This document shows, one piece after another, positions 1 through 64,000 of a stretch of 64,000 nt of DNA. This DNA comes from an uncultured Ktedonobacterales bacterium. Lineage in GTDB: Bacteria; Chloroflexota; Ktedonobacteria; Ktedonobacterales; Ktedonobacteraceae. The notes under the pieces were generated by a model. That model was not told where the DNA came from. It was given only the letters and a program-made list of their open reading frames with translations, and did not search any database. The position numbers and the translations under genes were made by a program. Where the stretch lies: positions 8,188 through 72,187 of the forward strand of contig CAZZVE010000006.1 in assembly GCA_964657325.1 (NCBI GenBank). Reading direction: 5' to 3'. How positions within the stretch are numbered: the stretch's first letter is position 1; each line of letters starts with the position of its first letter.

Positions 1-310
1 CACAGTTTCGGGCGCGCCCAAGATTCGTGCAATGGAGATTATCAGTGAGCTAGAGGGTGAGCAACGCGGTATCTACGCGGGTGCCGTTGGTTATTTCAGT
101 CATTCAGGCAACCAGGAAACCGCGATTGCCTTGCGTACAATGGTCATAAAGAATGGTCGTGCCTATATTCAGGCAGGATGTGGAGTCGTTGCCGACTCCG
201 ACCCCTCTACTGAATATCAGGAAAGTCTGAACAAAGCAAAAGCCTTATTACGTGCCCTTGATGAAGCCGAGCTTATTGCCAAAACACACAGAGAAGGGGG
301 AGGAGATTAG
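1..310 (+). CDS. trpE: anthranilate synthase component I, C-terminal fragment (5' end outside window)
   Basis: The frame is open from the window edge. The translation ..[36 protein letters not shown].. is the conserved TrpE C-terminal core. TAG at 308-310, with trpG starting 2 nt later. Confidence 0.9.
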
Positions 311-312
311 TT

Positions 313-876
313 ATGTTACTACTCCTTGATAACTACGACAGCTTTACCTATAACCTGTACCAATATCTCTCGGAACTCGGTGCCGATGTGCAAGTACACC
401 GCAATGACCAGATTACGCTCGACGAAATTGAGGTATTGCAACCGAGTCACATCGTCGTCTCGCCTGGACCATGTACACCAAATGAAGCTGGACTTTCATG
501 CCAGGTTATCGAGACCTTTGGGCCTCGTATTCCATTACTTGGAGTTTGCCTCGGTCATCAATCAATTGGACAGGTCTATGGAGGGCGCGTCATTCGAGCA
601 CCAGAGCCTATGCATGGCAAAACATCGCCAATGCATCATTCTGAACAGGGAGTATTTCGCGGCTTACCACAACCGTTCGATGCAAACCGTTATCATAGCC
701 TCATCGTCGAACGTGCATCCCTACCAGGTGTGTTAGAGATTACTGCTGAAACAGAGGATGGTCTCATCATGGGTCTCAAGCATCGTACCTATCCCGTTGA
801 AGGTGTGCAGTTTCATCCAGAGTCGATTATGACCCCTGTTGGTAAGGACCTGCTACGAAATTTTCTTGAGCGATAA
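313..876 (+). CDS. trpG: anthranilate synthase component II (glutamine amidotransferase)
   Basis: 187-aa ORF with a GGAGA RBS. Class-I GATase motifs LGVCLGHQ and FHPES are present. It lies between trpE and trpD. Confidence 0.93.
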
Positions 877-929
877 ACATACTATGTAGGGTGCAATTGA
901 TTGCGCACTACATAATAAAGGAGGGTTCT

Positions 930-1982
930 ATGATTCGAGAGGCTATTACTCATGTCGCAGCCGGAGCTACACTCAGCGAGGCCGAAGCAGCAGCAGTGAT
1001 GGAAGAGATTATGACTGGTACCGCAACGTCTTCACAGATGGGTGCGTTTCTTACGGCCCTACATCTACGTACAGGTCATGAAACCGTCGCGGAAATCGCG
1101 GGTATGGCGCGTGTCATGCGCGAAAAGGCGGTCCATGTCCACCTTGATGAGGACATAGCCAAGCATGCGATGGACACCTGTGGCACGGGGGGCGATGGCT
1201 CAGGCACATTCAACGTCTCAACGGCGGCTGGCATCGTAGCAGCCGCAACAGGAGCATCGGTCGCGAAACACGGCAATCGTTCCGCTACAAGTCGTTGTGG
1301 TAGTGCCGACGTATTAGAAGCGTTGGGAGCGAAGATTGATCTCGGACCTGAACAGGTCGCCCGGTGTGTGCAAGAAGTTGGCTTTGGTTTCATGTTCGCA
1401 CCAGCATTTCATCCAGCGATGAAGCACGTGGGTCCAACACGCCGAGAAATTGGTATTCGTACCGTCTTCAATATTCTCGGTCCACTCACCAATCCAGCAC
1501 ACGCGCAATATCAAGTGCTTGGTGTCGCTGATGGCTCTCTGTTACGTAAAATGGGTGAGGTTTTGTTACATCTTGGCTGCCAGCACGCTCTAATTGTACA
1601 TGGCGAAGATGGCCTTGATGAATGTTCGCTTAGTGCTCCCACGCATATTTGCGAAGTGCGTCAGGGCGAGGAGTTGCGCGAATACACAATCACGCCAGAA
1701 GAGGTGGGACTAACCAGCATCACAGACCGTCAAGCATTCCAGGGAGGCGATCCGGCACATAATGCCATACTCCTGCGCGAGTTGTTGAGTAGCTACGTCG
1801 ATGTACCAGCAACGCATATGCTGTGCTTGAACGCAGGGGCTGCTCTGCTTGCCAATGAGCAGGTCGAAACGCTGGCCGATGGTGTCAAATTAGCGCGTGC
1901 CACATTACGTGAGGGCAAGGCCAAGCACAAGCTTGCTGATGTCATTGCCTGCACACAACGGCAGGTGTCCCATGTTTCTTGA
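930..1982 (+). CDS. trpD: anthranilate phosphoribosyltransferase
   Basis: AGGAGG RBS just upstream of ATG 930, whereas the ORF-track start at 891 has no RBS. Motifs CGTGGDGSGTFNVST and KHGNRS are typical of TrpD. Confidence 0.92.
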   Translation: MIREAITHVAAGATLSEAEAAAVMEEIMTGTATSSQMGAFLTALHLRTGHETVAEIAGMARVMREKAVHVHLDEDIAKHAMDTCGTGGDGSGTFNVSTAAGIVAAATGASVAKHGNRSATSRCGSADVLEALGAKIDLGPEQVARCVQEVGFGFMFAPAFHPAMKHVGPTRREIGIRTVFNILGPLTNPAHAQYQVLGVADGSLLRKMGEVLLHLGCQHALIVHGEDGLDECSLSAPTHICEVRQGEELREYTITPEEVGLTSITDRQAFQGGDPAHNAILLRELLSSYVDVPATHMLCLNAGAALLANEQVETLADGVKLARATLREGKAKHKLADVIACTQRQVSHVS

Positions 1983-3417
1983 ACGCATTGTAACTCAAAC
2001 ACGCGCCGACTTAGTACAGCGCAAAATTGACCACCCGCTAGCAGAGCTACAGCATTTGGCTGCTGAACAAGCACCGCCGCGTGATTTCGTAGCAGCCTTC
2101 ACACCGCGTTCGCGTGTCCACTTAATAGCGGAGGTCAAACGTGCGTCGCCTTCAAAAGGATTGCTTGCACCGCACTTGAATCCGGTGGAACTTGCACGAA
2201 CCTACGAGGTAAATGGTGCGTCGGTTATCTCTGTCCTGACCGAGCCGCATTTCTTTCTTGGCTCGCCCGAATACCTTACGTCTATCAAGCAGGCTGTACA
2301 TATTCCAGTATTGCGCAAAGACTTTATTGTTGACGACTATCAGGTTTACGAAGCACGCGCATGGGGAGCTGATGCTATCCTGCTCATCTGTGCCATCCTA
2401 GACGATACACTACTACAGCATCTGCTCTCAGTTGCACATGAACTGCATATGCATTGTCTTGTCGAGGTCCATAGTCGTGAAGAGGCTCAACGTGCTGTAG
2501 ACGCCGGAGCGATGGTCATTGGTGTTAACAGTCGTGACCTTACTACCTTCAAGATGAATCCATACCTTATACGCGACATTCGCTCCGTCATTCCTGCAAA
2601 TCGAGTCGTCATAGCTGAAAGTGGCATTTCTTCAGCAAGCGATGCACGCAGGCTAGCACGCTATGACGTACAAGGTATGCTTGTTGGCGAGTCGCTTGTC
2701 ATCTCAAACGATGTGCCAGCACAGTTGCAGATGCTTTTACAGGGGGCAAACGCAAGTACGCAAGTAAAAATCTGTGGTCTCCGTCATCCTGAATCTATAC
2801 AGGCAGCCATAGAAGCGAGTGCCGATATGCTAGGATTCATTTTCTATGAGCCTAGCCATCGCTACATTCAACCTCGACATGTTCAGGAGGCTCTTGCAAC
2901 TGCTCTTTCGATGTTAAAAGAGCAGGTACAGCCTGATCTTGTTGGTGTCTTTGTCAACAAAGAAATTAACTTCATCAATGATGTGGTTGAGGAAGCCAAG
3001 TTACACTACGTGCAACTACACGGTACAGAGTCGCCCGAATTTTGCCAGCAGATTAGGCGACCTGTAATTAAAGCTATTCCACTCAGGAACGCGGAGGACC
3101 TTGCACAAGTGACACAATATAAAGATGTTGTGTGGCGTCTTCTGCTCGATACACCCACTCCTGAATGGGGAGGAACAGGCGTAGCACATGATTGGGAGTT
3201 GGCCAGCACTATCGCACAACAGACACGCATCCTCTTAGCGGGAGGCTTGACACCAGAAAACGTTGCACAGGCACTTCAGCAGGTTTCCCCGTGGGGCGTC
3301 GATGTCAGTAGCGGCGTCGAGACGCAAAAACAAAAAGATAATCAAAAAATACGTACGTTCATTGAGAATGTTCGCGCAACAACGATAAAGAAGGAAGAGC
3401 ATGCAAATCCAAGATAA
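1972..3417 (+). CDS. trpC: bifunctional indole-3-glycerol-phosphate synthase / phosphoribosylanthranilate isomerase
   Basis: The N-terminal half is IGPS-like ([19 protein letters not shown]). The C-terminal half is PRAI-like (VKICGL.., [20 protein letters not shown]). ATG 1972 overlaps the trpD stop by 11 nt. Confidence 0.9.
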
Positions 3418-4633
3418 AGCACCCTATCAGCATAATGTCTACCCCGATGAGCGTGGACGCTTCGGCGCGTTCGGTGGTAGATTTGTCCCCGAAAGCCTCA
3501 TGTCTGCATTGACAGAACTAGAGGATGCGTATAATCAATCACAGCATGATGCCGAATTTCAGGCTGAGCTAGCAGCACAACTGCACAGTTTTGTTGGTCG
3601 TCCTACGACTCTCCATTATGTGCCACGCTTCTCCGCACTGGTCGCGCCCGATGTGAAGGTGTATCTCAAACGTGAAGACCTCGCACATACAGGAGCACAC
3701 AAAATCAATAACGCGCTTGGACAGGGCTTGCTCGCAAAGCGCATGGGTAAGAAGCGTATCATCGCAGAGACAGGCGCGGGACAGCACGGTGTAGCAACCG
3801 CAACAGTGTGTGCGATGCTCGGTCTCGAATGTATCGTCTATATGGGCGATGTGGATATCGAACGTCAATCGCTGAACGTCTTTCGTATGAAGTTACTGGG
3901 TGCCAAGGTGGAACCTGTCAGCAGTGGCACACGCACATTGAAAGATGCCACCAATGAAGCTATTCGTGATTGGGTAACAAATGTAGAGACAACCTACTAC
4001 ATTATTGGCTCCGCCGTTGGCCCACATCCCTACCCACGTATCGTGCGTGACTATCAATCCATTATTGGTATCGAAGCACGGAAACAGGTTTTGCAACAGG
4101 CTGGACGTTTGCCCGATATGATTATCGCCTGTGTCGGTGGTGGCAGTAACGCGATAGGCATGTTCTATCCCTTCGCGGACGCAGCAGAAGTGAAGCTACT
4201 TGGAGTCGAGGCTGGTGGTTCAAGCTCGAAAGTAGGAGAACATGCCGCCACACTTTCACTAGGAACACCCGGCGTGTTGCATGGCGCGTTGAGCTATCTG
4301 CTACAAAACGAAGATGGGCAGGTACTTGACACACAAAGCATCTCGGCTGGTCTCGACTATCCAGGCGTTGGGCCAGAGCACAGCTACATGCATGACTCAG
4401 GACGTGCGACCTATGTCTCAGCAACCGATGCCAGCGCGCTACGTGGTCTGCAAGCATTAAGCCAGACCGAGGGTATCATTCCAGCATTGGAACCCGCCCA
4501 CGCACTTGGTTATCTATTAGAAATGGGCGAACAGGGCAAGGTTCCCGCCAACTCGCTGATCGTTGTCAACCTTTCCGGGCGCGGTGATAAAGACGTAATC
4601 ACAGTGGCAAAAGCATTGAATGTGAATTTGTAG
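3401..4633 (+). CDS. trpB: tryptophan synthase beta chain
   Basis: PLP-lysine motif HTGAHKINN plus GGGSNAIG. The start overlaps the trpCF 3' end by 17 nt. Confidence 0.95.
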
Positions 4634-4657
4634 AAGAAGGCGATAAGAAGGTTAGAG

Positions 4658-5317
4658 ATGACACAACTGATTGATCTCAGTCATTCACTTGAGCAGGGTA
4701 TGCCTGCGTATCCAGGATTGCTAGAGCCAAACTTTCGTACGTGGTTCACGCATGATGAAAGTGCAAGCCGAGGCTCGTATGCACCTGGGACAACATTTCA
4801 AATTGCGACCTATGATATAGGCGGGAATACAGGTACCTATGTCGATGCGCCCTTTCATCGCCATCCACAGGGCCATGATCTCGCGACACTACGCCTTGAG
4901 CAGTTAGCGAACATACCAGGAATTGTTGTTCCAGTTTTACATGATGGTGCGATAGGACCAGAGGTATTTCAAGGGCTTAACCTTGCACAAAAAGCTGTGC
5001 TTATTCGTACTGCTTGGTCAACACGTTGGGGAAGCTCTGATTATTTCCGCTCCGGTCCGTTTTTGACAGCAGAAGCCTCAAGTTTTCTGGTAGAGGCAAA
5101 CGTTACACTCGTAGGTATAGACTGTGCGAATATAGACGACATGAGCGATACTACAAGGCCAGCACACACAATTCTACTCGCGGCAGATATACCGATTGTG
5201 GAACACCTCTGCAATATGAAGCAACTTTCGACACCCAACTTTCGCTTTTTCGCCGTCCCACCAGCAATTCAAGGTGGTACATCGTTTCCAATACGCGCCT
5301 TCGCAATCAGCGAATAA
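4658..5317 (+). CDS. cyclase-family protein (kynurenine formamidase/arylformamidase-like fold), degenerate metal motif
   Basis: LIDLSHSLEQGMPAYPG and GNTGTYVDAPFH align to the cyclase-family DLSH and HxGTHxDxPxH motifs. AAGAAGG RBS. 219 aa. Confidence 0.75.
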   Translation: MTQLIDLSHSLEQGMPAYPGLLEPNFRTWFTHDESASRGSYAPGTTFQIATYDIGGNTGTYVDAPFHRHPQGHDLATLRLEQLANIPGIVVPVLHDGAIGPEVFQGLNLAQKAVLIRTAWSTRWGSSDYFRSGPFLTAEASSFLVEANVTLVGIDCANIDDMSDTTRPAHTILLAADIPIVEHLCNMKQLSTPNFRFFAVPPAIQGGTSFPIRAFAISE

Positions 5318-5320
5318 AGA

Positions 5321-5392
5321 TGTAGGGACCGTTGTATCGCGTCCTCGTTCGGCATTGGTAAGCCAGAAGGGCGCGATACGTCGGTCCCTACA
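5321..5392. repeat. imperfect palindromic intergenic element (GTAGGGACCG ... CGGTCCCTAC arms)
   Basis: TGTAGGGACCG at 5321-5331 pairs with CGGTCCCTACA at 5382-5392. Inner arms GTATCGCGTCC / GGGCGCGATAC have 1 mismatch. The same core recurs at 61001/61177. Confidence 0.85.
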
Positions 5393-5421
5393 TATGAAAT
5401 ACCTTATAGGAGAAAAGAATC

Positions 5422-6279
5422 ATGGGACTTACTCAAGGTGTTACCGTAAACAACTCAGACACTTTAAACACAACGCCAGCCGCAAAAATCACACAAGCCT
5501 TTACGAATGCGCGACAGGCAAAACGTGGTGTCCTTATTCCATACTTTATGTGCGGCTATCCTTCGGCTGAACAAAGTGTCGAAATCGTGCTTGCCGCCGC
5601 AGAGGGTGGCGCGGACATCATCGAGCTAGGTATGCCCTTTAGCGATCCACTTGCGGATGGGGCAACTATTCAACATGCAGGACACGTTGCGCTAGAGCAC
5701 GGGATGAGCATTCGCGGCTGTATGGAGATTGCGCATCGAGTTTCAGCAAAGAGTGCTGTTCCCCTACTATTGATGGGATACTATAACCCGGTTATGGCCT
5801 ATGGATTGGCGCGTTTTTGTGTAGACGCGAAAGCCAACGGCGTCAATGGTCTTATCATTCCTGATTTACCGATGGAAGAGGCTCAGCCGTTACTTGAAGA
5901 GGTGAAAAAGAACGGTCTTGCCCTGATCTTCTTGATACCACCAACGACACCAGATGAGCGTATCGCAAAAGTTGCGGAGCTTACAGCAAGCGAAACGGGC
6001 GGTTTTGTCTATTGTGTCTCGCTCAGTGGTGTTACAGGTTCGCGTACATCACTACCAACACATCTACGAAGCTTTATTGAACGCGTCAAAAGCTATACAA
6101 AGGATTTGCCAATAGCGATTGGCTTTGGCTTGTCAACGCCTGAACATATCGCCGAAGTTACAAGTTATGCCGATGGTGCCGTTGTTGGCAGTGCGCTCGT
6201 ACACCTGATTGATCGGCACGCAGACGGAACGCAAGCTGAAGCTGTGAGGCATTATATTCAGAGTCTTCACCAAAAATAG
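5422..6279 (+). CDS. trpA: tryptophan synthase alpha chain
   Basis: AGGAGA RBS. Motifs ELGMPFSDPLADG, GYYNP and SLSGVTG are typical of TrpA. Confidence 0.93.
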   Translation: MGLTQGVTVNNSDTLNTTPAAKITQAFTNARQAKRGVLIPYFMCGYPSAEQSVEIVLAAAEGGADIIELGMPFSDPLADGATIQHAGHVALEHGMSIRGCMEIAHRVSAKSAVPLLLMGYYNPVMAYGLARFCVDAKANGVNGLIIPDLPMEEAQPLLEEVKKNGLALIFLIPPTTPDERIAKVAELTASETGGFVYCVSLSGVTGSRTSLPTHLRSFIERVKSYTKDLPIAIGFGLSTPEHIAEVTSYADGAVVGSALVHLIDRHADGTQAEAVRHYIQSLHQK

Positions 6280-6543
6280 GAGATTATCCACCTTTCCCGT
6301 TTCGTTGTTACAACAGCATATAAGCTTGCTTCTAATGTACGCCTAAGCGTTTTCAATACGTTCGCAAGATAGTTACATGTATGGGCAAGCTAAAATTGTA
6401 GCAATGTGATATTGTCTACAGAGAAAGAAGGACTTTGACGACTTCACAATCCTGTAAAATGTTGATTGCCTTATAATGAGCTGCTTGTAGGTATTAAGTG
6501 CTCTCATTTTCACGCGAGGAGGTCGTCTTAAAAAAGGATTTAA

Positions 6544-6945
6544 ATGATTATGAACTCAAACCAACTATATCGTATTCTTGTCGTGAATCGTTCTTTGGAT
6601 GTCCTAAACCTTTTCCATGACATTCTTGACGAGCAGGGATATGAGGTCGAGCTATCGAACTACACGTTTGAAAGTCTGACAACCATTGAGAAGTTACAGC
6701 CTCATCTAATCATCCTAGACTTTGCAAAAGATGGAACTGAGGAAGAATGGCAATTGCTGAAAATGCTCAAACTCTATCCCCCTGTAGCGTCCGTTCCCGT
6801 TCTGCTTTGTATGTCTCCATTGCATCTCGTACAGAACGCGGAAGACCGCTTCCTACAAAAAAATATTCGGCTACTTTTTAACCCGATTGATAAGGATGAA
6901 TTGATAACTGTAGTGCACCAAATGCTTTCATCCACTTCCCAATAA
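6544..6945 (+). CDS. single-domain response-regulator receiver-like protein (probable pseudo-receiver)
   Basis: Shows a CheY-like alternating pattern. ILVVNRS replaces the DD pocket, HLIILDF retains the phospho-acceptor Asp position, and LLFNPID replaces KPF. AAGGA RBS. Confidence 0.6.
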   Translation: MIMNSNQLYRILVVNRSLDVLNLFHDILDEQGYEVELSNYTFESLTTIEKLQPHLIILDFAKDGTEEEWQLLKMLKLYPPVASVPVLLCMSPLHLVQNAEDRFLQKNIRLLFNPIDKDELITVVHQMLSSTSQ

Positions 6946-7237
6946 TTGCTATACAACAAAGAAAATATCTTAACTTTTGAGAGTGTGATGGAAAGGCTGA
7001 ATTTCCTGTCTTTCTAAATGGGACATAACAATTTCATATGGATATTCTATAAACACGAACGAATGGTCAATAGCTACTACACATATACCCTCGTTACGAG
7101 ATACAGTGTACACTTGAGAACAATCAGGTATAGTGCATGCTTGCCATCATCTCGTACAATAGGCATACTTGCGTTTAACTACTTCTGCAAGGGAGTGTAA
7201 GAGGTAGGCATGCAAGCAGAAAGGGGTATGTGTCAGT

Positions 7238-7609
7238 ATGTATTGTCGAGGCATCCGAGGTGCAACAACTGTCGAGCTCAACGACCGCGAGGAGATTCTC
7301 GCGGCAACAACAGAACTGTTACAGTTACTTATAGAGCGCAATGAACTACAAACAGAAGATGTTACCAGCGCGATCTTCACTATGACAGAGGATTTGAATG
7401 CGGAATTTCCCGCGCTCGCGGCACGCGCACTGGGTTGGACAGAGACAGCATTGATGTGTATGCGTGAAATACCTGTTCCAGGCAGTCTAGGCAAGTGTAT
7501 CCGTATCCTCTTACAAGTGAACACAGAACGCAGCGCATCGGATATACAACACATCTATATTCGGAATGCGGTGAACCTGCGTCCAAGTTTCAGTAGCAAA
7601 AACAGTTAA
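7238..7609 (+). CDS. aroH: chorismate mutase, AroH class
   Basis: The start [12 protein letters not shown] and the motifs [15 protein letters not shown] and KCIRILL.V closely parallel the Bacillus subtilis AroH sequence as I remember it. Confidence 0.9.
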
Positions 7610-7743
7610 CCGACCGTCTCTGTAAGAGATACATAGTAGTAAGAGTATCAGGCAATCATGACAATGGCGTTACGATGTGCCGAAGTTCTGGCAGTTTGTA
7701 CGCCAGTTTTGTTTTATTGAGTTTCCATAAAGGAGCCATTTTC

Positions 7744-8823
7744 ATGATCGTCGTGATGAAGTCGTCAAGTAGTGATGAACAGATCAACCATGTAATGTCG
7801 TTTTTGTCGAAGCATGGCTTATCGGGTCATCCTTCAATCGGTGTTGAACGTACCATTATCGGTGTACTAGGTGCGGTTGGACCTTCTGGTGCGCCCGGAA
7901 GTATTGGCGGTATTAATCCCGCGTTAGGTGAGTCATTGGAAGGGTTGCCAGGGGTGGAGAGTGTGCTGCGCGTTTCCAAACCATATAAACTTGCCAGCCG
8001 CGAGTTTCATCCTCAAGACACTATCGTCGATATTCCAGTCGCATGCGTTCAAGAGGGTGTTGTACATGTCGGTGGCAAAGAAGTAGTCATGATGGCTGGT
8101 CCTTGCACAGTCGAGAGCGAAGAGCAACTTATGACGACCGCCGAGGCTGTACGTAAAGAGGGTGCTGTTATTCTGCGTGGAGGTGCCTTCAAGCCTTCAA
8201 CCTCACCCTATGGCTTCCGCGGCATGGGCGAAGCTGGTCTGAAACTGCTGGCGAAAGCACGTGCTGAGTTTGGCATGGCGATCATCACCGAGGTCATGAC
8301 TCCTACCGATGTACCAATGGTATGCGAATACGCTGATATTCTGCAAATCGGCACACGCAATATGCAGAACTACATGCTGCTCGACGAAGTTGGGCGCACG
8401 AACACGCCTGTCGTCCTCAAACGCGGTATGTCAGCAACCTTTGAGGAGTGGCTGCTTGCGGCTGAATATATTCTCTCACAAGGCAATCGCAATGTTATTC
8501 TGTGCGAGCGCGGTATCCGTACATTCGAGAAAATCACGCGCAACACAATGGATATCAGTGCCATTCCGCTCATCAAGCAACTTTCGCACCTGCCGATTAT
8601 CTCTGATCCCAGTCAGGGGACAGGTCGCCGTGACCTCGTTGGTCCAATGTCGCTCGCGTCCGTCGCCGTCGGAACCGACGCTCTGCTGATAGAGGTTCAC
8701 CCTAACCCCGATGAGGCATTGAAAGATGGAGCACAATCGCTCACCATCGAGCAGTTCCGAGAACTGATGCCTCAGGTTGAAAAAGTCGCCGCTGCTATTG
8801 GGCGCACGTTTGTGAAAGAGTAG
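7744..8823 (+). CDS. aroF: 3-deoxy-7-phosphoheptulonate (DAHP) synthase, type I-beta with N-terminal ferredoxin-like regulatory domain
   Basis: AAAGGAG RBS before ATG 7744. The N-terminus [31 protein letters not shown] resembles the Thermotoga-type FL domain. The catalytic barrel motifs are [19 protein letters not shown] and KRG. Confidence 0.92.
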
Positions 8824-8827
8824 TAGA

Positions 8828-8895
8828 GTAGACATCATGGGCAGAAAAGAGCGTAGGGATGCGTCCCTACGCTCTTTTCTGCCCATGATGTCTAC
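8828..8895. terminator. 32-bp perfect hairpin between convergent DAHP synthase and msrB
   Basis: 8828-8859 is the exact reverse complement of 8864-8895, with a 4-nt loop TGCG. There is no clear U-tract. The apex contains GTAGGGA/TCCCTAC. Confidence 0.7.
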
Positions 8896-8903
8896 CGTTT
8901 CTC

Positions 8904-9293
8904 TTATTTGGTGTCATGTAGAACTGGTGGTAACTCTTTGTCTTTGGCGATGAAGCGGATAGACAGTGAATTGACGCAATGCCGTGTATTCTTGTCGGTT
9001 AAACGCTCGCCCAAGAAGACGTGGCCCAGATGAGCACCACAGTTGGCGCATTCGATTTCTGTTCGGTAGCCATCTGGATCGGGCAGACGCTTGACCGCGT
9101 TAGGAAAATTCTCGTCAAAGCTAGGCCAGCCACAACCAGAGTCGAACTTTGCTTTCGCTGTGAAAAGCGGGTTGTTACAGCGACGACACACGTATGTGCC
9201 ATCCTTGAAAAAGTGGTCGTATTCGCCGCTGAACGGTCTTTCCGTGCCCTTATGTACAATGACGCGTTCTTCTTCAGCCGTTAATTTATTCAT
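8904..9293 (-). CDS. msrB: peptide-methionine (R)-S-oxide reductase
   Basis: Two CxxC pairs (CRRCNNPLF, CANCGAHLGHVF) and GCGWPSF. The start MNKLTAEE at 9293 is more likely than the ORF-track start at 9332. Confidence 0.9.
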   Translation of the reverse strand: MNKLTAEEERVIVHKGTERPFSGEYDHFFKDGTYVCRRCNNPLFTAKAKFDSGCGWPSFDENFPNAVKRLPDPDGYRTEIECANCGAHLGHVFLGERLTDKNTRHCVNSLSIRFIAKDKELPPVLHDTK

Positions 9294-9391
9294 GTTTTGC
9301 TCCAAGAGGAAATGTATAACTCTATATAACATTTGTATCTATGCTAGTACCAATGATAACACTCGTCAAGAATGATTCAATTCCTCTTCAT

Positions 9392-10270
9392 CTACAGAAC
9401 TTGCTGATACGCCTTCTGCAATGGCTCAATCACCTCTTGCGCCAGCCTATGGGCAATCCCTTCTGGATAGGGTGGGCGCAGGTTCAGCACGATGTGAGTT
9501 ACGCCTATGTCAATGAAGCTCTGAACAGATGTAATCGTGCTTTGCATGTCGTTTGGATTGACGATGACCTGGATCGAGCGTTCAATAGTCGAGGGGTCAC
9601 GCCCGATTTTGGCACAATGCCCATCAAGGACCTCACTTTTGTGTTTGAAGACTTCAACGGAACCGCCGGGCATGTTCCAGATGTCGGCGTATTTCGCAAC
9701 CATGCGTAGCGTAAGTTGTTCGCCGCCACCTCCGATTGTTATTGGTGGATATGGTTTCTGCACTGGCTTTGGCTCACAGTACGCGCCTTTGAGATGGTAA
9801 TAGTTGCCATTGAAATCTGGTGCGGTTTCTGTCCACAGCAAGCGGAAAACTTCACATGCCTCGCCCATACGCTTGATGCGTTCGCCTGGCTCGTAAAGGG
9901 GAATACCATAGGCACTATGCTCTAGCTCGTTCCAGCCGGCGCCAATACCAAAATCAAGTCGCCCATTTGAAATGACATCGACGGTTGCCGCCATGTTTGC
10001 TAACACGGCCGGGTGACGATAGGTGTTGCCCGTGACCATTAAGCCAACACGAAGACGCTTGGTCAAAGCTGCGTATGCCGATAAGAGTGTCCACCCTTCC
10101 AAGCATGATCCCGTTGGATCATCGCCGAGTGGCATGAAGTGATCAAATAGCCACGCATGCTCAATGGTTGGCACCTCGTCAGCTTCGAGCCAGACACGGA
10201 GCATATCTTCGTATGTTGTATTTTGTGGGGCGGTTTTTATACCAAAGCGTAAACGTTTCTTTTCTGCCAT
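9392..10270 (-). CDS. LLM-class (luciferase-like) F420-dependent oxidoreductase
   Basis: 292 aa with the luciferase-like monooxygenase pattern (FGI.., GRL.FGIGAGW, GGGGEQ.TLR..A.YAD.WN). Confidence 0.8.
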   Translation of the reverse strand: MAEKKRLRFGIKTAPQNTTYEDMLRVWLEADEVPTIEHAWLFDHFMPLGDDPTGSCLEGWTLLSAYAALTKRLRVGLMVTGNTYRHPAVLANMAATVDVISNGRLDFGIGAGWNELEHSAYGIPLYEPGERIKRMGEACEVFRLLWTETAPDFNGNYYHLKGAYCEPKPVQKPYPPITIGGGGEQLTLRMVAKYADIWNMPGGSVEVFKHKSEVLDGHCAKIGRDPSTIERSIQVIVNPNDMQSTITSVQSFIDIGVTHIVLNLRPPYPEGIAHRLAQEVIEPLQKAYQQVL

Positions 10271-10272
10271 TA

Positions 10273-10875
10273 CTAGCTCTCCTTTTGATGTTGCACTGCC
10301 ATTTCTTCACTTGACCAGACTCGCATAAACAAGTCAGGATATGCGATAACGAGCTTATCCCGATCAACCACTAGTTTGGCTTGATAGCCACTAGGATATC
10401 CTGCATATTGATAATGTTCACCATCATCATTGCTCTCTACGTATGTATAGCGTTGTTTTACTGCCGTGACTTGCATCGTGGGTACATTGATATAGGCAAC
10501 GGCTATCTCTGCGACTTCGCCGACCGCTAAACCTAAACGTTGCATAGCAATGGTATTGGTAAATGGCGTTGCAGAAATATCCACGTCAATACAACCGTCC
10601 AGTAATGCAATCCGTTCGTGAGTACCCGTTGTCCAGTGTCCTTTACCATCGGATTTTAGATGTATCTGTGGAAGGTGACTATCGAATGCCTCTATATGTA
10701 CCTCATGTACATGCCAGGAGGTATCACAATGAATAGTATACCTGATGCGGTATGGAATATTTTCCTTCACCGCAAGGATGAGACCATTAGCAGTAAAGCC
10801 ATGCTGTTCCTCTGTGAGATGTAGGTGTTCCATTCCTGGCTCGTCCAAGCGCGACCAAACAATGTTTCGTTCCAT
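10273..10875 (-). CDS. putative glycolipid-binding domain protein
   Basis: MERNIVWSRLDEPGMEHLHL.. resembles the N-terminus of the glycolipid-binding family (from memory). The stop lies 2 nt before the LLM gene start. The upstream ORF extension runs into a repeat element. Confidence 0.55.
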   Translation of the reverse strand: MERNIVWSRLDEPGMEHLHLTEEQHGFTANGLILAVKENIPYRIRYTIHCDTSWHVHEVHIEAFDSHLPQIHLKSDGKGHWTTGTHERIALLDGCIDVDISATPFTNTIAMQRLGLAVGEVAEIAVAYINVPTMQVTAVKQRYTYVESNDDGEHYQYAGYPSGYQAKLVVDRDKLVIAYPDLFMRVWSSEEMAVQHQKES

Positions 10876-10925
10876 AGATACATCTCCTAAATGTCGGAAA
10901 CGATGAACTTTGACGATTAAATACG

Positions 10926-11064
10926 GGAACGTAGAACGGTAGGGGCAGCAATTCATTGCGCCCAATGATGAGGGTAGTGGGGCAAACGTCCCCCAGCATG
11001 TCTCTCATGCCAACGTGGACCCCTCCCGACCCATCTTCGGGCGCAATGAATCGCTGCCCCTACC
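10926..11064. repeat. composite palindromic element, about 125-140 bp (GGTAGGGGCAGCAATTCATTGCGCCC arms)
   Basis: The left arm from 10938 and the right arm ending at 11064 are reverse complements with 1 mismatch. The inner part is near-identical to 54278-54400. The GGAACGTAGAA lead-in is shared with 60989. Confidence 0.9.
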
Positions 11065-11099
11065 GTCATCGTTGTATTCGGTTGTCAAAGTTCATCATA

Positions 11100-13145
11100 T
11101 TATATGCGTTCGAGCGGGATAAAGCCAAGCACACGTAGAGCATTATCCATCGTTTGTACGGTAGCACGCACTAACGAGGCGCGAAATGCTTTGACGTGTT
11201 CGTTTGTCTCTTTCAGGATTGGCGGTGTGTGTTCGTAGAAGTCGCTGAAATGTGATGCCAGTTCGTACACGTATGTCGAGAGTGTTGAAGGAACAAGCGA
11301 TTCGCTGGCCTCCGCGAGCCGACGTGGATAGGCGTCGATGTGGCGCAGCAATTCCCACTCGCTTTGCTCTAGTTGTTCGGGTAGGTCAACGAGAAAATCT
11401 GGAAGCTGGTAGCCAGAATCTTGCAAGCGACGTTGAATACTGTTAGCACGCGCATAGGCATATTGCAGATAGACACCTGTATCACCATTGGGGCGTAGGG
11501 CTTCGTCGATATCCAACGCGATGATCTGCTGTAAGCCAAAGCGAATCATAAAGTAACGAATGGCAGAGGCTGCGAGAATGGATGCCGTTTCTTCAGGCAG
11601 ATCAGCCTTGACCTCTTGCATACGCCGTACCGCTTCATTAATCAGATCGTCCGCTTTGATCTCGATACCTTTACGGCCAGACATAGCATAGAAGCTGCGT
11701 CCATCAGATGTATCAATACCGAGGCTTGCCGCCGTTGCTTTTGAGAGCGTCACGACTTCATAGGAGATATGCGTTGAATTGTCAGCCTGTTGTGGAAAGC
11801 CGAGCCGACGTAAACTCTCATATACGACTTGCTGTGGATAGGACTGGCGCACGTCGATAACATTGATGGCTTTTTGTGCATGGCCAAAGCGATTCGGGTC
11901 GGCCTCTTCTTGTTGTGGAGCTACATCTTTTGGAGTACGCATAGACCAGAGGACACGCCCATCGTGCTGTACACCCCACGGAACATAATGCAAATCAACA
12001 CCTGTTTGATTATCGACAAGACCAAATTTCCAGAGTTGAGTAGCAATATCCTTTGCCGTATAGGTTGCAGTACCATCACTTCTGACGAGAATTTTGTCTT
12101 GCATGCGCTCATTCTCTTCACTTGGTCCCTCTTCATCGCCAAAGGGCAGTATCCAGCAGCCAGCCGCAGGACCCGTTTCTGGTTTCTCAAGCAGCTTGCG
12201 TTCGCGTAGCATATCAAACGTATGTTTCCACAGACCTGCGCCCAGGATAGCAGACTCCCATGTTAGTAAGTCATAAGAAATGTTGAGGCGGCCCATTGTC
12301 TTGAGATGTGCCTGGACAATCTGATGTGAGAGGTCAGAGGCAAGTGTTGGATAGTCTGGCCCTGATACTGGCTCTTCGCCCTGCTCGATAGCATGAAGAA
12401 CGGTTCTGCGCATATCTTTGAGTTCCGGCTGTGTGTCGTATGCTTTGACAACCGCGACGTAGACACGCGAACAAAAATAGTCAAACGACTCGTGAGGCAA
12501 CTGCTCGTTGCCACCTGGAAGCTGTAATTGCCCTTTTTGTAGCAACAGAAACCCGACTACGACATCCGCGACCTGAACGCCGGAGTCGTCGATATAGTTT
12601 TCGGCCTCAACCGTGTAACCCTGAGAGCGCAACATACGCACAACGGTGTCGCCAATACATGAGTTGCGCAGATGTCCAACATGTGCGGCCTTATTGCTAT
12701 TGATTGCGGTATGTTCGACAACAACTTTTGTGCCGATACCTACATCGTTGTGTCCATAGTCGGGACCGGCCTCTACGACACGCTCAATAATCGCCTTCCC
12801 TACCTCAGAGCGATTGAGACTGAAATTAATGTAGCCGGGTTTCGTTGCGGTGATTTCAGCGACTGAAGAGATACGCATATCGTGTAGAATTGTTCTTAGT
12901 GCCTCGGCAATTTGCAATGGTGGGCGTCCAAGCTTGTTCTTGCCCGCCCACTGCATAACTGGCATGGAATAGTCGCCAAAGCTGGCCTGTGCCGAGAAAC
13001 GGAGATCAATAGGAAGTTGTTCCTTGTCAATGTCTATATGCTCTTGCTCAAGATATATAACTACAGCTTGCTGTATTAATGCGGTAAGATATTCTAAAAA
13101 GTCTTTTGGTCCGGTCATATATGGCACCTCACTGGTTAGAGTCAT
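11100..13145 (-). CDS. argS: arginine--tRNA ligase
   Basis: Class-I HIGH-type motif NSNKAAHVGHLRN, an ArgRS-like N-terminal domain and a C-terminal DALR-type anticodon-binding region. The start may be 13145 or 13118. Confidence 0.9.
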   Translation of the reverse strand: MTLTSEVPYMTGPKDFLEYLTALIQQAVVIYLEQEHIDIDKEQLPIDLRFSAQASFGDYSMPVMQWAGKNKLGRPPLQIAEALRTILHDMRISSVAEITATKPGYINFSLNRSEVGKAIIERVVEAGPDYGHNDVGIGTKVVVEHTAINSNKAAHVGHLRNSCIGDTVVRMLRSQGYTVEAENYIDDSGVQVADVVVGFLLLQKGQLQLPGGNEQLPHESFDYFCSRVYVAVVKAYDTQPELKDMRRTVLHAIEQGEEPVSGPDYPTLASDLSHQIVQAHLKTMGRLNISYDLLTWESAILGAGLWKHTFDMLRERKLLEKPETGPAAGCWILPFGDEEGPSEENERMQDKILVRSDGTATYTAKDIATQLWKFGLVDNQTGVDLHYVPWGVQHDGRVLWSMRTPKDVAPQQEEADPNRFGHAQKAINVIDVRQSYPQQVVYESLRRLGFPQQADNSTHISYEVVTLSKATAASLGIDTSDGRSFYAMSGRKGIEIKADDLINEAVRRMQEVKADLPEETASILAASAIRYFMIRFGLQQIIALDIDEALRPNGDTGVYLQYAYARANSIQRRLQDSGYQLPDFLVDLPEQLEQSEWELLRHIDAYPRRLAEASESLVPSTLSTYVYELASHFSDFYEHTPPILKETNEHVKAFRASLVRATVQTMDNALRVLGFIPLERI

Positions 13146-13224
13146 CGCTAACCACCTTCATCATTCTATAGAATGAAGCTACTATAGCCTAGCATCGTCG
13201 TCTGGTCAAGCATTTCTGGCATTT

Positions 13225-13752
13225 CTATACTGTATGCACCTTCTTAACTTCTTGCAGAAATTGTTTCACTTGCTTAGGGCCATATAAGATAATAGTTTCG
13301 CGTCCACTACTGAACTTTTGTATTTTCTCTATTGCGCTTACACGCCCATCTCTTGGATAGTTCCATATCCATTTCAGGTGCCTCCAATCAATACGCTCAG
13401 GACAGCCCTTGTTCATATCGGGTCGTGATCTTCCTGCATATTGAAAACGTCTTTTAAGAGCACGATACAGGCAGAGTAGCCTGGGAAAATCCAGGAAAAT
13501 AATTGTGTCAGCAGCCGCTAAGCGGATATCTAACGAGCTTCTATAGTTACCGTCCATAATCCATGTTTCTTGCTGTATAAAGTGTTCTTGTATCACATTC
13601 CATCTATCACGAGGTGTTTCTATCCAACCTGGTTGCCAGAAAAGAGTATCAAGGTGTATAACTGGAAGAGCGAGTAATGTACCAAGCTGTCGTGCAAGTG
13701 TTGATTTTCCTGAGCCACTTGAGCCAATAATAGCAATACGTTTCACAAGCAC
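13225..13752 (-). CDS. P-loop NTPase, adenylate-kinase/topology-modulation (FlaR)-like
   Basis: GTG start with AAAGGTG RBS. Walker A IIGSSGSGKST. 175 aa. Confidence 0.7.
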   Translation of the reverse strand: MLVKRIAIIGSSGSGKSTLARQLGTLLALPVIHLDTLFWQPGWIETPRDRWNVIQEHFIQQETWIMDGNYRSSLDIRLAAADTIIFLDFPRLLCLYRALKRRFQYAGRSRPDMNKGCPERIDWRHLKWIWNYPRDGRVSAIEKIQKFSSGRETIILYGPKQVKQFLQEVKKVHTV

Positions 13753-13934
13753 ACCTTTCTATCATTTAGAGCATAATAACATATAATGGCTTCAAGTCAG
13801 AACCTCTTACAGAATCTTTACACGTTCTGCTTTCCTTCTTGAGATACATGGGGTACGCTATATAAAAATGGGGAATTACCTATGCAAACTTATACAAAAA
13901 CACATTGTGTGGTAGGAGAGGAGGTTTTAAGACA

Positions 13935-14375
13935 TTGCAAAAGTTAAACAGAAGTAGGAAAATAGCCCTACTCGGCCTTCTTTTGGCTCTCGCGCTAGGA
14001 TTGCTCGCCTTCACCGCGATACAAACCGTTCAGCAAATACGCAGTTTTCAGCAAAATAGCCGTGCTGTTAGAGCAGGGGATGTTCATACCGTTCGTCCCT
14101 GGATGACTGTTCATGCGGTCTCACATATCTATCATGTTCCCGAAAATTACCTCTACCAGGAACTAGACATTCATGACGCGGCTTCCATGCACCGTGCGAC
14201 GCTGGACACTATCGCAAAGACAAAGCATAAACCTGTCAATAATGTTATACAGACCGTGCAGCATGCGATCTTAACGTACCGCCAGGCACATCCTCCTCAT
14301 GCTTCTCTACCACAACAGGCGTTGGCTTTCGGTAGAGAATTTCTTTCGTTACAGATCGGGAGAAAAGAAGCATGA
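13935..14375 (+). CDS. hypothetical membrane-anchored protein
   Basis: GGAGAGGAGG RBS followed by TTG at 13935 (the ORF track gives 13905). One N-terminal hydrophobic helix, IALLGLLLALALGLLAF. The stop overlaps the DedA ATG (ATGA). Confidence 0.45.
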   Translation: MQKLNRSRKIALLGLLLALALGLLAFTAIQTVQQIRSFQQNSRAVRAGDVHTVRPWMTVHAVSHIYHVPENYLYQELDIHDAASMHRATLDTIAKTKHKPVNNVIQTVQHAILTYRQAHPPHASLPQQALAFGREFLSLQIGRKEA

Positions 14376-15070
14376 ATACCTTCTTCCTTGACGCGTTGCA
14401 GCAGTACGGATATCCAATCCTCTGGCTGATAGTGCTCATCGCGGCGGCTGGCGTTCCCATTTCTGGCTCTCTGCTTCTTTTTGCTTCTGGTGCCTTTGCA
14501 GCTCTCGGCGATTTCAACATTCTTATTCTCTTTCCTGTCGCGCTTAGCGCTGCTGTGATGGGCGACAACATCACGTACTTTATTGGGCGTCGTGTGGGTG
14601 TCTCGCTTCTTCATTGGTTAGAGCGACAAAAACGTTTCCGCTTCATCACATCAAGTATGTTAGAGCGCGGACGTGTATCCTTCCAACGCCATGCATCATG
14701 GACGATCTTTACGTCACGCTTTCTACTTGTTGCGCTTGGAGGACCAGTCAATCTTGTAGCGGGCCTGGAACAATACCCCTACCCGCGCTTTCTACTATGG
14801 GATATAAGTGGTCAAATACTAGGAGTAATTATTCCTCTTGGCTTAGGCTATTTCTTTGCGCAAAGCTGGGAAGAGGTGGCAAGTGTCTTTGGGGCTATCT
14901 CCAGCCTTCTCCTTGTGCTCCTGATAGCACTTTTCCTAAGTGTGATGCTTGTACGCAATGTACGTCAAAGGAAGCGAGTTAAGCAAGAGGCAGCTATCGA
15001 GTCGAAAAAGGCATATACGCCACAGCAACCATTTGAGCAAAATATTAATACCGAAACTGCATCCGATTAG
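14372..15070 (+). CDS. DedA/SNARE-associated family membrane protein
   Basis: Multi-pass hydrophobic protein with the DedA-type signature GDNITYFIGRR.G. Confidence 0.8.
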   Translation: MNTFFLDALQQYGYPILWLIVLIAAAGVPISGSLLLFASGAFAALGDFNILILFPVALSAAVMGDNITYFIGRRVGVSLLHWLERQKRFRFITSSMLERGRVSFQRHASWTIFTSRFLLVALGGPVNLVAGLEQYPYPRFLLWDISGQILGVIIPLGLGYFFAQSWEEVASVFGAISSLLLVLLIALFLSVMLVRNVRQRKRVKQEAAIESKKAYTPQQPFEQNINTETASD

Positions 15071-15084
15071 GAGAGAAAGCCATC

Positions 15085-16188
15085 ATGCAAGCGGCGAAAC
15101 CTACGATTTTGATTCTTACCTCGCATACAGGTGGTGGACATATGAATCTCTCGCAATCACTTAAGGAGATACTTGGAACCGACTATACATGTATCATTTC
15201 GGACCCACTCCCTAAGGTCATTGATCGTTGGTATGCGGCTGCTAGCCGAAGCGATGTACATTTTCTCGCTCGTCAGTTCAAATATACAGATACTCCGTTT
15301 GTCTCCTGGTGCGTTCACAACATACTTGCCCTGTTGCTTGCCCATCGTATACGTAAGAGCATAGCACGTACTCAACCGCAACTTATCATTACTACGCATC
15401 CAGTGCTGTCATATGCAATTGCGCGTGTCGATGCGCGTCTTTCCAGACGTCTACCGCTGGTCTTCCAACTTACTGACCTGGGACGCGTACATCAAACATG
15501 GTTTACTGAGAAGCATGCCGATGCCTACCTTGCGCCAACACAAGAAATTTTCGAGCAAGCGGTAGAGCAAGGCATCAAGCAAAGTCGTCTGCACTTAACG
15601 GGACGACCGATACGACGCCAGTTTTTAGAAGTCTCCTCTGATACAAGAGAAAAAACACTGGCTACGCTGAATTTTGATCCAGACGTATTCACACTCTTTC
15701 TGCAAGGGGGGGCAAAAGGCTCCGCTCAGGTTGATCGTATAGTGGAGTTCTTGCTACAGACAGATATACCGATGCAAATCATCCTGGCTGTTGGTAATAA
15801 CACAGAGATGGCGACATTCTATGCTGGTATGAAGCAAGTACATGTACTACCGTTTACGGAGACAATTGCTCCATATATGGCGGCGGCGGATATCATCGTT
15901 GGAAAGGCGGGGGCAAGTTTTGTCACGGAGGCATTCATGCTAGAAAAGCCGTTTCTCGTCACAGCGGTTATACCAGACCAGGAAACACCAACACTCGCGT
16001 TTATTGAACGACACAACCTGGGCTGGGTTCGATTAGAACCAACAGCCCAGCAAGAATTGCTTCTTGAGATTGCACAGAACCCAACATTGATTGCGGAAAA
16101 GGTAGCTGCCATTCGAGCATATAAGACCTGGAATAGCCAGGCAAATCAGGGTATTCGTGTCCTTGTGAATCAGCTTCTTGCTCGGTGA
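15085..16188 (+). CDS. glycosyltransferase, MGDG-synthase/GT28-like (diacylglycerol glycosyltransferase type)
   Basis: The N-terminal ILILTSHTGGGHMN motif is typical of UgtP/MGDG-synthase-like enzymes. The C-terminal part is GT28-like (GKAGASFVTEA). Confidence 0.75.
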   Translation: MQAAKPTILILTSHTGGGHMNLSQSLKEILGTDYTCIISDPLPKVIDRWYAAASRSDVHFLARQFKYTDTPFVSWCVHNILALLLAHRIRKSIARTQPQLIITTHPVLSYAIARVDARLSRRLPLVFQLTDLGRVHQTWFTEKHADAYLAPTQEIFEQAVEQGIKQSRLHLTGRPIRRQFLEVSSDTREKTLATLNFDPDVFTLFLQGGAKGSAQVDRIVEFLLQTDIPMQIILAVGNNTEMATFYAGMKQVHVLPFTETIAPYMAAADIIVGKAGASFVTEAFMLEKPFLVTAVIPDQETPTLAFIERHNLGWVRLEPTAQQELLLEIAQNPTLIAEKVAAIRAYKTWNSQANQGIRVLVNQLLAR

Positions 16189-16216
16189 TAGTGCATCTTT
16201 TCGCAAAGCACTTTAG

Positions 16217-17386
16217 TTAAGAAACTTCGTTTTCTGTCTTACGCCAGTTGACGGTAGGCATAATGAGGTTACGCTCAATATGCTCACGATTATCAATAGC
16301 ACAGCGAATCAGTGACTCAAGCACATCTTCGTTAAGCAGATGCGGTTGAAGTCCAAGTTCGATGAGCCGAGTATGAGTAGCATTGTAGTAGTGTTGCTCC
16401 GACTCAAGGCGTGGATTTGGGAGATACTCAAGCTGTGCCTCTAGCCCAAAACGATTGCTTTGCGTGACCACCATTTCCGCCAGTTCTACCAGCGAAAACT
16501 GCTCAGTGATCTGATTGAAGACACGATACTCGCCCGCTTTTGGTGGAGATGCAATAGCTAACTCGATACAGCTAATCGTATCACGCAAGTTGATATATCC
16601 ACGTGTTTGTTGACCTGAACCGTACACGCTCAGAGGATACCCTATGGCGGCTTGAATGCAGAAGCGATTGAGGGCAGTCCCATAGATTTGATCGTAGTCG
16701 AAGCGTGTTGCTAAACGCGGGTCCTGGGCCGTTTCATCGGTTTCAAAGCCATACACAATGCCTTGATTGAGGTCGGTTGCCCGAATACCCCAGATTTTAC
16801 AGCAGAACATGATATTGTGGCTATCGAAGACTTTACTAAGGTGATAAAATGATCCCGGCTGCTTAGGAAATGGCAAAACATCTGAACGGCCTTTGTGATG
16901 TATTTCAATAAAGCCTTCTTCGATGTCGATGTTCGGCGTACCATACTCGCCCATCGTCCCCAATTTGACAAGGTGACAGTCGGGCGCAAAATCCTTAATT
17001 GCATACAAGACATTCAATGTACCGACAACGTTGTTGGTTTGTGTATACACAGAGTGCTTGCGATCAATCATGGAATATGGGGCGGAACGCTGTTCCGCAA
17101 AATCTACAACCGCTTCCGGCTGCGTGTCTCGAAAAACAGATGCAAGTGCTTCGTAGTTGGTTGCATCGGCGATGCGTAGCTGAATTTGGTGCCCAGAGAT
17201 TGCTTTCCAGACAGCGACTCGCTCTTGTAGAGTTTGAATGGGAATTAAACTGTTGAAGCCATGTTCGAGGTCGAAGAGTCTGCGTGTCAGGTTGTCAAAG
17301 ATCGTAACGTCGTGTCCTTTGCTGGAAAGAGAGAGTGCTTGGGGCCAGCCCAAGTAGCCGTCCCCTCCCAGGATGAGAATACGCAT
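16217..17386 (-). CDS. sqdB: UDP-sulfoquinovose synthase (SQD1/SqdB)
   Basis: Long collinear identity to plant SQD1 as remembered: GGDGY.GW, DNL.RRLFD, EQRSAPYSMIDR, LVKLGTMGEYGTPNIDIEEG, SFYHLSKV.DSHNI, WGIRATDLNQG.VYG, GTALNRFC.QAA.G.PL.VYG.G.QTRGY. Confidence 0.9.
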   Translation of the reverse strand: MRILILGGDGYLGWPQALSLSSKGHDVTIFDNLTRRLFDLEHGFNSLIPIQTLQERVAVWKAISGHQIQLRIADATNYEALASVFRDTQPEAVVDFAEQRSAPYSMIDRKHSVYTQTNNVVGTLNVLYAIKDFAPDCHLVKLGTMGEYGTPNIDIEEGFIEIHHKGRSDVLPFPKQPGSFYHLSKVFDSHNIMFCCKIWGIRATDLNQGIVYGFETDETAQDPRLATRFDYDQIYGTALNRFCIQAAIGYPLSVYGSGQQTRGYINLRDTISCIELAIASPPKAGEYRVFNQITEQFSLVELAEMVVTQSNRFGLEAQLEYLPNPRLESEQHYYNATHTRLIELGLQPHLLNEDVLESLIRCAIDNREHIERNLIMPTVNWRKTENEVS

Positions 17387-17529
17387 AGGTCCTCCACTAA
17401 AGATGTTGAGATCATCGAGTTCTCGTCGGGAATGGTTCGAGAGAGGATGATTCCAGGAAAATCCTCAAAGAAGCATTTCTCAGGTATACCTTAGCACATT
17501 TTCTGTCCAATGTTGAAGATGAGTTCCAA

Positions 17530-17603
17530 AAGGTTCATGGAACGGAACAAAAGCCTATCATCAGCATGTCGATGATAGGCTTTTGTTCCATTCCATGAAC
17601 CTT
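17530..17603 (-). terminator. 33-bp hairpin immediately downstream of acs
   Basis: 17530-17562 pairs with 17571-17603 (1 mismatch), with an 8-nt loop. It starts 9 nt after the acs stop. Confidence 0.7.
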
Positions 17604-17611
17604 GACAGTGC

Positions 17612-19552
17612 TTACCCGTCAAGTGTACTCGTATCTCCGACAGGTTCGCCGAGTTCGCGAGCACGAATGACGCGACGCATGATTTTTCCAGAGCGAGTCT
17701 TGGGTAAGCTAGGTGCAAACTCAAGTTCGTCAGGAACAGCGAGCGCACCAACAGTTGTACGAACATGCAATTTCAGTTGTTTCGCCATTTCATCTGATGG
17801 CTCAAAGCCGTTTTTGAGGATGACAAACACTTTGACATGCTCGCCCTTTACCTCGTCAGGTTTGCCAATGGCGGCTGCCTCGGCGACGGCTGGATGGCTG
17901 ACAAGACTCGACTCGATTTCCATAGAGCCGAGACGATGACCGCTTACCTTGATTACATCATCCACACGCCCTTGAATGCGGAAGTAGCCATCCTTGTCCA
18001 TTGTTGCTGCATCACCCGCGAAGTAGACACCAGGAATGGTGTTCCAGTAGGTTTCGTAACGCGCGGGATCACCATAAATGGTGCGCATCTGACTAGGCCA
18101 CGGCTGACGAATAATCAGGAAGCCACCGCGCTCACTGCCTACCGTAACACCGTTTTTGTCTACGACTTCGGCTTCGATGGTCGGTAAGGGGCGACTGGCA
18201 CTACCAGGTTTTAATGGGATAGCAACGGTTGGACTAATCAGTATGGAGCCAGTCTCCGTCTGCCACCATGTATCCATAATAGGTAGTTGATCGTGCCCGA
18301 TATTTTTGTGATACCAAATCCACGCCTCTGGATTGATCGGCTCACCTACACTGCCAAGAATACGTAAGCTAGAGAGGTCATGTTTTGCGGGCCACTCTTC
18401 ACCAAAACGCATCAAGCCACGTATGGCTGTAGGCGATGTGTAGATAGTCGTAACCTTGTACTTCTCAACAATGCTCCATAAGCGATCTGGTGCTGGATAG
18501 GTTGGCGTGCCCTCAAACAGCACGTTTGTAGTGCCATTCATTAATGGTCCGTAGATGATATAGCTATGTCCCGTCACCCAACCAACATCGGCGGTACACC
18601 AGAAAATGTCGTTCTCTTTGGTATCGAAGACATACTTGGTTGTCGCATACGCTCCAACTGCATACCCTCCATGAACGTGTACTACCCCCTTTGGTTTGCC
18701 GGTGCTACCGCTCGTGTAGAGGATGTAGAGCATATCCTCGCTATCCATAGGCTCACAGGGAACAAGCGTATCCTCTGGAATATCGGCGAACAAATCGTCC
18801 AGGTAGACATCCCGACCAGCCTGCATCGCAACCTCAGTACCAAGTCGCTTCACCACAAGAACTTTTTCAATGGTTGGCGTCTCGGCAACGGCTTCGTCAG
18901 TAATCTTTTTCAGTTCAATGTGCTTCCCACCACGATTGTTGCCGTCAGCAGTAATCACTACTTTCGCCTGGGCATCAATGATACGATCTCGTAGTGCGCT
19001 AGGAGCAAAGCCACCAAACACAACAGTATGCACAGCACCAAGACGCGCAACGGCAAGTACAGCCGCGACCTGTTCGAGAATCGCAGGCATATAGATGGCT
19101 ACACGGTCTCCTTTTTTGACGCCCAAATTTTGCAACGCTTTTGCGAAGCGGTTTGTCAGCACAAATAGTTCTTTGTATGTCATCGTTCGGCTTGAACCAT
19201 CATCACCTTCCCAGTGAAAGGCAACTTTGTCACGTGTTGATGTCTCCATATGCCTGTCGAGGCAGTTATAAACAATGTTGAATTTACCACCACTAAACCA
19301 CTTGAAAAAGGGCTTCGTTGTCCATTCAAAGGTCTTCTGCCACGGCTCAAACCAATGAAGTTCTTTGGCCTGATCCTCCCAATATTCAAAGCGATTAGCG
19401 AGTGACCATTGAAAGAACTTATCATACTCATCAAAGCCTTTTGACTTCATGTAAGCTGTGATATTAGCATTACTCACAATGTCGTTAGATGGGGGGAAAA
19501 CACGTTCCTCAATCAAAATATTATCGGTATTTTCAAAGCTGAGGTTACTCAT
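17612..19552 (-). CDS. acs: acetyl-CoA synthetase (AMP-forming)
   Basis: YTSGSTGKPKG AMP-binding motif and the C-terminal PKTRSGKIMRR motif. GAAGGAAGG RBS before ATG 19552. Confidence 0.94.
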   Translation of the reverse strand: MSNLSFENTDNILIEERVFPPSNDIVSNANITAYMKSKGFDEYDKFFQWSLANRFEYWEDQAKELHWFEPWQKTFEWTTKPFFKWFSGGKFNIVYNCLDRHMETSTRDKVAFHWEGDDGSSRTMTYKELFVLTNRFAKALQNLGVKKGDRVAIYMPAILEQVAAVLAVARLGAVHTVVFGGFAPSALRDRIIDAQAKVVITADGNNRGGKHIELKKITDEAVAETPTIEKVLVVKRLGTEVAMQAGRDVYLDDLFADIPEDTLVPCEPMDSEDMLYILYTSGSTGKPKGVVHVHGGYAVGAYATTKYVFDTKENDIFWCTADVGWVTGHSYIIYGPLMNGTTNVLFEGTPTYPAPDRLWSIVEKYKVTTIYTSPTAIRGLMRFGEEWPAKHDLSSLRILGSVGEPINPEAWIWYHKNIGHDQLPIMDTWWQTETGSILISPTVAIPLKPGSASRPLPTIEAEVVDKNGVTVGSERGGFLIIRQPWPSQMRTIYGDPARYETYWNTIPGVYFAGDAATMDKDGYFRIQGRVDDVIKVSGHRLGSMEIESSLVSHPAVAEAAAIGKPDEVKGEHVKVFVILKNGFEPSDEMAKQLKLHVRTTVGALAVPDELEFAPSLPKTRSGKIMRRVIRARELGEPVGDTSTLDG

Positions 19553-19736
19553 TACTCTGCCTTCCTTCGTATGTGAGACATACTGAGTTGCTCTAAGCAT
19601 AAAAACTATAGCGCGTACAGAACATTTTTAACGTTTCGGATAGCACGTGAGGGAATGCCGGTATGTCTACAGCTTCAGACATACAGAGAAGTGTGTACAT
19701 CTGAAGCTGAAAAACGGAGTGATTACAACTGTTTTG

Positions 19737-20333
19737 CTACCTCATGGGGAAGATGGGTAGCGTGAATGGAGCACGGCTTGCACTCAATACACCAGCTAGT
19801 GCATTGTACCATGCAACAATTGCTGTGATAATACCCAGATAACCACCGAGTACTCCTGTACCTCCACCAAATTCGGCAATAGTCAGGAATAAGAAGGTAA
19901 GAAAGAGAAGACCAAAAAGGGCAATAAGTCCACCATTCGTTCTCAGCGTACCAAGAAACATGATAAGGGTGAAGATGGTCCAGCCGAGAAGGAAAAAACC
20001 AAAGGCGGCATGACTGGTAATCCAGCCAAATTGTATACTCGCACCAACAGCAATCCAGAAACCACCGTACGAAGTAAAGGCAGTAGCACCAAAGGTGTTG
20101 CCTGTTCTAAATTCCCACATGCCTGCTAGAAGTTGGGCAAGACCGCCGTAGAAAAGGGCAAGGCCAATAACAATCTTGAGGTCTGTGCCAGCAAGGAGTC
20201 CCGCGTTTACGGAACTGAGGACGAAGGTTGTGAGTGCGAACGCGCTAAGGCCGAGAGGCCCGGGATTAGCGACTGTAGATACGGCAGCAGCGGCTATAGG
20301 TCCTTGTGTTCTCTCTTCTGCATATTGAGCCAT
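19737..20333 (-). CDS. satP: acetate uptake transporter, GPR1/FUN34/YaaH (SatP) family
   Basis: Six hydrophobic helices with the NPGPLGL.AFA.TTF signature. It lies directly upstream of acs on the same strand. Confidence 0.85.
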   Translation of the reverse strand: MAQYAEERTQGPIAAAAVSTVANPGPLGLSAFALTTFVLSSVNAGLLAGTDLKIVIGLALFYGGLAQLLAGMWEFRTGNTFGATAFTSYGGFWIAVGASIQFGWITSHAAFGFFLLGWTIFTLIMFLGTLRTNGGLIALFGLLFLTFLFLTIAEFGGGTGVLGGYLGIITAIVAWYNALAGVLSASRAPFTLPIFPMR

Positions 20334-20619
20334 TGAATGTGTCCTACCTTTCATGAAAACCAGCAATGTATGTACTTTTTTCTCTGTACCGATCAGGCAT
20401 CTTTGTGCCTGAAATGCTTTGTGTTACGTAAGCATCAATGCTTACAAACCATGAGGAAGGATGAAGTCGTCTATACCATAGATGACTGGAAAGGACGTGC
20501 GGGAGTTCTCCTTTCTTGCCCATTACGAGATATCATGAGCAACGCGTATTGAGGATGATATCCACAACAAGTATATCATATTACGAGCGCTATGTACTAC
20601 ATATATTGATTGAAGCCAG

Positions 20620-20780
20620 AGCTATTTAAAAGTCAAGCGGAAGCATGACAGGGGCAAGCCCTGTCACTACTATACTGTTCACCCCTTAGAGCGAAGCCAC
20701 GTCGGTCCGTCTATAGTAGTGACAGGGCTTGCCCCTGTCATGCTACAATCGTGTCCATTTCTGCAACTTTTAAATACCCG
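20620..20780. repeat. large palindromic element (33-bp perfect arms, each arm itself a small palindrome)
   Basis: 20642-20674 is the exact reverse complement of 20712-20744. Outer flanks TATTTAAAAGT (20623-20633) and ACTTTTAAATA (20766-20776) also pair. Confidence 0.85.
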
Positions 20781-20799
20781 TAGTTGAATCCAGGACTAT

Positions 20800-22293
20800 T
20801 CAATCCGCTTCTTGGTTAAGAGCTACATGCGTATGCTCTACATTCAACACCTTCTTTGGGACGACTTCATGTTGAACCTGCTTTGTAGAGCGTCGCATAG
20901 TGGAACTCGCGTCACTATCGCGCACAGCCAGCCCAATACAAGCCGCGACAAGTGCCAATATAGCCGCCGCAAGAAACGCTGCATGATAAGCCGTAAAATT
21001 TGGTACACTTGTACCATTCGTACTTAGTTGCGTCATACCCACTCCGCTGATGACACTACTTAGTAGGGCAACACCAAGCGAGCCGCCAATTTGCCGTTGT
21101 GCATTGAAAAGTGCCGATGCCTGACCAGTCTGCTCCGACGAAATGGTAGCGAAAGAAGCTGTCTGCACAGACGTAAACGCAAAGGCCATACCTGCTCCCG
21201 TAAGAAACATCAGCGTACGCATCAACCATAGAGTAGTGTTCTGTCCTACGAACGTCATCAGAGCCATAATAATCGCGACACCTGCAAGACCTCCAACGAT
21301 AAGTCGTCGTGGTCCAACGTTGGGATAGAGACGTGCCACAATCTGAGTAGAGATAAGGACACCAATTGCCTCTGGGAATGTAGTCAGACCAGAAGTCAGA
21401 GCCGAAACGCCACGTGCTTGCTGAAGAAACAACGGCGTAGCGTACAATAGACCAAGAAAACCGGCAGTAGAAAATAACGAGACAAGATTCGTCGTACGGA
21501 ATATTCGATTGCGAAACAAATGCAGATCAAGAATTGGATGCGTTGACCGCAACTCAATGAAGACGAAGAAGGCGAGACAGACAAGTCCTATGCCTAAGCT
21601 TCCTAGAATACCGCCAGATGTCCAACCGTAGTTCGGTCCCTCACTCAACGCATACATGGCAAGAGCGAGACCAACTCCTGCTAACAAGAAGCCTGCTAGA
21701 TCAAAAGATTTTGTCGTCTGTTCCCGGTGTTCTTGCAAAAAGAGCATTCCAAATAGAAAGGCCGCAACACCAATAGGAACGTTTACATAAAACACCCAAT
21801 GCCACGATAGCGTATCTACAAGCAAGCCACCAAGAATAGGACCTGATGCCGGTGCGAGCACAGTTGGAAGAATAAGTATACGTGACACTTGTACTCGCTC
21901 TATTGGTGGGAACGTGCGATACAAGATGGCTGTTCCTACAGGTGTCAATGCACCACCACCAATACCTTGTAGCACACGGAAAGCAATAAGCATAGGAAGA
22001 TTCGGTGCTAACCCACACAAAGCTGACGCAAGCGTGAAAAGTGCTAGCGCACTCAAAAAAACACGTTTCGTCCCTATTCGATCACCAAGCCAACCCGATG
22101 CGGGAATGATAATAGCAAGACTAACAAGATAGCCAACGACAACGGCATCAATTGAAGTGCCTACCGCACTGAATTGACGACTTAGGGCAGGAAGAGCAAC
22201 ATTTACAATAGTAGAGTCCATGATCGACATAAACATGGCCGCAACAAAGACAATACTTACACTAACCTTTGGGTTGATGGCAGGACGATGCAT
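20800..22293 (-). CDS. MFS transporter, DHA2 (EmrB/QacA, 14-TMS) family
   Basis: 497 aa, about 14 hydrophobic segments, with the GWLGDR.G.KR motif after TM2. Confidence 0.85.
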   Translation of the reverse strand: MHRPAINPKVSVSIVFVAAMFMSIMDSTIVNVALPALSRQFSAVGTSIDAVVVGYLVSLAIIIPASGWLGDRIGTKRVFLSALALFTLASALCGLAPNLPMLIAFRVLQGIGGGALTPVGTAILYRTFPPIERVQVSRILILPTVLAPASGPILGGLLVDTLSWHWVFYVNVPIGVAAFLFGMLFLQEHREQTTKSFDLAGFLLAGVGLALAMYALSEGPNYGWTSGGILGSLGIGLVCLAFFVFIELRSTHPILDLHLFRNRIFRTTNLVSLFSTAGFLGLLYATPLFLQQARGVSALTSGLTTFPEAIGVLISTQIVARLYPNVGPRRLIVGGLAGVAIIMALMTFVGQNTTLWLMRTLMFLTGAGMAFAFTSVQTASFATISSEQTGQASALFNAQRQIGGSLGVALLSSVISGVGMTQLSTNGTSVPNFTAYHAAFLAAAILALVAACIGLAVRDSDASSTMRRSTKQVQHEVVPKKVLNVEHTHVALNQEAD

Positions 22294-22519
22294 GTAGTAA
22301 GCTCCGATGATGATAGCAATAAGAATGTTTTATTCTTTTGTATACGTGGTATATACGCTTATTTACTAGAAAAACGTATCATATCACATGACTAAAGTTG
22401 TAATAGCATATTGACTGATTCTGTCCCGACGCGATTTGTCGCACCATATTCCACATATGTGCATCTATTTGCATAGGTACAGAAAGGTTGCATCACACGT
22501 GCTATACATAAGTCACGTT

Positions 22520-22993
22520 TCAGGAGTTGTTTATGAGGACAGAGGTACGTTTTATGCGCGAAGCTTTGGGTTGTGGTTCTGGTAGAAGAGGTTCTGCTTG
22601 AGTACGAGAGACTTTTTCACGAATGAGGGTTATTTGTGAGTGGACGGCTTGACGGGATTGCTGAAGTTTACGTGCGATTTCGGAGGGACGTTCGTTCTCT
22701 ATAAGATAGCGACAGATGGCCGATTGCTTTTCTGTCAGATCAATACGTGGGTGGTCGAGAGCGGTACGGGCAAGGTCTTCCAGTTCACCGTATTTACTGC
22801 GTCGATAGTCATGGAGATCGTCAAGGGAGAAGAGCCAGCGGTCAACAACGCGGACGCCGGAGATGCGTCCAGCCTCAACAAGGTGCATAAAGTGCCAGTA
22901 ACTGAGGTCTAGCTGTTTTGCAGCTTCGTGTGTCGTCAGCATACCGTTGAGGTATTGTACATTACTCTGTAACTCGTGGCTCCTAATCGCCAT
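22520..22993 (-). CDS. DNA-binding protein with two helix-turn-helix modules (excisionase/MerR-type plus sigma70-region-4-like)
   Basis: LTTHEAAKQLDLSYWHFMHLVEAGRI resembles an excisionase-type HTH. LTEKQSAICRYL..PSEIARKLQQSRQAVHSQ resembles a sigma-r4/LuxR-type HTH. Confidence 0.5.
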   Translation of the reverse strand: MAIRSHELQSNVQYLNGMLTTHEAAKQLDLSYWHFMHLVEAGRISGVRVVDRWLFSLDDLHDYRRSKYGELEDLARTALDHPRIDLTEKQSAICRYLIENERPSEIARKLQQSRQAVHSQITLIREKVSRTQAEPLLPEPQPKASRIKRTSVLINNS

Positions 22994-23110
22994 GCCTGAA
23001 GCCTTTCTTACGCGGTTTTTCGAGGCCGTCGTATGCTAAAGTGTCGGGCAAAGACATAGTACATCATAGGGAGTATACCATAGGAATGAAAGTTTGTGCA
23101 AGGTAGTAAA

Positions 23111-23171
23111 GCTGAACAGCAAAGAGATACACATTGTGTAGAGCATAATGTGTATCTCTTTGTCGTTCAGC
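23111..23171 (-). terminator. 25-bp hairpin downstream of the SCP2 gene
   Basis: 23111-23135 pairs with 23147-23171 (2 mismatches). It begins 20 nt after the SCP2 gene stop. Confidence 0.6.
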
Positions 23172-23190
23172 TTGTTAATATCAAATCAGT

Positions 23191-23514
23191 TTAGCGACCT
23201 GTTGGAAAAAGATTTTGGAGGCGCATAGCGAGCATCATATCGCCCGTCACCTTGACTTTACCAGTCATGAAAGCATTCATGGCGTCCAGCTTGCCCTCTG
23301 CAACATCAATCCAATCGGTGTCTTTGATATTTAAAGTAATATCAGGTTTCTCTGCTGCACCGCGAATAAGCTCACATGTTTGATTGGCAATTTTTAATGC
23401 CCATGTACCAGCCTGTTCGCCGCTAATATTCCACTGAAATGTTTTGTTTAAACCCGCCGCTGCCGAAGGGTTGAATATGCTCTGCATAGTCGTGAAGGTT
23501 TCGTCAACTGTCAT
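23191..23514 (-). CDS. SCP2 sterol-binding domain protein
   Basis: GAAGGAG RBS before ATG 23514. The C-terminal pattern AF..GK.K..GD...A..L..LF is typical of SCP2 domains. Confidence 0.7.
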   Translation of the reverse strand: MTVDETFTTMQSIFNPSAAAGLNKTFQWNISGEQAGTWALKIANQTCELIRGAAEKPDITLNIKDTDWIDVAEGKLDAMNAFMTGKVKVTGDMMLAMRLQNLFPTGR

Positions 23515-23715
23515 TGTTTTTGCTCCTTCTTTTGAATACAGGTTAAGCCCCTGCTGGCACGAGTATAGTATAACAGTCAAAACGAAGCGATGTCCAGTAA
23601 GCCAGTTAACATAGTGACATACAACATTGATAGAACACCTTGTTTCTTAAACATGTTAATGATATCCTGAATGGAGGAACCTACTCAATTTCTAAGAAGC
23701 GTGGAGAGACTTTAT

Positions 23716-24219
23716 ATGACAGCGACACCAATTATGCGAAAGGTCAAGGTAGAGGGCGGCAACCTTAAATTTAGCTCCGCTCATTTTATTACTTTTGGGG
23801 GCAAATGCGAACGGTTACATGGGCATAACTATGGTGTACTTGTCGAGTTGGTGGGAGACTTAAGTGAGGATAAAGTTGTCTTCGATTTCACTGTCTTGAA
23901 ACGCTTTACACGCGAGATTTGTCAACGCTTAAATCATCGCTTCCTATTGCCTTTACACAATCCTCACCTTGAACTGGTCGCCTCGCCTGACGAATGGGAA
24001 GTTCGCTTTCAGCAAAAACGCTATGTCTTTCCACGAGCGGACGTGGTAGAACTTCCTATTGACAACTCTACAGCAGAGCGTCTGGCAGAGTATATTTGTG
24101 GGGAGTTGCGCGCAATGCTCGCAGAACATGACCTCTCGCGGCTACATAGCATTATGGTAGGCGTCGAAGAGGCTCCAACGCAAATGGCCTACTATCAAAC
24201 GTCTTTTCATGAGGAGTAA
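23716..24219 (+). CDS. queD: 6-carboxytetrahydropterin / 6-pyruvoyl-tetrahydropterin synthase family protein
   Basis: Zn/catalytic motif FSSAHF...CERLHGHNY. GGAGAG RBS before ATG 23716 (the ORF track gives 23671). Confidence 0.72.
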   Translation: MTATPIMRKVKVEGGNLKFSSAHFITFGGKCERLHGHNYGVLVELVGDLSEDKVVFDFTVLKRFTREICQRLNHRFLLPLHNPHLELVASPDEWEVRFQQKRYVFPRADVVELPIDNSTAERLAEYICGELRAMLAEHDLSRLHSIMVGVEEAPTQMAYYQTSFHEE

Positions 24220-24225
24220 GTATCT

Positions 24226-25077
24226 GTGACGTTCTCTCTTCATCCACTACGTGAAGCAGACCTTGATGCAATTGATGAAGTCGTCAAAGCTGCGTATAGC
24301 ATACCGCACAGTCGCAAGGATACACTTCGACATTACCTTACACTGCAACCCGACGGCGCGTTTGTTGTGAAGGAGAACGATGCCACCGTTGGTTTTGGAG
24401 CTGCACTCGATTATGGTTTGTTTGCCTATATCGGGTTGATGTCAGTGCATCCTTCGGTACAAAAACGTGGCGTGGGACGATTGCTGATGGATGCGCTTCT
24501 CACATGGCTAGCAGGACGCGCGTGTCGAACGGTGCTACTCGATGCAAGTCAGGCTGGTGCTCCACTTTATCTTCAGTATGGCTTTGTAGAGGATGATAGG
24601 ACATTGGACATACGACAAGTACAAAATACTGCGCTACCTCGTACTCGTTCCGAACAGGTTTCACGTCTTCAAAATGAAGACTTTGCTAAGCTTGTCGCGT
24701 TTGATACAACATACTTTGGGGCGTCACGTGAGCCACTACTAGCCATGTATTATGCAGATGACCCTCAGCGCGTGTTTGTCACTCGTGAGAGTAATGGTGC
24801 TATTACTGGCTATCTTATCGCACAAGCGCGTACTATTGGTCCATGGGTTGCTCGCTCCGCCGAAGACGCAGAGCTGTTGTTGCAGTGTGCTCTCACACTT
24901 CCTTACAGCGCAAAGCCACCTGTATTTGTCTCTGCACACAATGCTCACGCATTAACATTGCTTGCACACTACGGTTTTGAACAGGCACGTTCTTTGAGTC
25001 ATATGCGAAAAGGTGTACCTGTGGAACGGAGTCGTACTACTACATTATATGGACAAGCAAGCTTAGGCTTTGGATGA
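24226..25077 (+). CDS. GNAT family N-acetyltransferase (two-domain)
   Basis: GTG start. Acetyl-CoA loop VHPSVQKRGVGRLLM. Confidence 0.75.
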   Translation: MTFSLHPLREADLDAIDEVVKAAYSIPHSRKDTLRHYLTLQPDGAFVVKENDATVGFGAALDYGLFAYIGLMSVHPSVQKRGVGRLLMDALLTWLAGRACRTVLLDASQAGAPLYLQYGFVEDDRTLDIRQVQNTALPRTRSEQVSRLQNEDFAKLVAFDTTYFGASREPLLAMYYADDPQRVFVTRESNGAITGYLIAQARTIGPWVARSAEDAELLLQCALTLPYSAKPPVFVSAHNAHALTLLAHYGFEQARSLSHMRKGVPVERSRTTTLYGQASLGFG

Positions 25078-25240
25078 GAATAAATGTTACAGAAATCTTG
25101 TATATATCGTTAGAATTATATACGTTTCTCAAGAGATTTCTTGTCTTTTTTCTCTGCTTCTGGTACAGTAGAAGAAATATAGCTATCGCTCATCTCATTT
25201 TGACCACGAACCCTTATGAATCAGAAACCTGGATAACCTA

Positions 25241-26620
25241 ATGAAGCACTTTGAGCAGACGCCCGACCACACTGATAAAGAGGAGCAACAGGTAGCGGCT
25301 CTTCAATTCGATCTGCCACAAACTACTATTTTTTCAGTGCAGGCTGATTTGGAGGCACGTACGCGTCTCGTTGATCTTATTGCTGCTATCAGTGATGCCT
25401 TGATTTGGAAGGGAACACTTCCAGCAATATTGCAACGTTGTTGTGAAGCTCTTGTCGAGACTCTGGATGTCGCGTTTGCTCGTATCTGGACGTTAGATGA
25501 ACAGGAACAGGTGCTGTATCTCCAGGCAAGTGCTGGTTTATATACACACTTAGATGGACCTCATGGCCGTGTACCTGTCGGACAATTCAAAATTGGCCTC
25601 ATTGCTGCTGAGCGCCTTCCTCATCTTTCAAATGCGGTTATTGGCGACCCACGCGTGAGCGATCAGGAGTGGGCCAAACGCGAAGGTATGGTTGCCTTCG
25701 CTGGCTACCCACTGCTTATTGAAGGGCGTCTGGTGGGTGTACTGGCTGTATTCGCACGTCACCTCCTGCCAACAATGACGCTCGACACCATGAGAGCGGC
25801 GGCAAAAGCTGTGGCGTTAGGCATTGACCATAAGCAAATTGAGCAAGAACGTGAACACTTGCTCCTCGCAACGCAACATGCAAGAGAACAAGCTGAAGAC
25901 GCGCTTGAGGCTCGCAATGCATTTCTTTCCAGCGTTTCTCATGATCTCAAAACACCGCTTACATCTATTAAGGGCAATGCTCAAATGCTGCAACTACGTA
26001 TCAAGCGTGGCGCACTCTCGTCTCCTCAAGATGTTACGCGATTGCAGCAAGGTCTTGAAACAATTGAAAACTCGGTCAAGAAGATGAGAACGATGATAGA
26101 TGATCTTCTCGACCTTGCCCAATTGCAAGCAGGCCAAAAGCTCGAATTTGACACAAGCGAAGAAAACTTTGTAGCACTGGTAGAGCGTGTCGTACAGGAG
26201 CAACAGGTCACAACAACAAAGCATCAATTGCTCTTTCAACCTGTTGTTTCAGAACTCCTTGTTTCTGTTGATGAGACACGTTTAGAACGTGTCGTGGGGA
26301 ATTTACTGAATAATGCCATTAAGTATAGTCCTATTGGAGGCACAATCACAATCAGCCTTTTTCAAGAGCTTATAGAGAATTCTGGTTGGGCAGTGCTGGC
26401 ATTACAAGATCAAGGCATCGGTATTCCTGCAGCTGATCTTCCTCATATCTTTGAACCTTTCCGACGAGCAGATAATAGTAAAGGCAAAATTCAAGGGACG
26501 GGTGTTGGGTTGACCAGTGCCGCGCAGATTATCGAGCAACATGCGGGCACAATCACCGTTGAAAGTGAAGAGGGCGTGGGCACGCTTTTCACTATTCGCA
26601 TTCCTCTATCGATGAAATAA
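25241..26620 (+). CDS. GAF-domain sensor histidine kinase
   Basis: N-terminal GAF-like region, H-box SHDLKTPLTSI, and N/G boxes (NLLNNAIKYS, GTGVGL). No adjacent response regulator. Confidence 0.87.
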   Translation: MKHFEQTPDHTDKEEQQVAALQFDLPQTTIFSVQADLEARTRLVDLIAAISDALIWKGTLPAILQRCCEALVETLDVAFARIWTLDEQEQVLYLQASAGLYTHLDGPHGRVPVGQFKIGLIAAERLPHLSNAVIGDPRVSDQEWAKREGMVAFAGYPLLIEGRLVGVLAVFARHLLPTMTLDTMRAAAKAVALGIDHKQIEQEREHLLLATQHAREQAEDALEARNAFLSSVSHDLKTPLTSIKGNAQMLQLRIKRGALSSPQDVTRLQQGLETIENSVKKMRTMIDDLLDLAQLQAGQKLEFDTSEENFVALVERVVQEQQVTTTKHQLLFQPVVSELLVSVDETRLERVVGNLLNNAIKYSPIGGTITISLFQELIENSGWAVLALQDQGIGIPAADLPHIFEPFRRADNSKGKIQGTGVGLTSAAQIIEQHAGTITVESEEGVGTLFTIRIPLSMK

Positions 26621-26656
26621 TTTGCTTCTGTACAAAGAAGTATAGAGGAAAAGATC

Positions 26657-26899
26657 ATGCCGCATTACAGAGAATGGATTACATCGAATCCAAATGTACT
26701 TTTTGGAAAACCAGCTATTAAGGGAACACGTATTCCTGTTGAACTGATCCTCGATGAACTCTCAGCAGGTATATCAATTGACGATATGCTTGAGTCGTAT
26801 CCGCGCCTCACTCATGAAGCCATTTATGCTGCTCTTGCGTTCGCTGCTGATACGCTTAGAGCAGAAGTTACTTATCCACTGGATCAAGCAGCCTCATGA
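26657..26899 (+). CDS. DUF433 domain protein (antitoxin-like)
   Basis: 80 aa. ..FGKPAIKGTRIPVELILD....G.S.DDML..YP.LT.E.I.AAL.FA is the DUF433 pattern. Confidence 0.8.
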   Translation: MPHYREWITSNPNVLFGKPAIKGTRIPVELILDELSAGISIDDMLESYPRLTHEAIYAALAFAADTLRAEVTYPLDQAAS

Positions 26900-26912
26900 G
26901 AATATTGCACTA

Positions 26913-27113
26913 CTATTTCAGCCTCTTTATGTAGTCTTTGTAGGCTTCCCACTTAGCAAACGATGAAAATTCAGTATCAACGAGCTTTGTGCGCACCCAG
27001 ACAAAATATTCATCAGTCTCTAAATCTCGTGCCAATACCTCTACCTTTGACCAGGGAATTTCTTGCTTGACGATTTGCGCTAGATTATTCGCCTCGACCT
27101 GATTGAGTGCCAT
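26913..27113 (-). CDS. small hypothetical protein at the tail of the pyr operon
   Basis: GGGAGG RBS 5 nt before ATG 27113, which lies 17 nt after the pyrD stop. 66 aa with no recognisable motif. Confidence 0.4.
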   Translation of the reverse strand: MALNQVEANNLAQIVKQEIPWSKVEVLARDLETDEYFVWVRTKLVDTEFSSFAKWEAYKDYIKRLK

Positions 27114-27130
27114 ATTGCCTCCCACAATTG

Positions 27131-28066
27131 CTACAAAGCAACGCCCACGATCTCCTTCACATCCTCCACACCCTCACGCTCTAAGAATGCTTCGATACCC
27201 TCGACGACCTCGATACCAACTCGCGGGTTCACAAAATTTGCAGTACCAATCTCGACGGCGGATGCACCAGCCATAAGAAATTCGAGCGCATCGTTTACAG
27301 TACGTATACCGCCTAACCCAAGAATCGGGACGTTGGGATACGACTCCCGTAGTGCTTGTGCTACTTCGTAGACCATGCGTAACGCGATTGGCTTGACAGC
27401 AGGTCCTGATAAGCCGCCCGTTCCGTTTGCAAGCGTAGGTTTATGCGTGGATATATCTATACTCATGCCTGTAATTGTGTTAATCAATGACACGGCGTCG
27501 GCACCTGCTTTAGCAGCTGCTAGAGCGGTTGGACGTACATCGCCCGTGTTTGGTGAAAGTTTGACAATAAGCGGTAGCGTTGTAGCTATACGAAGAGCAG
27601 ATGTTACATCCGCAACGGCTTGTGGGTCTGCTCCAAAGACAGCACCACCTGCACGTACATTGGGACAAGAGACGTTCGCCTCGATACCTGCAACGCCCGC
27701 TATACCTTCGAGTTGCTCAGCAATTTTTGCAAACTCCTCGATGTCTTCACCTGCGATATTGACAATGACAGGCGTATCCCATCCTGCCCAGATTGGTGCG
27801 TATTTGGAGATGACGATATGCACACCTGGATTTTGTAGGCCGATGGCGTTAAGCATTCCTGCCGATGTTTCTGCTGTGCGGAGTTGCGCATTGCCCTTGC
27901 GTGAATGTAGTGTTGTTCCCTTCGAGATGACCGCGCCCAAGCGTTGCACTTCAGCAATTTTCGCGTTCTCAATACCATAGCCAAAGGTGCCTGCTGCCAT
28001 AAGCACAGGATTTTTCAAGAGTAGACCGCTTTTATGTTGTGGTGCCAATTCTGTTTGTAGTTTCAT
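27131..28066 (-). CDS. pyrD: dihydroorotate dehydrogenase, class 1 catalytic subunit
   Basis: NP...AAGTFGYG, NAIGLQNPG, catalytic Cys in NVSCPN, and GGI..G.DA.EF..AGASAV. The start overlaps the pyrF stop (ATGA). Confidence 0.92.
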   Translation of the reverse strand: MKLQTELAPQHKSGLLLKNPVLMAAGTFGYGIENAKIAEVQRLGAVISKGTTLHSRKGNAQLRTAETSAGMLNAIGLQNPGVHIVISKYAPIWAGWDTPVIVNIAGEDIEEFAKIAEQLEGIAGVAGIEANVSCPNVRAGGAVFGADPQAVADVTSALRIATTLPLIVKLSPNTGDVRPTALAAAKAGADAVSLINTITGMSIDISTHKPTLANGTGGLSGPAVKPIALRMVYEVAQALRESYPNVPILGLGGIRTVNDALEFLMAGASAVEIGTANFVNPRVGIEVVEGIEAFLEREGVEDVKEIVGVAL

Positions 28067-28926
28067 TGTCTATAGCTATTAATCCTATCTCTAAGATTTT
28101 GCGTCGCTTCTCTGGCAGCTTGCGCGAAATTCTCGTTGTTTGAGGCAAAGAGAATGTCACGTGAGGAATTGATTATCATACCCTGACCTCGGCTGTCTTT
28201 TCCTGCTGCGACTGTTGACGAGATATCGCCGCCTTGTGCTCCAATGCCTGGAATTAATATTGGCATGTCTCCTACAATTGCGCGTACTTGTTTCAGTTCG
28301 GAGGGATATGTTGCACCAACGACAAGCGCACAATTACCGTGAGTATTCCAATTTTCTGCAATATGACGTGCAACAACTTGATACAGTGGCTCCTGCTTAT
28401 CACCTACAAGCAGGTTTTGAAATTCATCGCTTCCTGGATTTGATGTTTTCACCAACACAATGATACCCTTGTCCTTTCGCACAAGAAAAGGTGCAAGTGC
28501 TTCTTGTCCAAGATACGGGTGTACAGTAATTGCGTCAGCACAGATAATATCAAACGCAGCCTGTATGTAACCAGAATTGGTGTTACCGATATCTGCTCGC
28601 TTGGCATCTAAAATGACAGGGATGTGTGGGTATATCTGCTTTATATATGTGACGGTCTTTGTTAAAGCTTGTATTCCGCCATCACCAAGGGCTTCATAAA
28701 ACGCAGAATTCGGTTTATATGCACAGACGAGATCATGCGTAGCATCGATGATAGCACAATTGAACACGAAGAACGCATCTTCGGGTGATACATCCTGTCG
28801 TACTATTGTTGGAAGGCGATTATACACTGGATCAAGCCCAACACAGACACACGTATTGTCATTCCAACGTTGCTCTAGCAAAGTCATAAATGTAGTCTCT
28901 GAGGTATGCAGTAAATGTTTTTCCAT
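28063..28926 (-). CDS. pyrF: orotidine-5'-phosphate decarboxylase (type 2)
   Basis: VCVGLDP, LDAKRADIGNT and PGIGAQGG motifs. ATG 28926 lies 1 nt after the pyrE stop. The upstream ORF-track extension overlaps pyrE. Confidence 0.88.
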   Translation of the reverse strand: MEKHLLHTSETTFMTLLEQRWNDNTCVCVGLDPVYNRLPTIVRQDVSPEDAFFVFNCAIIDATHDLVCAYKPNSAFYEALGDGGIQALTKTVTYIKQIYPHIPVILDAKRADIGNTNSGYIQAAFDIICADAITVHPYLGQEALAPFLVRKDKGIIVLVKTSNPGSDEFQNLLVGDKQEPLYQVVARHIAENWNTHGNCALVVGATYPSELKQVRAIVGDMPILIPGIGAQGGDISSTVAAGKDSRGQGMIINSSRDILFASNNENFAQAAREATQNLRDRINSYRQ

Positions 28927-28927
28927 A

Positions 28928-29569
28928 CTATACAGCCTTTTGCTTCGCCAGAAACATACGTCCTTTACCCACATCAGTGTTAATAGGAATATGTTGTTCA
29001 CAAAATGGGCAGTTTTCCTCGGCGTAGGTCTCAAGATCGAGTGTTATTAATGTGGAAATAGGCACATCGCCCACGGCTTTTGGTTGCACATTGCCGCGAT
29101 TACATAATGCGCTTACCCCTACGACATTGCCACCATGTTTACGTATCAGTTCAATGACGCGACGTACTGAGCCACCTGTGGTTAGAATATCTTCAACAAC
29201 CAAAATATTTTTGCCTGGAATGTGTTTGTCATAGCCACGATAGAAGGCGAATGTCTGGTCAGAGCCTTGCTCTTTTTCCGCGTAGACCGCTAATGTTTCA
29301 CCTGCTGTACGCTTTGCATTAAGCGCATGAGTAGCCCATTGTGAAAGAACAATACCACCTAGCACTGGACCTACGACGCAATCTATCGAGTCTGCTTTGT
29401 ATGGCTGTGCCATATGCTGGCATAGTTTCGAGATGATACCGGTATGGAGGTATAAGGCGTCTTTATTGATATAGACAGAGCTATGGCGACCAGAATTGTA
29501 CACAAAATGACTTCCGGTAATTATGGCTCCTGCGTCTACAAACATCTGCATAACTTTTGGGTCGTTCAT
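28928..29569 (-). CDS. pyrE: orotate phosphoribosyltransferase (operon copy, divergent type with C-terminal CxxC)
   Basis: PRPP loop ILVVEDILTTGGS. Its position is between pyrC and pyrF. The start overlaps the pyrC stop (ATGA). Confidence 0.8.
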   Translation of the reverse strand: MNDPKVMQMFVDAGAIITGSHFVYNSGRHSSVYINKDALYLHTGIISKLCQHMAQPYKADSIDCVVGPVLGGIVLSQWATHALNAKRTAGETLAVYAEKEQGSDQTFAFYRGYDKHIPGKNILVVEDILTTGGSVRRVIELIRKHGGNVVGVSALCNRGNVQPKAVGDVPISTLITLDLETYAEENCPFCEQHIPINTDVGKGRMFLAKQKAV

Positions 29570-30915
29570 GAGTGCCTCTCGACTCGTCTTCCTTGTGGTT
29601 GTCCAAGAATGTTGCCATTCTGATACACCAGCGTACTCCGCAGAAATGTTGCTACAGGTCGTCCAACAAATTCCTTACCTTCATAAGCTGACCATGAATT
29701 TTTTGTGAACAGGTCTGCTTTCTGCACTATCCATGTTTTTGTCGTATCGACAACTGCAATATCGGCATCTTTGCCAACAACAAGGCCGCCTTTTTGAGGA
29801 AATTCAAATATGCGTGCAATATTCTGTGAAGTTACTTGTGCAATACGAAGCAAGCCTTCTTCAAGTGTGTCTTGCCCGAAGTGTTGTATCCAACCGCTGA
29901 TCAATATAGGTAATGATTCTTGAAAGCCTGGAATTCCTGATGCAACTTCCCATACGCTTTCTCTGTACTTTTCTTCGAGTGTGTGTGGTGCATGGTCGGT
30001 AACAACTGTGTCGATTGTTCCCTCGCGTAAAAGTTGCCATAAGCTTTTTTGTACATCAGGGTCACGTACCGAAGGTGAGACGTTGATAAGGTTGCCATGC
30101 GTCGTGTAATCATCAGTAGTAAATGCAAGATGAAATGTGAGCACTTCACCGTATACATCCACACCAATACTTCTGCCAAATGCAATAGCAGCAAATTCTT
30201 CGGGCGTTGATTGATGGAGAAGATATAACTTCACGCCAAAGTGTTTTGCCAAAGCAATCATTTCCAGAACAGAGGTCAAGACAACTGTGCCATTTCTTGC
30301 ATCACTCCACGCTTGTGGGTCATCTCGTCCTAAGACGGTGCGATAATGATGTGTGAAGTAGTCAACCAGTTCCTGGTTTTCCGCATGTATGAGGGCCATG
30401 ATATGACGTTCGCCAAGTGTTTCAAAAATTCGGGCGATATCGCTAATGCGGCCTATCGTTGTAGGTGTGGTGGCATGACCGGCGGCAAAGATTTTGACGC
30501 CAGTAATCAAGCTTGTATCAATATACTTCAGTTCCGTGCTATCTTCGAGTGAGGTTCCCATGTTAATTGCGAAATCTGTATACGATTTCTGCTTGTATCG
30601 CTGTATCTGCTCCTCCACACGTGCGATGGTTGTTGTTGGTGGCCTCGTGTTAGGCATATCAAATACGGTAGTGTAGCCACCAGCAAGGGCTGCACGCGAT
30701 CCATGCTCAATATCTTCTTTATACTCCAAGCCCGGTTCACGCAAGTGCCCATGCACCTCTAATAAACCGGGAAGAAGATATTTCCCTCGAAAATCATACG
30801 TCGGGTCTTGTACAAAGCCTTCCTCTATACGCTCGATTTTCCCATTTGCGAGGTAAAGCGTTCCCCGCAGTATTTTGTCGGGCAACACAAGCGACCCGAT
30901 AAGTGTTGTTGACAT
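29566..30915 (-). CDS. pyrC: dihydroorotase
   Basis: Amidohydrolase signature LLEVHGHLREPG, and DHAPH near the C-terminal third. 449 aa. Confidence 0.88.
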   Translation of the reverse strand: MSTTLIGSLVLPDKILRGTLYLANGKIERIEEGFVQDPTYDFRGKYLLPGLLEVHGHLREPGLEYKEDIEHGSRAALAGGYTTVFDMPNTRPPTTTIARVEEQIQRYKQKSYTDFAINMGTSLEDSTELKYIDTSLITGVKIFAAGHATTPTTIGRISDIARIFETLGERHIMALIHAENQELVDYFTHHYRTVLGRDDPQAWSDARNGTVVLTSVLEMIALAKHFGVKLYLLHQSTPEEFAAIAFGRSIGVDVYGEVLTFHLAFTTDDYTTHGNLINVSPSVRDPDVQKSLWQLLREGTIDTVVTDHAPHTLEEKYRESVWEVASGIPGFQESLPILISGWIQHFGQDTLEEGLLRIAQVTSQNIARIFEFPQKGGLVVGKDADIAVVDTTKTWIVQKADLFTKNSWSAYEGKEFVGRPVATFLRSTLVYQNGNILGQPQGRRVERHS

Positions 30916-30930
30916 AACTTCTTATTCCTT

Positions 30931-30966
30931 AAAACCAGGGCACCTGCAAGGGGATGCCCTGGTTTT
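30931..30966 (-). promoter_or_regulatory. terminator-like hairpin between carB and pyrC (internal attenuator/processing candidate)
   Basis: Minus-strand RNA is AAAACCAGGGCA-UCCCCUUGCAGG-UGCCCUGGUUUU, followed by AAGGAA RBS and the pyrC AUG. Confidence 0.5.
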
Positions 30967-30970
30967 GGTA

Positions 30971-33900
30971 TTATATATATTCGTTCCACGATTTTATTGG
31001 AATGGTCGCAAGGTCTTTCTCGACAATGGCTTTCACGAAGAGGCGAGCCTGTTTGACTTTCGTGAACAACTGAATGTTGTGGTCAACGGCATAGCGACGC
31101 ATGGCGTAGTCATCGTCGAGTTCTTTATTGATGTAGCCATCGACAATGTTGATGGCTAGGTCGATTTTGTTATCACGGAAGTAGGTGAGTACGTTGGGCG
31201 CACACTCTTCATGAATTTTGTAAAGCATCGTTGCATCAATGCCGTGGGCTTGTAAAAATTCACATGTCCTTTTTGTAGCATAGAGTGGTATCCCTAATAC
31301 GTGTAGTTGTTTAGCACTCTCTAAGAAGTCGAGCTTTTTCTCTTTGCCACCAAGACTAATAAAAACGCCTTTTGTTGGGATTGAGCCACCTGTAGCAATG
31401 ATAGCTTTGAGATATGCTTCCTCAAGGTCATTCCCGAAGCAGGCAACTTCACCTGTCGAAGCCATCTCTACACCGAGCACGGGGTCGGCTCCCGATAAAC
31501 GAGAGAATGAGAACTGAGGAGCTTTCACTGCAACAAAATTCGGCGGCAGAATAGGAATGACTGGAATATTCTCTTCAAACAAAGCATCCACAAAAAGAGC
31601 CATAAAGTTGACGCCAATCACCTTTGAGATGAATGGGAAGGTACGTGATGCGCGTAGGTTTGCCTCGATGACATACACCTGATTGTCTCGTGCCAGGAAT
31701 TGCACGTTGAATGGTCCCGTAATCGCCAGTGCCTTTGCGATGGCATGCCCTACGTGCTCAACTTTCGCACGCGTTTCGGCATTGATATTTTGTGGGGGTA
31801 GCACAATGGTAGCATCACCAGAATGTACACCTGCATTTTCGATATGTTCCGAAACGACGAAGGCTTTGATTTCACCATGTTGTGCTACCGCGTCAAGTTC
31901 GATCTCTTTGAATTTCTCAAAAAATTTGGAGACGGTGACGGGATGCTCTGGCGATACAGCAGCAGCTTCCTTGGTGTAACGTACCAGTTCGTCCTTTGTA
32001 TAGCATATGTTCATCGCACTACCAGAGAGCACATATGACGGACGTACAAGGACTGGATAGCCAACGCGCTCGGCAAAATCGGTGAGTTCCTCGATGTTAG
32101 CAAAGCTATTCCACTCTGGTTGCCGAATGTTAAGCGTATCGAGCAGATTGGAAAACTTGTTACGGTCCTCAGCGCGATCAATATTGCTCGCATCGGTACC
32201 CAGAAGCGGAATGCCGTAGTTTTGTAGGGCTTTGGCACGGTTGTTTGGTGTTTGCCCACCGACAGAGACGATGACGCCATAGGGCGACTCAAACTCGCAG
32301 ATGTCGGTGATACGCTCAAAGGTGAGTTCTTCAAAGTATAAGCGGTCTGAGGTATCGTAGTCTGTCGAGACCGTTTCAGGATTACAGTTAATAACGATAG
32401 AGCGTTTGTTGTGTCGTCTTAGTGCCTCAACGGTACTCACGCTTGTCCAGTCAAACTCCACTGATGAGCCAATACGATAGGGGCCAGAACCGAGAATAAC
32501 TACGCCTTCGTTCCGTATCGGCTCTACATCATTGTGATGTCCATTGTAGGTCATGTAGAGGTAGTTTGTGTCCGAAGGAAATTCGGCGGCTAATGTATCA
32601 ATTTGGAAGACGCTTGGTACAACGTCAAGGTCTTTTCGTAATTTGCGTATCTCTAAACCTGTTTTGCCTGTTAGCACCCCGATTCGTTTGTCAGACAGAC
32701 CCATTTGTTTGAGTTCCCATAAGCGACTCGCGGAAAGGTCCTGGCTGGCTTGTAAGTCGTATTCGGCATCGACGATACGTTTAATTTTGTACAGGAACCA
32801 AGGGTCTATACCGGTGATATCATATATTTTTTCAATAGAGATACCAGAACGTAGTGCCATCGCCAGCGCAAACATCCGTTTAGGCGTAGGTGTATAGAGA
32901 TATTTCGAGATAGCGTCGTCTATAGATTCGGTACTACCAAAGACTTTTTCTGAGGTTGCCCCCTCGATGTCCAGGTCAAGCATGCGAATAGCTTTTTGAT
33001 AGGCTTCTTCAAAAGTGCGCCCAATGCCCATCACCTCGCCAACGGACTTCATGCCTGTACCAATTGTTTCATCGACACCTTTGAATTTGTCCAGGTCCCA
33101 ACGTGGTATCTTTACAACGAGATAGTCTAAGCTTGGCTCGAAACAAGCTTGCGTAACGCCCGTTACCTCGTTTTTGAGTTCTGTCAAGCCATAGCCTAAC
33201 GCCAGTTTCGCAGCGACATAGGCAAGCGGGTAGCCTGTTGCTTTACTCGCTAGAGCAGAACTACGCGAGAGACGCGCATTGACTTCAATCACATTATAGG
33301 CAGAAGTTTTAGGGTCGAGCGCGAACTGCACATTACACTCGCCCACAATACCGAGGCTACGAACGATTTTGATTGATGCGCTCCGTAACTCATGATATTC
33401 AGCATTGGTAAGCGTTTGACTTGGAGCTAAGACAATAGACTCGCCCGTATGAATACCGAGTGGGTCCATATTTTCCATGTTACATACAGTGATGCAGTTA
33501 TCATAACAGTCACGAACCACCTCGTACTCAACCTCTTTATGATGATGCAGATATTGCTCGATAAGCACCTGTGGCGCAAAGGCTAGCGCGCCCGTGACGA
33601 TGTGCTCTAACTCTTCAAGATGTCGCGCGATACCTGATCCCTGTCCACCAAGCGCGAAACCTGCACGCACCATGACAGGAAAGCCTATTTCTTTCGCAAT
33701 AGCAAGGGCGTCCTCCAGTGTTTCCGCACTTTTGCTTTGAGGTGTCGGGATATTGATGCTGGCGAGATGTTGTGCAAACTCCTGACGGTCTTCTGTCAGA
33801 AGAATAGCTGAAACAGGTGTGCCCAGGACCTGAACGTTGTATCTTTCCAACACGCCTTTTTTGAACAACTCGACACCACAATTCAGAGCGGTCTGCCCTC

Positions 33901-34162
33901 CGAAAGAAAGTAGAATACCATCGGGTCGCTCTTTGTCGATAATTTTCTCAACGAAAAAAGGGGTGACAGGCAAGAAGTATACTTCTTCAGCCAACGCCTT
34001 TGATGTTTGGATAGTGGCGATGTTTGGATTGACAAGTACGGTGCCAATACCTTCCTCACGTAACGCTTTGAGTGCCTGTGAGCCGGAGTAGTCGAACTCT
34101 CCGGCTTGCCCGATTTTGAGTGCGCCCGCGCCCAACACCAGCACCTTCTGTAATGTCTTCAC
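30971..34162 (-). CDS. carB: carbamoyl-phosphate synthase large subunit
   Basis: 1063 aa with duplicated ATP-grasp halves and a C-terminal MGS-like domain. GTG start. Unmistakable CarB sequence. Confidence 0.97.
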   Translation of the reverse strand: MKTLQKVLVLGAGALKIGQAGEFDYSGSQALKALREEGIGTVLVNPNIATIQTSKALAEEVYFLPVTPFFVEKIIDKERPDGILLSFGGQTALNCGVELFKKGVLERYNVQVLGTPVSAILLTEDRQEFAQHLASINIPTPQSKSAETLEDALAIAKEIGFPVMVRAGFALGGQGSGIARHLEELEHIVTGALAFAPQVLIEQYLHHHKEVEYEVVRDCYDNCITVCNMENMDPLGIHTGESIVLAPSQTLTNAEYHELRSASIKIVRSLGIVGECNVQFALDPKTSAYNVIEVNARLSRSSALASKATGYPLAYVAAKLALGYGLTELKNEVTGVTQACFEPSLDYLVVKIPRWDLDKFKGVDETIGTGMKSVGEVMGIGRTFEEAYQKAIRMLDLDIEGATSEKVFGSTESIDDAISKYLYTPTPKRMFALAMALRSGISIEKIYDITGIDPWFLYKIKRIVDAEYDLQASQDLSASRLWELKQMGLSDKRIGVLTGKTGLEIRKLRKDLDVVPSVFQIDTLAAEFPSDTNYLYMTYNGHHNDVEPIRNEGVVILGSGPYRIGSSVEFDWTSVSTVEALRRHNKRSIVINCNPETVSTDYDTSDRLYFEELTFERITDICEFESPYGVIVSVGGQTPNNRAKALQNYGIPLLGTDASNIDRAEDRNKFSNLLDTLNIRQPEWNSFANIEELTDFAERVGYPVLVRPSYVLSGSAMNICYTKDELVRYTKEAAAVSPEHPVTVSKFFEKFKEIELDAVAQHGEIKAFVVSEHIENAGVHSGDATIVLPPQNINAETRAKVEHVGHAIAKALAITGPFNVQFLARDNQVYVIEANLRASRTFPFISKVIGVNFMALFVDALFEENIPVIPILPPNFVAVKAPQFSFSRLSGADPVLGVEMASTGEVACFGNDLEEAYLKAIIATGGSIPTKGVFISLGGKEKKLDFLESAKQLHVLGIPLYATKRTCEFLQAHGIDATMLYKIHEECAPNVLTYFRDNKIDLAINIVDGYINKELDDDYAMRRYAVDHNIQLFTKVKQARLFVKAIVEKDLATIPIKSWNEYI

Positions 34163-34165
34163 GTT

Positions 34166-35305
34166 TTATTTCCCTTTTATTTTGTTCAGGAAGTAGTCAA
34201 AAATCCACTCGGTATCCTCTGGTCCTGGTGTCGCTTCTGGATGAAATTGCACCGAAAAGAAGGGTAGCGTGTTGTGTTGCATACCTTCGTTGCTGCCATC
34301 GTTCGCATTCGTAAACCAGGGAGTAAACTCAGGTGGTAGTGTCCCTACAGCGAAGCCATGATTTTGTGTGGTAATGTAACAGCGTTTTGATCCCTCTAAT
34401 AAACATGGCTGGTTTTGACTGCGGTGTCCGAATTTGAGCTTATAGGTATCGCCACCCGCTGCGAGTGCCAGGAGTTGATGACCCAGGCAAATGCCAAGTG
34501 TAGGTATTTTCTGCTCTAACGCTGTACGGATGGTCTGAATAGTCTTTTGTGGCGTTTTGGGATTGCCAGGACCGTTGGAAATTAAGAGACCATCGAAGGC
34601 AAAGCCACCCGCGGGCGAGAAGAGATCGTAGTCCCATGGAACGGTAATGACACGGATATCGCGTGCAAGAAGCGATTGTACAATATTATGTTTCGCACCA
34701 CAATCGAGCAGGGCAAGCGTGATAGCACCGCTACCATCCACGGAAACTCGTGGATTTGAGACCTGAGCTACAAGATTGTCGGTGTTCGTGTCATGAAAGG
34801 GAATATCGGAGTCAAAGACAATTTTGCCGAGCATCGCACCGTAGTCGCGGATATGCTTTGTCAGGAAACGTGTGTCTTTGATTTCCAACGCGGGTACTTT
34901 TTGCTCCTGCAGCCATGTACCGAGGTTCATGATACTTTGACGATGTGAAGGCTCATCAGTATAGTTTGAGACGATTAGGCCAGAAACTTGCACTTTGTCA
35001 CTTTCCCAACAAGAGCGTTCAGGCACACCGTAGTTACCGATGAGCGGATAGGTCATATTGAGGATTTGGCCTGCAAACGAGGCATCGGTGAGTGACTCAG
35101 GGTAGCCGACCATGCCAGTGCTAAAGACGACCTCGCCAGTGGTGGGACCTTCATAACCGAATGATATTCCCTCCAGAATTGTGCCATCCTCGAGAATGAG
35201 CTTTCCATATCTAGGTGTTTTTCTTTGGGCGACTGTAGACATAGGACCAACTTCCGTTAACAAATTATTTTGTAGTGTCATATATGACATGTTCATCCCT
35301 TTCAT
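34166..35305 (-). CDS. carA: carbamoyl-phosphate synthase small subunit (glutaminase)
   Basis: GATase triad context GICLGHQ, FHPE. The ATG overlaps the pyrB TAA (TAATG). Confidence 0.95.
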   Translation of the reverse strand: MKGMNMSYMTLQNNLLTEVGPMSTVAQRKTPRYGKLILEDGTILEGISFGYEGPTTGEVVFSTGMVGYPESLTDASFAGQILNMTYPLIGNYGVPERSCWESDKVQVSGLIVSNYTDEPSHRQSIMNLGTWLQEQKVPALEIKDTRFLTKHIRDYGAMLGKIVFDSDIPFHDTNTDNLVAQVSNPRVSVDGSGAITLALLDCGAKHNIVQSLLARDIRVITVPWDYDLFSPAGGFAFDGLLISNGPGNPKTPQKTIQTIRTALEQKIPTLGICLGHQLLALAAGGDTYKLKFGHRSQNQPCLLEGSKRCYITTQNHGFAVGTLPPEFTPWFTNANDGSNEGMQHNTLPFFSVQFHPEATPGPEDTEWIFDYFLNKIKGK

Positions 35306-36300
35306 TACGCTCTTCCAAGCACTAATGCAAGCAAGGCCATGCGTGTATACAACCCGTTACGAATTTGTGAACGTAGATACACGGCGCGAGGATCGCGATC
35401 AACAGAAGGATCAATTGTTCCCACACGCGGTAACGGGTCCATCAGAATCATATTCTTGTTGGCGTACCGTTCCATAAGCTGTGGTGTCACATTGAACGTC
35501 TCTTGCGCGACGCCGTTGTAGTCTTCAAGAGAGGCAAAGCGTTCTTTTTGTATTCGTGTCCAATACCAAAAATCGCAATCATAAGGTATATCTTGTTCAC
35601 GAGTGATCTCAATAATATTGATACCACATATTCGCAAATACTGGTAGTCGTCGCGTGCTAATCGTAGGCGTTGTGGCGAGAGCAGATACACAGTATTACC
35701 CTTAAACAGGGAAAGACCTCTGATAAGCGAGTGAATGGTACGGCTATTAAGCAAGTCCCCAACAAGCAATCCAGTGAGGTTATCAAGTCTGCCAAATCTT
35801 TCATAGAGCGTGTAGAGGTCGAGCAGCGTTTGCGTTGGATGCTCATTATTGCCATCCCCCGCATTGATGATCGGTACATATTCAGCTGCCTCTGCTGCCT
35901 GTTTCGCGGCACCAGAGATTTTATGACGCATCACAATCGCATCTGAGTATGCCTCAAAGACACGAATGGTGTCTTCAAACGATTCACCTTTATACACGGA
36001 GGTGACAGTTTCAGGGTTTTGAATATCAAGCGTCTGACCACCAAGTCGCTTGATTGCTGTCGCGAACGAGCCAAATGTTCTGCTGGAAGGCTCATAGAAT
36101 AGTAACGAGGTTATTGTGCCCGCGAGTAAAGTAGAGGGCTCACAGTTGAGAGCAAGACGTTTCATAGTATGTGTGAGAGTAAAAAGCTGATAGAAGTCTT
36201 CCCGTAAAAATTGATCGAGAGAAACAATATCTTTTCCTTTAAAGGTTCCAGCGATAGGTGTCAGCGTGTTGCGTGCCATAGAAAGTGTAGTATTGCTCAT
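35305..36300 (-). CDS. pyrB: aspartate carbamoyltransferase catalytic subunit
   Basis: FYEPSSRT, HPTQ and the HPLPR-type motif (DPLPRV). GGGAGGG RBS before ATG 36300. The ORF-track start at 36402 lies inside the leader. Confidence 0.93.
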   Translation of the reverse strand: MSNTTLSMARNTLTPIAGTFKGKDIVSLDQFLREDFYQLFTLTHTMKRLALNCEPSTLLAGTITSLLFYEPSSRTFGSFATAIKRLGGQTLDIQNPETVTSVYKGESFEDTIRVFEAYSDAIVMRHKISGAAKQAAEAAEYVPIINAGDGNNEHPTQTLLDLYTLYERFGRLDNLTGLLVGDLLNSRTIHSLIRGLSLFKGNTVYLLSPQRLRLARDDYQYLRICGINIIEITREQDIPYDCDFWYWTRIQKERFASLEDYNGVAQETFNVTPQLMERYANKNMILMDPLPRVGTIDPSVDRDPRAVYLRSQIRNGLYTRMALLALVLGRA

Positions 36301-36328
36301 ATTCCCTCCCAGGATAGTAAAAAAGGTC

Positions 36329-36365
36329 AAAAAAAATTCCTCACCCCTGGAAACGGGATGAGGAA
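36329..36365 (-). terminator. intrinsic terminator (attenuator) in the pyrB leader
   Basis: The RNA UUCCUCAUCCC-GUUUCCA-GGGGUGAGGAA forms an 11-bp stem including one G-U pair, followed by U8. It ends about 18 nt before the pyrB RBS. Confidence 0.7.
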
Positions 36366-36478
36366 GAAAAATCACATTCTTGAAAAAAGCCATCTGGCCC
36401 ATCTATAAGATGGGTTATGAGGCAATACATTCTCTGTATTGTTGCTTGTATTGTCACAAGCCAGATGGTTGAAGTCAT
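36341..36478 (-). promoter_or_regulatory. candidate 45-codon pyr leader peptide ORF
   Basis: From AUG 36478 to UGA 36343-36341. It encodes MTSTIWLVTIQATIQRMYCLITHLIDGPDGFFQECDFSSSSRFQG. The stop lies in the 3' arm of the terminator hairpin. The SD is weak (AAGG). Confidence 0.4.
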
Positions 36479-36536
36479 GATGATACGTGCCTTTTCAAAG
36501 CATAGAGTGTTTAGGATACTGTTTCAAATTGCTAAA

Positions 36537-36566
36537 ATTATACCCGCTTCATCTCTATCATGTCAA
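36537..36566 (-). promoter_or_regulatory. consensus sigma70-type promoter for the pyr operon
   Basis: Minus-strand TTGACA (36566-36561), an 18-nt spacer, then TATAAT (36542-36537). Both hexamers are perfect. Confidence 0.6.
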
Positions 36567-36604
36567 GAGCCTGATGACCTTTGACAATGGAACACGGCAA
36601 TGAC

Positions 36605-36790
36605 GGTAGGGGCAGCAATTCCCGTTTTTTTGTGGTCAATATTCATTAGGGACCAATGATGCTGTTTCACAAATGAATACCGATATGTCATGTGTAGGAC
36701 GCAATTGATTGCGCCCCTACAGCATCCGTGTATTTTGTGAAACAGCATCATCGGTTCCGTATTCATTTGTGAAACAGCATTATCGCGTCA
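36605..36790. repeat. composite cluster of palindromic-unit repeats
   Basis: Contains GGTAGGGGCAGCAATT (a half unit of the 10938 element) and the 27-bp palindrome GTAGGACGCAATTGATTGCGCCCCTAC (36694-36720). It also has the inverted pair GGGACCAATGATGCTGTTTCACAAA / TTTGTGAAACAGCATCATCGGTTCC and a direct repeat of TTTGTGAAACAGCAT. Confidence 0.85.
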
Positions 36791-36925
36791 TCTTGGCCTC
36801 TTGATTGCCATGACTATGCAATACCTCGGTCCCTGCAACTCTGTAACTCTTGCTTTTTATCTGTAGAAACGGTACATAATAACAAGAGTTACCACGGTTT
36901 TTTCCGACTACATAAGGACACTATA

Positions 36926-37591
36926 ATGATTAGTAATTTCACGCCACAGGACTTTATACGGCAAGACGAAACCGACGACAGCAATTTCTATGTTGCACCG
37001 CGTATGGTTGTACATATTGATGATGTTGCGATTGCGGCAGTAACAGATGCTATCCGTCGTCATGTTCCTACAAATGCTCACATTCTTGATATTATGAGTA
37101 GTTATCGCTCACATCTACCAGCAGAGGCTTCCTACTCAGAGGTGGTAGGATTGGGAATGAACGAGGCAGAATTGAAGGCAAATTCGCAATTGACACGTTT
37201 TGTTGTTCAGAACCTCAATAAAAATCCACAATTGCCCTTTGAAGACGGTCACTTTGACGCGGTTATCAATACTGTCTCGGTTCAATATCTCAAACGTCCC
37301 GTTGAGGTATTTCGTGAGGTTGCGCGAGTACTCAAGCCAGGAGGCGTTTCACTGGTAAGTTTTTCCGATAGGATGTTTCCTACAAAAGCTGTGCGTATCT
37401 GGTATGAGGGGAACAACGAAAGTCATATAGCACTTGTGCAGAAATATTATGAACTAGCTGGCGGCTTTTCTAAAATCGAGGTCGAACAGCACGTGGACGC
37501 ACAAGCATCATGGTTCCGTAGAGGTCACGATCCACTCTTCATCGTACTTGGCATACGAACGGGCACAGAAGAAGATACTGCACAAAGATAG
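36926..37591 (+). CDS. class I SAM-dependent methyltransferase
   Basis: Methyltransferase-11-type core ILDIMSS...FDAVINTVSVQYL..P...F.E..RVLKPGG. Confidence 0.75.
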   Translation: MISNFTPQDFIRQDETDDSNFYVAPRMVVHIDDVAIAAVTDAIRRHVPTNAHILDIMSSYRSHLPAEASYSEVVGLGMNEAELKANSQLTRFVVQNLNKNPQLPFEDGHFDAVINTVSVQYLKRPVEVFREVARVLKPGGVSLVSFSDRMFPTKAVRIWYEGNNESHIALVQKYYELAGGFSKIEVEQHVDAQASWFRRGHDPLFIVLGIRTGTEEDTAQR

Positions 37592-37594
37592 CTG

Positions 37595-38200
37595 TTACGC
37601 TGGATACTTGCTGCGGAAACGGGAAAAAGCTGCCACAACCTGACTGCGCGTTTCTTCCTGAGAACCACCGTTGTCGATCACTTCGTCTACGAGGGGAAGC
37701 CTGTCGGCAACGGATGCTTGAGCGTGAATACGTGCCCATGCTTCTTGTTCACTAAAACCATTGCGTGCGATGAGTCGCGCAAACTCTTGTTCTTCTGGAC
37801 AGATGATCATCCATTTGCTTTGACAGAGCGCGCCTGAGTTTCCTTCTAATAACTTTACGGCATCAATAATCACGATGCCCGTTGCGCTGACATGAGAGAG
37901 TTCTTGCATCATTGCTGCCCCTACCGCGGGATGCACAATGCGTTCCAAATGGCGCATCGCGTCAGCATCTTGAAACACGAGTGCTCCCAATGCCTTACGA
38001 TCAACGCTGCCATCCGCCGCAATGACAGAAGGGCCGAATGCTTCTGCGACCTTTACCGCGATAGGTTGACCATGTTCATATAAAGCGTGCACGGTTGCAT
38101 CTGCGTCAATGTAACGTTCGGCTCCGAGTTCTAACAACATGTGCCCCACAGAGGTCTTTCCACATGCAATGTTCCCAGTTATTCCTAAAACACGCGGCAT
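37595..38200 (-). CDS. coaE: dephospho-CoA kinase
   Basis: Begins LGITGNIACGKTSV (P-loop). 201 aa with the CoaE layout. Confidence 0.88.
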   Translation of the reverse strand: MPRVLGITGNIACGKTSVGHMLLELGAERYIDADATVHALYEHGQPIAVKVAEAFGPSVIAADGSVDRKALGALVFQDADAMRHLERIVHPAVGAAMMQELSHVSATGIVIIDAVKLLEGNSGALCQSKWMIICPEEQEFARLIARNGFSEQEAWARIHAQASVADRLPLVDEVIDNGGSQEETRSQVVAAFSRFRSKYPA

Positions 38201-38393
38201 TCGATGAGCCTCCTCAATACCAATAAAGCATTCCTCAACAACTATAACACATTTCTCTTTTCGTACATGAGAGTAAACATAGCTTCCGGGGCGATATCCA
38301 AAAAGTACTTATTTGGGCCTGTTTCTCACCACACATTCGTGAAGTAGCGTACAATACTCACACAGTTTATGATCTATGGTAGTTATAGAGGGA

Positions 38394-40199
38394 ATGAGCA
38401 TGGGTAGACGCCTCGGACTTGTCGTGGGTGTCAATTCCTACCAGGACAATACATTTCAGCCGCTTCAGTTCGCTGAAAACGATGCACGCGCGTTTGCTCA
38501 GTGGCTTGTAAACGAGAAGGGTGGAAAATGGGCACCCGCAGATGTGCAACATGTATATAGCATAAATGCCACAAGAGACCTCATTGAGTCTCTTGTACTA
38601 CAACTTTGCCTCTCGATTGCCCAACCTGATGATCTTGTGCTCATTTATATCGCCAGCCATGCCTTTCTCGATGAGAGAAATGGTGACGGTTATCTTGCAC
38701 TGTCGGACACCTTCTATAGAAATCCCAGTACAGGTCTACACCTTTCCTTACTAGCACAGCAAGTGATGACACAAAGTCGTGCAGCTAATATCGTGTTCAT
38801 ACTCGATTCGTTCCAAACGGGTCAAGCATGGGGTACACGGCAAAACTCACCCTACGATGTTCAGCCACTTTTGGGTACCGCACTTCTGCAAGGATTACAG
38901 CAACAACAGGAACGAATTATACTTGGCTCATGTCGTGGTAATGCCTTTAGTGCAGAGGCAGGAGAACGTGGTTTAGGTCTGCTGATGTATCGTATGATAG
39001 TTGGTTTAAGTAGTGCTGCAACCGATCCGATAACAGGAAGCGTTACACTACAAACACTGTATACCTATCTTGCAAATAACTTAGCAATGCAGCAACGCCC
39101 ACAAGTTTTTGGACAAGCTCCCAACCCCATCATGCTAGTGGGGAACGAATATCTACAGCAACAACCAGTACAAACCATGCGTCCAGAGAATACTCCTGTG
39201 TATGCAGCAACTGTACCACAAACGCCCCAAGGTGCGGTAGTACAACAGGGAGCGTATAATGCGACGGCTACTGCCCAGTTAGCACCCTCGTCTCAGCAGA
39301 GACAAAGAACTACATCTGGACAACTTCATTCCTCTGAAATTGAGCAACACCGACAGCAGCAGAGCGCATTCCTTCTCGACTCAGCACTGCAACAGTTTCA
39401 GGCGCAACACCCAGAAGAGGCACTACGCTTCATAGATCAAGCACTGCAAATTACGCCTGGAGAGAGTGCGGGATTGACCCTGAAAGGGCAAATTCTGGGT
39501 ACAATGGGCCGATTTCCAGAGGCACTCATGGCTGTTGATCAGTTACGGCAACAAGAACCAGATAACGCGCTTGCATGGAGTATGGGCGCAGTGCTATTAA
39601 CGAATATGGGACGCCATCAGGAAGCACTCGCCGCGATTGAACGTTCTCTTGAACTTGATGCGAGCAATACGGAGAGTTATGCTATCAAGACAGACATTAT
39701 GTCGAGCATCGCAATTGCACAAAATAAAGATAAGACACTACCTAAAAACGAGTTAATCGCGTCAGAAAAAAGACGTGGTGGACCATTATCTTTTCTACTA
39801 AGTATGGGGCTACAGTTTGTAGGCTTGTTGCTCGGTATCGTGGGTGGACTTCTGCCGATTATTCGTCCAACGCTACCAATAACACTCTCATTGCTTTTAG
39901 AGAGTTTGGGGTTAGCTATCTTATGTGTAAACGCGGCACGAGGTGCTTATCGCTATGGCTTCCTACGTGTTCTCGTGACACTTTTCTTTAGTCTTCTCCC
40001 AGTCGCACTTCTCGGTATTAGTATAGGCTATCGTCCCGCCTATAGGAAAATCATTTTTGAATTGCAAGCCCATCCTGTGTTCTTAGTACCGCTCCTCTTT
40101 CTTGGTCTGTGGCTCGCCGTAGCAGCAGTCGTACCAGATATTCTAGCAATCATCGCGTTTATCAGCGGAATGATCACAGGAGTAAGACGAAGAAGGTAA
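38394..40199 (+). CDS. caspase-fold (peptidase C14-like) / TPR / multi-pass membrane protein, catalytic Cys absent
   Basis: LGLVVGVNSY..L.FAENDA, YIASHAF (His position), ILDSFQTG (Phe where Cys is expected). A Q-rich linker, about 3 TPRs, then 4-5 C-terminal hydrophobic helices. The start may be 38376, 38394 or 38400. Confidence 0.75.
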   Translation: MSMGRRLGLVVGVNSYQDNTFQPLQFAENDARAFAQWLVNEKGGKWAPADVQHVYSINATRDLIESLVLQLCLSIAQPDDLVLIYIASHAFLDERNGDGYLALSDTFYRNPSTGLHLSLLAQQVMTQSRAANIVFILDSFQTGQAWGTRQNSPYDVQPLLGTALLQGLQQQQERIILGSCRGNAFSAEAGERGLGLLMYRMIVGLSSAATDPITGSVTLQTLYTYLANNLAMQQRPQVFGQAPNPIMLVGNEYLQQQPVQTMRPENTPVYAATVPQTPQGAVVQQGAYNATATAQLAPSSQQRQRTTSGQLHSSEIEQHRQQQSAFLLDSALQQFQAQHPEEALRFIDQALQITPGESAGLTLKGQILGTMGRFPEALMAVDQLRQQEPDNALAWSMGAVLLTNMGRHQEALAAIERSLELDASNTESYAIKTDIMSSIAIAQNKDKTLPKNELIASEKRRGGPLSFLLSMGLQFVGLLLGIVGGLLPIIRPTLPITLSLLLESLGLAILCVNAARGAYRYGFLRVLVTLFFSLLPVALLGISIGYRPAYRKIIFELQAHPVFLVPLLFLGLWLAVAAVVPDILAIIAFISGMITGVRRRR

Positions 40200-40208
40200 A
40201 GGAGCTTA

Positions 40209-42158
40209 TTAGGCTCCTACCTCGTCAGCAAGCCGTTCCCATTCAACGAGCAAGTCATCTACGCGTGCTCTGGCTTGTTCGTACTCGGCTGATAGTTGTG
40301 TGAGCTGCTCTCCATCTGCATTCAGGGCTGCTTCTGATAGAGCGTTCTCTACGGTTTTGACATGTGCCTCGGCCTTTTCTATATCGCGCTCAACGTCCTC
40401 GACGGTGCGCGTCTTTGTCTTTGCCGACCTTTTATTACTTGTCTTCACAACTGGCGCGGCAGGTTTTTCGACAATAGGTGTTTTCTTTGCAGCCGGCACA
40501 GGCACATCGAGCAGGATTGGTTGCTTTTTCGTTCGATAGTCGGTGTAGTTCCCCATATACGGAATAAGCACACCATCTTCAATAGCCCAGACCTTTGTTG
40601 CGAGACTATCAATAAAGTAACGGTCATGCGAAACGAACAGTAAAGTACCCTCAAACTCGCTCAACACTTCTTCCAAAAACTGTCGCGATTGTAGGTCAAG
40701 ATGGTTGGTTGGTTCATCCAAGATGAGCAGGTTGGAGCCTTGTAAGGTCAATTTTGCTAATGCGACACGACTTCGTTCACCACCACTTAACGCGCCGATT
40801 GGCTTGAACACATCATCACCAGAAAAAAGGAAACGACCCAGAAAGCTACGTGCACCCTCCTCGCTCAAGACGCTGATCTGACGAATTTCGTCAAGAATGG
40901 TACGCTCGTAGTTAAGGCCAGCATGGGTCTGTGAGTAGTAGCCAACGCGCACATTATGTCCGATAGTTGCATGTCCACTCATAGGAGGTAGCTCACCAAT
41001 GAGCGTGCGTAGGACCGTGGTTTTGCCAGCACCATTAGGACCGATAAAGCCGACACGATCTCCGCGTAACAACTCCAGGTCCGCAACACGCACAAGTGTA
41101 GTAGGTTCACCACTTCTCTGAGGGTCACGTCTTGAGCCTCCACCATAGCCAACGGCGAGTTTGTTGGTCGAAATAACAACGAGACCGCTATCCGTCACTT
41201 GCGTGAACTCGAAGTGCAGTTCGGGAAAGTCCTGTGGTCGTTCTACCCGCTCAAGACGGTCTAGCAATTTCTGTCGCCCTCGCGCCTCTTTACTACGTTG
41301 TCCTGCTTTATAACGGCGAATAAATTCTTCTGTATGGGCAATATGTGCTTGTTGTGCTTCATACTCACGAAGTTGCCGATCCATACGCTCTTCACGCAGG
41401 CTCAGATACTTTGTGTAGTTGCCCGGATATTCCTCTATACGCCCAAAGGCCATTTCAATCGTTCGTGAGACGATTTTATCAAGAAAGTAACGGTCATGTG
41501 CAACGATAACCATTGCACCTTTCCAACTGAGCAGGTAGGTTTCCAGCCATTCAAGTGCGGTAAGGTCAAGATGATTTGTTGGCTCATCCATCAAAAGCAA
41601 ATCGGGTTCTTGTAACAGCAGTTTGCCAAGAGAAGCCCGTGTTTGTTGTCCACCACTGAGACGCATAACAGGAGACGCCTGTTGTTCACGTGTGAAGCCA
41701 AGACCATCAAGCACCTGCTCAACACGATTCTCGTATGTATACCCGCCTGCATGCTCATACTGTGTTTGTAGCTCATCGTAGCGCGCAAGCAATGTATCAT
41801 ATAACGCTTTATTCTCTTGTGTAGTAGTCGATGACATTTCCTGAGTAAGAGTGCTCAACTCCTGTTCCCAGGAGCGCAGTTCAGAGAAGACGGTTAACAA
41901 CTCTTCGCGTAGAGTATTTTGTGGCTGAAAGTCAACATATTGCGTCAAATAACCAACACGAATAGTACGAGCGATGGCAACGGAACCCTCGTCAGGCTCT
42001 TCTCGACGTGCCAGAATATTGAGTAACGTAGATTTTCCTGCTCCATTTGGGCCAACTAACCCGATACGGTCATGTTCATTAATTTGAAATGTGATGCCAG
42101 AAAAGATGCGCTCCGCGCCAAACGACTTCCCCACCTCTGTACAACTAAGAATTGGCAT
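40209..42158 (-). CDS. ABC-F family ATPase (Uup-like, with C-terminal coiled-coil)
   Basis: Two ABC cassettes (GPNGAGKST twice, LSGGQ/LSGGE signatures) with no TM domain. There is an inter-domain linker and a K/E-rich coiled C-terminus. Confidence 0.9.
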   Translation of the reverse strand: MPILSCTEVGKSFGAERIFSGITFQINEHDRIGLVGPNGAGKSTLLNILARREEPDEGSVAIARTIRVGYLTQYVDFQPQNTLREELLTVFSELRSWEQELSTLTQEMSSTTTQENKALYDTLLARYDELQTQYEHAGGYTYENRVEQVLDGLGFTREQQASPVMRLSGGQQTRASLGKLLLQEPDLLLMDEPTNHLDLTALEWLETYLLSWKGAMVIVAHDRYFLDKIVSRTIEMAFGRIEEYPGNYTKYLSLREERMDRQLREYEAQQAHIAHTEEFIRRYKAGQRSKEARGRQKLLDRLERVERPQDFPELHFEFTQVTDSGLVVISTNKLAVGYGGGSRRDPQRSGEPTTLVRVADLELLRGDRVGFIGPNGAGKTTVLRTLIGELPPMSGHATIGHNVRVGYYSQTHAGLNYERTILDEIRQISVLSEEGARSFLGRFLFSGDDVFKPIGALSGGERSRVALAKLTLQGSNLLILDEPTNHLDLQSRQFLEEVLSEFEGTLLFVSHDRYFIDSLATKVWAIEDGVLIPYMGNYTDYRTKKQPILLDVPVPAAKKTPIVEKPAAPVVKTSNKRSAKTKTRTVEDVERDIEKAEAHVKTVENALSEAALNADGEQLTQLSAEYEQARARVDDLLVEWERLADEVGA

Positions 42159-42472
42159 AGTGTTTCACCTAGAATTTACTTTATATTGCTCGTCTTTTAT
42201 CAAAGGTAGGTTATCATACTCATGCCAGAGATGCAAGAGAAATTGACATCCTCCTCATGGTTAAAAGTGAGGAGCGTTCCTCTCTCGCTAAAGAGAATTT
42301 CCTGTTTCAAGGGAAAATAAGATATACGTGTGTTAGCAACAGTGTTGATGAATGTAAGTATGTCAAGTCGTATCCAAGTATCCTGATATTTTTTGTGGAG
42401 TGTAGCATGGACATATCTTCATATGATATACTCCATAAAACAAGACGTTCTCCGCAGAAAGGATGATGATAG

Positions 42473-43135
42473 GTGGCGAAAGAGCAGTCCCTGGATAATC
42501 TTTGGTTGGCACAGATGCTATTTGATCTTGGTGCAGTACAATTTGGTAATTTTACAGTGAGCGAGTCGGCGGTGAGTTCGCCGATTTTTATCAACCCCAA
42601 GGTCTTAATTAGCAACCCAACCGCATTAAGTGTTGCTGCGAAACTTATGCAACAAGAAATTAATTTGGCGCAGTCGTTGCGTCGTGCACGCGTTCATTCC
42701 TTCAATATCGTCGCGGGAGTCCCAGTAGGGGGTCTTATCCTGGCATCCGCATATTCGCTAGAGACTTCAACGCCGATGATCTATGCGCGTATCCGCCCAG
42801 AAGGAACTGGAAAGCGTGGAATTGAAGGCCGTTTTACGAAAGGTGACACCGCCCTTATCATTGACGATCTCATCACGAGAGGCAGTAGTACGCTAGAAAC
42901 TGCGGCACTCTTGGAAGAAAACGGGCTAAAGGTGAAAGATGTTATCGTCCTCATTGACCGTGAGCATGGAGCTGCAGAGCGTCTACGGCAACATGGATAC
43001 AATCTGATGAGCATTTTGAAATTAGATGTTATGCTCACGCATTATGTATCAAAAGGTCTCATCTCAGAGGATACCTATCGGGCCTGCGCTGAGTACCTAC
43101 GCGCTAAACAAGACGAGAATCATAACAATTTATAG
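42473..43135 (+). CDS. pyrE: orotate phosphoribosyltransferase (second, stand-alone copy)
   Basis: GTG start after AAAGGA. GAVQFGNFT, the PRPP loop ALIIDDLITRGSS, and VLIDRE. Confidence 0.85.
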   Translation: MAKEQSLDNLWLAQMLFDLGAVQFGNFTVSESAVSSPIFINPKVLISNPTALSVAAKLMQQEINLAQSLRRARVHSFNIVAGVPVGGLILASAYSLETSTPMIYARIRPEGTGKRGIEGRFTKGDTALIIDDLITRGSSTLETAALLEENGLKVKDVIVLIDREHGAAERLRQHGYNLMSILKLDVMLTHYVSKGLISEDTYRACAEYLRAKQDENHNNL

Positions 43136-43138
43136 CAA

Positions 43139-43186
43139 AGCAAGAGGGTGTGCCGAAAATTTTCGGCACACCCTCTTGCTTTTTTT
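43139..43186. terminator. bidirectional intrinsic terminator between pyrE2 and the SPFH gene
   Basis: AGCAAGAGGGTGTGCCGAAAA / TTTTCGGCACACCCTCTTGCT stem followed by T7. Confidence 0.85.
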
Positions 43187-43193
43187 ACTTCAA

Positions 43194-44039
43194 CTACTGA
43201 GGTGACTGAGACAAGTGACCGTTTTTCTCTGATACATGAGGTCCGTCAAGCGGTACATGCTGTGGTTCAGGTTGGCGTTTCATCATATCCATCATTGGCT
43301 GCACAAGGTCCATAGGAAGTGGGAAGATGATGGTCGAGTTTTTCTCAACAGCTATCTCTGTCAATGTTTGCAGGTAACGTAACTGCATTGCATTCGGCTG
43401 TGAGCCAATCACACCAGCTGCCTTTGCAAGTTGTGCCGAAGCCTGATACTCACCCTCTGCATGAATGATTTTCGCACGCTTCTCACGTTCTGCCTCCGCC
43501 TGTTTCGCCATTGCGCGTTGCATCGTGACAGGCAATTCCACGTCTTTGATCTCTACAGCAGTCATCTTGACGCCCCAACGTTCGGTATGCTCGTCAATGA
43601 TTGTTTGCAGATCATGATTGATCTTGTTGCGTTGTGACAAAATCTCATCCAACTCGGATTGACCAAGTACGTTACGTAACGTGGTTTGTCCGATCTGTGT
43701 CGTCGCTTGGATGAAGTTCATCACGTTGACTACTGCCGCGGAAGGATCAACCACATAGAAGTACAATACAGCAGTTACTTTTATGGTTACGTTGTCACGC
43801 GAAATCACCTCTTGTGGTGGAACAGTCAGAGTGACAATACGCAAGTCAACTTTGACCATACGCGAGATGAATGGTGGGACCAGGAAGATACCTGGACCTT
43901 TCGCGCCAGTTAGTCGCCCTAGCACAAAGATTACCCCACGTTCATACTGTTGTACGACTCGAACAGATGACAACAAGGCAAAGAGTGCGATCAGAACGAT
44001 GACACCGATTACACCAGCAATAATAGGGTCCATACACAT
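43194..44039 (-). CDS. SPFH/band-7 (stomatin-like) protein
   Basis: N-terminal TM helix then the SPFH core (V.QYERGV.F.LGR, D.R..T..VP.QEVI.RDNV). Follows nfeD on the same strand. Confidence 0.88.
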   Translation of the reverse strand: MCMDPIIAGVIGVIVLIALFALLSSVRVVQQYERGVIFVLGRLTGAKGPGIFLVPPFISRMVKVDLRIVTLTVPPQEVISRDNVTIKVTAVLYFYVVDPSAAVVNVMNFIQATTQIGQTTLRNVLGQSELDEILSQRNKINHDLQTIIDEHTERWGVKMTAVEIKDVELPVTMQRAMAKQAEAEREKRAKIIHAEGEYQASAQLAKAAGVIGSQPNAMQLRYLQTLTEIAVEKNSTIIFPLPMDLVQPMMDMMKRQPEPQHVPLDGPHVSEKNGHLSQSPQ

Positions 44040-44066
44040 TTTCTCCTTGTAAGTAAGACAAAGTGT

Positions 44067-44708
44067 CTACGACATTTCCTGAATACTATGAATATTCTCA
44101 CGCAATAGTGAACCTATAGGCTGCACATGAAGACGCAACCCTTCTACAGAGACGATTTGTAGTTTTGAGCCAGGATCAGCCGATGTCGAGGAGTCATCAA
44201 GAATTGCTGCCCAATCCTCGCCAGCGTATCGAACTCGTCCTTCTGGAAGGAGTGGCGTTTTCGCAGTAACCATTGCTCCTATCATGCCCTCTACTCCCGT
44301 CGTGACACGCATTCTTCGCACACGTATTGCGAGTCTGACCACCAGAAAACCAATGATACCAACTATTCCAGCCACAACATACACCAGAATTGGACTCAAT
44401 TGCGCGCTCCCCGAATTGCTGTTATTAAAAAAGAGGAGTGCACCAGCGACAAGCGAAATCATCGCGCCAGCAGTCAAGACTCCATGTGCTGGCAGTTTTA
44501 CATCGAGTACAAGCAAGACTGCGGCAAGAAGCATGAATACTAATCCCACCCAGTTCGGTGCAAGCGAACTTGCAGCAAAAAGGAAGAAGAGAAACGCAAT
44601 GCCTCCAATAACGCCTGGGAAAATGGCACCTGGATGAGCTAGTTCAAGGTAAATGCCAAGCACTGCGACAACAAAAAGTAAAAACACTATGTTCGGGTCG
44701 AGTAGCAT
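44067..44708 (-). CDS. NfeD family membrane protein (short form, no protease domain)
   Basis: 4-5 TM helices plus a C-terminal OB-like segment (G.V...GE.W.A). Classic pairing with a downstream SPFH gene. Confidence 0.8.
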   Translation of the reverse strand: MLLDPNIVFLLFVVAVLGIYLELAHPGAIFPGVIGGIAFLFFLFAASSLAPNWVGLVFMLLAAVLLVLDVKLPAHGVLTAGAMISLVAGALLFFNNSNSGSAQLSPILVYVVAGIVGIIGFLVVRLAIRVRRMRVTTGVEGMIGAMVTAKTPLLPEGRVRYAGEDWAAILDDSSTSADPGSKLQIVSVEGLRLHVQPIGSLLRENIHSIQEMS

Positions 44709-44949
44709 AATCCTCCCCCAGCAGTTTTATCGTGCAATCTACATATAAAAGTTAGAAGTACAGGTTCGTAATCCCATATTTAGGCATATTCCACACCTAT
44801 TGCTTATACCTTCAATAGCTATCCGCTATTCTATTTATAACATATTGCTATTAAGTTGTCAAGAGATTACGAAGTGAAAGAGTGGAGGGTTTCAGGATAA
44901 GTGATGTTGGGAAGATAAGTTATCAGAAAGGGTTTGACGAAAGGAAGCG

Positions 44950-44996
44950 TTGTACTCTCAATGGCCTGTTAAGTTTATAAGCTATTGAGAGTACAA
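44950..44996 (-). terminator. 13-bp hairpin downstream of the nucleoside hydrolase gene
   Basis: TTGTACTCTCAAT (44950-44962) pairs with ATTGAGAGTACAA (44984-44996). The loop is large (21 nt). Confidence 0.35.
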
Positions 44997-45029
44997 GGGA
45001 AACGTCATATCTTAGTTATGGATAGAATA

Positions 45030-45959
45030 TTAGTACGAGACAAGCGTATCTATCAGCATGTCCCAAAACCGTGTTACATTCAATTCATACCCAACCCGTG
45101 CGTTTGCGGGTTTCCCTAATTTGCCGTATACATCGCATACAGTACGTCCAGCACTGAGCGTACTCGTAGTTTCAATTTCGACATACATATCAGCTGACTG
45201 AATAATGTCTAGTTCAAGTACGGCAGCAACGGCACAAGGATCATGTACAGGAGGTGCAGGGAAACCAAAGACGTTTTTGTAGCTATCGGCAAAAAAGACG
45301 AGCAAATCTGCGGCAAAGCTTGCGACAGGACGAGTCGCGGTACGTAAACGACTCACGACCTCCTCAGTCGCAAGTGCCTGATGCGTCACCTCTAATGGAA
45401 CCATCGTGATTGGTCGTCCACATTGAAAGACGATGGAGGCCGCCTCTGGATCGAACCATAAATTAAATTCTGCCGAAGGTGTTACATTTCCTACGCCAAT
45501 TGCGCCACCCATTAGCGAGATTGCCTGTATCTTAGGCACAATAGCAGGCTCACGACGTATCGCAGTAGCGATATTGGTAAGTGGTCCTGTTGGCACAAGC
45601 GTGATATTCCCCTCCGAGTTCATAAGCAGGTCAACAAGCAGATCGACAGCATGTTGCGGAGCAAGCTCGATATCCGGTTCAGGTATATTTGGACCATCCA
45701 TACCGGAGACACCATGAATATCGGCAGCATGTCGTGCAGGACGCACCAGTGGTCTATCCATTCCCATCGCAATAGGCACATTACGAATATTTGCCAGCGA
45801 GCAGACCTTGAGGGCGTTCTGTGTTGTCTTCTCGATTGATTGATTACCAGCAACCGTTGTAACCGCAAGCAATTCGAGCGCGGGATGATGTGCCGCCAGG
45901 AGGAGCGCAATCGCATCATCATGTCCGGGATCACAATCGAGAATTATTTTCTGTCTCAT
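45030..45959 (-). CDS. nucleoside hydrolase (inosine/uridine-preferring type)
   Basis: N-terminal DCDPGHDDAIAL Ca-binding motif. The start may be 45959 (MRQKIILD) or 45974. Confidence 0.88.
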   Translation of the reverse strand: MRQKIILDCDPGHDDAIALLLAAHHPALELLAVTTVAGNQSIEKTTQNALKVCSLANIRNVPIAMGMDRPLVRPARHAADIHGVSGMDGPNIPEPDIELAPQHAVDLLVDLLMNSEGNITLVPTGPLTNIATAIRREPAIVPKIQAISLMGGAIGVGNVTPSAEFNLWFDPEAASIVFQCGRPITMVPLEVTHQALATEEVVSRLRTATRPVASFAADLLVFFADSYKNVFGFPAPPVHDPCAVAAVLELDIIQSADMYVEIETTSTLSAGRTVCDVYGKLGKPANARVGYELNVTRFWDMLIDTLVSY

Positions 45960-46111
45960 TCGATTTTCTTTCACAGGGAATTTGTTGTGTGCGCTCTACT
46001 ATAGCGTTGTATCCAAGCAAACGTCAATATTGCTACCTATTTGTACATGTAAACCTGACTGTTCTTACAGTATCGTGCTTGTTATCCCTTTTGTTTCATG
46101 ACTCCAGGCAT

Positions 46112-47332
46112 TTAGACAGAATTGGATATTGCAGAAAGAACTTGAATATCTTTGTGGCTTTGTTCCCGCTCCAACATTTCATAAATACATTTTGATACAG
46201 AGATACCCCAAGCATCCCAATTCAAGCGATTATCAAAGGCTGCCCTTGTTGATTGCACTAATGCAGCGTAGCGTCGATCATCTCGGTAAATTTGCGCAAT
46301 AAGTTCTGCATATTCATCGGCTCCTGCCTCTAATGAAAGCAACGCGCCGTTTTCGCCATCGACAACTGCACCTGAAACACCGCCAGTATTTGTAGCAATA
46401 CTAGGCAGCCCAAACGAGCTTGCCTCACAGAACACGAAGCCATAGCATTCTTTACGCGTGGGCAGAAAGAAGAAATCTGATGTTTCATACAGTTTTTCCA
46501 GTTCTTTGCTCTGCTCTGCATTTTGTCTGCTCAAATAAGGAACAACAGTCATCCTCTCATGAGAGAATTCACGTGGAGGCACACATCCACAAACAATAAG
46601 GTGTGCTTTAATACCCTTCTCCTCTAATTTTAGGAGAGTCTCGAAAGCTATTGCACCACCTTTTCTATGCCAATCAACTCCGACAAAGAGAAGTTGACAG
46701 CGATCAGAACGCTGTCTCTTCAGAGCCACCTCTGTTGTCGGAGGTGTAGTAATATTAGCTCCCCATGGAAGAACTTTTATTTTCTCACTATTTATCTGAT
46801 AGTTCTCAATAGCAATGTGAGCAGCCCATTGGGCAGGGTAAAGCACTAAACTTGCTTTTGTGAGTGCTAACTTCTCAAGTGTATTTGCCTCGTCATAAGC
46901 TTTTGGTAGTAAGTTTGTGAATTCAGGATAGTAACCTTTCAGCGAAGCAACATTTGCATCTTCAAGCAATACAATGGGAATGTTTGTCTTGAGTAAAGCT
47001 ATCTCCGTCCAGCCAAGAGGAGTAAAAATAATATCAAAATTCTTGTGAGTAAGATGTTTTGTCAAGAGCTTTGTATACCTGCGAGCAGTGAAGAAAGTAT
47101 GATAGAGCATAAAGTTCTTCTTGAGAACAAGCTTTGTTACTTTCCGCAGAACTCTGTCAACACTCATCAATCCACGCATTTGTATTGGACCTATATACGA
47201 AACATTTCCACAGTGCTTCTCAAGGGCTTGTATCATGTAGCTATTTGCAATTCTGAATGAGGTGTGTGGAGTGTTCTCTACAAAAAGCGAGGTTAAAAAT
47301 CCTATTTTCAAGCGTCCACTCTTATCTGGCAT
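46112..47332 (-). CDS. glycosyltransferase family 4 (GT-B, Glycos_transf_1)
   Basis: C-terminal E..G....EA...G.P motif (FFFLPTRKECYGFVFCEASSFGLPSIATNTGG). AT-rich relative to its neighbours. Confidence 0.8.
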   Translation of the reverse strand: MPDKSGRLKIGFLTSLFVENTPHTSFRIANSYMIQALEKHCGNVSYIGPIQMRGLMSVDRVLRKVTKLVLKKNFMLYHTFFTARRYTKLLTKHLTHKNFDIIFTPLGWTEIALLKTNIPIVLLEDANVASLKGYYPEFTNLLPKAYDEANTLEKLALTKASLVLYPAQWAAHIAIENYQINSEKIKVLPWGANITTPPTTEVALKRQRSDRCQLLFVGVDWHRKGGAIAFETLLKLEEKGIKAHLIVCGCVPPREFSHERMTVVPYLSRQNAEQSKELEKLYETSDFFFLPTRKECYGFVFCEASSFGLPSIATNTGGVSGAVVDGENGALLSLEAGADEYAELIAQIYRDDRRYAALVQSTRAAFDNRLNWDAWGISVSKCIYEMLEREQSHKDIQVLSAISNSV

Positions 47333-47749
47333 AGTAGTAATACCTCTTTCCTTTCCTTACTCATATTTCTAAGAGCACAAGCATGTCTTAACTAGAAGTG
47401 TGTTTTGATGACTTCTTTACAATAATATCTCTTACATTTTTCTCAATTAGCTATACAATGCGATTTTATCCTATTTGCGTAATAACAAAAATGTATTTTG
47501 GTGAAGATGTAGTTAAGAAAAGGTATTATAGGTAGTGGATATCATACCAATTCTTGTGTACATATATAAGCAAATAAGCGAATAAAAGTGTAAGATGTGT
47601 CTTCATACACAACAATATTTTCACTCTTTAGCTTACGGTACATCAAGAAAATTATTTTGCTCAACATCTTTACAAAAGTTTAGGATTTCAACTAACAGGG
47701 CAGAGATAGAGGAGGAGCTGGCATATAAGATTGTATTAAGATCTTAAAG

Positions 47750-47803
47750 ATGCAGATGTGACGCTTCCTATAAAAGTTTTTATAGGAAGCGTCACATCTG
47801 CAT
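47750..47803 (-). terminator. hairpin of about 25 bp downstream of the secreted repeat-protein gene
   Basis: ATGCAGATGTGACGCTTCCTATAAAA / TTTTATAGGAAGCGTCACATCTGCAT are perfect inverted arms, 17 nt after the stop. Confidence 0.7.
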
Positions 47804-47819
47804 GTACTCAAAAACAAGG

Positions 47820-48758
47820 TTAGTTATTTGGATATGCTGCGTCAAATGCTAGAACATTAAAAGCTGCTCTGCTAGGAATAGGTGCGTAATCCTGATTGAA
47901 GATGGACCAGCGACCGTTGTGGAACCATACGCCAGTGTTATGATTGTTGTAGACATGATAGGGTGCCCAGTTTGCTGTAATAAACACGACTGCTTTGGGA
48001 TTATTGTTCGTGACGCTGTTGTTCAGGTCCGTATAATCACCGATGCTGTTTGATGTATTCGCGATGTGAAGAGATGTTCCATAGACATCGCGCGTAACCG
48101 CATACACGTTGAACGAGGCACCATTTGGAATTGCGGTTCTATCCTGATTGAAGATGGACCAGCGACCATTGTGATACCAGACGCCAACTGGGTGATTGTC
48201 ATATACACTGTGGAGTGCCCAGTTGGGCGTGACCAGAAGCAAGACATTAGGATTGTTATTGCTTGCACTATTATTGATATCAGTGTAGTCGCCTGCGCTA
48301 TTGTAGGAAGTGGCAGTGTGCACAAAAATGCCTGAGTAGCGAGCATTTGGTAGAGCATACACATTGAAAGCTGCCCCATGAGGAATTGCTGAGTGATTCT
48401 GGTTGAAAATGGACCAGTGACCACCATGATACCAGACGCCAAGCGGGGAGTTATCATAGACATGGTGAGGTGCCCAATTGGGGGTAACAAAGACAACTGC
48501 ATTTGGATTGTTGTTCGTGACGTTGTTGTCCAGGTCGGTATAGTCGCCAGCACTATTATACGATGTAGCGATATGAATGTAGATTTTCGCACCACTACCA
48601 CTTACTGGATGTAATACAGTCTTCGTAGCTGCGTGAGCGGATGGAACAGCAACGAGCGTCATTAGCATGATGCACATAGACATGATTCCAGCACCGATAA
48701 AGGTCCAGCGTGTGGATAGAGTTTTCAAGAACGATAACGCGGTGTTGCATTGTCTCAT
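47820..48758 (-). CDS. secreted protein with three tandem repeats of about 85 aa, function unknown
   Basis: Signal peptide ending VPSAHA|A. The unit H.A.S.NS.GDYTD..N...NNNP......T.NW......Y.N...GVW.H.G.WSIFNQ....IP..A.FNV.A occurs three times. Confidence 0.7.
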   Translation of the reverse strand: MRQCNTALSFLKTLSTRWTFIGAGIMSMCIMLMTLVAVPSAHAATKTVLHPVSGSGAKIYIHIATSYNSAGDYTDLDNNVTNNNPNAVVFVTPNWAPHHVYDNSPLGVWYHGGHWSIFNQNHSAIPHGAAFNVYALPNARYSGIFVHTATSYNSAGDYTDINNSASNNNPNVLLLVTPNWALHSVYDNHPVGVWYHNGRWSIFNQDRTAIPNGASFNVYAVTRDVYGTSLHIANTSNSIGDYTDLNNSVTNNNPKAVVFITANWAPYHVYNNHNTGVWFHNGRWSIFNQDYAPIPSRAAFNVLAFDAAYPNN

Positions 48759-48909
48759 TCAATTACTTCCTTCTCATACCTTTTATTAACACATTCTTCA
48801 TAGAGAACTTTCTCTGCTATGAAGACGCTGGATACCTATTTTTTTCGTGTTGAATATGTCACACGTATAAAGTGAAGTGTTTCACACTTTGTAGATAGAC
48901 AAATGCTAC

Positions 48910-48938
48910 TCGACGTGTCATGCTGTAATTGCTATAAT
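48910..48938 (+). promoter_or_regulatory. candidate extended -10 promoter upstream of or overlapping the pfp start
   Basis: TCGACG, a 17-nt spacer, then TGcTATAAT (48930-48938). The -10 overlaps ATG 48937, which argues for a downstream start (TTG 49003 after a GGGGG RBS). Confidence 0.4.
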
Positions 48939-50211
48939 GGCTCTTAGAAACATTTGTGAGAACATAGAATTACAAAACAGACCTTTTGGGGGTACAGATA
49001 CATTGTCAGCAACAGCACGTGGCAATCTGATTATTGGGCAATCGGGCGGAGCCACCGCAGTCATTAACGCAAGCCTTGTTGGAGCGGTTAACGCAGCTTT
49101 CAACGATGCCCGTATTGATGGTATCTATGGCATGCAAAATGGTATTGAGGGACTTCTCAAAGAAGATATTGTCGATCTACGTCAGCAATCCTCTTCACTA
49201 TGGCAACACCTCCTTTACGCTCCATCGGCGGCACTTGGCTCGTGTCGTTATAAGTTGAAAGATGAAGACCCGGCACGAGCAGTGGAAATATTGCGTCGCT
49301 ACAATGTGCGCTATGTCCTCTACATTGGAGGCAACGACTCGGCAGATACAGCGCATCGTCTCGCACAAGCGGCTCAGCAGAGTGGCTATGATCTACAAAC
49401 CATTAGCGTTCCCAAAACCATCGACAATGATCTTCCCTTTACCGATCACTGCCCCGGCTATGGAAGCGCGGCACGTTTCATCGCACAGGCAACAATAGAT
49501 TCGACGATGAACACCGTTTCTATTCCCTGGCATTATCCGGTCAAAATTATTGAGACAATGGGCCGTGACGCGGGTTGGCTGACCGCCTCTTCCGCGTTAG
49601 GCAAACGGGATGATGTTGACCCACCCCACATCATACTGACACCCGAACATGTGTTTGATGCCGATTCGTTTCTAGCACAAGTTGAAGCAGTATATCGTCG
49701 TATCGGCTATGTCGTGATTACAGTAGCGGAGACGGTTCGTGATGCAAAGGGGCAAGCACTTGGTTCCGTTGGACAAGTGGGAACCGATGCTTTTCAGCAT
49801 CCCCTGCTTAGTGGCGCGGGTCAATCGCTTGTTGATCTGGTCACGAAACAGCTCAAGCTTCGCGCACGATTTGACAAGCCAGGGGATTTACAACGTATGT
49901 CCTCAATGCACGTTTCACCAGTAGACCGTGACGAGGCATATCTTGTGGGACAAATGGGTACAAAAGCTCTCCTTGCAGGCGAAAGTGACAAGATGGTGAC
50001 GCTGGTACGCCACAACGAGCCTCACTATCATTGCATCACGGGCTTAGTAGAACTAGCACTGGTTGCTAACCAACAATTCCTCCTACCTCACGACTATATG
50101 AATGTCACAAAAACAATGGTGACACAAGCCTTCTACGATTATGCACTGCCCTTAATTGGAGAGCCACTCAATACCTATCCAACGATGGAGAGAGTGCGGG
50201 TGCAGCGATGA
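48937..50211 (+). CDS. pfp: phosphofructokinase, probably pyrophosphate-dependent
   Basis: PfkA-family motifs GQSGGATAVINAS, IGGNDS and VPKTIDND. The true start may be TTG 49003. Confidence 0.85.
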   Translation: MALRNICENIELQNRPFGGTDTLSATARGNLIIGQSGGATAVINASLVGAVNAAFNDARIDGIYGMQNGIEGLLKEDIVDLRQQSSSLWQHLLYAPSAALGSCRYKLKDEDPARAVEILRRYNVRYVLYIGGNDSADTAHRLAQAAQQSGYDLQTISVPKTIDNDLPFTDHCPGYGSAARFIAQATIDSTMNTVSIPWHYPVKIIETMGRDAGWLTASSALGKRDDVDPPHIILTPEHVFDADSFLAQVEAVYRRIGYVVITVAETVRDAKGQALGSVGQVGTDAFQHPLLSGAGQSLVDLVTKQLKLRARFDKPGDLQRMSSMHVSPVDRDEAYLVGQMGTKALLAGESDKMVTLVRHNEPHYHCITGLVELALVANQQFLLPHDYMNVTKTMVTQAFYDYALPLIGEPLNTYPTMERVRVQR

Positions 50212-51377
50212 TACGACGTGCGATATTGGTTGTACTTGATGGTGTTGGCGCAGGAGCTAATCCTGATGCCGCTACTTATGGAGACGAAGGCGCGAGTTCG
50301 CTTGAGCACTGTGCACAAGCAGTAGGCGGCCTTGAGCTACCTCATCTTGGCAGTATTGGATTGGGCAATATTACGCCTATCCTGGGTACACCGCCGCGCG
50401 CGGATGTCAGTGGCAGTTACGGGCGTATGGCCTCGGCTGCGGCTGGCAAAGATAGTACAACAGGACACTGGGAAATGACGGGTGTTGTGCTGCAAAAACC
50501 CCTGCCAACCTATCCGCATGGCTTTCCAGCAGATGTTGTTGCCCAGTTTGAACAGGCTATTGGACGCAAGGTCATTGGGAATACAGTTGCATCAGGGACT
50601 GAGGTTATAAAAGAGTTTGGTGAGGAGCATATGCGTACTGGCTCCCCCATTCTCTATACCTCTGCCGATAGCGTGTTTCAAGTCGCAGCGCACCAGGAAA
50701 TTATTCCACTCGAAACGCTCTACAAAATGTGCGAGACCGCGCGGAGCATCCTTACAGGCGAAAACGCTGTCGGACGTGTCATAGCACGCCCATTTCTTGG
50801 TACGTCGGGAGCGTTCAAACGGACCGAGCATCGGCGCGATTTTTCGCTTGCCCCACTTGGCACAACACTCTTGGATCAACTTAAAAAAGCTGGTAAAGAT
50901 GTTATTGGCCTTGGTAAAATCGAAGACCTCTTCGCGGGACGCGGACTAACACAAGCCGACCACACGGAAACGAACCGAGATGGTATGGCTGCAACATTGC
51001 ATTGGCTCGAACGAGACTTTGAGGGACTACTTTTTGTCAATCTGGTAGAATTTGATATGTTATGGGGCCACCGCCGCGATAGTCAGGGTTACGCGCAAGC
51101 ACTACGAGATGTTGATAGCTGGTTTGCACAGGTACAACAGACAATGCGACCAGAAGACGTAATCTTTTTCACAGCTGATCACGGCGTTGATCCAACGTAT
51201 CGTGGCACCGATCACACACGTGAATGCGTACCGCTACTAGCGTATGGACAAACATCACGTACTGGCATCAATCTTGGCACACGCTCAACATTCGCTGATC
51301 TCGGTCAAACACTAGCAGAGATGTTGAATGTTGAGAAGTTAGCGGCTGGTACGAGTTTTGCACAGGAATTGGTATAA
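50208..51377 (+). CDS. deoB: phosphopentomutase
   Basis: VVLDGVG.G, TTGHWEM.G, ADHG.DP. The start overlaps the pfp stop (ATGA). Confidence 0.92.
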   Translation: MIRRAILVVLDGVGAGANPDAATYGDEGASSLEHCAQAVGGLELPHLGSIGLGNITPILGTPPRADVSGSYGRMASAAAGKDSTTGHWEMTGVVLQKPLPTYPHGFPADVVAQFEQAIGRKVIGNTVASGTEVIKEFGEEHMRTGSPILYTSADSVFQVAAHQEIIPLETLYKMCETARSILTGENAVGRVIARPFLGTSGAFKRTEHRRDFSLAPLGTTLLDQLKKAGKDVIGLGKIEDLFAGRGLTQADHTETNRDGMAATLHWLERDFEGLLFVNLVEFDMLWGHRRDSQGYAQALRDVDSWFAQVQQTMRPEDVIFFTADHGVDPTYRGTDHTRECVPLLAYGQTSRTGINLGTRSTFADLGQTLAEMLNVEKLAAGTSFAQELV

Positions 51378-51937
51378 TGACAGAGACACAACGAAAAGCA
51401 ACAGATTTCCAAGGTTTACCATTGCAGGGCGAGCGTGTTACAGTGCGGCGCCCTGTATCAAGTGACGCCGCGAACGTCTTTCGTTGGGAGCGAGATGACG
51501 AGGTATGGCGTTACGATCCCCACCGTCCGTACTCAAATAGCATGGCGGAGTTCGTACCATTATTCGAGCGAAACTATGTACTGAGCAATGGACGACAATT
51601 CTGGTTCATCATCGAGAATGAACATCATGTTCCCATTGGAACCATCACCTACTTTAATATTGACCGTCGTCTCAATCAGGTTGAAGTTGGTCTGGGACTA
51701 GGCGAGAAATCGAGCTGGGGCAAAGGTTATGGAGCAGAGGCTATTCGCGCGCTTGTCCACTACCTCTTCACCTTCCAGAGCATTTCACGTATTTACGCGG
51801 AGACGGCAATGGCGAACATATCGGCCCGGAACGCCTTTGCAAAATCTCAATTTGTCGAGGTTGGGCCAATCTACGATCCCCGTAGCTCAGGAACCCCCTG
51901 GGTATTATTAGAAATTTGGAGGAAAAACTATTCATGA
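51377..51937 (+). CDS. GNAT family N-acetyltransferase (RimJ/RimL-like)
   Basis: Acetyltransf_3-type pattern. WGKGYG.EA......F.. The ATG overlaps the deoB TAA (TAATG). Confidence 0.8.
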   Translation: MTETQRKATDFQGLPLQGERVTVRRPVSSDAANVFRWERDDEVWRYDPHRPYSNSMAEFVPLFERNYVLSNGRQFWFIIENEHHVPIGTITYFNIDRRLNQVEVGLGLGEKSSWGKGYGAEAIRALVHYLFTFQSISRIYAETAMANISARNAFAKSQFVEVGPIYDPRSSGTPWVLLEIWRKNYS

Positions 51938-53295
51938 GTTCTACACATACAGAGGTAAATCCTAAGATATTTAGTGCCTATGATGTCCGTGGCATCTATG
52001 GGCAAGACCTTACCGACGACATTGCCTATCAAATTGGACGCGCTGCCGCCCAGTACCTCAATGTACCTGAAATTGCCGTTGGACGCGATATGCGTCTTTC
52101 ATCACCACAAATTTCGGCGGCGGTTCTACGTGGCATCACCGATCAGGGTATCAATGCCGTTGATCTCGGTTTGACCACAACCGATGGTTTGTATTTCGCG
52201 GTTGGCAAATTCGACTATCCAGCAGGTATCATGATTACCGCGTCCCACAATCCTGGCAAGTACAATGGTCTGAAGTTCTGTCGTGCCCAGGCTCTACCAA
52301 TCAGCAAAGAGACTGGACTGGCGGATATTCGTGATCTTGCTGTAAGCGGCAATTTTACAGAGCCAGCGCAAAAAGGCACCGTGACACAGCGTAATATCAC
52401 CGATGACTACGTAAAGCACGTCTTGTCATTCATCGACGTAAGCAAGATAAAGCCACTCAAAGTCGTCATTGACGCGGGTAACGGTATGGCAGGTATGATG
52501 ATACCGAGCGTCTTTCAACACCTTCCCTGCGAACTCGTCCCTCTCTATTTTGAGCTTGATGGCAATTTTCCGCATCATCCCGCCAGCCCTATCGAGCCAG
52601 AAAACATGGTAGATTTGCAGAAAAAGGTGCGTGAGACAGGTGCAGACTTAGGAGCCGCGTTCGACGGCGATGCAGATCGCATGTTTCCAGTCGATGAGCA
52701 TGGCGACCTCGTAGATGGTTCACAGGTGACGGAAGCAATGGCGAATAGTCTGCTACGCAAGTATCCAGGCTCAACTATCCTGTACAACCTGATTGTTTCT
52801 AAAAGCGTCCCTGAACTGATTGAGCGTCTCGGTGGCAAAGCTGTACGTACACGTGTGGGCCACTCGTTCATCAAAGCAGAGATGCGCAAACTCAACGCCA
52901 TCTTCGGAGGCGAACACTCTGGACACTTCTACTTCCGCGACAACTGGTTCGCCGACTCCGGCTTGATTGCCTTTCTCATCATGCTCGAACTCGTTTCCAC
53001 TGAGGACAAACCACTCTCAGAAATACTCAAGCCATTGGACAAGGGTGTACGTAGTGGTGAAATCAATAGTACCGTTAGCGATGCACAAAGCAAGCTCCAA
53101 GCTCTTGAAGAGCATTTCGGGAAGGGCGCGCAACTGGTCGATCACCTCGATGGTCTCACAGTAGATTATGGTACGTGGTGGTTCAATGTGCGTTCATCTA
53201 ACACCGAACCACTCCTGCGTCTGAACGTCGAAGCAAACGACAGAGCCACAATGGAACAGAAGCGCGACGAACTGCTCGCGTTTATTCGTAGTTAA
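51934..53295 (+). CDS. phosphomannomutase/phosphoglucomutase
   Basis: Active-site ITASHNPGKYNG, Mg loop AFDGDADR, GGEHSGH. ATG 51934 overlaps the GNAT stop (ATGA). Confidence 0.9.
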   Translation: MSSTHTEVNPKIFSAYDVRGIYGQDLTDDIAYQIGRAAAQYLNVPEIAVGRDMRLSSPQISAAVLRGITDQGINAVDLGLTTTDGLYFAVGKFDYPAGIMITASHNPGKYNGLKFCRAQALPISKETGLADIRDLAVSGNFTEPAQKGTVTQRNITDDYVKHVLSFIDVSKIKPLKVVIDAGNGMAGMMIPSVFQHLPCELVPLYFELDGNFPHHPASPIEPENMVDLQKKVRETGADLGAAFDGDADRMFPVDEHGDLVDGSQVTEAMANSLLRKYPGSTILYNLIVSKSVPELIERLGGKAVRTRVGHSFIKAEMRKLNAIFGGEHSGHFYFRDNWFADSGLIAFLIMLELVSTEDKPLSEILKPLDKGVRSGEINSTVSDAQSKLQALEEHFGKGAQLVDHLDGLTVDYGTWWFNVRSSNTEPLLRLNVEANDRATMEQKRDELLAFIRS

Positions 53296-53308
53296 AACAT
53301 CTAAAATG

Positions 53309-53360
53309 TAGAGAGCATTCACTATGGAGAACACGTATCATTCATAGTGAACGCTCTCTA
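53309..53360 (+). terminator. 18-bp hairpin downstream of the pmm gene
   Basis: TAGAGAGCATTCACTATG (53309-53326) pairs with CATAGTGAACGCTCTCTA (53343-53360), with 1 mismatch. Confidence 0.6.
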
Positions 53361-53474
53361 TGTGCTCCTATTTCTCCTCTTCCTGATTTGGCATAACTAC
53401 CGACTTTTATCTTTTCAAATAGAATGTAATGAGAGTGACATTCCTCAGTATAGAAATCCAAGGAGTAGTTCTTT

Positions 53475-54281
53475 ATGACAACTAATACGAACAAATCAGC
53501 AGGGAAATACGCTTCTGTCAACGGCATCGACCTGTACTACGAGATTCATGGAACTGGTACACCTTTGATTTTGCTTCACGGTGGCTTTGGAACTCTTGAG
53601 ACGTTTACTGCCCTTTCACCTACACTTGCTCTCGACCATCAGATTATTGGAGTCGATTTGTATGGACACGGACGGACAGCCCTCACAAATCGTCCTCTCC
53701 GTTTTGAGCACATGGCGGATGATATTGCTGGCCTCATCGACCATCTCGGACTTGAAAAAGCCGACGTGCTTGGCTACTCTCTTGGTGGTGCCGTAGCTCT
53801 ACAGACCGTTATTCGCCATCCAGAACAAGTCAACAAACTTGTTGTTGTCTCCACACCCTTCAAACGAACTGGCTGGCATCCCGAAATGCGAGCAGGCATG
53901 GCATCCATCGCCCCTGAGTTCTTTGTTGGTACTCCCCTGCATGATACCTATATGAATGTTGCACCAAAGCCAGAAGATTTTTCTCGCCTTGTCGCCAATA
54001 TGCGGGAAGCACTGAGTCAAGACTATGACTGGACAGAGCAGGTTTCCGCTTTGAAAATGCCTACGCTGATTATCGCGGGCGACTCTGATGGTCTTCCACC
54101 TTCACATGCAGTAGCGTTTTTCACTCTTCTGGGTGGTGGCTTGAAGGATGCTAACTGGAATGGCGAACACCTCATTCCATCGCAACTCGCCATCTTGCCG
54201 CGCACTACTCACTACGACATTGTTTCCCGTGCTGATCTAATCCTGCCAGTTCTTTCTCCGTTTCTTGGCAGTAAGCGGTAG
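53475..54281 (+). CDS. alpha/beta hydrolase
   Basis: HGGFG oxyanion region and nucleophile elbow GYSLGG. 268 aa. The TAG stop lies inside the following repeat element. Confidence 0.85.
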   Translation: MTTNTNKSAGKYASVNGIDLYYEIHGTGTPLILLHGGFGTLETFTALSPTLALDHQIIGVDLYGHGRTALTNRPLRFEHMADDIAGLIDHLGLEKADVLGYSLGGAVALQTVIRHPEQVNKLVVVSTPFKRTGWHPEMRAGMASIAPEFFVGTPLHDTYMNVAPKPEDFSRLVANMREALSQDYDWTEQVSALKMPTLIIAGDSDGLPPSHAVAFFTLLGGGLKDANWNGEHLIPSQLAILPRTTHYDIVSRADLILPVLSPFLGSKR

Positions 54282-54400
54282 GGGCGCAATGAATTGTGCC
54301 CAAAGATGAGAGTGGTCGGGCAAACGTCCCCAAAACGTCTCTGGTGGCAACGCGAGCCCCTCCCGACCCATCTTTGGGCGCAATGAATTGTGCCCCTACA
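54278..54400. repeat. composite palindromic element, sibling of 10926-11064
   Basis: GGTAGGGGCGCAATGAATTGTGCCC ... GGGCGCAATGAATTGTGCCCCTACA. The inner segment (GGGCAAACGTCCCC..CCCCTCCCGACCCATCTT) is shared with the 10938 copy, in the same orientation. Confidence 0.9.
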
Positions 54401-54409
54401 AGCCTTTAT

Positions 54410-55441
54410 CTATACATTCACATTCGTATCCACTTCGCCAGTGCCATTTTGTGACAGGAAGCCAATAGTTAGTCCTTTCATTCCTCTAGGTGCTGAAAAG
54501 ACGACATAACCACGTACACTCTTCGAGCCTGCCTTAAATGTATAAGGCAGGCTATTGTCTATGGGTGCACGTTCGTTGCCAGGAGAGACAAGACGGATAT
54601 AATCAAAACCGAAGCCAGGGGATATATCACCGCTTTCCGCATTATCAACTCGGAAGTTGAGTATATAAAATTGCTGTCCAGCTTTGCATTGCACACCTTG
54701 ATACGCGAGGCGAGTTTCTATACTTGTGAGATGATACGTTAACATATGACCAGAAAAGTTATAAGAAATAGTTGTTGTTTGCGGCGAAGCATGGTCTGCG
54801 TATTGCGAGGGGTTAAAGGCACCTGTAAAGGGTATTTTGACTAACGTTTCGTTAAGAGTTATTGAGCCTAATTGTAATGCCAGAGCGTTCAGGGGTATGC
54901 CCTTATTTGGCAATGAGAAATCTAACCAGCCATTCTCCTGTGTTCCTGGCTTGAGACCAACGGAAAGATGCACGTTTGTAGGGATAAGAGCAGTGCTGTT
55001 GGGTTCAATCAAACGCGCAATATCATAATAAACAATATTAACCGGATTGGAAGTGTGGTTCACTACTTGCATATTAAGACGGACCGTTGTTTGACCTGAA
55101 TGAATGTCGTCATCAGGGAAAAATAGCGCGTCCTGTGCATTGACAACGGTAATATCTACATCATTGTAAAGTGCGGTACGGTTCACCTGAAGTGTTGTGA
55201 CAGGTACAACAGTAGGAGTTTGCGCCCCAAAGCCAGGAATTTGCGCGTTTTTGAGCAGGTTTGCCGCGTTCAGACTGACAACACTCACAATAATAATGCC
55301 GATAACCAGTAAAATAGCTGCCCAGAACCAGAGCTTAGCAAACACTGATCGCGTCCGCGTTTCTAGCTTTTTCGGCAATTCAGGACGTGGTACCGCGTTA
55401 AGACGGGGTAGTGACGACGTGGTAACTTTTCTCTTATCCAT
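54410..55441 (-). CDS. membrane-anchored hypothetical protein with two beta-sandwich-like (DUF4352-like) halves
   Basis: Basic N-terminus, one TM helix (FWAAILLVIGIIIVSVVSL), then two similar segments rich in V.N / F....N patterns. Confidence 0.5.
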   Translation of the reverse strand: MDKRKVTTSSLPRLNAVPRPELPKKLETRTRSVFAKLWFWAAILLVIGIIIVSVVSLNAANLLKNAQIPGFGAQTPTVVPVTTLQVNRTALYNDVDITVVNAQDALFFPDDDIHSGQTTVRLNMQVVNHTSNPVNIVYYDIARLIEPNSTALIPTNVHLSVGLKPGTQENGWLDFSLPNKGIPLNALALQLGSITLNETLVKIPFTGAFNPSQYADHASPQTTTISYNFSGHMLTYHLTSIETRLAYQGVQCKAGQQFYILNFRVDNAESGDISPGFGFDYIRLVSPGNERAPIDNSLPYTFKAGSKSVRGYVVFSAPRGMKGLTIGFLSQNGTGEVDTNVNV

Positions 55442-55511
55442 ACAAAGCGTTTTCCTTTAATGATAATCCCTTGCATTCGCTATTGTACCAAGTGTATGCA
55501 ACTGTTTTTTC

Positions 55512-55540
55512 TTGACACATCCACACGTTAGTGCTAGCAT
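55512..55540 (+). promoter_or_regulatory. candidate sigma70 promoter for sucCD
   Basis: TTGACA (55512-55517), a 17-nt spacer, then TGcTAGCAT, an extended -10 (55532-55540). It lies about 75 nt upstream of the sucC ATG. Confidence 0.45.
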
Positions 55541-55615
55541 AATTTTAGGAACTTCGCATCTCTCCCCACCTAGCAAGTGGTTTCTACACTACATCGCAAG
55601 GAGTTTAAACAGTCA

Positions 55616-56800
55616 ATGAAGATTCATGAGTATCAGGCGAAAGACATCCTGGCTCGTTACGGGATTCCAGTACAGCCTGGGCGTGTTGCACATACACCAG
55701 ATGAAGCCGAGGCAATTGCCCGCGAGCTTGGCGGACCCGTTGTGATCAAAGCCCAGGTCTACGTTGGTGGACGTGGTAAAGCTGGTGGTATCCAGTTTGG
55801 CGACACGCCAGAGGAGGCGCGTGCCTCCGCCAAAAAAGTATTAGGTATGGATATAAAGGGCCTCACAGTCGAAAAAGTTCTGGTCACATCCAAGATCGAC
55901 ATTAAAGAGGAATACTACCTTGGCATCATCCTGGACCGCAAAACACAATCGCCCGTGGTGATGGTCTCGAAAGAGGGCGGTATCGACATCGAAGAGGTCG
56001 CCGCGAACACACCCGAAAAGATTATTCAGCAGCCTATCGACATGCATTATGGTCTGCGTCCATTCGAGGCACGCGAAATCATCGCACGCGCTGGCCTTCC
56101 CCACGCGACCATTGGCAAAGCGGGTGATATCCTCTCAAAACTCGCAAAAGCGTTTATCGACAGTGATGCTAGCCTCGCCGAAATTAATCCACTTGCCCTG
56201 ACCGCCGATGGTAAGGTACAAGCGGCTGACGCCAAGATACTCATCGATGATAATGGCCTCTTCCGTCAAAAAGAGTACGCGAAATGGGCGGAGACAGAGG
56301 AATCAAACCCACTTGAATACGAAGCAAAACAGGCAGGGCTTACCTATGTCAAGCTTGATGGAGATGTTGGTATCATCGGCAATGGTGCTGGTCTGGTCAT
56401 GACAACTCTGGACATGGTAGCGCGTGCTGGTGGCAAACCCGCGAACTTCCTGGATATTGGTGGTGGCGCGAAGGCCGAGATTATGTACAAAGCTCTGACG
56501 TTTGTGGCAAAAGACCCACAGGTCAAGGGTATCCTGGTCAACATCTTTGGTGGCATCACTCGTGGTGAAGAGGTAGCAAAAGGCGTGATTATGGCACAAT
56601 CTGACTTACCTAAAGGCATGCCAATTGTTGTACGTCTCTCCGGCACAGGCTCGGAAGAAGGCAAAGCACTCCTGAAAGACGCTGGCCTTGAATGGGGACA
56701 AGACATGCGTGAAGCATCGGAAAAGATTGTCGCAGCCATCAATGCGCTCGGCACACAGCCACATAACGTAGCCAAAGAGCCAGAGTCACGTATAGAATAA
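55616..56800 (+). CDS. sucC: succinyl-CoA synthetase beta subunit
   Basis: [12 protein letters not shown] start after an AAGGAG RBS. ATP-grasp plus ligase-CoA domains (NIFGGITR). Confidence 0.95.
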
Positions 56801-56819
56801 TAGAGGAAGTAAGCAAGCG

Positions 56820-57683
56820 ATGAGTATTTTGTTAGATAGCACAACAAAGGTGATTGTGCAGGGCATCACAGGCCGCGAAGGACTGTACCATACACGGAAT
56901 ATGAAAGCGGCAGGCACGAACATTGTTGGCGGCGTCACCCCAGGCAAGGGTGGCGAGAGCGTCGAAGGCTTTCCCGTCTTTGACACAGTTGCTGAAGCGA
57001 TTAAAGCCACTGGTGCGACTGCTTCATGTATTTTCGTCCCCCCTCCTGGCGCGGCTGATGCCATTATGGAAGCCGCAACCGAGGGCATCGACTTGATTGT
57101 GTGTATCACTGAAGGCATTCCAGTGGTCGATATGACACGCGCTATGCTCGTTGTACATGAGCACAATGCACGTCTCATTGGACCAAACTGCCCCGGCATG
57201 TGTACACCGGGACAGGGCAAAATCGGCATTATTCCGTATCAGATTTTCACTCCTGGTCCCGTTGGCTTTATCTCACGCTCTGGTACGCTTACCTATGAGG
57301 TTGTTTCATTGCTCACAGCTGCTGGCCTTGGACAATCATCCTGCATCGGTATTGGTGGTGACCCCATTATTGGCTCGACGTTTGTTGACTACCTCAAATT
57401 GTTTGAGGCCGATCCTCAGACAAAAGCCGTTGTCATGTGTGGTGAAATTGGTGGTAGCGACGAGGAAGATGCCGCCGAATACATCGAGACCATGAGCAAA
57501 CCTGTTGTGGCCTTTATCTCTGGACGTACCGCTCCAGCAGGCAAGCGCATGGGTCACGCGGGTGCGATTATCTCAGGCAATACAGGCACAGCACAAGGCA
57601 AAGTTGCAGCACTACAGGCTGCTCATGTACCTGTCGCCGACACCATTTTCGACATTCCTGGACTCGTTCAAAAAGTGTTGTAG
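56820..57683 (+). CDS. sucD: succinyl-CoA synthetase alpha subunit
   Basis: [16 protein letters not shown], and phospho-His loop GHAGAIISG. Confidence 0.95.
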
Positions 57684-57730
57684 AACATATGCGATTGGAC
57701 ATGCTAAGGCATGTCCAATCGCATATGTTC
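57683..57730 (+). terminator. 22-bp perfect hairpin after sucD
   Basis: GAACATATGCGATTGGACATGC - TAAG - GCATGTCCAATCGCATATGTTC. It starts at the last base of the sucD stop. Confidence 0.7.
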
Positions 57731-57746
57731 ATTCAAAGGAACCATC

Positions 57747-58943
57747 ATGACCACCGCACTCGTTTATGACCCTATTTTTCTAGAACATATTACACCATCG
57801 CAACACCCGGAGAAACCGCAACGTGTCCAGTTAGCGTATGAGGCACTTGAAGAGCTGGGCTGGCTTACACGTGATGGACTGCTGCAACTCGCGCCGCGTG
57901 CGGCAACTGTAGATGAGTTAGCCGCGGTTCATGCACGCGAGTATATTCAAGAGGTTGCAGAAACCTCACAACAAATGGCGGAAGAAGAGGGAAAAGACGG
58001 TTATAAGACAGCATTCTTTGCTACTGATACCTATATTTCTGCAAAGTCATATGAAGTTGCGAGTATAGCAGCAGGTGCACCACTTACAGCTATCGACGCA
58101 ATGATGAAGGGCGACATCAAGAATGCCTACTGTCTTGTACGCCCCCCTGGACATCATGCGTTACAAGACGATGCGATGGGCTTTTGCATCTTCAACAACG
58201 TCGCGGTTGCCGCTCGCTATGCCATAGATCACTATGGCCTTGAGCGCGTCATGATTATAGACTATGACGTGCATCACGGCAATGGCACACAGGACATGTT
58301 TTACAGCGATCCTCGCGTCCTCTATTTTTCGGTACATCAAGCCCCCTTCTATCCTGGTACAGGTGCCTCTGATGAACTGGGAGAAGGTGACGCGATTGGC
58401 ACCACTATCAATGTTCCTCTTCCCGCAACATGTGGCTTTGATACTTACGAGGCTGTTTTCCGACAGGTCATGGCTCCTGCTGCTGACCGCTTCAACCCAC
58501 AGCTTATCCTGGTCTCGGCTGGCTTCGATGCTCACTGGAAAGATGCTATTCCACCGACAAGCCTTGGTACTCAGATGTATCTTTCTACCGCAGGCTTTTT
58601 TCGATTAAACGAGATTATTCTTAATCTCGCTGACCTGCTGTGTGAAGGTCGTTTGATTATGGTGCAAGAGGGCGGCTACAATGTGCAGGCAACAGGTATG
58701 TGCGTGGCGACGAGTATCAACCAGTTGTTGGGTGGCGATGCTGCTGTTGATAGCTTCGGTCCACCACCTATAGACCCAACGCGTATTAACACTGATGTTT
58801 TAATCGCGGAACTGCGCCGTCTTCATGGCTTGACTGGATATCGTATGCGTAATTTCAAGAAACCCGATGTAGAGAAGTTGCGACGCGAGATGAAGGGACC
58901 GGATGCTACTTCTGCTTCCGACACCGACACACACGATGCCTGA
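57747..58943 (+). CDS. histone-deacetylase-family (class II HDAC / AcuC-like) amidohydrolase
   Basis: RPPGHHA, DYDVHHGNGTQ, SAGFDAH and EGGY motifs. ATG 57747 is preferred because the ORF-track start 57711 lies inside the terminator hairpin. Confidence 0.85.
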   Translation: MTTALVYDPIFLEHITPSQHPEKPQRVQLAYEALEELGWLTRDGLLQLAPRAATVDELAAVHAREYIQEVAETSQQMAEEEGKDGYKTAFFATDTYISAKSYEVASIAAGAPLTAIDAMMKGDIKNAYCLVRPPGHHALQDDAMGFCIFNNVAVAARYAIDHYGLERVMIIDYDVHHGNGTQDMFYSDPRVLYFSVHQAPFYPGTGASDELGEGDAIGTTINVPLPATCGFDTYEAVFRQVMAPAADRFNPQLILVSAGFDAHWKDAIPPTSLGTQMYLSTAGFFRLNEIILNLADLLCEGRLIMVQEGGYNVQATGMCVATSINQLLGGDAAVDSFGPPPIDPTRINTDVLIAELRRLHGLTGYRMRNFKKPDVEKLRREMKGPDATSASDTDTHDA

Positions 58944-58960
58944 GAGGATGCATAATTGTC

Positions 58961-59854
58961 ATGTCAGCTACGCACCTTGATACATACACGATTCGTCCAT
59001 TGATTGCTACTGATATCCCGGCAGTTGAGCGTCTGTTGCGCACTTCAGAATATATCTATCAACGCTTTACATTAAATGAACTACCTTTGTTGCTCAAACA
59101 CTATCCGGCAGTGGGTATGTTTAACAGTGCTACAATGCATAGTTTTCTGCTGTCACAAAGCGTTAATGCCCCAACAGCGTGGATAGGTGGCTTTGGTGTC
59201 AGCTGGACAGAGAGTAGCCACTATCTAGATATTCTTTTCAGATTGCTCAATGCACTTTCATCTCAACTCGTCACACAGGGTGTGCAGCACCTCCATTATT
59301 CTGGCAATGATACTGAGCATGATTGGCTACGTGGCGTGCTTTTGAAACGTGGTTTTCTGCCTTATCGTCGCCTCTATTCCTATGATAAATACGATTATGA
59401 TATACCCGCACAAGGCAATCAGCAGGTGCTGGTTCGTCAAGTCAATGTAAAAGGGAGATGGGGCAAGACTGGTGATATAGCGGCACTACTCCGCATAGAG
59501 CAAGCATGTTTCGAGGACCTGTGGCGTTATGACGCGGCAGGATTTACTGATGTCGCCGCTACTCATCCCTATTTTGTCGTTGCGGAACAACAAGGAAAAG
59601 TTGTCGGCTATCAATTCAATGCGCTCGATAGTGACTATGGCTATCTTGTTCGCATCGCCGTTCACCCCTCTGCCGAAGGTCAGCAGATAGGAGTGCGTCT
59701 GATGGCAGAGGCGATACGTTTCTTTGAACGCGAACGTGTGACGCGTATCATGCTCAACTCACAAGATAACAATACACACGCTCATCAGCTCTATGAGTGG
59801 TTTGGCTTCGTGCGTATTCAGCAAATGGGCTTTGTGCTGAGGAAAACTTTGTAG
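58961..59854 (+). CDS. GNAT family N-acetyltransferase (C-terminal RimI-like domain, N-terminal degenerate domain)
   Basis: Acetyl-CoA loop IAVHPSAEGQQIGVRLM and the C-terminal A..LY...GF. Confidence 0.7.
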   Translation: MSATHLDTYTIRPLIATDIPAVERLLRTSEYIYQRFTLNELPLLLKHYPAVGMFNSATMHSFLLSQSVNAPTAWIGGFGVSWTESSHYLDILFRLLNALSSQLVTQGVQHLHYSGNDTEHDWLRGVLLKRGFLPYRRLYSYDKYDYDIPAQGNQQVLVRQVNVKGRWGKTGDIAALLRIEQACFEDLWRYDAAGFTDVAATHPYFVVAEQQGKVVGYQFNALDSDYGYLVRIAVHPSAEGQQIGVRLMAEAIRFFERERVTRIMLNSQDNNTHAHQLYEWFGFVRIQQMGFVLRKTL

Positions 59855-59889
59855 TAAAGCATCTAATAAATCTCTTAACAATAAAAGGG

Positions 59890-60201
59890 TTAATGCAATT
59901 CTCGAATCGGTTTCTGTACAAATGACATTGCCGCATTGCTCACTAATACATCTATAGAGCCAAATACATTTTGAGCCTCAGCTACCATACGTTCGACTTG
60001 CTCTCGCTCCCGAACATCAGTCTGGATAGCAATGGCCTCACTCCCAGCCTCTCGAATAGATTGCACCACTTCTTCTGCTAGATGAGCACTGTTGTTATAA
60101 TTGACAACAATACGCATTCCTTTTGATGCAAGCAACTTGGCTGTTGCCGCTCCAATACCACGACTCGCACCAGTGATAAGTGCTACTTTTTTATCTGCCA
60201 T
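59890..60201 (-). pseudogene. truncated short-chain dehydrogenase/reductase (N-terminal 103 aa only)
   Basis: TGASRGIG Rossmann motif and NAA are present. The ORF stops before the Ser-Tyr-Lys catalytic region of a normal ~250-aa SDR. Confidence 0.6.
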
Positions 60202-60335
60202 TATTAATAGGTAATCCTCGCTAGATGTATTACTAAAATCAAATACCCTGTTTTGTAAGTGTATTGCTCTCTCTATAAAGACACGAAAAGCATGCCCTAA
60301 AATGTTTCATACTAACCAAAAGCACTTTAGGGGGT

Positions 60336-60944
60336 TTACACAGAAGTACGGGCGGACTTGCCTCGTTCAATCAAATACCGATCAAACTCATTCAACGTCC
60401 GTATTCCGTGTTGTAATACAGCATCATAGATATCAACGCTAGAAACTTCTTGTCCGTAAGAAGGTTGTTTCCACCACACATCCTTAATGCGAAGAATAGC
60501 AAGTCGTGTTTCAGGTGTAAGCTCCTGCTCTATCATGTCATGAATAGGCTCAGATCGAACCCCCTCTGCAAGCCAGAACGAGATATCTATCTTCCAGTCA
60601 CTTTCAGCACCATTATCATACAGCACCATAAAAAAGTAGCGTTCATCGTGCGGTAAACCTGTAGAATTGAAGGAGCCACTTTCATTGAAGTATCGTACTT
60701 GCTTAATGCGTGAATGTGTCAACAATGGTGTCATAACTTCATACACGTGTTCAATGCTTAAGTGTGGACTCGAAACACTTATATCAATATCACGCCACGT
60801 CATTAAGCCTAAAACTGAACTACCATGTACTCTTGCAACACCAGCATTGCTCAGTAAACGTACCAAGTCAAGTTCTTTTACGATAGATTGAGCCTCATTT
60901 TGGAGAAGAGTTTGACGTTGCAATAGTTGGTCTACATCTTGCAT
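60336..60944 (-). CDS. nucleotidyltransferase-domain protein (Pol-beta superfamily-like)
   Basis: HGSSVLGLMTWRDIDISV fits the GS-x(9-10)-DxD minimal NTase motif. 202 aa. Confidence 0.5.
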   Translation of the reverse strand: MQDVDQLLQRQTLLQNEAQSIVKELDLVRLLSNAGVARVHGSSVLGLMTWRDIDISVSSPHLSIEHVYEVMTPLLTHSRIKQVRYFNESGSFNSTGLPHDERYFFMVLYDNGAESDWKIDISFWLAEGVRSEPIHDMIEQELTPETRLAILRIKDVWWKQPSYGQEVSSVDIYDAVLQHGIRTLNEFDRYLIERGKSARTSV

Positions 60945-60988
60945 AATTGGACCTTTGATATTCTAATCTATCAGGAACTGTGGATAGA

Positions 60989-61186
60989 GGAACGTAGAAT
61001 GTAGGGACCGATGATGCCGTTTCACAAATTCCTATGGCTAGGTCGGTTGTAGGGGCGCAATTGATCGCGCCCACGTTCCCGATTGATCGTGCCCCTACAG
61101 TCTCGTGATTATTTGGTTAAAGAGCATTATCGCGTCCTTGTTGGCCATCGAAATACTGAAAAGGACGCGATAAATCGGTCCCTACA
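60989..61186. repeat. nested palindromic-unit cluster
   Basis: The outer pair is GTAGGGACCG (61001-61010) / CGGTCCCTAC (61177-61186). Inside are GTAGGGGCGCAATTGATCGCGCCC..GATTGATCGTGCCCCTAC (61049-61098) and ATCGCGTCCTT..AAGGACGCGAT (61129-61171). Confidence 0.88.
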
Positions 61187-61200
61187 ATTCGAGCGAAATA

Positions 61201-63102
61201 TTATATCAACCCCATCAGGCACCAGACATCCAATGGGGCTGATTTATTCTTGACATACAAGGGAGCCATTTGTGCGACACGTACAGCGGGGCGAACGTGT
61301 TGCAACGTAGAACTATTGACAAGAATATTGTTGTCAGAAGCGTTCGACTGTAGGCGCGAGGCAACGTTGACAGCATCGCCTATCGCGGTATAGTTCTGCA
61401 TACGTCCCTGTGAGCCAATATTGCCTACTGTGGCGGAGTCGGTGTTCACACCAAAACCGAATGAGATAGGCAAACCTTGTGAGTGGGAACGCTGATAGTT
61501 GAGGACCGCCATACGCATCTTCCAGGCCGCACGCACCGCACGTATAGCGTGGTCTTCCTGTGAAAGAGGGGCGTTGAAGATTGCCATGATCGCATCACCC
61601 ATAAACGCCGTAATCGTTCCCTGTTCGTCCCACACCTCTTTGACCATGATTTCAAGATAATTGTTGAGCAGGTTCATGACCTGTTCAGGCGCGATACTCT
61701 CACTGAGGCGCGTGTAACCACGAATGTCAGCAAACACAACAGAGATTTCGCGCGTCTCACCACCAAGATTTAGTGCCAACGGATTCCTGATAAGCTGATC
61801 TACCACATTTGGATGCACATACTGCTCGAAAATACGGCGAATTTGCTTTGCCTGTGCCTCAGAGCGTTTTAATAAAGTACGGTCGTCAATAACAAGCGCG
61901 GTACCTATAGGGTCCCCATTCGTATCACGCAACGATGAAACAGAGAGAATCAAGTTAATAACACCATCGCGTTTAGGAATAGTACAGTTCTTTTCGCGTA
62001 ATACAACTGTACCATTCTCATGATCGGTAACAGCTGTTCCCAGCAGTTCAATAATTCCAAGTGCTGAAAGATGTTGGAACGCCTCTCTATAATGTTTCCC
62101 TATCACAAGTTCTGGATTAAGATTAAGAATGAGAGCGGCAGCACCATTGAACGTTGTCACCATGCCATCTGAATCAGTGGTAATGACACCGTTTGCGATA
62201 GAGGCGAAGATATTGTCCATATATTTCTTATCTTCGCTGACCTTCTGAATAGCTTTATTAAGGTCCGCAAAGAGACGTGCGTTATCAATCGCAATAGCGG
62301 CTTGATTGCAAAACGCATTGAGCATGTCACGGTGTTTAGGTCCAAACAGATTCGCGTTCATACGACTATCAACATACACCGCTCCAATACAGGTGCCCCG
62401 TACAATCAGGGGAGCACAGAGAATCGAGCGTATACCGTAGGCCATGATGCTTTCATGCCCTTTGAATGCTGCATCAAGTTGTGCATCGTCAGAGAGCATC
62501 GTTTCACGATTGTTGATAACACGCGTTATAGAACCACGACTAATCTTAAATGCACTTTCGCCTATCGTTTGTGCCTGCTTGTCACGCGCAATGGTAAATT
62601 CAACCGCGTTTGTTGCCGGATTTACAAGCGCGAGAAAACCACGTTCAGCACCGACAAACTCAATCACGCGGTCCATCACAAGACGTAACACCTCATCGAA
62701 CTCAAGCGTTGAGTTGAGGGCACCAGCAATTTCGTACAGCGTCTCTTGCTCGCTTTTTTGTTGTTTTAATACGATGATGCTGGAGTTGAGGGCTTCACGC
62801 TCACGCTCGAATGTTGCCTGCGAGACATTGTTTCCATCAACCTGTCCTTGAAGCGTTTGTAGGACACGTTGAATTGTCTGGTTCATGCGTCCTAATTCCA
62901 GATCGGCAACACGGCTCACGTGTAAGGCTTCGCTAAGTAAACGTATACGAGGATCGCCGCCCTCGCTAGCATATCGGCCTTCGACAGCAACTTCTAGCTC
63001 ATGTGTGTGTTCATGAAGCGTACGCGAAATATTTCTTAGCGTATTGCCGACGACACGCAAATCGTTACTGGCTTTCCATGCTACATCGGATGATACCGCC
63101 AA
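61201..63102 (-). CDS. GAF-PAS class III adenylate/guanylate cyclase
   Basis: Coiled N-terminus, then GAF, PAS and cyclase domains (VVFADIRGYT, FMGDAIMA, GDAVNVASRL). The ORF-track start is a TTG, so the N-terminus is uncertain. Confidence 0.85.
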   Translation of the reverse strand: MAVSSDVAWKASNDLRVVGNTLRNISRTLHEHTHELEVAVEGRYASEGGDPRIRLLSEALHVSRVADLELGRMNQTIQRVLQTLQGQVDGNNVSQATFEREREALNSSIIVLKQQKSEQETLYEIAGALNSTLEFDEVLRLVMDRVIEFVGAERGFLALVNPATNAVEFTIARDKQAQTIGESAFKISRGSITRVINNRETMLSDDAQLDAAFKGHESIMAYGIRSILCAPLIVRGTCIGAVYVDSRMNANLFGPKHRDMLNAFCNQAAIAIDNARLFADLNKAIQKVSEDKKYMDNIFASIANGVITTDSDGMVTTFNGAAALILNLNPELVIGKHYREAFQHLSALGIIELLGTAVTDHENGTVVLREKNCTIPKRDGVINLILSVSSLRDTNGDPIGTALVIDDRTLLKRSEAQAKQIRRIFEQYVHPNVVDQLIRNPLALNLGGETREISVVFADIRGYTRLSESIAPEQVMNLLNNYLEIMVKEVWDEQGTITAFMGDAIMAIFNAPLSQEDHAIRAVRAAWKMRMAVLNYQRSHSQGLPISFGFGVNTDSATVGNIGSQGRMQNYTAIGDAVNVASRLQSNASDNNILVNSSTLQHVRPAVRVAQMAPLYVKNKSAPLDVWCLMGLI

Positions 63103-63181
63103 GAGTGTGCCTCCATGCTTACTAAATATATTTGCTGTATATATATACGCTTTTGTATTAAGATTATATCACAACGGTTTT

Positions 63182-63265
63182 GCGTATAACGATACTTAGC
63201 AGATACAACGAGAGGCAGCTCCATATTGCTGCCCCTCGTTGTATCTGCTAAGTATCGTTATACGC
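63182..63265 (-). terminator. 38-bp hairpin overlapping the 3' end of the NmrA-like gene
   Basis: 63182-63219 pairs with 63228-63265 (1 mismatch), with an 8-nt loop. The right arm contains the stop and the last two codons of the upstream gene. Confidence 0.65.
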
Positions 63266-64000
63266 CGTTTTGCGCGAGGTATGTTGAGAAGGAGGTAGGT
63301 GTGAAGCCGAAGTCGCGCTCAACACTGTTCAGGTCAGTTGTATTGTTAAAGCTAAAGAGCGTCATTGCAGCTCGTGTCAGTGGAGGTTTAGGTAGGATTG
63401 CCTCCATCACTGCCGCACCAATACCAATAATTGGTGTGGGTGCATAGACCTTGAGACGCTTCTTATGCATCGTCTTAAGCAGTTCGTCGTAGATTTGCGA
63501 GAACGAGTAGTAGGCAGGTCCGCCGATAGTATAGGTTTTTTTGTTGGTGCCTAGTGGATTCTCTAGCACCTTGACGATAACGGTTACAACATCTTCTACA
63601 TAGATAGGCTGAAACATAGTACCGCCCCCACCAATAAGTGGCAATACAGGCGCAGTACGCACAAGATCAGCCAGGCCCTTAATAAAGGATGCCCCTTTGC
63701 CAAAGAGAACGGAAGGCTGAATAATTGTATAATTAAGACCGCTATCAATTAACATTTTTTCCGCAAGATAGCGACCCTGCATATAGCTTCCTGGCTTATC
63801 AGGTTTGGTACCAAGGCCGCCAATTTCGATGATACGCTGTACTCCTGCGTCCTTTGCAGCCTTAATCAGGTTCGCGGTCCCGTTGACATTGGTATTTTCG
63901 TAGTAGTTACTGCTCAATGCTTTATGGTCTGCCGTGATAAATGCAGCATGCACAATCGTGTCAACACCTTGCACTGCTGCGTTTAGCGTGTGCGGTTGAG
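63258..64000 (-). CDS. NAD(P)-binding NmrA/atypical-SDR-like protein (5' end outside window)
   Basis: The frame stays open to the window edge (..QPHTLNAAVQGVDTIVHAAF..). Extended-SDR-like C-terminal part. Confidence 0.75.
   Translation of the reverse strand, partial: QPHTLNAAVQGVDTIVHAAFITADHKALSSNYYENTNVNGTANLIKAAKDAGVQRIIEIGGLGTKPDKPGSYMQGRYLAEKMLIDSGLNYTIIQPSVLFGKGASFIKGLADLVRTAPVLPLIGGGGTMFQPIYVEDVVTVIVKVLENPLGTNKKTYTIGGPAYYSFSQIYDELLKTMHKKRLKVYAPTPIIGIGAAVMEAILPKPPLTRAAMTLFSFNNTTDLNSVERDFGFTPTSFSTYLAQNGV

Follow-up and report, generated by a model that had tools for sequence, protein, structure and literature searches.

Control of the pyrBI operon is the textbook example of "repression without a repressor." In Escherichia coli and Salmonella, transcription from a sigma-70 promoter yields an RNA beginning AAUUUG, and a leader open reading frame (ORF) of approximately 45 codons (44 in E. 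coli), preceded by its own Shine-Dalgarno (SD) sequence, runs into a terminator near pyrB. U and other pyrimidine residues are abundant ahead of this terminator and within its 5' arm, and in principle a repressor protein is not needed. Approximately 7-fold control by UTP is exerted at the initially transcribed region of E. coli pyrBI. To our knowledge, and following a literature search, the coupling of a lead ribosome to a UTP-limited polymerase and the AAUUUn stuttering at initiation have been worked out only in enteric bacteria. At rph-pyrE of E. coli, UTP-sensitive coupling between polymerase and ribosome reportedly decides termination before pyrE, as Turnbough and Switzer are said to have set out in 2008; the upstream ORF in this case is full-length rph, which ends before the hairpin.

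Other described pyrimidine leaders involve PyrR or antiterminators. In Bacillus, the intrinsic terminator on which PyrR attenuation acts lies within the 5' leader of pyrimidine biosynthetic genes. For the pyr leader of Thermus ZO5, Van de Casteele et al. reportedly proposed in 1997 that a leader peptide and PyrR are both involved; pyrR is the first gene of the Thermus pyr operon, and a PyrR box is located at the start of the leader ORF. At B. subtilis pyrG, the CTP-sensitive reiterative addition of G is productive and creates an antiterminator, with no ORF being involved.

Nothing relevant to pyrimidine attenuation in Ktedonobacteria or Chloroflexi was found in the literature. Here, we describe the leader of a pyrB operon on a 64,000-nucleotide stretch of DNA (the window) from a soil bacterium of the family Ktedonobacteraceae (class Ktedonobacteria, phylum Chloroflexota); it shares with pyrBI the type of promoter and transcript start, the leader ORF, the terminator, and the pyrimidine-rich sequence, and in principle a repressor protein would not be needed. 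We consider it probable, though well short of certain, that the leader of pyrB-carA-carB-(pyrC-like) attenuates transcription in the manner of E. coli pyrBI, through coupling to translation, and that UTP is probably sensed a second time, at initiation. A pyrBI-style attenuator had been proposed in a preliminary description of the window, and approximately 180 related Ktedonobacteria leaders now support this reading; sensitivity to UTP is inferred.

Results

Operon context and distribution of the leader

The operon in the window has the order pyrB, carA, carB, and a gene for a dihydroorotase-like amidohydrolase (pyrC-like); pyrI is absent, whereas in Enterobacteria the operon is pyrB-pyrI. All leader features named in the preliminary description were found on the minus strand at the positions given there, and these are listed with additional features in Table 1. 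The upstream neighbor is a divergent methyltransferase gene (36926-37591), and a 67-codon ORF (36766-36563) had no family match; for these reasons, the hairpin was rejected as a terminator of an upstream gene. In 46 metagenomic loci, the same leader precedes a second operon, in which pyrE and pyrF accompany an AsnRS-like gene. Cultured bacteria that carry the leader include Ktedonobacter racemifer, Thermosporothrix hazakensis, and Dictyobacter. Its presence at two pyrimidine operons indicates that the element tracks pyrimidine biosynthesis and not one particular gene.

Table 1. Features of the pyrB leader region in the window
Feature	Position	Strand	Evidence or remark
-35 hexamer TTGACA	36561..36566	(-)	TTGAC[AT] kept in 62/80 fetched pyrB loci
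-10 hexamer TATAAT, 18-nt spacer from -35	36537..36542	(-)	TATA[AC]T conserved among relatives
Initially transcribed sequence AATTTG	36525..36530	(-)	Candidate UTP-sensitive reiterative-transcription site
GAAAAGG, SD-like element of leader ORF, 11 nt before AUG	36490..36496	(-)	A[AG]A?GG 8-13 nt before start codon, 57 loci
Leader ORF, 45 codons + UGA, MTSTIWLVTIQATIQRMYCLITHLIDGPDGFFQECDFSSSSRFQG*	36341..36478	(-)	UGA 36343-36341 in terminator 3' arm
Closing helix 5' strand, CCAUCUGG, codons 4-7 including Trp codon	36461..36468	(-)	Minimum-free-energy (MFE) fold and cognate pairing
Two inner hairpins, clade-specific filler	36423..36460	(-)	Both in MFE structure
Hairpin CCCAUCU-UAU-AGAUGGG	36398..36414	(-)	Adjoins closing-helix 3' strand on its 5' side; proposed pause hairpin
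Codons for peptide core H23-L-I-D-G-P-D-G30	36389..36412	(-)	Family consensus H-x-x-D/E-G-P-G
Closing helix 3' strand, CCAGAUGG, Pro-Asp-Gly codons of conserved motif	36390..36397	(-)	MFE fold and cognate pairing
U6 run directly after closing helix	36383..36388	(-)	Candidate UTP-sensitive pause site
U5 run opening pyrimidine-rich stretch into terminator 5' arm	36367..36371	(-)	Sequence
Intrinsic terminator (attenuator), UUCCUCAUCCC-GUUUCCA-GGGGUGAGGAA + U8	36329..36365	(-)	Stem 36365-36337, U8 36336-36329
pyrB ribosome-binding site GGGAGGG	36304..36310	(-)	Sequence
pyrB (aspartate carbamoyltransferase), first gene of operon, ATG 36300	35305..36300	(-)	PF02729, PF00185; orthologues recovered

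Promoter and predicted transcript start

The perfect TTGACA-18-TATAAT promoter reported previously matches the sigma-70 consensus at all 12 positions, and no other such site occurs in the region. Transcription is predicted to start at A36530, 7 nt past the -10 hexamer, with the surrounding sequence in the window reading TATAAT-TTTAGC-AATTTG. The AATTTG at the start, which was overlooked in the preliminary description, occurs once in the window and is identical to the initially transcribed region of E. coli pyrBI, strengthening the analogy. Across 62 loci, AATTTG is invariant and always located exactly 6 nt past the -10 hexamer (7 nt in E. coli pyrBI), while the intervening 6 nt are variable. 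Variants of the hexamer are GATTTG, AGTTTG, and, in one clade (L067 and L068), GATCTG; the T run is absent from a few clades, which counts against a pyrBI-type reading. As at the UTP-sensitive reiterative-transcription promoters of pyrBI, carAB (P1), codBA, and upp, a run of at least three T residues in the nontemplate strand begins among the first few transcribed bases, the predicted start is a purine, and the distance to the -10 hexamer is canonical. The TTT follows AA, as in the nonproductive pyrBI type and unlike at B. subtilis pyrG, with which the Ktedonobacteria leader shares candidate sensing by slippage at the 5' end and a downstream terminator with a pyrimidine-rich 5' arm.

Conservation of the leader ORF

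The 45-codon ORF with its AUG at 36478 and its UGA within the terminator 3' arm was located as originally described, and begins 52 nt from the predicted 5' end of the transcript. Relatives that keep the hairpins and lose the ORF frame had been named in the preliminary description as evidence against the attenuator, and conservation of the ORF was to be sought in related genomes. The opposite of such loss was found: in 57 of 57 Ktedonobacteria pyrB leaders from genome loci with the conserved SD and start, no stop codon interrupts the frame between the start codon and the terminator 5' arm (33 to 58 codons), compared with 9 and 18 of the 57 for the two control frames and 13.5% for shuffled sequences. 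Of the distinct leaders of the pyrE-type operon, 23 of 24 likewise keep the ORF open as far as the terminator. The leader sequences themselves are near-random (median identity of 54%), and the position of the stop varies. For 10 representatives, chosen greedily so as to be mutually less than 55% identical (shuffled pairs score 45%), the joint probability of the ORF being open by chance was 10^-8.7. The stop codon is found within the loop or the 3' arm of the hairpin, just past the U tract, or beyond, and never ahead of the hairpin, as predicted by selection for translating into the terminator. The reading frame at the hairpin differs among clades, and the C terminus of the peptide changes with it. 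The SD of the ORF had been regarded as weak (AAGG), a caveat that is softened by the conservation of AAAAGG at a fixed distance of approximately 12 nt; in one clade (L101 leader) GGAG, 9 nt before the ATG, takes its place. Masking of the A-rich SD (GAAAAGG) by a 5' poly(U) from productive stuttering, analogous to pyrG, was considered and set aside in view of this GGAG clade. At the sequence level, as at pyrBI, an ORF that is short, predicted to be translated, and equipped with a ribosome-binding site of its own runs into or through a terminator just upstream of pyrB.

The peptides encoded by the window and by three diverse Ktedonobacteria leaders gave no match at an E value of ≤10 to the PyrL family models PF08052 and NF007587, which scored E. 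coli PyrL at 117 and 120 bits, respectively. Homology to PyrL was therefore rejected, as the models match the E. coli peptide and none of the four from Ktedonobacteria. The leader is analogous and not homologous to pyrL and apparently evolved independently.

A conserved core in the leader peptide

Within the otherwise variable peptide, a core with the consensus H-x-x-D/E-G-P-G is conserved at the amino acid level. Entropies at codon positions 1, 2, and 3 were 0.62, 0.39, and 1.46 for D, 0.25, 0.41, and 1.51 for G, and 0, 0, and 1.82 for P, with all four Pro and all four Gly codons being used. The core is also conserved in the second-operon leaders, and is absent from 13 of 62 loci, including that of Ktedonobacter racemifer. 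In most loci the Gly codon lies 32 to 36 nt, or approximately 11 to 12 codons, ahead of the terminator arm. This distance is close to the minimal spacing between ribosome and polymerase. A pure pyrBI mechanism needs no specific peptide, yet the core is conserved, which points to something beyond the E. coli logic; as a guess, the core may tune the speed or position of the ribosome in its race with the polymerase. The core of RAPP/RAGP-type arrest peptides reads R-(A/G)-(P/G)-P, and its Arg, located where the ribosome arrests, is irreplaceable (PMC12992588). At the four positions preceding the Gly of the Ktedonobacteria core, Arg is not among the five commonest residues, so that no such irreplaceable Arg is found.

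Structure of the leader RNA

A folding energy of -65.8 kcal/mol was obtained for the 230-nt leader, compared with -49.4 ± 4.1 kcal/mol for shuffled sequences (z = -4.0), and none of 200 shuffles folded as well. The preliminary description had proposed a three-way structure; its closing helix and inner hairpins were recovered, but the MFE structure is a four-way junction owing to an additional hairpin, GCUUGUG-ACAA-UACAAGC (36461-36444). Similarly, the CCCAUCU hairpin is present, but its loop is UAU and not AUA. Covariation of the stems, which had been proposed as a check, was observed for the closing helix, as cognate 5' and 3' segments from 102 distinct leaders pair better than noncognate ones, and this long-range helix is judged from the sequences to be covarying. 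The hairpin adjoining it was kept in 10 of 10 close relatives, two of which carry a compensatory C-G to U-A change. The other two inner hairpins are clade specific: both are missing from the L008 leader, and L006 has deletions in and beside CAAUACA-GAGAA-UGUAUUG (36441-36423), a hairpin that is not part of the consensus structure. The conserved structure therefore comprises only the closing helix and its neighboring hairpin.

U runs and terminator

At enterobacterial pyrBI, a hairpin and a U-rich pause region upstream of the attenuator couple ribosome and polymerase. The CUUUUUU reported after the closing helix in the window is present, its U6 spanning 36388-36383. In 41 of 61 loci, the 40 nt leading up to the terminator contain a run of at least four U residues, some clades having none, and the U content of the family is 0.33 versus 0.27; such nonuniversal spacer U runs would count against a pyrBI-type reading. 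The 11-bp terminator hairpin with U8 was also found as described, 18 nt ahead of the GGGAGGG ribosome-binding site; its stem contains six G-C pairs and its loop is 7 nt long. A search of 1.4 kb returned one terminator-like match where 1.1 were expected from shuffled sequences, and thus the pattern in a single sequence is not decisive. Conservation is decisive, as the predicted promoter, ORF, and terminator recur in approximately 180 related loci. CCUCAYCCC...GGGGUGAGG followed by a run of at least seven T residues is conserved across the class Ktedonobacteria, and in 109 distinct terminators the 5' arm was on average 90% pyrimidine and the 3' arm 10% (pair counts anchored at the base of the stem are blurred by register shifts and are used only qualitatively). 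The stem sequence is conserved far beyond the needs of a generic terminator, which counts against a pyrBI-type reading. A second conserved hairpin or palindrome (GAYGACCUGUCAAC) is located downstream of the terminator in most relatives and is absent from the window, indicating that other regulators exist in the family.

Searches for PyrR and for known RNA families

The earlier statement that no pyrR gene or PyrR box is visible held under each search that was made. The PyrR binding loop (Rfam RF00515) had no match at an E value of ≤10 in positions 35500-37500 of the window, nor at an E value of ≤1 in the leaders of eight diverse relatives, and no family of Rfam 15 matched anywhere in the window at its gathering threshold. 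With a PyrR query validated at 273 bits to NF003549, tblastn detected no pyrR in the window and 200 loci (1.38 Mb around both pyr operons); in PyrR-dependent attenuation the gene usually belongs to the pyr operon, although here it could be located elsewhere in the genome. CAGAGA in the GAGAA hairpin loop was considered as a PyrR-box core and rejected, as the L008 leader lacks this hairpin and L006 has a deletion in it. An antiterminator in which the GGGCCNGGUG region would pair with the terminator 5' arm was also rejected on inspection by eye, at most 4 to 5 bp being possible and these not conserved. No conserved alternative antiterminator was seen by eye in the sequences or present in the MFE or consensus folds.

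Discussion

From these features, a course of events can be envisaged in which transcript start, termination, ORF translation, and UTP dependence are all predicted. The consensus sigma-70 promoter would start the transcript at AAUUUG, and at high UTP the polymerase would slip on the three template A residues and release nonproductive AAUUUUn transcripts, by analogy with E. coli pyrBI. Productive transcripts would carry the ORF, the long-range helix, the U runs, and the pyrimidine-rich stretch, followed by the terminator that the ORF enters. The helix and the U6 run may hold the polymerase in a pause until the first ribosome melts the helix. If UTP or CTP were scarce, the polymerase would be slow through the pyrimidine-rich stretch and the 5' arm, with the ribosome close behind; a ribosome on the 5' arm would keep the hairpin from forming, and transcription would continue into pyrB. 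If pyrimidines were plentiful, the polymerase would outrun the ribosome, allowing the hairpin to form and transcription to stop 28 nt before the pyrB start codon. A ribosome near the polymerase suppresses the pyrBI terminator and ribosome stalling upstream raises termination (PMC5021804, PMC4824070), with a stall upstream of the pyrL hairpin increasing termination 26-fold in E. coli lacking EF-P (PMC5021804).

The locus differs from each of the described systems in certain respects. The E. coli pyrBI ORF stops 20 nt past the U8, while that of Ktedonobacteria usually stops inside the hairpin; the peptide core and the long-range helix have no counterpart in E. coli pyrBI, and, unlike its enterobacterial analog, the Ktedonobacteria leader occurs at two operons and in the phylum Chloroflexota. 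Like the E. coli pyrE attenuator, a leader of this type also sits before pyrE, in the Ktedonobacteria pyrE-pyrF operon, but with a mini-ORF of approximately 40 codons ending inside the hairpin in place of rph. With Bacillus PyrR attenuation, the locus shares a pyrimidine gene leader that contains an intrinsic terminator, but the PyrR binding loop, the antiterminator/anti-antiterminator pair (by eye), and a nearby pyrR were not found here; unlike in Bacillus, an ORF predicted to be translated overlaps the terminator. A leader ORF overlapping the terminator of a nonenterobacterial pyr operon is shared with Thermus ZO5, but neither a first-gene pyrR nor a PyrR box was found at the Ktedonobacteria locus.

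The conserved peptide core raises the possibility that the nascent peptide is the sensor, with the core responding to a pyrimidine metabolite or some other signal by arresting or slowing the ribosome approximately 33 nt ahead of the terminator. A ribosome arrested short of the 5' arm would permit the terminator to form, relief would allow read-through, and polymerase kinetics would be secondary. The core, conserved as amino acids with third-position wobble, at a 32- to 36-nt distance from the terminator, and in the leaders of both operons, fits such a role, as does the 26-fold effect of stalling at pyrL. A short conserved Gly-Pro nascent-chain motif in a cis-regulatory upstream ORF is shared with SecM and RAPP arrest peptides, and Gly-Pro at the peptidyl-transferase center is the stalling point of SecM-type peptides such as HAPIRGSP and RAGP. 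However, the Arg essential to RAPP/RAGP-type motifs is missing, the core lies 11 to 12 codons ahead of the end of the ORF and not at an arrest point adjoining the regulated element, and arrest is hypothetical. Moreover, the core codons form the 3' strand of the covarying helix, so part of their conservation may be at the RNA level, 13 of 62 loci lack the motif, and no ligand is suggested by any of the data; we regard a peptide sensor as unlikely. A similarly small chance is given to a trans-acting RNA-binding regulator as the primary sensor, either a PyrR encoded elsewhere or another protein, that would bind the 5' untranslated region and SD or the conserved terminator stem and control leader translation or hairpin formation, in line with the proposal reported for the Thermus pyr operon. 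This would account for the conservation of AAUUUGARAC, GAAAAGG, and UCCUCA...UGAGGA beyond hairpin or coding need, and for a UUCCAC...GUGGAA hairpin abutting the SD in many clades, and the second element after the terminator in most relatives hints at a protein factor. On the other hand, that element is missing from the window, RF00515 and all other Rfam families were negative for the window leader and the eight diverse relatives, tblastn found no PyrR in the 1.38 Mb, and such a regulator alone leaves the ORF running into the terminator unexplained unless it is combined with coupling.

A riboswitch, in which the four-way junction would be a ligand aptamer, the terminator its expression platform, and the ORF incidental, is suggested by the unusually good fold and by a multistem junction followed by a terminator. 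It is nevertheless very improbable, as the L008 leader is missing two of the three inner hairpins, L006 has deletions around one of them, and distant relatives carry unrelated sequence at the site of the junction; in addition, there is no Rfam match, the ORF is conserved far past chance, and inspection by eye showed no switching helix linking the junction to the terminator. Ribosome-mediated attenuators in general place a terminator after a short ORF, and the leader could also be an amino acid attenuator of the trp/his type, or a small protein gene with a constitutive terminator, without pyrimidine sensing. Such readings are scarcely credible. Neither a cluster of regulatory codons nor a mutually exclusive antiterminator was found; a run of Ser codons arises from the sequence of the terminator arm and is gone where the frame differs, and the stop lies inside or after the terminator and not ahead of it. 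A folded small protein is at odds with a C terminus that shifts frame between clades, the absence of pyrimidine sensing with an element that precedes two pyrimidine operons, and it would make no sense for an essential operon to have a constitutive terminator 28 nt ahead of its first codon.

The favored pyrBI-like race could also be gated by a nascent-peptide module that arrests the lead ribosome on a metabolite of the pyrimidine pathway, a two-layer device that we consider rather improbable. If it were true, an arrest peptide that senses a metabolite would turn on an intrinsic terminator, in a mirror image of what TnaC and SpeFL do, and the module would be common to both pyrimidine operons throughout the class Ktedonobacteria.

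If the pyrBI-type reading is true, an entire class within a distant phylum would carry an independently evolved copy of both layers of this control at two pyrimidine operons, making the design a general way of sensing nucleotide pools and not an enterobacterial curiosity. The peptide core and the long-range helix would be new, testable ingredients, and the approximately 180 natural sequence variants could be used to dissect the requirements of the mechanism. We know of no work on tight transcription-translation coupling in Chloroflexota; if the reading is true, such coupling would operate in this phylum.

Anatomy of the pyrB leader

The genes downstream of the leader are, in order, pyrB, carA, carB, and one encoding a dihydroorotase-like amidohydrolase. 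As the upstream neighbor, a methyltransferase gene, is divergent, the terminator serves no upstream gene, and its assignment to that gene was ruled out. The promoter, helix, hairpins, terminator, and open reading frame (ORF) of the preliminary description were all found on the minus strand where it had placed them. However, one loop reads UAU rather than AUA, and the minimum-free-energy fold is a four-way rather than a three-way junction because of an additional hairpin. The leader folds at -65.8 kcal/mol (z = -4.0 versus dinucleotide shuffles), strong U6 and U5 runs precede the terminator, and the terminator end lies 18 nt from GGGAGGG and 28 nt from the pyrB ATG (36300).

Features of the pyrB leader in the window
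Feature	Position	Strand	Remark
Promoter	TTGACA 36566-36561, 18 nt, TATAAT 36542-36537	minus	consensus match 12/12
Initially transcribed hexamer AATTTG	36530-36525	minus	sole promoter-plus-hexamer site in 64 kb
Leader ORF	36478-36341	minus	45 codons; UGA within terminator 3' arm
Closing helix	CCAUCUGG 36468-36461 with CCAGAUGG 36397-36390	minus	base pairing
Additional hairpin	36461-36444	minus	minimum-free-energy fold; absent from preliminary description
Inner hairpin	36441-36423	minus	
Inner hairpin	36414-36398	minus	loop UAU
CUUUUUU	directly 3' of closing helix	minus	
Terminator	36365-36337 (11-bp hairpin), 36336-36329 (U8)	minus	

Upstream of its start codon, the pyrB frame also remains open across the terminator as far as an ATG at 36402 (36402-36300, minus strand; 365-aa ORF), likewise in related loci L003 to L006 and not in L001/L002. 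This extension is probably incidental, as PyrB homology and the strong RBS favor the ATG at 36300. The sequence 3' of the U tract (GACCUUUUUUAC, 36328-36311, minus strand) is complementary to the leader SD region (AAAAGG), making this a possible pairing in read-through transcripts; GACCUUUUU is retained in close relatives (L001 to L009), with the variant GUCCUUUUU in L005. Just upstream of the promoter (36649-36785) are three copies, inverted and direct, of a ~25-nt unit (ATGATGCTGTTTCACAAATGAATAC), which has a fourth near-copy 24 kb away (61014-61028), is missing at the equivalent position in close relatives, and may represent either a group of protein-binding sites or a small mobile repeat. 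A 607-aa protein with a caspase (Peptidase_C14) domain and TPR repeats is encoded at 38376-40199 (plus strand), and no tRNA genes were found in the 64-kb window (1-64000).

Conservation of the leader and its ORF

Using a PyrB-based scan with one genome per species, 80 loci were identified, nearly all from Ktedonobacteria (Chloroflexota), the closest relative being a Ktedonobacteraceae MAG with 99% PyrB identity. PyrB identity is only ~70% across the class, yet the device upstream of pyrB is recognizably kept class-wide, including in Ktedonobacter, Thermosporothrix, Thermogemmatispora, Dictyobacter, Tengunoibacter, and Ktedonosporobacter. Median pairwise nucleotide identity in the leader ORF region is 54%, versus 45% in shuffled pairs. 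In the Ktedonobacter racemifer locus (L026), two tandem matches (53 to 54 bits; 1066-1397) to the group II intron domain V/VI model RF00029 lie ~1.2 kb ahead of the pyr promoter.

ORF length played no part in the choice of start codon: the first ATG/GTG lying 8 to 13 nt past the conserved A[AG]A?GG (+25 to +75) was taken. From this start, the ORF stayed open up to the terminator 5' arm in 57/57 pyrB leaders (33 to 58 codons). Control frames +1 and +2 were open to the terminator in 9/57 and 18/57 leaders, respectively, and shuffles of matched composition left the frame open in 13.5% of trials. The joint chance probability of an open frame was 10^-8.7 for 10 representatives with mutual identity <55% and 10^-15.5 for 17 with identity below 60%. 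Among the leaders compared the ORF never stopped before the hairpin; counted from the arm, its UGA falls at +11 to +13 (hairpin loop), at +20 to +25 (terminator 3' arm, where the window ORF also ends), or at +36 to +38, right behind the U tract, with other leaders stopping farther downstream. As stop positions vary among clades, the reading frame across the hairpin differs between them, giving C termini of …SSSSR*, …FLPHPIDSGVRNFF*, and …SSPYLSRGEEFF…. Relatives that keep the hairpins and lose the frame were sought, and the frame was found to stay open into the 5' arm. On these comparative grounds, the ORF appears to be under selection to reach the terminator, the conserved property being the ability of a ribosome to translate into its 5' arm.

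Four features go beyond the Escherichia coli pyrBI paradigm: a peptide core, a long-range helix, an arm-asymmetric terminator, and U runs ahead of the terminator. The core, H-x-x-(D/E)-G-P-G-(A/V)-V-F-P-E, was found in 49/62 loci; in most loci its Gly codon is separated from the terminator arm by 32 to 36 nt, the window having 36 nt. Third codon positions have high entropy and the first two have low entropy (positions 1/2/3: D, 0.62/0.39/1.46; G, 0.25/0.41/1.51; P, 0/0/1.82, the zeros arising by construction because the alignment was anchored on Pro), and the full sets of four Pro and four Gly codons are used. The G-P-G codons pair with codons ~4 to 8, which frequently include a Trp codon, at -13.7 kcal/mol for cognate, -11.9 for noncognate, and -9.4 for shuffled partners (102 distinct leaders; Wilcoxon test, 5e-8, without phylogeny correction). 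Compensatory changes were seen among close relatives in the closing helix and adjacent hairpin. Across 109 distinct terminator copies, the 5' arm averages 90% pyrimidine (minimum, 75%) and the 3' arm 10%, and UCCUCAYCCC…GGGGUGAGGA is kept far more strictly than hairpin formation needs. A U run of at least 4 precedes the terminator in only 41/61 family loci.

The promoter consensus in 62 loci is TTGAC[AT]-N17/18-TATA[AC]T-N6-AATTTG, in which AATTTG is invariant and always exactly 6 nt past the -10, with the intervening six bases variable. E. coli pyrBI has an identical initially transcribed sequence, a direct check giving TATAAT-GCCGGAC-AATTTG. Variants found in a few clades are GATTTG (seen in Thermogemmatispora, and carried by L032 to L036 and L044), AGTTTG (L024), and GATCTG (L067/L068), the last of which interrupts the T run with the ORF and terminator retained; these natural variants may show if initiation layer and attenuator can be uncoupled.

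Other regulatory systems

A PyrR system was set aside, as neither the Rfam PyrR model nor any other family matched the window leader (E <= 10) and tblastn with a validated PyrR query (273 bits versus NCBIfam) found no pyrR across 1.38 Mb of sequence (the window and 200 loci); a pyrR gene could be located elsewhere in the genome. Rfam families likewise gave no match in eight diverse relatives (E <= 1) or in the whole 64-kb window (1-64000) at gathering thresholds. Descent from PyrL was rejected because the leader peptides examined (that of the window and those of 3 diverse Ktedonobacteria) match neither PF08052 nor NF007587, both of which E. coli PyrL matches strongly; the likeness to pyrL is analogy, not homology. 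A riboswitch is at odds with the loss of two of the three inner hairpins in L008 and deletions around one of them in L006, and a trp-type attenuator was rejected since inspection of the sequences revealed no conserved antiterminator and the ORF stop codon lies beyond the terminator 5' arm.

Association with two pyrimidine operons

Scanning metagenome contigs with the promoter and initially-transcribed-sequence pattern yielded 120 loci: 53 precede pyrB, 46 a second operon, 18 were undeterminable as the contig was too short, and 3 were chance matches or rearrangements. In the second operon (L087, L096, L099, L101, L107, and L148, among others), the first gene, an AsnRS-like paralogue, codes for a 348-aa class II catalytic core of the AsnRS/AsnA type that has no anticodon-binding domain; PyrE (TIGR01367) and PyrF (TIGR02127) are encoded next. 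Its leaders have the same architecture (promoter, AATTTG, ORF, and terminator), with the ORF open to the terminator in 23/24 distinct leaders (other frames, 2 and 6) and the single failure reflecting a wrongly picked GTG start. This anatomy is conserved and associated with both pyrimidine operons; as it also precedes pyrE/pyrF, the leader follows pyrimidine biosynthesis, not carbamoyl-phosphate or arginine metabolism, and marks a pyrimidine regulon.

Most Ktedonobacteria pyrB and pyrE leaders (L012, L018, L021, L026, L032, L047, L048, and ~90 other loci) carry a second conserved element between terminator and first gene, ~100 nt past the terminator (in L047, position 280 from the transcript start). 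Its consensus, GAAAAGG-AYGACCUGUCAAC-CUGUYGU, matches no Rfam family and can be read in two ways, as a 6-bp hairpin whose 10-nt loop is conserved or as a DNA site that is partly palindromic (ACCTGTC/GACAGGT). The element is absent in the window and its closest relatives (L001 to L009, L015, and L037).

Proposed mechanism

UTP sensing, pausing, translation, and termination at the leader are predicted to proceed as follows. At high UTP, polymerase would stutter on AATTTG; at E. coli pyrBI, polymerase slips when UTP is high and AAUUUn transcripts are released, with ~7-fold control (PMC7039003; PMC6524683). In productive transcripts, polymerase would pause at the long-range helix and U run until that helix is melted by the first ribosome, which loads at AAAAGG-N11-AUG. 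With UTP or CTP scarce, polymerase would slow down in the pyrimidine-only stretch and in the 5' arm, so that the ribosome keeps contact, covers the 5' arm, and blocks the hairpin; at high UTP or CTP, polymerase would escape and terminate at U8. Published work supports the physics of this coupling: in E. coli, the pyrL hairpin is suppressed when a ribosome follows polymerase closely, termination increases 26-fold if a ribosome is stalled upstream in cells lacking EF-P (PMC5021804), and repression affects terminators lying within ~27 nt of the codon translated last (PMC4824070). The peptide core falls outside the coupling model and may tune ribosome speed or itself be a sensor; unlike RAPP/RAGP arrest motifs, it lacks the essential Arg.

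No earlier description of the element was found in the searchable literature. The comparative evidence favors the pyrBI-style attenuator first proposed from the window, to which the initially transcribed sequence, regulon, peptide core, and long-range helix are added, and supports interpretation of the leader as a pyrBI-type attenuator that evolved independently and is kept throughout the class Ktedonobacteria.

Follow-up and report, generated by a model that had tools for sequence, protein, structure and literature searches.

c-FLIP is an animal pseudo-caspase that has lost the catalytic Cys and binds rather than cuts. Pseudo-orthocaspases are common, and we know of none with a known molecular function. 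As for the orthocaspases that retain their catalytic residues, MaOC1 is an Arg-specific protease. Pseudo-orthocaspases, including proteins fused to TPRs, were catalogued in 2019 (Klemencic, Asplund-Samuelsson, Dolinar, Funk; PMC6426788), and that catalogue links them to photosynthesis; one example is SyOC of Synechocystis PCC 6803 (PMC7889975). Membrane-bound orthocaspases and orthocaspases fused to TPR, WD40 or FGE domains are also known (PMC5756287). Moreover, Ktedonobacter racemifer possesses KrAvs12, an EACC1-associated caspase system (bioRxiv 10.1101/2025.11.14.688446). The gene compared here with these systems lies in a stretch of 64,000 nucleotides (the window, meaning the whole stretch of DNA that was analysed) from an uncultured Ktedonobacterales bacterium of the GTDB family Ktedonobacteraceae, and encodes a caspase-like domain followed by TPRs and a C-terminal membrane anchor.

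A caspase fold that lacks the catalytic cysteine

An in-frame ORF runs from 38376 to 40199 on the forward strand. The gene had been placed at 38394-40199 in an earlier note made from the sequence; the stop at 40199 stands, whereas the start is probably the ATG at 38400 and not the one at 38394 or 38376, because the orthologues begin with MGRRLGL and a Shine-Dalgarno-like hexamer precedes this codon (Table 1). The encoded protein is 100% identical to P0002 (599 aa). Rfam, promoter and terminator scans over 37500-40500 gave nothing above chance.

Table 1. Positions of the gene, its domains and its active-site codons in the window
Feature	Coordinates	Strand	Basis and remarks
CDS, pseudo-orthocaspase-TPR-membrane protein, 599 aa	38400..40199	+	In-frame ATGs also at 38376 and 38394
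Shine-Dalgarno-like hexamer GAGGGA, 8 nt before ATG 38400	38386..38391	+	Sequence read; orthologue N-termini MGRRLGL
Caspase-fold (Peptidase_C14-like) domain, residues 3-250 of P0001	38400..39143	+	PF00656, AF2, Foldseek, conservation
His89 codon (CAT), catalytic-His position, followed by Ala where Gly is usual	38658..38660	+	Comparison with distant domains and 72 orthologues
Phe140 codon (TTC), catalytic-Cys position	38811..38813	+	Comparison with distant domains and 72 orthologues
Disordered P/A/S/T/Q-rich linker, residues 254-311	39153..39326	+	pLDDT <50; composition
Helical repeats, residues 313-447: three TPRs and flanking/capping helices	39330..39734	+	Pfam, PDB TPR matches, seven AF2 helices
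Membrane anchor, residues 464-600, ending RRRR	39783..40193	+	AF2, hydropathy, K+R distribution

The C14/orthocaspase pattern that had been noted in the N-terminal 230 aa is borne out, since Pfam Peptidase_C14 (PF00656) matches residues 5-238 with E=3.9e-6 and 27.2 bits, above its cut-off of 21.4, and structure prediction agrees. The AF2 model has a mean pLDDT of 83.7, rising above 90 in the caspase domain, and Foldseek retrieves MALT1, 3bij (GSU0716) and caspases 8, 9 and 1 from the PDB (E about 1e-6, probability 1.00); the target-normalised TM-scores are 0.62-0.69 where the target consists of the caspase domain only. A profile of the N-terminal domain searched against PDB sequences gave a marginal and partial match to the yeast metacaspase Yca1 (E=0.18, residues 2-88). 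Furthermore, the N-terminal 249 aa matched 6397 representative proteins at E<=0.001, and the caspase domain is the best-conserved part of the protein (mean column conservation 0.69). By these matches the protein is a structural member of the Peptidase_C14 / caspase-hemoglobinase fold (MEROPS clan CD) and, judged by its missing Cys, presumably not an active peptidase.

The active-site positions were assigned by pairwise HMMER alignments with 117 distant caspase-domain representatives. The Phe of ILDSFQTG, which is Phe146 in the 607-aa numbering, F140 in the 601-aa numbering followed below and F138 in the 599-aa protein, pairs with Cys in 118 of the 131 distant domains aligned, while the His of YIASHAF (His89) lies opposite His in 132 of 145; a present His and a missing Cys had both been read correctly from the sequence. 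None of these alignments places a Cys at the catalytic position. The Cys of ILGSCRGN (Cys180) was rejected as the catalytic residue, its counterpart being a later strand position that is Cys in 51, Ser in 36 and Ala in 17 of all aligned domains, and Cys in 46, Ser in 34 and Ala in 16 of the active-looking ones. In caspase structures the Gly after the catalytic His forms the oxyanion hole. This position (90) is Gly in 108/114 active-looking homologues and Ala in 93/121 family members, the window protein among them. Of the 114 active-looking domains, 109 have His, Tyr or Phe at position 141 and 89 have Ser at position 142, where the Ktedonobacteraceae family has Gln and Thr alongside its A90. 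The domain keeps D30, D138 and E188; the active homologues have them in 112/114, 114/114 and 102/108 cases, respectively. Judging from metacaspase structures, we take the acidic residues at these positions to bind Arg or Lys. A related Ktedonobacter caspase of the EACC1 type has been modelled to cut after Asp (bioRxiv 10.1101/2025.11.14.688446).

The caspase fold had been described as membrane-embedded, which the AF2 model contradicts: it shows a soluble domain, tethered through the C-terminal helices. Between this domain and the repeats there is indeed a linker, as had been proposed, but it is disordered and rich in P, A, S, T and Q rather than simply Q-rich. Its length ranges from 40 to 111 aa among orthologues, its conservation amounts to a weak TATA..Q..P motif, and a conserved basic cleavage site, sought along the linker, was not found. 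The estimate of about three TPR repeats agrees with the three helix pairs modelled over residues 340-421 and with four Pfam profiles above their cut-offs (TPR_14, 32.8 bits against 23.5; TPR_2, 31.5 against 27; TPR_19, 30.5 against 25; TPR_1, 28.9 against 27.8); consensus-TPR structures were matched with E down to 2e-13. As regards the four to five transmembrane helices predicted earlier, four are found in the AF2 model (464-490, 496-521, 523-545 and the long 561-600), not five, together with a short amphipathic helix (547-559). This membrane module has no match to a Pfam family even at E<=10. When it was searched alone against 5.8 billion proteins, only five were retrieved (132-197 aa), of which the sole named one is a partial Ktedonobacteraceae protein, so that this search gives no homologues from elsewhere. 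In the model the N-terminus opens directly with strand 1 of the fold, with no signal peptide, and the mean number of K+R over 69 orthologues is 7.4 in predicted inside loops versus 2.6 outside. The missing signal peptide and a charge distribution that fits an N-in/C-in topology suggest that the caspase-like domain and the TPRs are cytoplasmic.

Conservation, distribution and gene neighbours

Phe occupies the catalytic-Cys position in 118 of 121 database homologues. Over 72 species-level orthologues the position is Phe in 61, Tyr in 4, Ser and Val in 2 each, and Met, Ala and Cys in one each; Cys is thus not general, being confined to one nested lineage. In the orthologue L025, Cys and His-Gly are both present again, and this scaffold may therefore be able to regain activity. 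At the catalytic-His position His is found in 62 orthologues, and Gln (8), Ser (1) or Asn (1) replace it in the remaining 10, in about six separate lineages; the three Ktedonobacter genomes all belong here and show no change at the other invariant residues. These repeated losses of His, together with the replacement of G90 by Ala, argue that catalysis at this site was abandoned, and the cutting Cys was lost long ago in the family. Position 139 varies over seven residue types (Cys 47, Ser 11, Tyr 5, Val 4, Ala 2, Thr 2, His 1) and so offers no conserved substitute nucleophile; a nucleophile shifted to this residue was rejected as a conserved feature. D30, D138, E188 and R181 are invariant in 72/72 orthologues, W146 is found in 71/72 and Cys180 in 70/72, and an alignment of 30 N-terminal sequences has 29 invariant columns. 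The ratio dN/dS is 0.08-0.14 in the caspase, TPR and membrane parts versus 0.13-0.23 in the linker. The fold is therefore kept under selection in a gene that is not decaying.

Of 111 Ktedonobacteraceae genomes, 103 have the gene, in single copy, and none of the 57 genomes from the three other families sampled in the class has it. Cultured carriers include Ktedonobacter, Dictyobacter, Thermosporothrix, Tengunoibacter and Ktedonosporobacter. The Ktedonobacteraceae are filamentous soil bacteria, multicellular and spore-forming. The neighbours coaE and ABC-F, both on the minus strand, are recognisable together at about 70 of 78 loci. The gene is inherited vertically as part of the core genome, which sets it apart from defence islands. 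It is monocistronic: its transcription diverges from that of coaE and converges with that of ABC-F. Since it stands alone between these housekeeping genes, its context reveals neither a partner nor a pathway, and an operon or partner inference was rejected. In a tree with its relatives the family forms a clade of its own on a long stem branch, the closest live relatives found being FGE-sulfatase and EAL fusions. The closest paralogue is also dead and is fused to WD40; it was rejected as an obligate partner because only 34 of the 111 family genomes have it. A canonical His-Cys caspase is encoded elsewhere in the same genome (contig C140) and is not reached by the family HMM at E<0.01. A PF00656 search of the source genome did not list the window gene, which the family HMM search did.

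A proposed binding platform at the membrane and its alternatives

The locus is best explained, with a probability of roughly 0.65, as encoding a non-catalytic, membrane-tethered cytoplasmic protein with a binding or scaffold function, i.e., a pseudo-orthocaspase with a complete caspase fold. With Phe in place of the catalytic Cys and Ala in place of the Gly after the catalytic His, the domain would no longer cut, and the protein probably lacks proteolytic activity. The dead domain keeps the acidic residues, while its own invariant Q141, W146 and R181 adjoin the dyad positions in sequence; from the residues retained, it would probably still bind a partner, peptide or protein, and leave it uncleaved. 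The flexible linker would connect it with the TPRs, which may provide a second protein-binding surface, and the four C-terminal helices would anchor the whole at the inner face of the membrane. Such a membrane-localised platform may serve a housekeeping process restricted to the Ktedonobacteraceae, whether as scaffold, as receptor or as decoy.

Because TTC is one transversion away from TGC and the assembly consists of 408 contigs and is 91% complete, Phe could in principle have arisen by mutation in this strain alone, by faulty sequencing or through decay into a pseudogene. The recurrence of Phe in database homologues and orthologues, an intact frame with dN/dS of about 0.1 and the near-universal presence of the gene in the family refute this reading, to which we give practically no credence, and the loss of Cys is neither a strain mutation nor an error. 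It is very unlikely that the domain is still a protease in which Ser/Cys139, or Cys180 of SCRGN, acts with His89. In its favour, most orthologues keep His89 and Cys180, 58 of 72 have Cys or Ser at position 139, D30, D138 and E188 are intact, and a nucleophile shift by one residue is conceivable because trypanosome MCA2 has two adjacent Cys residues. However, position 139 is Ala, Val, Tyr, Thr or His in the other 14 and varies among Ala, Thr, Cys and Ser in active homologues; the counterpart of Cys180 is Cys, Ser or Ala in active enzymes and so lies outside their catalytic machinery, and the family has both replaced Gly90 and, in part, lost His89.

An unlikely alternative to the non-catalytic scaffold is a regulator of the c-FLIP kind that pairs with live caspase-like proteases, or competes for their substrates, and so restrains or recruits them at the membrane, its candidate live partners including the NLR/Avs- and EACC1-linked caspases that are numerous in Ktedonobacteria. 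Such a role is favoured by the canonical caspase in the same genome and by the general behaviour of caspases, which work as dimers and, in animals, are regulated by pseudo-caspases through heterodimer formation. The EACC1-associated type is, moreover, the best-scoring curated caspase subfamily (70.7 bits), and an EACC1-caspase defence system of K. racemifer is experimentally active (bioRxiv 10.1101/2025.11.14.688446). Yet none of the loci examined has a live caspase or an EACC1 gene next to it, the only canonical caspase of the genome is too distant for the family HMM, the closest paralogue is dead itself and patchily distributed, and inheritance is that of a core gene, not of a defence island. 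Quite unlikely, too, is the more specific proposal that the dead domain docks caspase substrates or live caspase-like proteases and, with the TPRs, builds a membrane platform restraining or localising caspase-driven cell death, as a bacterial counterpart of c-FLIP. If true, such a counterpart would belong to the fixed core genome of a family whose members are multicellular, form spores and carry an unusual wealth of NLR- and caspase-type death systems.

Comparison with described caspase homologues

With c-FLIP the analogy is functional only: both have a caspase fold without the catalytic Cys, but in sequence terms nothing beyond the fold is shared, the window protein has no death-effector domains and its pairing with a live caspase is hypothetical. 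The cyanobacterial orthocaspases MaOC1-6 of Microcystis (PMC5756287) have in common with it an N-terminal p20 followed at the C-terminus by TPRs, WD40, an FGE-sulfatase domain or a membrane segment; they carry the His-Cys dyad, whereas the Ktedonobacteraceae family is without the Cys. The EACC1-associated caspases (NCBIfam NF047832) are the best curated match (E=1.2e-19) and come from the same bacterial class, with a score far under the 140-bit cut-off. Unlike them, the window protein has no nearby EACC1 gene, no NTPase sensor and no catalytic Cys, and its gene, here and at about 70 related loci, is found in a core-gene context (coaE, ABC-F) and not in a defence island.

The closest described class is that of the pseudo-orthocaspases. 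In the accessible part of the catalogue (PMC6426788) they share with this family a prokaryotic p20-type Peptidase_C14 domain with a substituted His-Cys dyad, and are likewise conserved rather than decaying and presumed inactive, theirs being often fused to protein-interaction repeats. The dyad is H-F here, in contrast to the types YS, YA, FS, QC and HA seen there. The catalogue holds three Chloroflexi entries; the two Ktedonobacteria ones located among them, A0A352XVV1 (WD40-fused, HA-type) and D6TGT0 (KAP P-loop), do not belong to the H-F family. The Alphaproteobacteria proteins with an FS dyad, as described in the same source, also have a dead caspase domain followed by TPRs. In the Ktedonobacteraceae family, however, the substitution affects the Cys alone, with Phe in its place, and most members retain the His; lacking a signal peptide, the protein is predicted to be cytoplasmic, and it has an orphan four-helix anchor at the C-terminus in addition. 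The lineage is unrelated, the family being a separate clade on a long stem branch. The architecture had been thought undescribed. As a class this does not hold, since the catalogue already includes TPR-fused pseudo-orthocaspases, whereas for this particular family, which joins cytoplasmic TPRs and an orphan four-helix anchor to a caspase domain with the dyad H-F, we found no description.

As long as neither a phenotype nor a partner is established, the practical value of the family is modest. As a study case it is clean: single copy, near-universal in one bacterial family and under strong purifying selection, with a precisely defined loss (Cys to Phe, Gly to Ala) alongside preserved residues that are near-invariant in active relatives, a simple predicted location on the cytoplasmic face of the membrane, and cultured hosts. 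Finally, the hosts are not phototrophic, and a pseudo-orthocaspase that is a core gene in such a lineage is at odds with the link to photosynthesis proposed in the catalogue (PMC6426788).

Gene, locus and distribution

A single ORF (38376..40199, + strand) occupies the region of the pseudo-orthocaspase gene. Since all database homologues and orthologues begin at MGRRLGL and a GAGGGA lies 8 nt 5' of the ATG at 38400, the product is likely a protein of 599 aa, identical to the database entry P0002; residue numbers used here refer to the 601-aa translation from 38394 (P0001). The flanking genes are housekeeping genes (see the table). A gap of only 9 nt (window 40197-40211) separates the stop codon (40197-40199) from the end of ABC-F, which is convergent, and no terminator-like hairpin lies within it, so the two transcripts probably overlap.

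Genes flanking the pseudo-orthocaspase gene (nucleotides of the window) and segments of its product in the AlphaFold2 model (residues)
Feature	Position	Strand	Remark
Methyltransferase	36926-37591	+	
coaE	37595-38200	-	divergent from the pseudo-orthocaspase gene
ABC-F ATPase	40209-42158	-	convergent, end 9 nt past the stop codon
pyrE	42473-43135	+	
Alpha/beta domain	1-250		pLDDT above 90
Disordered stretch (linker)	254-311		
Seven helices	313-447		three TPRs and flanking helices
Second disordered stretch	449-461		
Membrane helices 1-3	464-490, 496-521, 523-545		
Short amphipathic helix	547-559		
Long membrane helix 4	561-600		

With a full-length profile the gene was found once per genome in 103 of the 111 genomes of the GTDB family Ktedonobacteraceae, and in none of the 57 genomes that represent the class's three other sampled families. 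Named hosts include Ktedonobacter racemifer, Ktedonosporobacter rubrisoli, Thermosporothrix hazakensis, Tengunoibacter tsumagoiensis and several Dictyobacter species. About 70 of the 78 loci keep identifiable coaE (-) and ABC-F (-) neighbours, pyrE (+) often follows past ABC-F, and no operon partner emerged in the loci compared. Across related loci the protein has diverged faster than its neighbours (42-50% vs 60-88% identity). On this genomic evidence, the kept neighbours and near-universal distribution in the family make it a vertically inherited, lineage-specific core gene, outside any mobile or defence island.

Caspase fold and loss of the catalytic Cys

Residues 5-238 match Pfam Peptidase_C14 with 27.2 bits against a gathering score of 21.4 (E=3.9e-6), and several Pfam TPR models exceed their cut-offs within residues 364-432. 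Searched exhaustively by HMMER, residues 1-249 matched 6397 representative proteins at E<=0.001. The gene's family, at E<=1e-43, is set off by a sharp gap from the remaining caspase-domain proteins, which have E>=1e-23 and 25-35% identity. In pairwise alignments to 117 distant caspase-domain proteins, His89 (YIASHAF) falls on a His in 132 of 145 aligned domains and Phe140 (ILDSFQTG; TTC, 38811-38813) on a Cys in 118 of 131, position 139 corresponding to the variable x of D-x-C. The earlier note was thus right to describe a caspase-fold protein with the His present and Phe in place of the catalytic Cys. It had also said that an alignment placing a Cys, such as that of ILGSCRGN, at the catalytic position would refute this; none of these alignments puts it there, and it pairs with a strand position further on, occupied by C, S or A in distant homologues. 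A sequence profile matched a solved metacaspase only marginally. The AlphaFold2 model (58-sequence alignment; mean pLDDT 83.7) retrieved from the PDB by Foldseek, with probability 1.00, the MALT1 paracaspase, the bacterial caspase-like GSU0716 (3bij) and caspases 8, 9 and 1, with target-normalised TM-scores of 0.62-0.69 for targets consisting only of a caspase domain.

Position 140 is Phe in 118 of 121 database relatives, all of about 600 aa and, where named, from Ktedonobacteraceae or Chloroflexota. In the 72 species-representative genomes it is F in 61, Y in 4, S in 2, V in 2 and M, A and C in one each, which answers the question of whether Phe is fixed or Cys kept among orthologues: mostly Phe. 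The sole Cys bearer (locus L025, DATLSW010000286.1, 4001-5782) also has His-Gly restored (YFAGHGFLD, FDYCQTG) and is nested within a well-supported 24-member clade of Phe-bearers. Its Cys is best read as a reversion rather than the ancestral state; an assembly error in this single MAG is the other reading. The rest of the site has changed as well. Where 108 of 114 active-looking homologues have Gly next to the catalytic His, the family has Ala, and CHSG has become FQTG. His89 itself is replaced by Q, S or N in 10 orthologues of the 72; they belong to about six separate lineages and include all three Ktedonobacter genomes.

The caspase-like domain is the best-conserved part of the protein. Among nearest relatives with unsaturated dS, the linker has a dN/dS of 0.13-0.23, and the caspase, TPR and membrane segments one of 0.08-0.14. 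D30, D138, E188 and R181 are invariant in all 72 orthologues and W146 is kept in 71; the three acidic residues are also present in 112/114, 114/114 and 102/108 active-looking homologues, respectively, and would correspond to the acidic S1 pocket of metacaspase structures. The live relatives nearest to the dead domain in the databases are FGE-sulfatase and EAL fusions. The closest, P0156 (554 aa, 35% identity), is an FGE-sulfatase fusion; it keeps His-Gly and DCCYSG and has the Trp that follows the motif in the family (GAIW), so this Trp is older than the loss of the Cys.

Two further caspase-like genes were found in the same genome. One (G000:C60:12510-14213, -) encodes a 568-aa paralogue, 40% identical in the N-terminal domain and fused to WD40 repeats, in which the His is kept (YFAGHAFLD) and Ser stands at the Cys position (LLDISHAG), making it a second dead caspase. 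This type occurs in 34 of the 111 family genomes, and the 8 copies with a readable motif carry Ser or Ala there. The other (G000:C140:6118-7395, -; about 420 aa) is the only canonical His-Cys gene found there (YFSGHGY, LLIDSCHSGA); its C-terminal extension belongs to no recognised family, and it is too distant to be matched by the HMM of the pseudo-caspase family.

Membrane topology and possible function

The chain opens with strand 1 of the modelled fold and hence has no N-terminal signal sequence. Lys+Arg averages 7.4 in predicted-inside segments vs 2.6 outside (69 orthologues), consistent with a four-pass protein whose two ends lie inside; the caspase-like and TPR parts would consequently be cytoplasmic. 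The "membrane-embedded caspase fold" of the earlier note holds as regards a membrane-attached protein and overstates the rest, since model and charge distribution put the fold itself in the cytoplasm, soluble and tethered. The membrane module matched no Pfam family, and as a query it found only five short proteins, the sole named one a partial Ktedonobacteraceae protein. Two strains, Ktedonobacter sp. SOSP1-85 (L070) and K. robiniae (L072), have an orthologue whose reading frame shifts within the juxtamembrane linker, around residue 447-452 (~5332-5350 in locus coordinates); the membrane part, in another frame, is 97-98% identical to its K. racemifer counterpart. Either both strains share a real frameshift that splits the soluble part from the anchor, or the assembly is in error.

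These comparisons across the family demonstrate a long-maintained caspase fold lacking its nucleophile, predicted to lie with its TPRs at the cytoplasmic face of the membrane. Mutation, sequencing error or a decaying pseudogene is refuted by the recurrence of Phe among relatives and orthologues and by the low dN/dS; Phe140 is, by the same sequences, no local accident. Proteolysis through a non-canonical nucleophile is highly improbable: the adjacent position 139 is Cys in 47 orthologues, and is ruled out as a conserved replacement because seven different residues (C, S, Y, V, A, T, H) occur there. We favour, at a probability of roughly 0.65, a protein that would act by binding instead of cutting. 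Its former substrate groove may be the binding site, since the acidic residues are kept and the family-specific Q141, W146 and R181 lie beside the dyad positions, and the TPRs would offer a second interface. A more specific reading, a c-FLIP-like regulator of live caspases, is unlikely and finds no support in gene context.

Comparison with known systems

Pseudo-orthocaspases received their definition in a 2019 survey (PMC6426788), which describes consistent TPR fusion in the FS-dyad proteins of Alphaproteobacteria and counts three Chloroflexi members, two of these from Ktedonobacteria. Of the two Ktedonobacteria entries located in its supplements, A0A352XVV1 (LDIAHTG) is of the WD40-fused paralogue type and the other is a KAP P-loop protein; neither belongs to the present family. 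Orthocaspase fusions to TPR, WD40, FGE-sulfatase or membrane segments have been reviewed (PMC5756287), and an active EACC1-linked caspase has been characterised in Ktedonobacter racemifer (bioRxiv 10.1101/2025.11.14.688446). The EACC1-associated type is also the best NCBIfam match of our protein, at 70.7 bits well under the 140-bit cut-off, and the gene falls outside that type both by this score and by having no adjacent EACC1 gene. What sets the pseudo-orthocaspase apart is its H-F dyad, its predicted cytoplasmic location, its orphan four-helix anchor and its status as a core gene in a non-phototrophic family.
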